A stretch of DNA of 64,000 nt. It comes from Eledone cirrhosa (Eukaryota). The position numbers were made by a program, and so were the translations under genes. Position 1 is the stretch's first letter. Each line of letters starts with the position of its first letter. This document shows, piece after piece, positions 1 through 64,000 of this stretch. Location of the stretch: assembly GCA_964016885.1 (NCBI GenBank), contig OZ024751.1:51460001-51524000 (forward strand). Reading direction: 5' to 3'. Under the pieces are notes generated by a model. The model saw only the letters and a list, made by a program, of their open reading frames with translations. It had not been told where the DNA came from and did not search any database.

Positions 1-45
1 TACACTACCCGCCCATCCCCTCAATTTATCTAATTTCTCATTCTT

Positions 46-81
46 TCTTCTGATGAAGGACTAGCATCCGAAACATTAAGA
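46..81 (+). ncRNA. Minimal type I hammerhead ribozyme (family 1) in a short element ending in (TA)n at ~170
   Basis: TCTT-CTGATGA-aGGA ctagca TCC-GAAA-CA-TT|AAGA: intact core, 3-bp helix II, 4-bp helix I (TCTT/AAGA), helix III ACAT (probably a decayed ACGT palindrome). Confidence 0.7.
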
Positions 82-165
82 CCCTCTACCTGTTATATCA
101 AGCCTTAACCTAATATATCCCTTCCATATACTGTACTGATTGTGTTGTTATTTCTGTTTACCTTT

Positions 166-199
<34 letters not shown>

Positions 200-242
200 T
201 TTATATATATATATATATTTAAGAGTCTAAGTCAGTGTTGCA

Positions 243-285
<43 letters not shown>

Positions 286-807
286 ACTCTCCCATGAATT
301 TCAGCGTATAAGGATTCAAACAACCTATTCATTTCATTCAGTTTGGATGTTCATATGAGGCATGACATTTTAGACCTGCCACAGATTGTTCAAGAGTGAG
401 GTTTACTGGATAATATTGCTGGTATGTTTAATAAGGCTTTTCTCCTCCTTCTTGCTTCTTGTAGCCTATGGATACAACCAGAGATGAAATTCCTGATCCT
501 ATTATGACACACAGATCTCCAGTTCTACTGCAAAGCCACATGCTCAAATGAACGTGAGGACCCGTCCAACCCATGCAACAGTGGAAAAAAGGACATAAAA
601 ATGACGATGATATCATCATCGTTTAACGTCCATTTTCCACGCTAGCATGGGTCTTACCATTGTAAGGGGTCTGACGAGCCGTGGATTACAGAGTCGGGCT
701 AGATCGATACAGATCGAACCTTGAGCTGATCAATGGCGTAACACCCATCACCAACCAATAAAAGTAATGAAGGAGTAACCAATAGTCCTTGTTTTATTTT
801 ATTATTT

Positions 808-1200
808 TATTTCATTTCATTTCATTTCATTTACGTCCACTTTTCCCTGCTTGCAAGGGTGGGACGGGAACTGATTCTGGCTTGATTTCTACAGTTGGAT
901 GCCCTTCCTAACACCAACCTCATTTACAGTGAGTACTGGGTGCTTTTTTTTCCATGGCGCCTACACGTCCACTTTACAGTGTGCGCTGGGTGCTTTTTTG
1001 CCGTGGCACCTCTATGACCACTTTACAGTGGAATGATAGGGACCCCAGTCCCTATCATCTCATTTCTACAGCTGAGTAAACTGGAGCAATGTGAAATAAA
1101 GTGTCTTGCTCAAGGAAACAACACATCACCCGGCCCAAGAATTGAACTCACAACCTTTCGATTGCAAGGCCAATGCTCTAACCACTAAGCCATGTGTCTC
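808..1200 (-). mobile_element. tRNA-derived SINE, family A (RTE-type 3' tail)
   Basis: Reverse strand has A-box TGGCTTAGTGG and B-box GAGTTCAATTC; 3' end CCCACCCTTGCAAGCAGGGAAAAGTGGACGTAAA+(ATGAA)n is shared with the RTE fragment at 11297-11966; near-identical copies elsewhere in the window. Confidence 0.85.
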
Positions 1201-1614
1201 TATATATATATATAACCTTGGGCCCTCTTAAAATCATAGGGGTGTGATCGAGACATACAACATGTCATAAGCATTATAAACCTGGTAGAACCTACCATTC
1301 TCCAGGTCTGTATACAGCTAATTTATTACAGAGAGAGAAAGAGAGGGCTGGAGGCTGGAGTGATGAAGAAGAATTTGTACAAATATTAGCTTGATACTTT
1401 ATTTAATGACAACCAAAAGTATAAAAAACAAAGTTCATGTCAGGAGTATTTGAACTCAGAACTAGAGCTAAAACTATCCAGCTTTCTAAAGACTGTCAAT
1501 TTCCCACTTTTACATATATATCGTCCCACCCTTGCAAGCAGGGAAAAGCGGACGTAAAATGATGATGATGATGACGATGATGATGATGATATATATATAT
1601 ACACACACACATAC

Positions 1615-1645
<31 letters not shown>

Positions 1646-1672
1646 TACACACATATATATATATATATATAT

Positions 1673-2228
1673 AAATTGGAATAAATGCTCTGAAATAGCG
1701 ATATATATGTGAATATAGACATAGAATATTCGAAAATATTCTGTATGTTTATAATAAACATTTTGAAGACCTAATCGCTATAGAATAGAATACGTCACGT
1801 ATTACAATTAGATTCTCGATAAAAGCAAGGGAAGTAATCTACGCATTTCATTCTTGTTAGAAATCATCAGGACTACATATCCAGTGCTTTTATCGAGAAT
1901 GACACAGCTAGAGACTTATAGAATACTTAGCTGTGTACAGGAACTGGTTTGAAAGAGCGGTTGCCGGTCCGGCAGAAATTAGAAATTGGAATAAATGCTC
2001 TGAAATAGCGATATATATGTGAATATAGACATAGAATATTCGAAAATATTCTGTATGTTTATAATAAACATTTTGAAGACCTAATCGCTATAGAATAGAA
2101 TACGTCACGTATTACAATTAGATTCTCGATAAAAGCAAGGGAAGTAATCTACGCATTTCATTCTTGTTAGAAATCATCAGGACTACATATCCAGTGCTTT
2201 TATCGAGAATGACACAGCTAGAGACTTA
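1673..2228 (-). repeat. Inverted arm (~1.8 copies) of the 310-bp HHR monomer
   Basis: Reverse complement of the array at 2229-7357; period 310 (1681 vs 1991); HHRs at 1834-1876 and 2144-2186 on minus. Confidence 0.95.
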
Positions 2229-5200
2229 ATGTAGTCCTGATGATTTCTAACAAGAATGAAATGCGTAGATTACTTCCCTTGCTTTTATCGAGAATCTAAT
2301 TGTAATACGTGACGTATTCTATTCTATAGCGATTAGGTCTTCAAAATGTTTATTATAAACATACAGAATATTTTCGAATATTCTATGTCTATATTCACAT
2401 ATATATCGCTATTTCAGAGCATTTATTCCAATTTCTAATTTCTGCCGGACCGGCAACCGCTCTTTCAAACCAGTTCCTGTACACAGCTAAGTATTCTATA
2501 AGTCTCTAGCTGTGTCATTCTCGATAAAAGCACTGGATATGTAGTCCTGATGATTTCTAACAAGAATGAAATGCGTAGATTACTTCCCTTGCTTTTATCG
2601 AGAATCTAATTGTAATACGTGACGTATTCTATTCTATAGCGATTAGGTCTTCAAAATGTTTATTATAAACATACAGAATATTTTCGAATATTCTATGTCT
2701 ATATTCACATATATATCGCTATTTCAGAGCATTTATTCCAATTTCTAATTTCTGCCGGACCGGCAACCGCTCTTTCAAACCAGTTCCTGTACACAGCTAA
2801 GTATTCTATAAGTCTCTAGCTGTGTCATTCTCGATAAAAGCACTGGATATGTAGTCCTGATGATTTCTAACAAGAATGAAATGCGTAGATTACTTCCCTT
2901 GCTTTTATCGAGAATCTAATTGTAATACGTGACGTATTCTATTCTATAGCGATTAGGTCTTCAAAATGTTTATTATAAACATACAGAATATTTTCGAATA
3001 TTCTATGTCTATATTCACATATATATCGCTATTTCAGAGCATTTATTCCAATTTCTAATTTCTGCCGGACCGGCAACCGCTCTTTCAAACCAGTTCCTGT
3101 ACACAGCTAAGTATTCTATAAGTCTCTAGCTGTGTCATTCTCGATAAAAGCACTGGATATGTAGTCCTGATGATTTCTAACAAGAATGAAATGCGTAGAT
3201 TACTTCCCTTGCTTTTATCGAGAATCTAATTGTAATACGTGACGTATTCTATTCTATAGCGATTAGGTCTTCAAAATGTTTATTATAAACATACAGAATA
3301 TTTTCGAATATTCTATGTCTATATTCACATATATATCGCTATTTCAGAGCATTTATTCCAATTTCTAATTTCTGCCGGACCGGCAACCGCTCTTTCAAAC
3401 CAGTTCCTGTACACAGCTAAGTATTCTATAAGTCTCTAGCTGTGTCATTCTCGATAAAAGCACTGGATATGTAGTCCTGATGATTTCTAACAAGAATGAA
3501 ATGCGTAGATTACTTCCCTTGCTTTTATCGAGAATCTAATTGTAATACGTGACGTATTCTATTCTATAGCGATTAGGTCTTCAAAATGTTTATTATAAAC
3601 ATACAGAATATTTTCGAATATTCTATGTCTATATTCACATATATATCGCTATTTCAGAGCATTTATTCCAATTTCTAATTTCTGCCGGACCGGCAACCGC
3701 TCTTTCAAACCAGTTCCTGTACACAGCTAAGTATTCTATAAGTCTCTAGCTGTGTCATTCTCGATAAAAGCACTGGATATGTAGTCCTGATGATTTCTAA
3801 CAAGAATGAAATGCGTAGATTACTTCCCTTGCTTTTATCGAGAATCTAATTGTAATACGTGACGTATTCTATTCTATAGCGATTAGGTCTTCAAAATGTT
3901 TATTATAAACATACAGAATATTTTCGAATATTCTATGTCTATATTCACATATATATCGCTATTTCAGAGCATTTATTCCAATTTCTAATTTCTGCCGGAC
4001 CGGCAACCGCTCTTTCAAACCAGTTCCTGTACACAGCTAAGTATTCTATAAGTCTCTAGCTGTGTCATTCTCGATAAAAGCACTGGATATGTAGTCCTGA
4101 TGATTTCTAACAAGAATGAAATGCGTAGATTACTTCCCTTGCTTTTATCGAGAATCTAATTGTAATACGTGACGTATTCTATTCTATAGCGATTAGGTCT
4201 TCAAAATGTTTATTATAAACATACAGAATATTTTCGAATATTCTATGTCTATATTCACATATATATCGCTATTTCAGAGCATTTATTCCAATTTCTAATT
4301 TCTGCCGGACCGGCAACCGCTCTTTCAAACCAGTTCCTGTACACAGCTAAGTATTCTATAAGTCTCTAGCTGTGTCATTCTCGATAAAAGCACTGGATAT
4401 GTAGTCCTGATGATTTCTAACAAGAATGAAATGCGTAGATTACTTCCCTTGCTTTTATCGAGAATCTAATTGTAATACGTGACGTATTCTATTCTATAGC
4501 GATTAGGTCTTCAAAATGTTTATTATAAACATACAGAATATTTTCGAATATTCTATGTCTATATTCACATATATATCGCTATTTCAGAGCATTTATTCCA
4601 ATTTCTAATTTCTGCCGGACCGGCAACCGCTCTTTCAAACCAGTTCCTGTACACAGCTAAGTATTCTATAAGTCTCTAGCTGTGTCATTCTCGATAAAAG
4701 CACTGGATATGTAGTCCTGATGATTTCTAACAAGAATGAAATGCGTAGATTACTTCCCTTGCTTTTATCGAGAATCTAATTGTAATACGTGACGTATTCT
4801 ATTCTATAGCGATTAGGTCTTCAAAATGTTTATTATAAACATACAGAATATTTTCGAATATTCTATGTCTATATTCACATATATATCGCTATTTCAGAGC
4901 ATTTATTCCAATTTCTAATTTCTGCCGGACCGGCAACCGCTCTTTCAAACCAGTTCCTGTACACAGCTAAGTATTCTATAAGTCTCTAGCTGTGTCATTC
5001 TCGATAAAAGCACTGGATATGTAGTCCTGATGATTTCTAACAAGAATGAAATGCGTAGATTACTTCCCTTGCTTTTATCGAGAATCTAATTGTAATACGT
5101 GACGTATTCTATTCTATAGCGATTAGGTCTTCAAAATGTTTATTATAAACATACAGAATATTTTCGAATATTCTATGTCTATATTCACATATATATCGCT

Positions 5201-7353
5201 ATTTCAGAGCATTTATTCCAATTTCTAATTTCTGCCGGACCGGCAACCGCTCTTTCAAACCAGTTCCTGTACACAGCTAAGTATTCTATAAGTCTCTAGC
5301 TGTGTCATTCTCGATAAAAGCACTGGATATGTAGTCCTGATGATTTCTAACAAGAATGAAATGCGTAGATTACTTCCCTTGCTTTTATCGAGAATCTAAT
5401 TGTAATACGTGACGTATTCTATTCTATAGCGATTAGGTCTTCAAAATGTTTATTATAAACATACAGAATATTTTCGAATATTCTATGTCTATATTCACAT
5501 ATATATCGCTATTTCAGAGCATTTATTCCAATTTCTAATTTCTGCCGGACCGGCAACCGCTCTTTCAAACCAGTTCCTGTACACAGCTAAGTATTCTATA
5601 AGTCTCTAGCTGTGTCATTCTCGATAAAAGCACTGGATATGTAGTCCTGATGATTTCTAACAAGAATGAAATGCGTAGATTACTTCCCTTGCTTTTATCG
5701 AGAATCTAATTGTAATACGTGACGTATTCTATTCTATAGCGATTAGGTCTTCAAAATGTTTATTATAAACATACAGAATATTTTCGAATATTCTATGTCT
5801 ATATTCACATATATATCGCTATTTCAGAGCATTTATTCCAATTTCTAATTTCTGCCGGACCGGCAACCGCTCTTTCAAACCAGTTCCTGTACACAGCTAA
5901 GTATTCTATAAGTCTCTAGCTGTGTCATTCTCGATAAAAGCACTGGATATGTAGTCCTGATGATTTCTAACAAGAATGAAATGCGTAGATTACTTCCCTT
6001 GCTTTTATCGAGAATCTAATTGTAATACGTGACGTATTCTATTCTATAGCGATTAGGTCTTCAAAATGTTTATTATAAACATACAGAATATTTTCGAATA
6101 TTCTATGTCTATATTCACATATATATCGCTATTTCAGAGCATTTATTCCAATTTCTAATTTCTGCCGGACCGGCAACCGCTCTTTCAAACCAGTTCCTGT
6201 ACACAGCTAAGTATTCTATAAGTCTCTAGCTGTGTCATTCTCGATAAAAGCACTGGATATGTAGTCCTGATGATTTCTAACAAGAATGAAATGCGTAGAT
6301 TACTTCCCTTGCTTTTATCGAGAATCTAATTGTAATACGTGACGTATTCTATTCTATAGCGATTAGGTCTTCAAAATGTTTATTATAAACATACAGAATA
6401 TTTTCGAATATTCTATGTCTATATTCACATATATATCGCTATTTCAGAGCATTTATTCCAATTTCTAATTTCTGCCGGACCGGCAACCGCTCTTTCAAAC
6501 CAGTTCCTGTACACAGCTAAGTATTCTATAAGTCTCTAGCTGTGTCATTCTCGATAAAAGCACTGGATATGTAGTCCTGATGATTTCTAACAAGAATGAA
6601 ATGCGTAGATTACTTCCCTTGCTTTTATCGAGAATCTAATTGTAATACGTGACGTATTCTATTCTATAGCGATTAGGTCTTCAAAATGTTTATTATAAAC
6701 ATACAGAATATTTTCGAATATTCTATGTCTATATTCACATATATATCGCTATTTCAGAGCATTTATTCCAATTTCTAATTTCTGCCGGACCGGCAACCGC
6801 TCTTTCAAACCAGTTCCTGTACACAGCTAAGTATTCTATAAGTCTCTAGCTGTGTCATTCTCGATAAAAGCACTGGATATGTAGTCCTGATGATTTCTAA
6901 CAAGAATGAAATGCGTAGATTACTTCCCTTGCTTTTATCGAGAATCTAATTGTAATACGTGACGTATTCTATTCTATAGCGATTAGGTCTTCAAAATGTT
7001 TATTATAAACATACAGAATATTTTCGAATATTCTATGTCTATATTCACATATATATCGCTATTTCAGAGCATTTATTCCAATTTCTAATTTCTGCCGGAC
7101 CGGCAACCGCTCTTTCAAACCAGTTCCTGTACACAGCTAAGTATTCTATAAGTCTCTAGCTGTGTCATTCTCGATAAAAGCACTGGATATGTAGTCCTGA
7201 TGATTTCTAACAAGAATGAAATGCGTAGATTACTTCCCTTGCTTTTATCGAGAATCTAATTGTAATACGTGACGTATTCTATTCTATAGCGATTAGGTCT
7301 TCAAAATGTTTATTATAAACATACAGAATATTTTCGAATATTCTATGTCTATA

Positions 7354-7357
<4 letters not shown>
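2229..7357 (+). repeat. Tandem array of ~16.5 apparently identical 310-bp monomers, each with a hammerhead ribozyme (retrozyme-like)
   Basis: GTAGTCCTGATGA recurs at 2231, 2541, ... 7191 (17 times, step 310); no differences between copies seen by eye; array ends in (TA)n. Confidence 0.95.
2231..2273 (+). ncRNA. Minimal type I hammerhead ribozyme (first of 17 plus-strand copies)
   Basis: GTAGTC-CTGATGA-tTTCT aaca AGAAt-GAAA-TGCG-TA|GATTAC: helix I GTAGTC/GATTAC (6 bp, one G.U), helix II TTCT/AGAA, self-complementary helix III ATGCGT, predicted cleavage after GUA at 2267. Confidence 0.9.
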
Positions 7358-7431
<74 letters not shown>

Positions 7432-7548
7432 TATATACATACATATATATATATATACACATACATATATGTATCTACACACACACACATATATATATAC
7501 AAATATTTATATATATGGGGGGGGTATACATATATATCTATATATATA

Positions 7549-7650
<102 letters not shown>

Positions 7651-7651
7651 C

Positions 7652-7757
<106 letters not shown>

Positions 7758-7759
7758 TA

Positions 7760-7793
<34 letters not shown>

Positions 7794-8056
7794 CATATAT
7801 ACATATACATATATATATACATTTACATACACAAACATTCATAGACAGAACAATTAATTGATTAATTGTAAGAGAAACTGAGAGAGAAAGAGAGAGGGAG
7901 AAAGAGAAAGAAAGAGAAGAATGAGAGAGGCAAATGTAAATATACTTCTGACAAATCGTATTGTTTATAAATACATCACAACTAATTTTACTTATGCAGC
8001 AATCTCAGATCAAGCTCATGTGCAGTATGTGTGTGTGCATATGTTTATATATCTAC

Positions 8057-8089
<33 letters not shown>

Positions 8090-8132
8090 CATATGTTTAT
8101 ATATCTACATATATATATATGTGTGTATGTGT

Positions 8133-8163
<31 letters not shown>

Positions 8164-8208
8164 AATATATATAGATACATTCTCGTTTGTTCATTTCTTG
8201 TATTCCTT

Positions 8209-8565
8209 CATCATCATCATTTCATTTTACGTCCACTTTTCCCTGCTTGCAAGGGTGGGACGGGAACTGATTCAGGCTTGATTTCTACAGCTGGATGCCC
8301 TTCCTAACACCAACCTCATTTACAGTGAGTACTGGGTGCTTTTTTGCCATGGCGCCCACACATCCACTTTACAGTGTGGGCTGGGTGCTTTTTTGCCGTG
8401 GCACCTCCACGACCACTTTACAGAGGAATGATAGGGACCCCAGTCCCCATCATCTCACTTCCACAGCTGAGTAAACTGGAGCAATGTGAAATAAAGTGTC
8501 TTGTTCAAGGAAACAACACATCACCCAGTCTGAGAATTGAACTAACCACTAAGCCATGTGCCTCC
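8209..8565 (-). mobile_element. SINE family A copy (internal deletion in head)
   Basis: Matches 808-1200 and 60733-61061. Confidence 0.85.
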
Positions 8566-8701
8566 TTATATATATATATATATATACGTATGTATGTATA
8601 TATACATATATATATGTGTGTGTGTGTATTTATAGAGAGAGAAATAGATTGATTTGTATATATCAAAATAAATCACTGGGATTAACGTGTGTGCATGCGT
8701 G

Positions 8702-8734
<33 letters not shown>

Positions 8735-8988
8735 GTGTGTGTGCTGTGTGCGTATGTATGCATATGTGTATGTATGTATGTGTGTATGTATGGTAATCAT
8801 CATCATCATCATCAGGAACATTTTCTCCATGCTCACATGGTTCACATGTATATTGTCCAGCACAATAATTCACCACTTGTTGCTGGCCTTGGAAATCTCC
8901 TTGTAAGGGTCAGCCAACTAAAATCAGCTTTCAGATATAATACACACACACATATATATATATGTGTCTATATATTTATATATATGTG

Positions 8989-9029
<41 letters not shown>

Positions 9030-9030
9030 T

Positions 9031-9078
<48 letters not shown>

Positions 9079-9131
9079 AACACACACACACATATATATA
9101 TATATATACATATGTTATATATGTGTATATG

Positions 9132-9175
<44 letters not shown>

Positions 9176-10283
9176 ATTACATATACACACACACACATAT
9201 ATATACTGGGTACATGGAGGAAAGAAAGACAGCAAGTAAGCCGCAGTGATAACAAAGGGCTGTTGTGGGAGATAAGAAACATTACTTAGACAAATACAGA
9301 GTGAAATAGAGAGGTATATAGATAGAGGGGAGAGACACTAAGAGAGAAAGAGAGTATGAGGAGTAGTGAGAGAGAATCATACAGACAGAGAGAGAGTATG
9401 TATTTACTACTTGTATAATGTCCTTTAGATATAATAGCAGTAATATTTTATCTAATACTGGAGGGCCAGTTCCATCACTAATGACAGCAACACTGTGGAA
9501 GGTGTTTAATTTTTTGGAGTCCAGGTTTGATATGCCATATACAGTGTAACCCCAGCATTTGTAGTCCTCACAGTCGTGGTCCTGGTTAATTGTAAAATTT
9601 TCCTTAGACCCTAACTAATAATAGTTCTTGGAAACCACCGGGTACTTGCAGAATCATAAATATCTTCCACAATTTTTTTTATGGATTTTTTCGTGGCAAT
9701 ATATATATTTTTTTTTTAATGCTAAATTATTGATAACAATATACCATTGTTGCCGGCCTATTGGATGCCCCTTTGTATAAGACGTTCCCTTTTTTTTTAA
9801 ATTATATTTTAACGTTATATTTTGACATTTATAGGCATTTTTATGGACCACGTCCAATATTCGCGGTTTTTCACTCTTTGCTGGTGTTCTAGGAACGTAA
9901 CTCACAGAAATACCAGGGCACTGCTGTATATCAAGATGACTGAATATATGAACAAACTGGAGAATTTGTGTTTTGATAAAACTAATTGCTTGTATAAGAG
10001 AAACCTTATATTTTATACTGATTACTGACATGTGAAAGAGATTAAAAAAAAATATTGTTATCATTTATTTCTAGGATACATTTTTTTAAAAATCAGTATA
10101 TATATGTACAAAAATAATATTTTAGTAATTTGTTTCAAAGATATAATGACATAAATGTTTAAGCATATATGTACAAATGACATACAGGATTAAATATATG
10201 AGTAACTTTGGGGAAATAACTATTTACAGGGACAAATGTAGGGTTAGAACCTAGGATCTTGTGATGAGAAAGCAAACTTATTA

Positions 10284-10504
10284 TAGCAACATAACTGATA
10301 TAAGAAATGTATTGTGTGTATATATGTTTGTGTGTGTAAATTTGAAAAAGTTATAGACGGAGAAATATATATATATATACAAATACATATGGCATATTAT
10401 TATACTTGATATCATGTTATAAGATGCATTCTAGCAACATGACTGATATAGGAAATGTATTGTGTGTATGTGTGTTTGTGTGTAAATTCTAAAGAGTTAC
10501 GGAC

Positions 10505-10541
<37 letters not shown>

Positions 10542-10585
10542 AATACACATGGCATATTATTGTAGTTGATATCATATTATAAGAT
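10284..10585. repeat. Local tandem duplication, ~148-bp period
   Basis: TAGCAACATrACTGATATArGAAATGTATTGTGTGT at 10284 and 10432. Confidence 0.75.
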
Positions 10586-11000
10586 GTAATACTATCAATG
10601 AATGATGTTGATGTATTCACCCTTCAAAGTATTGACCACGGATAGCTATTTCACATGATATGTTCAGTTGCAAGAACTGTTTGGAAAACAACACAGGACT
10701 AGATATACATACATATATATATGTATACATATATACACACACATATATACACACACATATATATATATACACACACATATATACACACACATATATATAT
10801 ATATAATAATGATATTATTTATAGTTATATATACACTATATACAACTATAAACAGGAAAGGTCAGTAATTTATTACTACCTTATTATCAGTAAGAAAAAA
10901 ATAGCTCAATGTAAATACATGAGATGTTTTACAGAGCTAGAATATAAATTACACAATAATCAAAGCTTTGTTCAAATGTAGCTTTGATTATTGTGTAATT

Positions 11001-11031
<31 letters not shown>

Positions 11032-11145
11032 TTATATATATATATAATATTCATAAAATTAATAAATATATACATAATATTCATAATTCTCTATTCTTTT
11101 TTGTTTCATTCAATATATATGTTTATATATATGATTATTATTATT

Positions 11146-11297
11146 AGACGGTGGATTGGCAGTATCGGTAGAGAGTCGGGCACCATGCTTTCAAGCATAG
11201 AGTTACGTCCCTTTACGGTCTGAGTTCAAATCCCGCCGAGGTTAACTTTGCCTTTCATCCTTACGGGGTCGATAAAATAAAGTACCAGTAATGCACT
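11146..11297 (+). mobile_element. tRNA-derived SINE, family B (Deu/Nin-domain-like), 3'-truncated
   Basis: GAGTTCAAATCCC B-box followed by GCCTTTCATCCTTACGGGGTCGATAAAATAAAGTACC; many copies in the window. Confidence 0.8.
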
Positions 11298-11966
11298 TTC
11301 AAATGCAGGCAGGTGCTATAGAAGTGGTGGATAGCTTCCAGTACCTAGGAGATCAGATTAGCATGGGAGGGGGGGGGGTTCCGAGGCCATAGTATCTAGA
11401 ATAAGGACGGGTTGGAAGAAGTTTAGGGAGCTGCTTCCTCTGCTGATGAAGAAAGGTTTCTCCCTGCGTACGAAAGGCTGGTTATATAATGCCTGTGTGA
11501 GGAGCGCGATGCTGCATGGTAGTGAGACATGGGCAGCAACTGCAGAGGATATGCAACAGCTGGAGAGAAATGAGGCAAACATGCTCCATTGGATGTGCAA
11601 TGTCAATGTGCGTGAACAACCCAGCATGGATGTGTTGAGAGAGAAACTGTGTCTGAGAGGGATAGAACGTAGTGTGCGAGAGAGGAGACTGCGGTGGTAT
11701 GGACATGTGAGGCGCATGGAGGATGATCGATGGGTGAAGAAGTGCCAGGAAATGCCAGTTGAAGGAAGACATGGTAGAAGTAGACCACGAAAAACATGGA
11801 CGGAGGTGGTGAGAACAGACCTCAGATCGCTGAAGCTCACAGTGGAGATGACGAAGGACCGTGACAAGTGGAGAGATGCTGTGCTGAATAAGACCCACCC
11901 ACCCTTGCAAGCAAGGAAAAGCGGACGTAAAATGATGATGATGATGATGATGATGACGATGATGAT
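11297..11966 (+). mobile_element. 5'-truncated RTE LINE, family 2 (C-terminal RT region plus (GAT)n tail)
   Basis: Translates ...FQYLGDQIS...WKKFRELLPLL...AMLHGSETW...RRLRWYGHV..., homologous to the C-terminus of the 32358 ORF but diverged; ends in (ATG)n. Confidence 0.9.
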
Positions 11967-12156
11967 GTATGTATATCTATATATGAGGGTCAGCTGAAAG
12001 GTTTATAGGCTGACCAAAATACTCTCATGGAATGACCATGAAATTATGTTGGAAAGGTTCTAGATAAATACACTTGCATTGCATATATAGAGCTGAAACT
12101 CCTTATAGTGTCATAAGAGTGCTGTAATGAAATGTGGCATTACTTAGGCATTTTAA

Positions 12157-12273
12157 CCCTTTAGCCATAACTGGCTGCTCATACTGATTATTAAGGTATT
12201 GTTCTCAAAATAAATAACATCAAAATCTCATAGATTCGATATTCTGTAAGATAATTATGTAAATGCTAAAGGG
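12157..12273. mobile_element. piggyBac-like MITE
   Basis: TTAA|CCCTTTAGC ... GCTAAAGGG|TTAA; a related inverted copy lies at 38951-39345. Confidence 0.75.
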
Positions 12274-12839
12274 TTAAATCTGGCGGGGCCCATTGCCTTT
12301 CCAGGTCTGAACAGGAGGAGAGAGAGAATGTTAGAGAGGAAGTGAAAAAGTCATGGAGGAAGAATCAACCCTAGTACTGGACTGGTACTTTTTCATTGAC
12401 CTTGAAAGGATGAAAGGCAAAGTTGACAGCAGTTGGATTTGAACTCAGAAGGGAGAGAGATTCAGAACAAATACTGCAAAGTATTCTACCTCACATTCTA
12501 ATGACTCTGCCACAACCTAGATAAATATAAACACTTTAAAATAAACAACTGTAGTATAGAACCAGAGGTAGTTTATCTAGTTGGTATGAAAAGAGCTAGT
12601 CAGCTTTGCTTATCATCCATGTGAAGCTGATAAAATATCATAATATTTAACGTGGTGCTAGATAGATATTAGAGTTGTCATGTAAAAGGAATCATTTAAT
12701 TACTACACCCCCTCCACTCAAAATATCTGTTTTGTAGATATGTAAAGAATTATATATATATAATAATGAAATTATTGTGTACAGTGCTCAGGTGCACTAC
12801 AACTCATCAAAAGTACATGTATAGTATAGAGAATAATTG

Positions 12840-13025
12840 TTTTTACTTTTGGCACAAAGCCAGCAATTACCCAGTGCATTACTGGAACTTTATTTTATCG
12901 ACTCCGTAAGGATGAAAGGCAAAGTTAACCTCGGCGGGATTTGAACTCAGAATGGCAAGGGCCATAACTCTATGCGTCAAAGCATGGTGTCCGATCCTCT
13001 ACCGATACTGCCAATCCACCGCCCT
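12840..13025 (-). mobile_element. SINE family B copy
   Basis: Reverse complement of 11146-11297 and 38973-39160. Confidence 0.8.
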
Positions 13026-13388
13026 TTATAGGTTAGAGAATAATGTACAAATGTCAGGAAAGTGAACAGTGTATGAGTCATGATATACATGTGTGCATGT
13101 GTATGGAGGGGGAATATCAGGTACACATATATAAAGAAATTATATATATATATGTGTGTGTGTGTATGGTGGTGGTGGTGGTGCTTAAAAAATAACCCCA
13201 ATAGGATTTGAACTGAAACCCTGGAGGTATAAATCTAAATGCTGCAATGCGTTTGGTTTGACACATCTCCAAGAATTCTTCAGGTAGTTATTGGTAATAT
13301 TGATTTGATTAGAATAAGATGAAGGCTAAACATTGAGAAGAATGAACTACAGATCATACAGTACCAGCAAATGAAGAACTCTCTATAT

Positions 13389-39345: not shown

Positions 39346-40576
39346 TTAAAAGTTAACACTGTTACAAAAAGCATTAATATTTTTTTTTAAAAACAGAAAA
39401 TAAGAGGGAATCACACATCAATGAGAGACTTGTGTGCAAAATATTGAATAAGGTTCATTGACATTATATGATGCTAAGAAAACAACAGGAGAAAACTACA
39501 AACTGTCTCATGACACTGAACATTAGATGTTTATTGGAAACAGGAAAAAAACAACTTAAAAGAAGGTAAACATATACAGGTGGCAAGGGGTTTGTATACA
39601 GTGGTGGGAGCATCAGTTTTGTGTGATGGTGGAGATATATCTGGAGATATGGTAACTGAACAGGCTAAAATATTTCATGAACAATTTGATTTTTCAGCAA
39701 TACTTTGAATATTCAAATGGTTCACTTCACATGATGAGATATGGGTTCTGTCAGAACCTTGAGGAGGGCAGGGGTGTGTGGGTCTATGTGTATCTGTGTG
39801 TGTGTGAGTTTGTGGGTTTGTGTGCATGTGCATGTATGTATGCATGTATGTGTGTGTAGGTATGTGTGTGTGTTTGCATTATGAATTTTGAGGAGGAGGG
39901 TCTATGTGTATTTGTGAGTGTTCAGGTGTGTGGGTTTCTGTGTATGTGTATGTATGTGTATGTGTGTGTATGTGCATGTGTGTGTGCATGTATGTGTATG
40001 TGAGTATGTGTGTTTGTTTGCTGATGAAGCTGCCATTGCATCTTTCATAGAAGAATTTGACAAATTCAGTGACCAATGAAAAATTTATTGTCAGAGCAAA
40101 TCCATAATGTAAATGGAACTGACCTTTTTTCTGGAAATGTATGCCTTGGAAGAACTTGGCCAAAAATACCAAAATTCCATCCTACAACAGAAAGCAATCA
40201 ATTCTCTGGTATATTCAGTTGGCAAGTGAGTTAATCATAGAGCTTGAGCAAAGAAATTTTATTTCTGAACCACAAGTGGTGGGGAATGCATGTGGCCTCG
40301 TGGTTAGGGGGCTAGAATTACCACCATAAGGTCATGTGTTTGGTTCTTTACAATGTAAATTCAAATCCATTCATGGCCAACATGAGAGGTAGACTTAATC
40401 CAATGTCCAGTTTAACCACCACTTTGCCTTTGATGTCTTACTGTTACACATTACAACATGCATAGAATTCATTTAACTTTTAACTCTACAAAATACTTCA
40501 GCAGTGCTGGTATAGACACTGCCTGTGTCTCTCTCACTCTCCCCATCTCTCACTATTATAAGCAAATGGGGCCATG

Positions 40577-40625
<49 letters not shown>

Positions 40626-40757
40626 GTGTATAGGTGCAAGACAATTGTATCCATAGGCAGTATGCCAGGTGAGCACTCGATGCTCGCGCAGAGCAGAGTA
40701 TAATAGTATAAGAATAAAGGAACAAAGAATCAGTGTTGCATCATAACATATTTAATA

Positions 40758-40849
40758 ACATATTACATATGTTTCACTGTCGATCAGTTCAAGGAATGAT
40801 CTATTATTGATTGAACCTGGCTCTGGAATCAAAAGATCCTCAGATATGT
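40758..40849 (-). ncRNA. Type I hammerhead ribozyme with a long helix II domain, in an element ~40708-40870
   Basis: Reverse strand ACATAT-CTGAGGA-(61 nt, partly paired)-GAAA-CATATG-TA|ATATGT: perfect 6-bp helix I, palindromic ACATATGT, GUA triplet. Confidence 0.8.
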
Positions 40850-41120
40850 CTCAGTATGTAAGCTCGTCTCTAGAGGCATATCTTGAGCAAGACACTTTAT
40901 TTCATGTTACTCCAGTTTACTTAATGCCAATGCCAAGCTTTATTGGCTATTGTCTTTCCCTTGGACAACAGCAGTGTGGAGAGGGGAGATCGGTGTGCAT
41001 GGGTGACTGCTGATCTTTCTCAAACAAACTTGCCTGTACTTGTGCCTCACAGGGGAACTATCTAGGTAAAAATCCTATGGTTATATATGACCAAAGGGGA
41101 TCTTTACCCTCTACATATAT

Positions 41121-41530
41121 ATCATCATCATCGTTTTACGTCCGTTCTTCCACGCTAGTATGGGTTAGACGGGTTTTCCTGTTGTGGGCAGTGTCCGGTC
41201 GACTGACCTTGCCTTGCTCATACAGGAACTGATTCTGGCTTGATTTTTACAGCTGGATGCCCTTCCTAACACCAACCTCATTTACAGTGAGTGCTGGGTG
41301 CTTTTTTTCCATGGTGCCTACACGTCCACTTTACACTTTGGGCTGGGTGCTTTTTTGCTGTGGCACCTCCACGACCACTTTGCAGTGGGATGGTGTGGGG
41401 GCATATTGTCTATATGCTTCAGCTTTGGCTTCTACCCGTGGGGTGTCAGGTCTTCTGTATTACTGCGTGACGCCAGAGGTCATGGTCGTGTGTCATCGCC
41501 TTTGAGAGGTGTAATTGGCTAAGGTCGACT
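41121..41530 (-). mobile_element. RTE-3'UTR/SINE-related fragment with (GAT)n tail
   Basis: Shares CTGGATGCCCTTCCTAACACCAACC and the adjacent block with SINE A and the RTE 3' UTR. Confidence 0.65.
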
Positions 41531-41584
41531 TTTATATATATATATATAAATATACACGGGTGTGTATGATTGTGTATAGAAGAT

Positions 41585-41973
41585 TATATTAATAAAAGGA
41601 ATTCCAACTTTGTCTGATTTACTCGTTTTATTTACAATCCTTTAAAATTATAATGATATTATAATGAAATAGTATGGTAGAATATTAACTGTTAAGTGTT
41701 AATTGAACAAGTACTTTCATGCTTTCGCAATCTTCAGGTTCATATTCAGTGGTGACAGTCAAGTTTGCAATTTTTAACAGTTGAAAATTGCAAACTTGAC
41801 TGTCACCACATATTAAGAACCTGAAGATTGCGAAAGCATGAAAGTACTTGTTCAATTAACACTTAACAGTTAATATTCTACCATACTATTTCATTATAAT
41901 ATCATTATAATTTTAAAGGATTGTAAATAAAATGAGTAAATCAGACAAAGTTGGAATTCCTTTTATTAATATA
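41585..41973. repeat. ~390-bp palindromic HHR element centred at 41779
   Basis: ...TTGCAATTTTTAAC-A-GTTGAAAATTGCAA...; arms mirror to 41585 and 41973. Confidence 0.92.
41817..41853 (+). ncRNA. Minimal type I hammerhead ribozyme (mirror at 41705-41741, minus)
   Basis: GAAC-CTGAAGA-tTGC gaaa GCAt-GAAA-GTAC-TT|GTTC: GNRA-capped helix II, palindromic AGTACT. Confidence 0.88.
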
Positions 41974-42614
41974 TATACATATATAAAAGTTTTATCTGGG
42001 CCTGAATTTAAGAGTTAATGATTTGATATTAGGGTTAGCCAGGTCTGTAATGTTTATGAATTGAGATTGAAAATCCTGTTTGTCTGGTTATAATAACCAA
42101 CTGTTCTCTCTCTTTCTCTCTGACTTTAACATAAAACAATGTTCATAGCCAGACTAAATATGGTCACTTATATGTAATAGCTTACGTCATGTATTATGTT
42201 GGGGAACGATATATGAATAATGTGTTTAAGTAAGTTTACATTCTCATAAACAGACACATACATATATATACACACTGATTTATATATATATATACATATA
42301 CATATATTTATATGTGTGTGTTTGTGTATATACACACACATATATATATGTATGTACATATATATATATATATGCATACATATATATAAATTTATATATA
42401 TATATGTATACACATATATATATGTATGTATGTATATATATGTATGTATAAATTATATATATATACACACACACACACATATATATACATATATACACAC
42501 ACATAAATGTGCACACATATATATTATACATGTATACATATGTATACACCACAGCCAAGACAATAACTATAACATACAGTCAATAAGTACAGTAACATTA
42601 AAAACATATAGCCA

Positions 42615-43071
42615 TTATCATCACTATCATCATCATCACCATCATCACTATCATTCTCATCATCACCATCATCACCATCATGATCATCACTATCATCAAT
42701 ATCACCATCATCACCATCACCATCATCACTATCATCAATATCACCATCATCACCATCATCACTATCATCAACATCACCCTCATCATCATGACCATCACCA
42801 CCACCACCATCACCATCACCATCATCAGTATCATCATCATCACCATCATCAGTATCATTACCATCACTATCACCAACATCACCATCATCACCGTCATCAT
42901 CATCACTATCTCCATCATCACCATCATCATCGTCATCACTATCATCATCACCATCACCATCATCATCATCATCACTATCATCATCACCATCACCATCATC
43001 ATCATCATCATCACTATCATCATTACCATCACCATCATCACCATCACCATCACCATCATCACTATCATCAT

Positions 43072-43102
<31 letters not shown>

Positions 43103-43313
43103 TCACTATCATCATCATCATCATCATCACCACCATCACCACCATCATCAGTATCATCATCATCACCATAATCATCATCACTATCATCACCATCATCACC
43201 GTCATCAGTATCATCATCATCACTATCACCAACATCACCATCATCACCGTCATCATCATCACTATCTCCATCATCACCATCATCATCATCATCACTATCA
43301 TCATCACCATCAC

Positions 43314-43345
<32 letters not shown>

Positions 43346-43470
43346 CTATCACCATCACCATCATCATCATCATTATCACTATCATCATCACCATCACCAT
43401 CATCATCATCATCATCACTATCACCATCACCATCACCATCACCATCACCATCACCATCACCATCATCATC
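42615..43470. repeat. (CAT)/(CAC) compound tract
   Basis: Direct inspection. Confidence 0.9.
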
Positions 43471-43684
43471 AGAGGTAAGGATTGACACACACACATACAA
43501 AATTGAAGATAGCAAGTTTGGCTTTTACAAACTACCTTCCTTCTTCTTGTGACCAAATACTGAAACTGACACATAACTGCCCCAGCTCCTGCAATTCTGA
43601 CTTAGATACATGATTCAGCTAATTGACTTATATATATATATATATATCATCATCATCATCATTTTACGTCCGCTCTTCCCTGCT

Positions 43685-43731
<47 letters not shown>

Positions 43732-43872
43732 AAATAGAAAAAATAGAAAAATAGAAAAAAATATATATAAATATATATAACCAAAGATTAATATGGTCCG
43801 TTGATTACTCAACGAATACAGTTTTATAATAGATTAGAAGCACTCAACAGCAAAGTTTTCATGGAGTTTTTA

Positions 43873-44203
43873 ATATTATTCAAAATGTTAACAAATGAAA
43901 AATATTCACATAATCAAAATATATACTTTATTATATATATTTCAAAGGTACGGTGCTGTTTTTTTCAGTACGTCCTCATCAGACAAAATATATGATTTGA
44001 TATATGACATACCGCTACGGTCTTGATTATTCAATTTCAGATACGGGAATTGAATAATCAAGACCGTAGCGGTATGTCATATATCAAATCATATATTTTG
44101 TCTGATGAGGACGTACTGAAAAAGACAGCACAGTACCTTTGAAATATATATAATAAAGTATATATATTGATTATGTGAATATTTTTCATTTGTTAACATT
44201 TTG

Positions 44204-44211
<8 letters not shown>
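43873..44211. repeat. ~340-bp palindromic HHR element (left arm extends to ~43727)
   Basis: TTGATTATTCAATTTC-agatacg-GGAATTGAATAATCAA centre; few mismatches between arms; ends in (TA)n. Confidence 0.92.
44096..44158 (+). ncRNA. Type I hammerhead ribozyme (mirror at 43926-43988, minus)
   Basis: TTTTGT-CTGATGA-GGAcGTACTG...CAGTACcTTT-GAAA-TATATA-TA|ATAAAG. Confidence 0.78.
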
Positions 44212-44250
<39 letters not shown>

Positions 44251-44295
44251 AACAAAGGAACAAAAAATCAATGTTGTATCATAACATATTTAATA

Positions 44296-44387
44296 ACATA
44301 TTACATATGTTTCACTGTCGATCAGCTCAAGGAATGATCTATTATTGATCGAACCTGACTCTGGAATCGAAAGATCCTCAGATATGT
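44296..44387 (-). ncRNA. Hammerhead ribozyme, same family as 40758, in an element ~44247-44411
   Basis: Core, helix I and helix III identical to the 40758 copy; substitutions confined to the helix II domain. Confidence 0.8.
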
Positions 44388-44559
44388 CTCATATGTAAGC
44401 TCATCTCAGATTTATATATATATATAGAGAGAGAGGGGGGTGGGGAGAATTTTCCATGGTCACCCCAAACTCTTAAAAATAGCAGCCAAATCTCCCTCAA
44501 ATCACACTCTACCATTTTGAAAATGAAAAAAAGCATGTCACTACTGTCACTAACACCAC

Positions 44560-45245
44560 TTTACCACCACCATATCACCACTACCATCACTATCAACCCC
44601 ACTATCACCATCACTACCATCAACACCAACACTATTATTACCCCCACCACCATCAACACCAACACCATTATCACCACCATCAACACCAACACCATTATCA
44701 CCACCATCAACACCAACACCATTATTACCATCACCGCCATCAACACCAACACCATTATCACCACCATCAACACCAACACCATTATTACCATCACCGCCAT
44801 CAACACCAACACCATTATCACCACCATCAACACCAACACCATTATCACCGCCATCAACACCAACACCATTATTACCATCACCGCCATCAACACCAACACC
44901 ATTATCACCACCATCAACACCAACACCATTATCACCACCATCAACACCAACACCATTATCACCACCATCAACACCAACACCATTATCACCACCATCAACA
45001 CCAACACCATTATTACCATCACCGCCATCAACACCAACACCATTATCACCACCATCAACACCAACACCATTATCACCGCCATCAACACCAACACCATTAT
45101 TACCCCCACCACCACCAACAACTCCACCCTAAACACCATCATCATCACCACCACTATCATCACAATCCACCTCCACCATCATGATCATTACCACCACCAT
45201 CACTACCACCACCAGCACCATCATCATTTCCACCTCCACCATATA
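44560..45245. repeat. CAC/CAA-based minisatellite (24/30-bp units)
   Basis: ACCACCATCAACACCAACACCATTATC-type repeats. Confidence 0.9.
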
Positions 45246-45719
45246 CTCCCCCCTTCCCCAATGCTTCTCATCTTGGCAATCACCTCCATCCCCCTACACC
45301 CCACACAGGCTCCATGGTGACAACAGAATCAAATGCGCAGCTTCTGCAGGATAAACACCAGGGTGGCGGAGAGAGAGAGGGAGAGAGGGGGGAGAGAGTA
45401 TAGGAGGAAGGAGTTGAATATAAGTAGCAGTGGTTAGGGGGGGAGATGTGAGTATTGGTATGAGGAGGTTCTAAGTTGGAGGGGTGTAGTATGGGGGAGT
45501 GTGTGGAGATAAATGGTGATTAGCAGGTATAAACAACACTGAATGCCATAGAGAATGATTGAGCTCAGTGCCACTGTGCCACTGTGTCTCCTGGTACTGC
45601 TGTGACTTACCTGTCCAGGTATCTCACACAACCTACCTGTAATCATTGTTGTTCTTCTAATTAGCTAAGCTGTTCTCTATTGTTGCCTGCTGGTCTTCGG
45701 TGTGACAAGATGGACGAAG

Positions 45720-45801
45720 TTATTGTTGTTGCTGTTGTTGTTGTTGTTGTTTCTATTGTTGTTGTTGTTGTTGTTGCAGTTGTTTTTGTGTTGTTATTGC
45801 T

Positions 45802-45832
<31 letters not shown>

Positions 45833-45864
45833 TTGCTGTTGTTGTTGTTGTTGTTGTTGCTGTT

Positions 45865-45899
<35 letters not shown>

Positions 45900-46500
45900 T
45901 GTTTTTGTGTGTGTTGTCTCTATTGTTGCTGTTATTGTTGTCGTCGTTGCTGTTGTTGTTGTTTCTATTGTTGTTGTTGTTGCAGTTGTTTTTGTGTTGT
46001 TATTGCTGTTGTTGTTGCTGTTACTGCTGTTGTTTTTGTGTGTGTTGTTGTTGTCTCTATTGTTGCTGTTATTGTTGTCGTTGTTGTTGTTGTTGCTGTT
46101 GTTGTTGTTTCTATTGTTGTTGTTGTTGCAGTTGTTTTTGTGTTGTTATTGCTGTTGTTGTTGTTGCTGTTGTTGTTGTTGTTGCTGTTGTTTTTGTGTG
46201 TGTTGTTGTTGTCTCTATTGTTGCTGTTATTGTTGCTGTTGCTGTTGTTGTTGCTGTTGTTTTTGTGCTGTTGTTGTTGTCTCTATTGTTGCTGATAGCG
46301 TTGTTGTTTCTGCTATTGTTGTTGTCATTGTTGTTGTTGTTATTTCTGCTATTGTTGTTGTCGTTGTTGCTGTTGTTGTTGATTCTGTTTTTGGTGTTGC
46401 TGTTGTCATTGTTGTTTCTGCTATTGTTGCTGTTGTCGTTGTTGTTGGTGGTGGTGGTGGTGGTAGTGGTATTATTGTTGTTATTATTGTTGTTGTTTCT
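45720..46500. repeat. (GTT)/(GCT) compound tract
   Basis: Direct inspection. Confidence 0.9.
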
Positions 46501-48183
46501 GAATTCAAATCGTACCACTATTCACTTAGCCTTTTATTTCTCGGGATGGATAAAGAAAGTACCAGCCCATTGCTGGTAGAGATCTTTTTCCTTCCATTTG
46601 TCACATCCTGGGTGATCTACTGGTTCAAAGGAGGGTGTCTGTACATGCTTGTGACTGCATGGGCACCTAAAACACTTAGTAAATGCATACTACATGCAAC
46701 CAAGTCATACTCGATTATGAGTGACTGTTGTAGTTAGTAAGTTACTACTGCAGTGGATGATATAGTATTGAACAAACAATGACTGGAAAACATACACTAA
46801 AACTAATGAAATGGCTATGCCTAGACTGGAACACCTGTGACCATGGGTTTGTGCAATCAGCGTTGACTTGGAGACAAACAAAAACAACCACAAATTGAGC
46901 CGTTTTTTTTATTTAAAAAGATGTTTATGTGTGTAAAATTCTGAAGCAGGACAAAGATTTTCCAGACTGACAGTGTACATTAAATACCTAAGTGCACATA
47001 AACTGCAGAACATGAAGATAATTATGTTATGTGTTTAATGGGGTGTACAAATGTGCAAACTGCTTTTTAATCTTGAAGATCTAACACAGCTATCAAAGCA
47101 TAAGTTTTGCTCATTTATCACCATAAACAGGCAAATGGATGCATCTAGATGCTGCTTAAATTGCATTTATGATGCTTATGGTTGATTGCCATAACACACC
47201 AGTGGGTATACATACATGTGTACCCAGAGAGAATTCTTGATTATCACCTCTGTCCCCATTCTATTTAAAACACCATATTTTCCCATTTATCAATCATTCA
47301 TTTGAGAAGGAAGGAAGAAAAGAAAAACAAAAGGAAAGGGCATAGTTTGTGCAGCCTTTCCCAATAGAATCTGGTAGCTAATGAAATTCAGTTACTGACA
47401 TTATAGATTCAAGAATGGACCAATCAAATCATAAACTAGACAAGAAGCAGAATCATTTATCAATAAATTTGTGTTATGTCACAAAAGAAGGACATTTACT
47501 TGGCAGACAGACACTCCCCCTCCCCCTGTCGGCAGTGTGCAGAAAGCAGGATACAGGGTGTATCTTTGCAAGTCATAAGAAGTAACTAAACGGAACGGTG
47601 CCAGGAAGAACATCTGGCTCTAAAACATTGCCTCCATAAGTCCCGTCCAACTGATGCCGGCATGGAAAGGTCGACAAAAATACAATGATGATGATGATGA
47701 CAATACATATATAAATGTATGTATGTTTGTATATATATATATATATATGTTTGTATATATATGTTTGTATATATATATATCTATATATATATGTAGATAA
47801 ATCTACCAAGAGTTTACGGTAGTGTCCAATCCGTATGAAGAACTCAATGTAATCCGGATATCATGGAAAGAAGAGATGCAATGAAAAATCACTTTCGGTG
47901 AAAGATAAACGGAATACAGAGTCAAGATAAAATATTAAAAAAATAATGAATAAAACAATGAAACAGTTCCTTATATTAAACAAAAAAAGGAGACGGCATA
48001 TATATGTGTTGGTATGTATATTTAATTTTGATAGTTTGTATAATTTTGTATAATTTTGTACATAGATCTGTTGAATATGCATGCCAATTCTAACACATAT
48101 ATATCCTAGAAACGATCGTTAAATAATGAACTTTTTTTGTTTAATATAAGGAACTGTTTCATTGTTTTATTCATTATTTTTTT

Positions 48184-48292
48184 AAATCCCGCCGAGGTTA
48201 ACTTTGCCTTTCATCCTTACGGGGTCGATAAAATAAAGTACCAGTAATGTACTGGGTAATTTTCTGGCCTTGTGCCAATAGTAGAAACAATT
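48184..48292 (+). mobile_element. SINE family B, 5'-truncated
   Basis: AAATCCCGCCGAGGTTAACTTTGCCTTTCATCCTTACGGGGTCGATAAAATAAAGTACC. Confidence 0.8.
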
Positions 48293-48386
48293 ATTTTTTA
48301 AATATTTTATCTATATATATATGTATATATATATATACATATACACATATATATCTATATATATATATACACAGATATATATACAC

Positions 48387-48438
<52 letters not shown>

Positions 48439-48624
48439 GTAAATCAAGATGGATACAGTAAGAAACTGGTTAGATGATTACTCACCAGAGTACTCGATGT
48501 TTGGGGTAGTAGAGCATGGTTATATGAATGTGTCAGGACCCCAATGGCTGAGCTCTTGCTGGTTCAACAGCTAGTGTATATATATAAATATATATATATA
48601 AGTATATATATATATATATATATA

Positions 48625-49515
48625 CAGGGTGCAGACGATATTTGTTCACAAGATTACAGTCTAGGAAAAAATAACACAGTAGTTTTATTTTTTAAGATAT
48701 ATTTATCAAACTTCGGTCAGTTTGTCTTCATGACTTGTTCTTTCGATCTCACTCGATAAACCCGCCATTAGCTTTGATGACGGCCTCAAGGCAGCCTCAG
48801 AACCGGCTACAGGCCTTCGTTACTGTCTCCGACTTAGGCCCCTAAAGGCACTTGTGATCCTGGCCTTCAGATCATCTTTAGTATTGCAGCTAGATCTGTT
48901 GGTGTCTCGTTCTACTGTGCCCCACACAAAGAAGTCGAGGGGGATGCAGTCAGGCGAGCTGGGAGGCCAGATGTCAGGTGAAGTGTGGTCGATGAAGTTC
49001 TCTGACAGCTAGGCTTGGGTCTTTCGGCTGGTATGGCAGGGCGCTGAGTCTTGCTGCCACATGTACGGCCTACCTGCAGCTATCTGGTCAATCCAGGGCT
49101 TTACAACCTCGCTCAGAACGCGGATGTAGCCATCGGTATTCAGCTTGAGGCCCTCAGGGAAGAAGTGAGGTGGTATGATGTTACCTTGACTGCTGACGAC
49201 ACCTAAGACCAATGTTGTCGCTGGAAACTTTGTCTGCATGACTCTGGGCACGTCTTTGGATGAGACACCATTCTCCTGCTGATGCTGAGAAAGTCTGAAA
49301 TTTCCTTATTTGTCCACCCAGCGCGGATTCCAAGAAGAACTCCGTGTCTCTTCAACAAATTTGGAGGTTCAAAATTATTCATAATCAATTATTCTGAAAA
49401 TAAATAATGGAAATATAGTCAGTGCTTTTATGAAGACAAGAGTGACAACGGAAGTAAAAAAAATGTGCATAAAATTAGCAGTTGAAAATTGCGAACAAAT
49501 ATCGTCCACACCCTG
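48625..49515 (-). mobile_element. Tc1/mariner-superfamily transposon, DD37D (maT) type, internally deleted
   Basis: TA|CAGGGTGCAGACGATATTTGTTCACAA ... TTGCGAACAAATATCGTCCACACCCTG|TA; minus strand WQQDSAPCHTS...*...WPPSSPDCIPLDFFVWG with 37 residues between the 2nd and 3rd Asp; in-frame TAG; first catalytic Asp region missing. Confidence 0.9.
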
Positions 49516-49524
49516 TATATATAT

Positions 49525-49866
49525 CATCATTTCATCATTTCATTTTACGTCCACTTTTCCCTGCTTGCAAGGGTGGGACGGGAAGTGATTCTGGCTTGAT
49601 TTCTACAGCTGCATGCCCTTCCTAACACCAACCTCATTTACAGTGAGTGGTGGGTGCTTTTTTGCCGTGGTACCTCCACAACCACTTTGTAATGGAATAA
49701 TAGGGACCCCAGTCCCTATCATCTCATTTCTACAGCTGAGTAAACTGGAGCAATGTGAAATAAAGTGTCTTGCTCAAGGAAACAACACATCACCCGGTCT
49801 GAGAATTGAACTCACAACCTTTCGATTGCAAGGCCAATGCTCTAACCACTAAGCCATGTGCCTCCA
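49525..49866 (-). mobile_element. SINE family A copy
   Basis: Full length; matches 60733-61061. Confidence 0.88.
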
Positions 49867-49876
49867 TCTATATATA

Positions 49877-49912
<36 letters not shown>

Positions 49913-49922
49913 TGTATGTATG

Positions 49923-49965
<43 letters not shown>

Positions 49966-50008
49966 GTATATATATATGTATATATATGTATATATATGTA
50001 TATATATG

Positions 50009-50085
<77 letters not shown>

Positions 50086-50104
50086 GTATATATATATATA
50101 TATA

Positions 50105-50157
<53 letters not shown>

Positions 50158-50159
<2 letters not shown>

Positions 50160-51715
50160 CATCATCATCATCATCATCATCAGGTTTAGCGTCCGTGTTC
50201 CACGCTTGCATGGGTTTGGACGGGGGTTTTCCCACTTGAGGCAAGAGTGGTTGTCTTGCTCGCATAGGACTGTCTGGCGGGTTTTCTACAGTTGGATGCC
50301 CTTCCTAACACCAACCACATTTACAGTGTGGGGCTGGGAGGTTTTTACCGTGTTGCCTACACGGCCACATTACAGCGTGGACTGTCTGGCGGGTTTTCTA
50401 CAGCTGGATGCCCTTCCTAACACCAACCACATTTACAGTGTGGGGCTGGGAGGTTTTTACCGTGTTGCCTACACGGCCACATTTACAGCGTGGACTGTGT
50501 GTTTTTTGTCGTGACACCTACACGATCTCATTTGTTTCGGCCTGGATGTTGTGGGACCAACATAACTGTACATTGAAAGGGGCGGTGTGGATGGGGTGGA
50601 GGTGGTGGGACGGGGGGGTGTTTTGATAGAGATGCCTACTGACTGTAGTAGGTTTTTACTTTGTATTTAGGTAAGGCGGGTCTTCTCTATTACTGAGTAC
50701 CGCCAAAGGTCTCGGTCCAGTGACATTGTCTTGGAGAGGTGTAAGCGTGTGAGGTCGGAATTTATCAGCTCGTCCCATGTTTTTCTGGGTCTGCCTACTC
50801 CGTGGCTACCGTCTATCTTTATTGCCCTGCACTTTGTTATACAACTGTCGTCTTTCATGCGCATCACGTGACCGTACCAACGTAGCCTTCTCTCGAGTAA
50901 ACAACATCTGATCCCTCTTATTTCTAATTTTTTCCTTAGTTCGTTTATGCTTTGCCGTTCACGTATATTACTATTGCACATCCAGCGGAGCATGCAAGCT
51001 TCGTTCCTCTCTAGTCTGCGTATATCCTCTGCACACAATGCCCAGGTCTGACTGCCATGCAGCATTGCTGTTCGTATGCAGGCATCGTATAACCTGCCTT
51101 TCATTTTTAGGGAGAACCCTCTAGCGGCTAATAGTGGTATAAGCTCTGTGAACTTTTTCCATCCAGTTCTGACTCTAGCTACTGTACTTTCAGAGCACCC
51201 TCCCCCACTGCTGATTTTGTCACCCAGGTAACGGAAGCTGTCCACTATTTCTATAGAACCCTCTGCGCAGTTGAAGGAGCTAGTATTTTGTGGGCACTTT
51301 CTGCTACTTATTGCACCAGAGCACCGGCCACATGTAAAATCTATGTTCTTAGTTAGCTTACCTGTGATCCCACTACATCTTTTATGCACCCATACTTTGC
51401 ATTTGGGACATAAAATGGAGTTTCTACCTACGCCTTTCCTACACACTGAGCATGGCCATTTCCCAGATGGGACTGCCGCCTTATTTTCTTTCCTACAAAC
51501 TAGAACTTTAGTCTTAGCCAGGTTAATTTTAAGGCCTTTTGATTCTAGGCCGTGCTTCCATGTTTGGAATTTCTTCTCTAGTTCGGTCATTGATTCAGCT
51601 ATGAGCGTTAGATCATCTGCGTATAGGAGTTCCCATGGGCAGCCGGTCTTGAACTCCTCTGTTATAGCCTGAAGGGCAATAATAAATAGTAGGGGGCTAA
51701 GAACAGAGCCCTGAT
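50158..51715 (-). mobile_element. RTE family 1, 5'-truncated copy with a ~112-bp duplication in the 3' UTR
   Basis: Open frame from QGSVLSP to KTRLT*; both ends in (TA)n; GACTGTCTGGCGGG block repeated at ~50268 and ~50380. Confidence 0.95.
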
Positions 51716-51721
51716 ATATAT

Positions 51722-51814
<93 letters not shown>

Positions 51815-51815
<1 letters not shown>

Positions 51816-52150
51816 CTTAGTGGTTAGAGCATTGGCCTTGCAATCGAAAGGTTGTGAGTTTAATTCTCCGACCGGGTGATGTGTTGTTTCCTTGAGCAAG
51901 ACACTTTATTTCACATTGCTCCACTTTACTCAGCTGTAGAAATGAGATGATAGGGACTCCAGTCCCTATCATTCCACTGTAAAGTGGTCGTGGAGGTGCC
52001 ACGGCAAAAAAGCACCAAGCACTCACTGTAAATGAGGTTGGTGTTAGGAAGGGCATCCAGCTGTAGAAATCAAGCCAGAATCAGTTCCCGTCCTACCCTT
52101 GCAAGCAGGGAAAAAATGGACGTAAAATGAAATGATGATGAAATGATGAT
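51815..52150 (+). mobile_element. SINE family A copy
   Basis: GCTTAGTGGTTAGAGCATTGGCC...GGACGTAAAATGAAATGATG. Confidence 0.88.
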
Positions 52151-52923
52151 GATATATATATATACAAATATATATATATATATATACAAATATATTGTTT
52201 CTAAATAATCTTCTTGTATTTTAAAACCCCATTATTCGCTTATTATTACTGTTATATGCTTCTCCAATTATGCCCCCCAAAATTCGAAGATTTCATTTAA
52301 AACCTCTCGCTAACTACCCCATTTGTTCTAAATAATCTTCTCTTCTCTTTCTAAAATAACAATCTTGTTTGTTTAATTTTGGCCGAAAAATGCTAGGATT
52401 TATAAAATGGCCTCATTGTCCCTTTACCCCATCCCCACTATATCGTATTACGCGCTGGCTAGTTCACCCTTTCAATCACTCCCTTCTCTCACCAAATATA
52501 AATAAACCTGTTGCGAGGTACGACTCTCAGAATTTGTCAACGCTTAAAAATGGTCAGACCTCGTCCCTGCGAAGTATAATGTAAATGCCATTTTTCTTAT
52601 CGCTCTCCAGCCTACCGGTCCATTCATTCTCATCGCCCAGAATCCAATCTTTGCTCTCTCTCAATGCTATTCTATAATTCTGTCTGGTTGTTTCTAAATA
52701 ATCTTCTTGTATTTTAAAACCCCATTATTCGCTTATTATTACTGTTATATGCTTCTCCAATTATGCCCCCCAAAATTCGAAGATTTCATTTAAAACCTCT
52801 CGCTAACTACCCCATTTGTTCTAAATAATCTTCTCTTTGCTAACAATGCCAAAGATAACGACAAATTCACCTCAAGCTGCCGGACGAAAGAGCAAGGCCC
52901 CCTCCTCTTTGTTTCGGCTGCGG

Positions 52924-55900
52924 ATGGCCAACATAACCCCAACCCCATCCCCTCACCCATCCCTGCGCCCCATCCTCCAAACACAATCCGAAACTTCAGA
53001 GTTGGTACCATAAATGTAGGCACCTTAAAAGGCCGCTCTAATGAGGTTGTAGAAATGCTTGAACGTAAGGAGGTTGATGTTTGCTGTATCCAAGAGACCA
53101 GGTGGAGGGGCGGGTCTGCTAGATTCATTGTGGGTAAAAAACGTTGCTATAAGCTTTTCTGGGTGGGAAATGACAATGGGATAGGTGGGGTAGGAACCAT
53201 GTTAGCAGAAAAATGGGTGGATAAGATAATAGATGTAAATAGAGTAAATGACAGAATAATTAAAATAAGACTTGTTCTAAATAGAACTACTGTGACAGTA
53301 ATATCTGCATACGCGCCCCAATCCGGACTGCCTGGCGCTATAAAAGACAGATTCTATGAGACACTGATGCTCACTACCTCCCAAATAACCGACAGTGACT
53401 ATATAATTATTGCTGGCGACCTAAATGGCCATGTTGGTCAACATTGTGACGGCTATGACGGAATCCACGGAGGCTATGGGTTTGGTACTAGAAATGAGGA
53501 AGGCTCCAGAATCCTGGAATTCTGTGATGCAAATAACCTAACTATCTGTAACATTAACTTCAAAAAACGAGACAATCACTTGATCACCTACAGATCAGGG
53601 GAACATACTAGCCAGGTAGATTATATCCTTAGCAGAAGATGTGACAGAGTGTCTGTTGTAAACACTAAATCCCTCCCCCATGAAGAATGCACCTCCCAAC
53701 ATAGACTGCTAATTAGCGACCTCATAGTCAGGACAAGACGTACTCGACAGCAGAAGAGGACTATCCTCAGGAGAAAAATATGGAAGCTAAAGGACCCCAC
53801 AGCCAGAAATAAATTTAAAAGCATATTACTTGATGCTTTCGACAGTAAGGAAGAGCAATTAGAGTCGTAGAATATAGAGGAACAGTGGGAATTCCTGAAA
53901 GCAAACCTGCTGATGGCGGCAGACAAAGTCTGTGGCTGGAGCAGGCCTGTAGGCAGGAGGAGAGTAACATGGTGGTGGAACAGTAAGGTGGAGGAGTCAA
54001 TTAAGGCCAAAAAGCAGGCTTGGAAAGTATGGCGGGATGGGGGAAGTAGAGAAGACTATCAAGTGGCCAGGAGGGAAGCTAGGAGACAAGTGTACTTCGC
54101 AAGAAGGGAAGCAGAGGAAAGAAAGTTCAAGCATGTTCTACAACGCGAGGACCAAAAACGCGAGGTGTTCAGGATTGCTAGGCAATGTGTCAAGGAAAAC
54201 CGTGATATTGTCGGGGAGAAGTGTGTACTTAATGATGATGGCGTACTTGCCATCACTGACGCTGATAAGAAGGAAGCTTGGAAGTGTCACTACGAAAGGC
54301 TACTAAATGAGGAGAATAAATGGGAGAAAGACAGTCTCCCCCACATCGACCCAATAGAGGGACCAGCAGTGTTAGTCGAAGGTAGTATAATAAGTAAGGC
54401 AATCAAAGATATGAAGACGGGTAAGGCGGCTGGGCCTTCGGAAATAGTTGCTGAGATGCTGAAAGCCTCTGGAACAGTGGGACACACTATGGTCACCCGG
54501 ATAGTAAACCAAGTCATACAGAATGGGGTTGTTCCGAAGGACTGGCGTAGCAGCATCATCATTAACTGCTACAAGGGTAAAGGAGACGCCCTAGATAGGA
54601 GTAACTATAGAGGCATTAAATTAATCGACCAGGTCATGAAGGTCACGGAAAAAGTAATAGCGCAACTAATCAGAGAGAGAATTGATCTAGATGAAATGCA
54701 GTTCGGGTTTGTGTCAGGCAAAAGTACCACAGACGCTCTTTTCATTGTACGACAACTACAGGAGAAGTACCTAGCTAAAAGTAAACCCCTATACTTAGCT
54801 TTCGTCGACTTGGAGAAAGCCTTTGACAGAGTCCCCCGTTCCATTATCTGGTGGGCTCTTAGAAAACTAGGTGTTGATGAATGGCTTGTGAGAGCTATAC
54901 AAGCTATGTATAAAGAAACAGTCAGCAAGGTTAGAATTAACAACGAATATAGTGAAGAGTTTAGCGTAAAAGTTGGTGTTCATCAGGGCTCTGTTCTTAG
55001 CCCCCTACTATTTATTATTGCCCTTCAGGCTATAATAGTGGAGTTCAAGACCGGCTGCCCATGGGAACTTCTATACGCAGATGATCTAACGCTCATAGCT
55101 GAATCAATGGCCGAACTAGAGAAGAAATTCCAAACATGGAAGCATGGCCTAGAATAAAAAGGCCTTAAAATTAACCTGTCTAAGACTAAAGTTCTAGTTT
55201 GTAGGAAGTAAAATAGGGCACCGGTCCCATCCGGGAAATGGCCATGCTCAGTGTGTAGGAAAGGAGTAGGTAGAAACTCCATTTTATGTCCCAAATGCAA
55301 AGTATGGGTGCATAAAAGATGTAGTGGGATCACAGGTAAGCTAACTAAGAACATAGATTTTACATGTGGCCGGTGCTCTGGTGCAATAAGTAGCAGCAAG
55401 TGCACACAAAATACTAGCTCTTTCAATTGCGCAGAGGGTTCTATAGAAATAGTGGACAGCTTCCGTTACCTGGGTGACAAAATCAGCAGTGGGGGAGGGT
55501 GCTATGAAAGTACAGTAGCTAGAGTCAGAACGGGATGGAAAAAGTTCAGAGAGCTTATACCACTATTAGCCGCTAAAGGGTTCTCCCTAAAAATGAAAGA
55601 CAGGCTGTATGATGCCTGCATACGAACAGCAATGTTGCATGGCAGTGAGACCTGGGCATTGTGTGCAGAGGATATACGCAGACTAGAGAGGAACGAAGCT
55701 TGCATGCTCCGCTGGATGTGTAATAGTAATATACGTGAATGGCAAAGCATAAAGGAACTAAGGAAAAAATTAGAAATAAGAGGGATCAGATGTTGTTTAC
55801 TCGAGAGAAGGCTACGTTGGTATGGTCACGTGATGCGCAAGAAAGACGACAGCTGTATAAAAAAGTGCAGGGCAATAAAGATAGACGGTAGCCACGGAGT

Positions 55901-56423
55901 AGGCAGACCCAGAAAAACCTGGGACGACCTGATAAATTCCGACCTCACACACTTACACCTCTCCAAGACAATGTCACTGGACCGAGATCTTTGGTGGCAC
56001 TCAGTAATAGAGAAGACCCGCCTTACCTAAATACAAAGTAAAACCTACTACAGTCAGTAGGCATCTCTAACAAAATACACCCCCGTCCCACCACCCCCAC
56101 CGCATCCACACCGCCCCTTTCAATGTAAAGTTATGTTGGTGTCACAACATCCAGGCCGAAACAAATGAGATCGTGTAGGTGTCACGACAAAAAAACACAC
56201 AGTCCACGCTGTAATGTGGCCGTGTAGGCAACACGGTAAAAACCTCCCAGCCCCACACTGTAAATGTGGTTGGTGTTAGGAAGGGCATCCAGCTGTAGAA
56301 AACCCGCCAGACAGTCCTGTGCGAGCAAGACAACCACTCTTGCCTCAAGTGGGAAAACTCCCGTCCAAACCCATGCAAGCGTGGAACACGGACGTTAAAC
56401 GATGATGATGATGATGATGATGA
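52924..56423 (+). pseudogene. RTE family 1 LINE, copy 2, full coding span but disrupted
   Basis: ATG at 52924 followed by a frameshift in the Pro-rich start; in-frame stops at 53868, 55155 and ~55209; ORF end 56030; 3' UTR and (GAT)n tail. Confidence 0.95.
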
Positions 56424-56789
56424 TATATATATACAAATATATATATATATAGATAGATATATAAATATATATATACACACACATGTATAGGTATGTAGAT
56501 ATATATGTATATGTATCAATGTATCATTGTATACGTGTGTGTGTGTGTAAATTGATATTTATGATAGCTCTGCAGGCATTGTTACATCAAGAACAGCAAC
56601 AACTATAATCGCTATATGAATATATAGAATTGTGTGTGCATATGTATGTGTTTATCTGTGTATATGGGTTAATGTTTGTGTGTGTGAGTTTGTGGTGTGT
56701 GTGTGAACTATCAATTGAAATCAAACATTTATAGTCGTTTTCTAGCAATAAAACTTTGTATCATCAATAGTGAAAACATCAACATTAAC

Positions 56790-59695
56790 ACCATATTCAC
56801 CATCACCATCACCATCACCATCGCAATCACTTCATCAATATTCACCAACATTCACCAACACCAATAGCCTCACCATCACCATTATCAATACCAACCCCTT
56901 CACCATCACCAACACCATCATCATTATCAACACCCTCACCATCACCATCACCATCACAATCACCTTCACCAACACCATCACCATCACATTCACCTCACCA
57001 ACATTCACTAACACCAATACCCTCACCAACATTCACCAACACCAATACCCTCACCATCACCATTATCAATACCAACCCCTTCACCATCACCCTCACCATC
57101 ACCAACACCATCATCATTATCAACACCCTCACCATCACCATCACCATCACAATCACCTTCACCAACACCAACACCATCACCATCACCATTAACAACACCA
57201 TTGCCATCACCATCACCATCCCCAACGCCAACATCAACCCCAACCCCAACACCATCACCCTCACCATCACCCTCACCATGCCCATCACCCTTAACGACAC
57301 CAACACCCTCACCATCGACATCACCAACACCAACATCCTCACCATCATCATCACCAACACCCTGACAAAAATCAACCCCAACCCCAACACCATCACCCTC
57401 ACCCTTACCATCACCATTAACAACACCATTACCATCACCATCACCATCACCAACATCAACCCCAACCCCATCACCATCACCATCACCATTAACAACACCA
57501 TCACCATCACCAACATCAACCCCAACCCCAACCCCAACACCCTCACCATCACCATCACCAACACCAACATCAACCCCCTCACCATCACCCTCACCATCAC
57601 CAACATCAACCCTAACCCCAACCCCATCACCATCACCATTAACAATACCATCACCATCACCATCACCAACCCCAACACCATCACCATCACCATTAACAAT
57701 ACCATCACCATCACCATCACCAACCCCAACCCCAACACCATCACCATCACCATTAACAATACCATCACCATCACCATCACCAACCCCAACCCCAACACCA
57801 TCACCATTAACAATACCATCACCATCACCATCACCAACCCCAACCCCAACACCATCACCATCACCATTAACAATACCATCACCATCACCATCACCAACCC
57901 CAACCCCAACACCATCACCATCACCATTAACAATACCATCACCATCACCATCACCAACCCCAACCCCAACACCATCACCATTAACAATACCATCACCATC
58001 ACCATCACCAACCCCAACCCCAACACCATCACCATTAACAATACCATCACCATCACCAACCCCAACACCATCACCATCACCATTAACAATACCATCACCA
58101 TCACCATCACCAACCCCAACCCCAACACCATCACCATCACCATTAACAATACCATCACCATCACCATCACCAACCCCAACCCCAACACCATCACCATCAC
58201 CATTAACAATACCATCACCATCACCATCACCAACCCCAACACCATCACCATCACCATTAACAATACCATCACCATCACCATTAACAATACCATCACCATC
58301 ACCATCACCAACCCCAACACCTCACCATCACCATTAACAATACCATCACCATCACCATCACCAACCCCAACCCCAACACCATCACCATCACCATTAACAA
58401 TACCATCACCATCACCATCACCAACCCCAACCCCAACACCATCACCATCACCATTAACAATACCATCACCATCACCATCACCAACCCCAACACCATCACC
58501 ATCACCATTAACAATACCATCACCATCACCATTAACAATACCATCACCATCACCATCACCAACCCCAACACCATCACCATCACCATTAACAATACCATCA
58601 CCATCACCATTAACAATACCATCACCATCACCAACCCCAACCCCAACACCATCACCATCACCATTAACAATACCATCACCATCACCATCACCATCACCAT
58701 TAACAATACCATCACCATCACCAACCCCAACACCATCACCATCACCATTAACAATGCCATCACCATCACCATCACCAACCCCAACCCCAACACCATCACC
58801 ATTAACAATGCCATCACCATCACCATCACCAACCCCAACACCATCACCATCACCATTAACAATACCATCACCATCACCATCACCAACCCCAACACCATCA
58901 CCATTAACAATACCATCACCATCACCAACCCCAACACCATCACCATCACCATTAACAATACCATCACCATCACCATCACCAACCCCAACACCATCACCAT
59001 TAACAATACCATCACCATCACCAACCCCAACCCCAACACCATCACCATCACCATTAACAATACCATCACCATCACCATCACCAACCCCAACACCATCACC
59101 ATTAACAATACCATCACCATCACCAACCCCAACCCCAACACCATCACCATCACCATTAACAATACCATCACCATCACCATCACCATCACCAACCCCAACA
59201 CCATCACCATCACCATTAACAATACCATCACCAACCCCAACCCCAACACCATCACCATCACCATTAACAATACCATCACCAACCCCAACCCCAATACCAT
59301 CACCATCACCATTAACAATACCATCACCATCACCATCACCAACCCCAACCCCAACACCATCACCATTAACAATACCATCACCATCACCATCACCAACCCC
59401 AACCCCATCACCATCACCATTAACAATACCATCACCATCACCATCACCAACCCCAACCCCAACACCATCACCATCACCATTAACAATACCATCACCATCA
59501 CCATCACCAACCCCAACCCCAACACCATCACCATTAACAATACCATCACCATCACCATCACCAACCCCAACCCCAACTCCAACATCATCACCCTCACCAT
59601 CACCATCACCATCACCATCACCAACCCCAACCCCAACACCATCACCATCACCATCACCATCACCATCACCAACCCCAACCCCAACACCATCACCC
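56790..59695. repeat. 2.9-kb compound minisatellite of CCATCA / CCCCAA / CCATTAACAATA modules
   Basis: Direct inspection; a 1-nt frame slip near 58320 shows the long ORFs are incidental. Confidence 0.92.
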
Positions 59696-59939
59696 ACTAT
59701 ATACATTCAGAGTCAAACAATAAACACAACACACAATATCATAATAACCAAAAATCAACACAATTCATCAGTGAAACAACTACCACTATACTTTTATCTC
59801 TCACTGCCACCATAACCATCATCATCATCATCGTCGTCATCATTTTATCATGAATCAGCAACAATAACAGAAACACCCCACCCCTATTCATGTATATATA
59901 ATAATGTATATATATATATGTGTGTGTATGTATGTATAT

Positions 59940-60128
59940 AGTAGAAGGAAGACGCAGTAGAGGAAGACCATGAAAAACATGGGCAGAGGTGGTGAGAGCA
60001 GACCTCAGATTGCTGAAGCTCACGGAGGAGATGACGAAGGACCGTGACAAGTGGAGAGATGGTGTGCTGAATAGGACCCATCCCACCCTTGCAAGCAGGG
60101 AAAAGCGGACATAAAATGATGATGATGA

Positions 60129-60131
<3 letters not shown>
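59940..60131 (+). mobile_element. RTE family 2, short 3' fragment
   Basis: Matches 11757-11945. Confidence 0.85.
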
Positions 60132-60214
<83 letters not shown>

Positions 60215-60732
60215 AAAAACATAAATTATCGAGATTCGCATTTCGGCCCACGAAATAACGAAAAACAACCTCCGAGATGTGAGGCAAGTGCTCAATGATT
60301 CAGATGAACCAGAGCTATAACAAACGTTAAAGGCCAAACACACTGAGACGATGGTTAAACAATCATTCGTATAGCCAAAAAAACGATCAAGTAATTCGGG
60401 TATTGAAAAATTTACCCGGACTCCTGGAAGGTTGGTAAAATCCAGTATTTGGGTTTCTGCGGCTCCTAAATCAAGTACCATCCACTTACATAAATAATGT
60501 CAGGCTTCTGGTAAGATGATTGAACAAGGAAGCCACTTTCTCAACAGGTTTTAGTTCAATGTTAATACAAGGACTGACTATTGTTGACTCCACATGGGGA
60601 TCGGCAAGGGAGGCAGCCCCTATATCAGGCGAATAAATTCAGTTGTGAATATTTTTGCAAGAATGCAAAAACATCACAAATCGAATAGAGTTCTCAACAG
60701 AAGAGTTAAAATTAACATATATACATACATAT

Positions 60733-61061
60733 GGAGGCACATGGCTTAGTGGTTAGAGCATTGGCCTTGCAATCGAAAGGTTGTGAGTTCAATTCTCAGA
60801 CCGGGTGATGTGTTGTTTCCTTGAGCAAGACACTTTATTTCACATTGCTCCAGTTTACTCAGCTGTAGAAATGAGATATGGACTGGGGTCCCTATCATTC
60901 CACTGCAAAGTGGTCGTGGAGGTGCCACGGCAAAAAAGCACCCAGCACTCACTGTAAATGAGGTTGGTGTTAGGAAGGGCATCCAGCTGTAGAAATCAAG
61001 CCAGAATCAGTTCCCGTCCCACCCTTGCAGGCAGGGAAAAGTGGACGTAAAATGAAATGAA
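60733..61061 (+). mobile_element. SINE family A, full length
   Basis: GGAGGCACATGGCTTAGTGG (A box), GAGTTCAATTC (B box), CCTTGAGCAAGACACTT central block, RTE-like tail. Confidence 0.88.
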
Positions 61062-61613
61062 TATATATATCCAAGGAGGAGAGAGAGAGAGATAAAAGAA
61101 AATGTGAATTTATATATATGTAAACTATATTTTCTAATTAATATACACCTTAACTTTATTATATTTTTATCATATTTTTTTCTAGTATGAAAAAGTCAAA
61201 ATTGTTATCGGCTGAAACCAGTACTAAAAATTGTTTTTAAAAAAATGTTTTTCTGTTTTTCTATGATAAAATTCTATTACCATTTTCTATTGTTTTCTTA
61301 TTTTCCTAATATATACCGTGTGTCACTTCTCAAGATTCTAAATAAACATATATATATATATTCATATATATATATATATATACATATATATATGTGTGTG
61401 TGTGTGTGTTTGTGTATGCCTAAAGAAATTTTAGACTGCTAGTGGGGTTTAAAGCCCTTTAAAAAATGGAAAAGGTTAATACTCATCCTTTTCCATTTTT
61501 AGAGGGTTTTAAACCCCACTGTCAGGCTAAAATTTCTTTTGTCAAAAATACGGCGAAAGCTTCTATTTTTACTAAATTTCAAAGCACTCGCTGTTTTAAA
61601 ACAAACTTACTTG

Positions 61614-61644
<31 letters not shown>

Positions 61645-61939
61645 GAAAGAGGGAGAGAGTACATTAGAATGCACATACAATACATTTATGTATAATAAAC
61701 ATATAATGTCTGATGATAATGTCACAGCTATCTCATCTAAGTAGTCATGTGGAAACACCAGACATGTTTAAGGATTTTCTAATCCATCACTAGTGATGTT
61801 TAGTCACTTGGTTCTGAGACAACAATAAGCTATAGATTATACATTTTTTTTTGCATATAAAACATTTCCTGGAGGTTATTTGCATATGTAGCATTAACAT
61901 AGCATGATCCGTAATGGAGATGTATATGAAGGCATATAT

Positions 61940-62430
61940 CTTCTTCTTCACCCACTTATTCCTGAGAGGGTCATGGGGGCAGAGTCCTCAAACACTCCTT
62001 CCAGCAGGTCCTATCAGAAGCAACCATCTCCGACTGATCCCCAAGCAAGACCAGCCAAACTCATGGGTGTTATCCAACCATCTTGCTCAGAGACCACTCC
62101 TGGGTCTCCTACCTGTTGGTTTTGCCCACAAAATCTGTCCAGCGTTTCTTTCTTGAGACATTCTAACCACATCCCCATAATATCGGAGCTGTGATCTCTC
62201 AATTCAGAGAAGTAGCTGCTCTACCTGGAGTGACTTTCTGATCTCTGAGCTACGCACTTTATCGAGTAACATTACTCGAAAAACCCTTTAGGGGGACCCC
62301 ATTTCGGCCACATGTATTCGCGATTGTATTCTTTCAGTCATTACCAAGGTTCATGACGATAGGTAAGGATTGGCACAAAAACCAAATTGAAGACAGTGAG
62401 TTTGGCTCCTACGCCTAGCTCCCTGCTTCT
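61940..62430 (-). mobile_element. Degenerate RTE-like LINE 3' fragment
   Basis: Minus ORF ...AKLTVFNLVFVPILTYRHEPW resembles the RTE K..++..+..P.L.YG.E.W motif; related to 38620-38900. Confidence 0.65.
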
Positions 62431-63094
62431 CATTACTGAATGCTGCAGCATATATGATATAATAAACATATATAATATATATAATTTGTCGGAAATTGCA
62501 ATTTTAGAAATCGTTGCAGCAAGTTTCTTGTTGGACGTTTCAATGCCAACGAAACACTGGAACCAAGCAGCGACGGTGTGCTGCGATGGTTGAAGATGAA
62601 CTGGCTGAGCATCATCAGCAGATGGCCAGAATTCAGCAGCAACGCCGTGCTGCAATGGATGAAGAGGAGCTGGCTGAACAGCACCATCGCAATACAGAAG
62701 TTCAGAGAATGTGTCGCCAAAGTGCTCCTCATTCCAGTAAAGATGCTAGAAGGCGAACGAATGATATTAAAAATGGATCATGTCCAAGGTTCATGACCAT
62801 AGGTAAGGATTAGCACAAAAACCAAATTGAAGACAGTGAGTTTAGCTTCTACATCTACCTCCCTTCTCATTACTGAATGCTGAAGCATATATGATATAAT
62901 AAACATATATAATATATACAATTTGTTGGAAATTGCAATTTTAGAAATCGTTACAGCAAGTTTCTTGTTGGACGTTTCAGATTATTATATTTCTCATAAT
63001 AGTCTGAGGATCAATAAGAAGAAACTCAGAGTAATGAATTGCTTTGCTACAGCTACCAATAAACTACAGTATTTACTAGTCACTTCTCTTCCTG

Positions 63095-63192
63095 TTGTTT
63101 ATTTATATATACATACAGTTGAGTATTTATATATACATACAGTTGAGTATTTATATATACATACAGTTGAGTATTTATATATACATACAGTT
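63095..63192. repeat. 24-bp minisatellite, ~4 units
   Basis: GAGTATTTATATATACATACAGTT repeats. Confidence 0.85.
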
Positions 63193-63258
63193 TTTAATGC
63201 AAGCATACATATATACTTATATGTGTATACGTGTATATATATACATATATACATATAC

Positions 63259-63310
<52 letters not shown>

Positions 63311-63411
63311 ATACATATACATATATATACTTATACATATATATATATACTTATATATACATATATATGCATATATATGTATACATACACATATATGTGT
63401 GTGTGTGTGTC

Positions 63412-63461
<50 letters not shown>

Positions 63462-63591
63462 CATACATACACAAACACTATTACATACATATGAAATGTA
63501 AAAATCTTTAAACATGGATGTTGACTGTAATCAATGATGCAGCAGTCTATTGCTTAAGACAGCACTAAAATAGCTTCCTGTGTAAAGTCAA

Positions 63592-64000
63592 ACACCACCA
63601 CCACCCCACCACCACCCCACTGTCACCACCAACACCACCACTATCACTAACACCATTACTACCACCACCACCACTGCCACCACCACTGCCACCACCACCA
63701 CCCCACTGTCACCACCAACACCACCACTATCACTAACACCATTACTACCACCACCACCACTGTCACCACCAACACCACCACTATCACTAACACCATTACT
63801 ACCACCACCACCACTGTCACCACCACTGCCACCACCACCACCCCACTGTCACCACCAACACCACCACTATCACTAACACCATTACTACCACCACCACCAC
63901 TGTCACCACCAACACCACCACTATCACTAACACCATTACTACCACCACCACCACTGCCACCACCACTGCCACCACCACCACCCCACTGTCACCACCAACA
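63592..64000. repeat. CAC-rich minisatellite running off the window
   Basis: CACTGTCACCACCAACACCACCACTATCACTAACACCATTACTAC units. Confidence 0.9.

Follow-up and report, generated by a model that had tools for sequence, protein, structure and literature searches.

A 310-nt hammerhead repeat of Eledone cirrhosa is a probable animal non-LTR retrozyme with a covarying RNA fold and Penelope-like insertions

The 310-nt unit repeated in tandem in a 64,000-nt stretch of the Eledone cirrhosa genome (GCA_964016885.1, contig OZ024751.1, positions 51,460,001 to 51,524,000 of the forward strand; hereafter the window) likely belongs to the animal non-LTR retrozymes rather than to the viroids, and behaves like a non-autonomous Penelope element. 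We consider it probable that this retrozyme has its predicted fold preserved by compensatory changes, that a 16-bp stem clamps helix I and the cut ends of its hammerhead ribozyme, and that it propagates by the cycle proposed below, in which a Penelope-type enzyme likely copies it into DNA. The fold as such is ordinary, since folding and a ribozyme are what one expects of a retrozyme unit, but three families and ~1,000 sampled units show helices kept by selection, with two helices flanking both fixed ends of the insertions. The element therefore offers a 310-nt, protein-free substrate for two open questions: i) which enzyme mobilises animal retrozymes, and ii) how Penelope elements make tandem and inverted microsatellite insertions.

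In the window the element forms a two-arm insertion bordered by (AT)n on the left (1589..1672) and on the right (7358..7819). The right arm (2229..7357, plus strand) consists of 16.55 head-to-tail 310-nt units, the 16 full units being identical, and its outer end is site A, in an ATATAT tract, joined to (AT)n. The inverted left arm (1673..2228, minus strand) contains 1.8 units with zero mismatches to the monomer, and its outer end, equivalent to ~2434, is site B, likewise joined to (AT)n. Measured from predicted cleavage site to cleavage site, the monomer spans 2268..2577; this and all features of the unit described below are on the plus strand. With 34% GC, a longest stop-free stretch of 59 codons and a longest ATG-started frame of 30 codons, the unit is non-coding. 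The window family is designated F1, and two sister families, F2 (~320 nt) and the older F3, are present in the same genome.

The initial annotation had described a viroid-like branched monomer closed by a 15-bp stem. All of the sequence segments it listed are present in the window, and ATTCTCGATAAAAGC (2517-2531) is indeed the exact reverse complement of 2281-2295, but the true length of the stem is 16 bp, with its 5' strand at 2517..2532 (P 0.95) and its 3' strand at 2280..2295 (2590-2605 in the next unit). The longest perfect stem among 1000 dinucleotide shuffles was 13 bp. Circular folding gave -70.4 kcal/mol versus -47.7 +/- 4.7 for dinucleotide shuffles (z -4.8; 0/200 as stable), the linear monomer folded at z -4.77, and the predicted circle is a branched fold with 60% of its bases paired. 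The interior alone (unit positions 29-249, with ribozyme and closing stem removed) folded at z -3.3, compared with +0.9 to -2.0 for 8 control stretches from the window. Since the minus strand folds equally well (circular z -4.7), folding energy alone does not tell which strand acts. With the closing stem forbidden in the model, the ribozyme strands are predicted to pair with the interior instead, and the probability of helix I falls accordingly (linear monomer, 0.99 to 0.01; circle, 0.96 to 0.03). This modelled dependence suggests that the closing stem likely insulates the ribozyme domain and keeps the cut ends together, in agreement, as far as the folding model goes, with the end-holding role previously assigned to it.

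The type I hammerhead core (2547..2577) comprises CUGAUGA (2547-2553), helix II, GAAA and helix III (AUGCGU). It is preceded by GGA, a UAU bulge and the helix I 5' strand GUAGUC (2535..2546); GUAGUC (2541-2546) pairs with 2578-2583 and GGA with UCC at 2585-2587, the base-pair probabilities for this region being 0.92 and 0.96. Helix II has a U.U at its base and the loop AACA, helix III is near-palindromic, and cleavage is predicted after GUA, at A2577 (2267 in the first unit). Rfam at its gathering threshold found nothing in the window, and since the HH9 alignment is weak (15.7 bits, E 0.45, below the gathering score), the hammerhead call rests on the core sequence and its relatives. The minus strand of the circle has no hammerhead core and the element exists in thousands of DNA copies; it is therefore not viroid-like in the strict sense, contrary to its first description.

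At 2572 the window array has a U of its own in place of the C found at nearly all other loci, and the modelled helix III dimer is weakened by this base (-3.9 versus -7.5 kcal/mol). The catalytic fold of the window unit lies 9.3 kcal/mol above the minimum free energy, compared with 6.7 and 5.8 in two other natural units. These models predict that the window's own unit misfolds its core and that its monomer ribozyme is weak. A short palindromic helix III that is active as a dimer and quiet in the monomer circle is a published pattern (PMC4209133). A tertiary contact between helix I and loop II had also been suggested, through the internal loop beside the long stem. The published contact motif (a 5' U and an extrahelical pyrimidine in loop I, RNnA in loop II; PMC2632901) does fit the unit, but by way of a bulge near helix I: the candidate contact joins U2584/UAU (2538-2540), closed by GGA/UCC, with loop II AACA. 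The motif is present in the window and, by eye, in F3, and is indistinct in F2; the last A of loop II is G in 25 loci, and no clear covariation of the candidate contact was found among the families compared.

Covariation was counted in a plain, unfitted MAFFT alignment of 18 F2 units, selected for their intact ends, with 23/24 distinct units from F1 loci, comparing the commonest pair in F1 with the commonest in F2. The 16 pairs of the closing stem show 8 double changes, 1 one-sided change, 6 unchanged pairs and 1 broken pair; helix II has 4 double changes, and helix I has 2, along with 2 broken pairs. Counted across the entire structure, 85% of cells are paired, versus 34-43% with the partners slid, and the covariation score was reached by 0/500 shuffles, a count that is not a probability, F1 and F2 forming one phylogenetic contrast. 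RNAalifold independently finds the closing stem, the AGAAUAUU/AAUAUUCU and AUGUUUA/UAAACAU hairpins and the GCUCU/AGAGC stem. F2 units fold at z -5.7 to -6.1 (3/3 units) with the same layout as F1. F3 was assessed within the family, using 30 copies for cell counts and 18 for RNAalifold; it has an outer closing stem of yet another sequence, with 247/269 cells paired in the 30 copies, a figure that is not a column count between F1 and F3. We conclude that the fold is genuine and that selection maintains the closing stem, the ribozyme and three or four of the interior helices. Selection at the RNA level, as the initial annotation had supposed, is thus supported by compensatory changes relative to two sister families, together with the stem-keeping template variants described below.

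The interior helices differ in how far they are conserved. 1) The AAUACG/CGUAUU hairpin (2304..2318) is predicted as first proposed (P 0.89), but it is not conserved column by column: in F2 and F3 a hairpin with a different sequence or register takes its place. 2) The arm stem AUAGCGAU, with its 5' strand at 2326..2333 pairing with 2405-2412, keeps AUAGC/GCUAU in F1, F2 and F3 (16/18 F2 units when read by motif; 113/131 F3 cells paired); it was scored broken in the F2 column count because of a one-column alignment offset. 3) The AUGUUUA/UAAACAU hairpin (2346..2362) has a probability of only 0.42 in the single-sequence ensemble, yet its proposal is supported by covariation, with U-A replaced by C-G in 18/18 F2 units (1 double change, the innermost pair being broken) and 186/203 F3 cells paired. 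4) The AGAAUAUU/AAUAUUCU hairpin with a UUCG loop (2365..2384), also listed earlier, is backed by 2 double changes in F2 and 3 in F3. 5) AGAGC (2416..2420), directly 5' of site B, pairs with GCUCU (2459-2463); this stem, absent from the earlier list, is found in both the minimum free energy fold and the RNAalifold consensus, and its F3 counterpart is GAAGC/GCUUC within a 7-bp stem (174/191 cells paired). 6) The UGCCG/CGGCA hairpin (2443..2455) is part of a motif whose sequence is conserved between F1 and F2. It had been given as TGCCGG-a-CCGGCA, in which a one-base loop cannot close, and folds instead as 5 bp with a 3-nt loop; F2 shows 0 double changes, 1 wobble and 1 broken pair. 7) The ACACAGCUA/UAGCUGUGU hairpin (2481..2515; P 0.98) is family-specific and encloses a TTCTATAAG motif common to F2, where 6 of its 9 pairs are broken; the hairpin annotated as ACACAGCTA/TAGCTGTGT is accordingly not kept in that family.

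The outer ends of the insertions fall at two sites of the unit. Site A, the AUAUAU tract (2397..2406), lies just 5' of the 3' strand of the arm stem, and site B, CCAAU (2431..2437), is single-stranded in the model; the two are putative start sites of reverse transcription. Among the 41 loci first examined, 29 are two-armed, all 29 having one A end and one B end, and their 3' junctions mostly join (AT)n. A further 80 loci were picked by their B end; 70 of these show both outer ends, with A opposite in 70/70. Genome-wide, there are 1,006 exact junctions of the B end to (AT)n. Junctions of F2 use the same sites (26/34 AB or BA, 1 BB, and 7 with an off-site end). The two arms share a haplotype in 53/56 loci, compared with 11% by chance, and the centre junctions overlap by at least 2 nt in 41/68 cases versus 20% expected. 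A clustering of arm 5' ends at the cleavage site (6 loci) was rejected as a BLAST filtering artefact, the corrected figure being 5/196 within 2 nt versus 3.2 expected. In Penelope elements the tail is the segment between two internal start sites of reverse transcription (PMC11167929), and Penelope insertions have an inverted arm and a bias towards microsatellites (PMC8557442). Judged from the sequence, the A/B ends, the inverted arm and the (AT)n targets of the retrozyme match the Penelope tail footprint.

A reverse transcriptase plus GIY-YIG-like ORF lies beside hammerhead repeats in the genome; the candidate helper ORF gave no recognition in Pfam or PDB sequence searches. The Penelope-like element shows the same pairing of a short and a long arm in 5 of the 6 loci viewed, the sixth being fused to an F2 unit, and the one examined has a tail of ~105 nt versus ~26 nt for the retrozyme. 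BLAST comparison of the monomer with 38 hammerhead-bearing loci returned sister retrozymes and short core matches, and no terminal-repeat homology. In the fused locus (L189:5985-6441; G000:C3:201.66 Mb), the Penelope-like arm ends ~20 nt past its hammerhead and is followed by 1.3 F2 units ending at site A, which could reflect either a template switch by one reverse transcriptase or a nested insertion. Another locus (L099:3099-3370) contains between its arms a 273-nt GC-rich filler that is unrelated to the monomer and has no Rfam match, possibly a captured cellular RNA.

We propose that the retrozyme arrays are transcribed and that the multimer would be cut to monomers by neighbouring hammerheads paired with each other at their palindromic helix III. 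The clamped monomer ends would be joined into a circle, probably by a host ligase (animal retrozyme monomers from axolotl and mussel self-ligate at 1-3%, and RtcB ligates 30-80%; PMC7229834), and the model predicts little activity for the lone ribozyme in the circle. Next, a Penelope-like protein would bind the conserved arm and AGAGC/GCUCU stems and cut (AT)n DNA on both strands, and each of the two DNA ends would prime reverse transcription, at sites A and B.

The same element and the same selected fold could also be copied from two internal start sites on a linear multimer that has not been cut, with arrays growing by local duplication and the long stem serving cleavage control or RNA stability rather than circle formation. 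We hold this to be unlikely, although several observations favour it: in L329 and L110 identical minority units recur in the two arms at corresponding rounds, and L098, L107 and L299 contain repeating blocks, neither of which is explained by a single monomer circle; Penelope reverse transcriptase used unprocessed RNA in vitro, where the hammerhead was dispensable (PMC11167929); Li et al. favour local amplification (10.64898/2026.07.22.740005); and the window ribozyme is predicted to be weak. However, mirrored minority alleles amount to 14/116 testable cases, all in those two loci, and 173/192 arms are longer than one unit, with roughly exponential lengths and 5' ends spread over the unit. Moreover, circles have been documented for coral, mussel and axolotl retrozymes (PMC7229834). 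In L329 (G000:C1:136.72 Mb), both arms start with two units of one subfamily and then switch at three linked sites, a pattern that suggests a mixed multimer template or conversion between arms.

Variation within F1 was analysed in 112 loci (~1,021 units), 9 of 121 loci being left out as old or segmentally duplicated. Variants fixed across a whole insertion must have been present in the template and are called template variants; variants of single units (singletons) may include assembly errors. The pair is kept in 8/11 template-fixed stem variants versus 19/75 singletons (Fisher p 0.003) and in 5/5 recurrent stem variants. Stems as a whole are not significantly depleted of variants (11/33 template variants versus 75/161 singletons, p 0.18), and the 11 invariant core positions carry 0/33 template variants versus 8/161 singletons, too few for significance. 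The template-fixed stem transitions give G-U on the ribozyme strand in 7 cases and A-C in 1, the corresponding singletons numbering 19 and 23. This excess bears against the idea that the stems act as DNA, by forming cruciforms or by a cDNA fold-back that makes the inversion, rather than as RNA structure. The centre junction does use the 16-bp stem exactly in L096 and L142, overlaps of at least 8 nt occur in 3/68 junctions versus 0.6% expected, and both strands fold equally well, but the other 65/68 junctions have shorter overlaps and the stems surround a hammerhead on one strand only, so that we regard a DNA-level role as very improbable.

An exact-pattern search of the 3.0 Gb genome found 5,325 cores of the window type and a further 4,073 with another base at position 10.1 (A in 100/100 among the matches listed), i.e. 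at least 9,398 hammerhead cores. A true viroid-like or retroviroid-like replicon, replicating from RNA to RNA with its copies secondarily integrated, would fit the size, the lack of coding capacity and the branched, highly paired fold, and others have considered such replication possible for retrozymes (PMC7229834), but the absence of a minus-strand hammerhead core, the sheer number of genomic cores and exact B-end junctions, and the low template diversity (33 distinct fixed variants in 112 loci) make it hardly credible.

The G-U excess on the ribozyme strand could have a contribution from RNA editing, and the surplus of variants that keep stem pairs, mostly A>G, could be due to editing instead of selection. 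A>G changes make up 7/11 template-fixed stem variants versus 6/75 singletons. The changes A2287G, A2526G and A2543G are each found on several haplotype backgrounds (4, 3 and 6, respectively), and a U precedes each site. ADAR editing prefers a 5' U. Editing by ADAR would explain the recurrent A>G changes; the low cost of changing A-U to G-U, combined with template recombination, would do so as well. At the position equivalent to 2543 in L306 (G000:C1:61.29 Mb), one arm has A for four rounds and then G and the other arm has G throughout, a switch that may reflect either editing or a change of template as the copy was made. We tentatively offer a wider scheme, which may well prove wrong, in which the long stems are A-to-I edited in RNA, Penelope reverse transcriptase writes the edits into the germline as a main source of heritable variation of the element, and the covarying arm and AGAGC/GCUCU stems position a Penelope reverse transcriptase dimer at the two start sites on a small circle. 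If the A-to-G excess does reflect editing, RNA editing would here lead directly to heritable changes in DNA. A search of titles and abstract openings in the open-access literature found no paper on retrozymes and ADAR.

The element resembles the animal non-LTR retrozymes (PMC7229834; 10.64898/2026.07.22.740005) in its tandem units within 170-400 nt, each with one type I hammerhead, its GC content below 50%, lack of coding capacity, highly self-paired predicted circle, thousands of copies and co-existing Penelope elements; it also shares the U.U at the base of helix II with axolotl HHR_Amex2. Expression and cleavage were shown for the retrozymes of those two studies, whereas the window element is known from its sequence. 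It differs in its opposed two-arm insertions, fixed A/B ends and covariation of non-ribozyme stems, which are not among the features described for retrozymes in the available text of the same two sources. With the Penelope-like elements (Poseidon from Anolis, PMC11167929; structure in PMC8557442) it has in common an inverted 5'-truncated arm, a tail restricted to one end, a pair of adjacent internal start sites (putative in the retrozyme), a type I hammerhead, and targets that are AT-rich or microsatellites. Unlike them, the retrozyme has no ORF, and both of its arms are multimers of one small unit; its tail is ~26 nt compared with 30-40 for Penelope, and its putative priming sites share AT microhomology with the target, unlike the start sites in Anolis, which are described as lacking homology to the cut DNA (PMC11167929).

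Newt satellite 2 and Schistosoma SM-alpha have a similarly short, palindromic helix III of a kind that favours cleavage as a dimer (PMC4209133, PMC6155905), and the Schistosoma contact, which the candidate contact of the window unit resembles, involves a 5' U and the last pyrimidine of the helix I loop and a loop II ending in A (PMC2632901). The hammerhead viroids (Avsunviroidae) are alike in size, lack of coding capacity, branched fold and hammerhead; in contrast to them, the window element has no minus-strand ribozyme, is DNA-encoded and is retrotransposed, and viroids are described as lacking DNA intermediates (PMC11210808). In the titles and abstract openings of the open-access literature we found no paper on cephalopod retrozymes or octopus hammerhead/Penelope elements, nor on a retrozyme with a Penelope tail, inverted arms and a rolling circle. 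The covariation, the conserved stems beside both end sites and the recurrent A-to-G changes in stems, possibly due to RNA editing, are regarded as new.

Internal promoters are known for newt satellite 2 and SM-alpha (PMC2220036). A search of F1 and F2 for a U6-like promoter element gave best matches with 7-10 mismatches in 22, and no such element was found; the same scan scored F3 no better (7 mismatches), the F3 match resting on a shared ATGCAAATGAGG. In F3 (L248-L277), ATGCAAATGAGG is followed ~44 nt later by TATA, a U6-like spacing that is also seen upstream of the host U6 genes L278 and L279, whereas F1 and F2 have a different conserved module where F3 has this element. The F2 core carries the published U3-A8 swap and palindromic helix III variants (PMC4209133). 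A ~163-nt F2 derivative without the hammerhead half (L236/L237) forms a four-unit tandem ending at site B, hinting that the half with the arm and B stems suffices for copying or amplification. An unrelated 470-nt hammerhead repeat (L191; G000:C1:163.57 Mb) also has opposed arms, with two different ends in (AT)n.

Several further features of the window were observed. A separate minimal hammerhead at 50-170 (core 50-74), followed by ~95 nt and then (AT)n, resembles locus L162 and looks, from its sequence, like the end of another Penelope-type terminal repeat. Identical hammerhead-like cores lie back to back on opposite strands at 41821 (plus) and 41737 (minus), and a candidate hammerhead with a U3-A8 core is located at 22852. 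Long open frames are present at 32280-35468, 52794-56027, 26332-27474 and 11362-11994, the starts of which, by eye, resemble LINE-type retrotransposon proteins.
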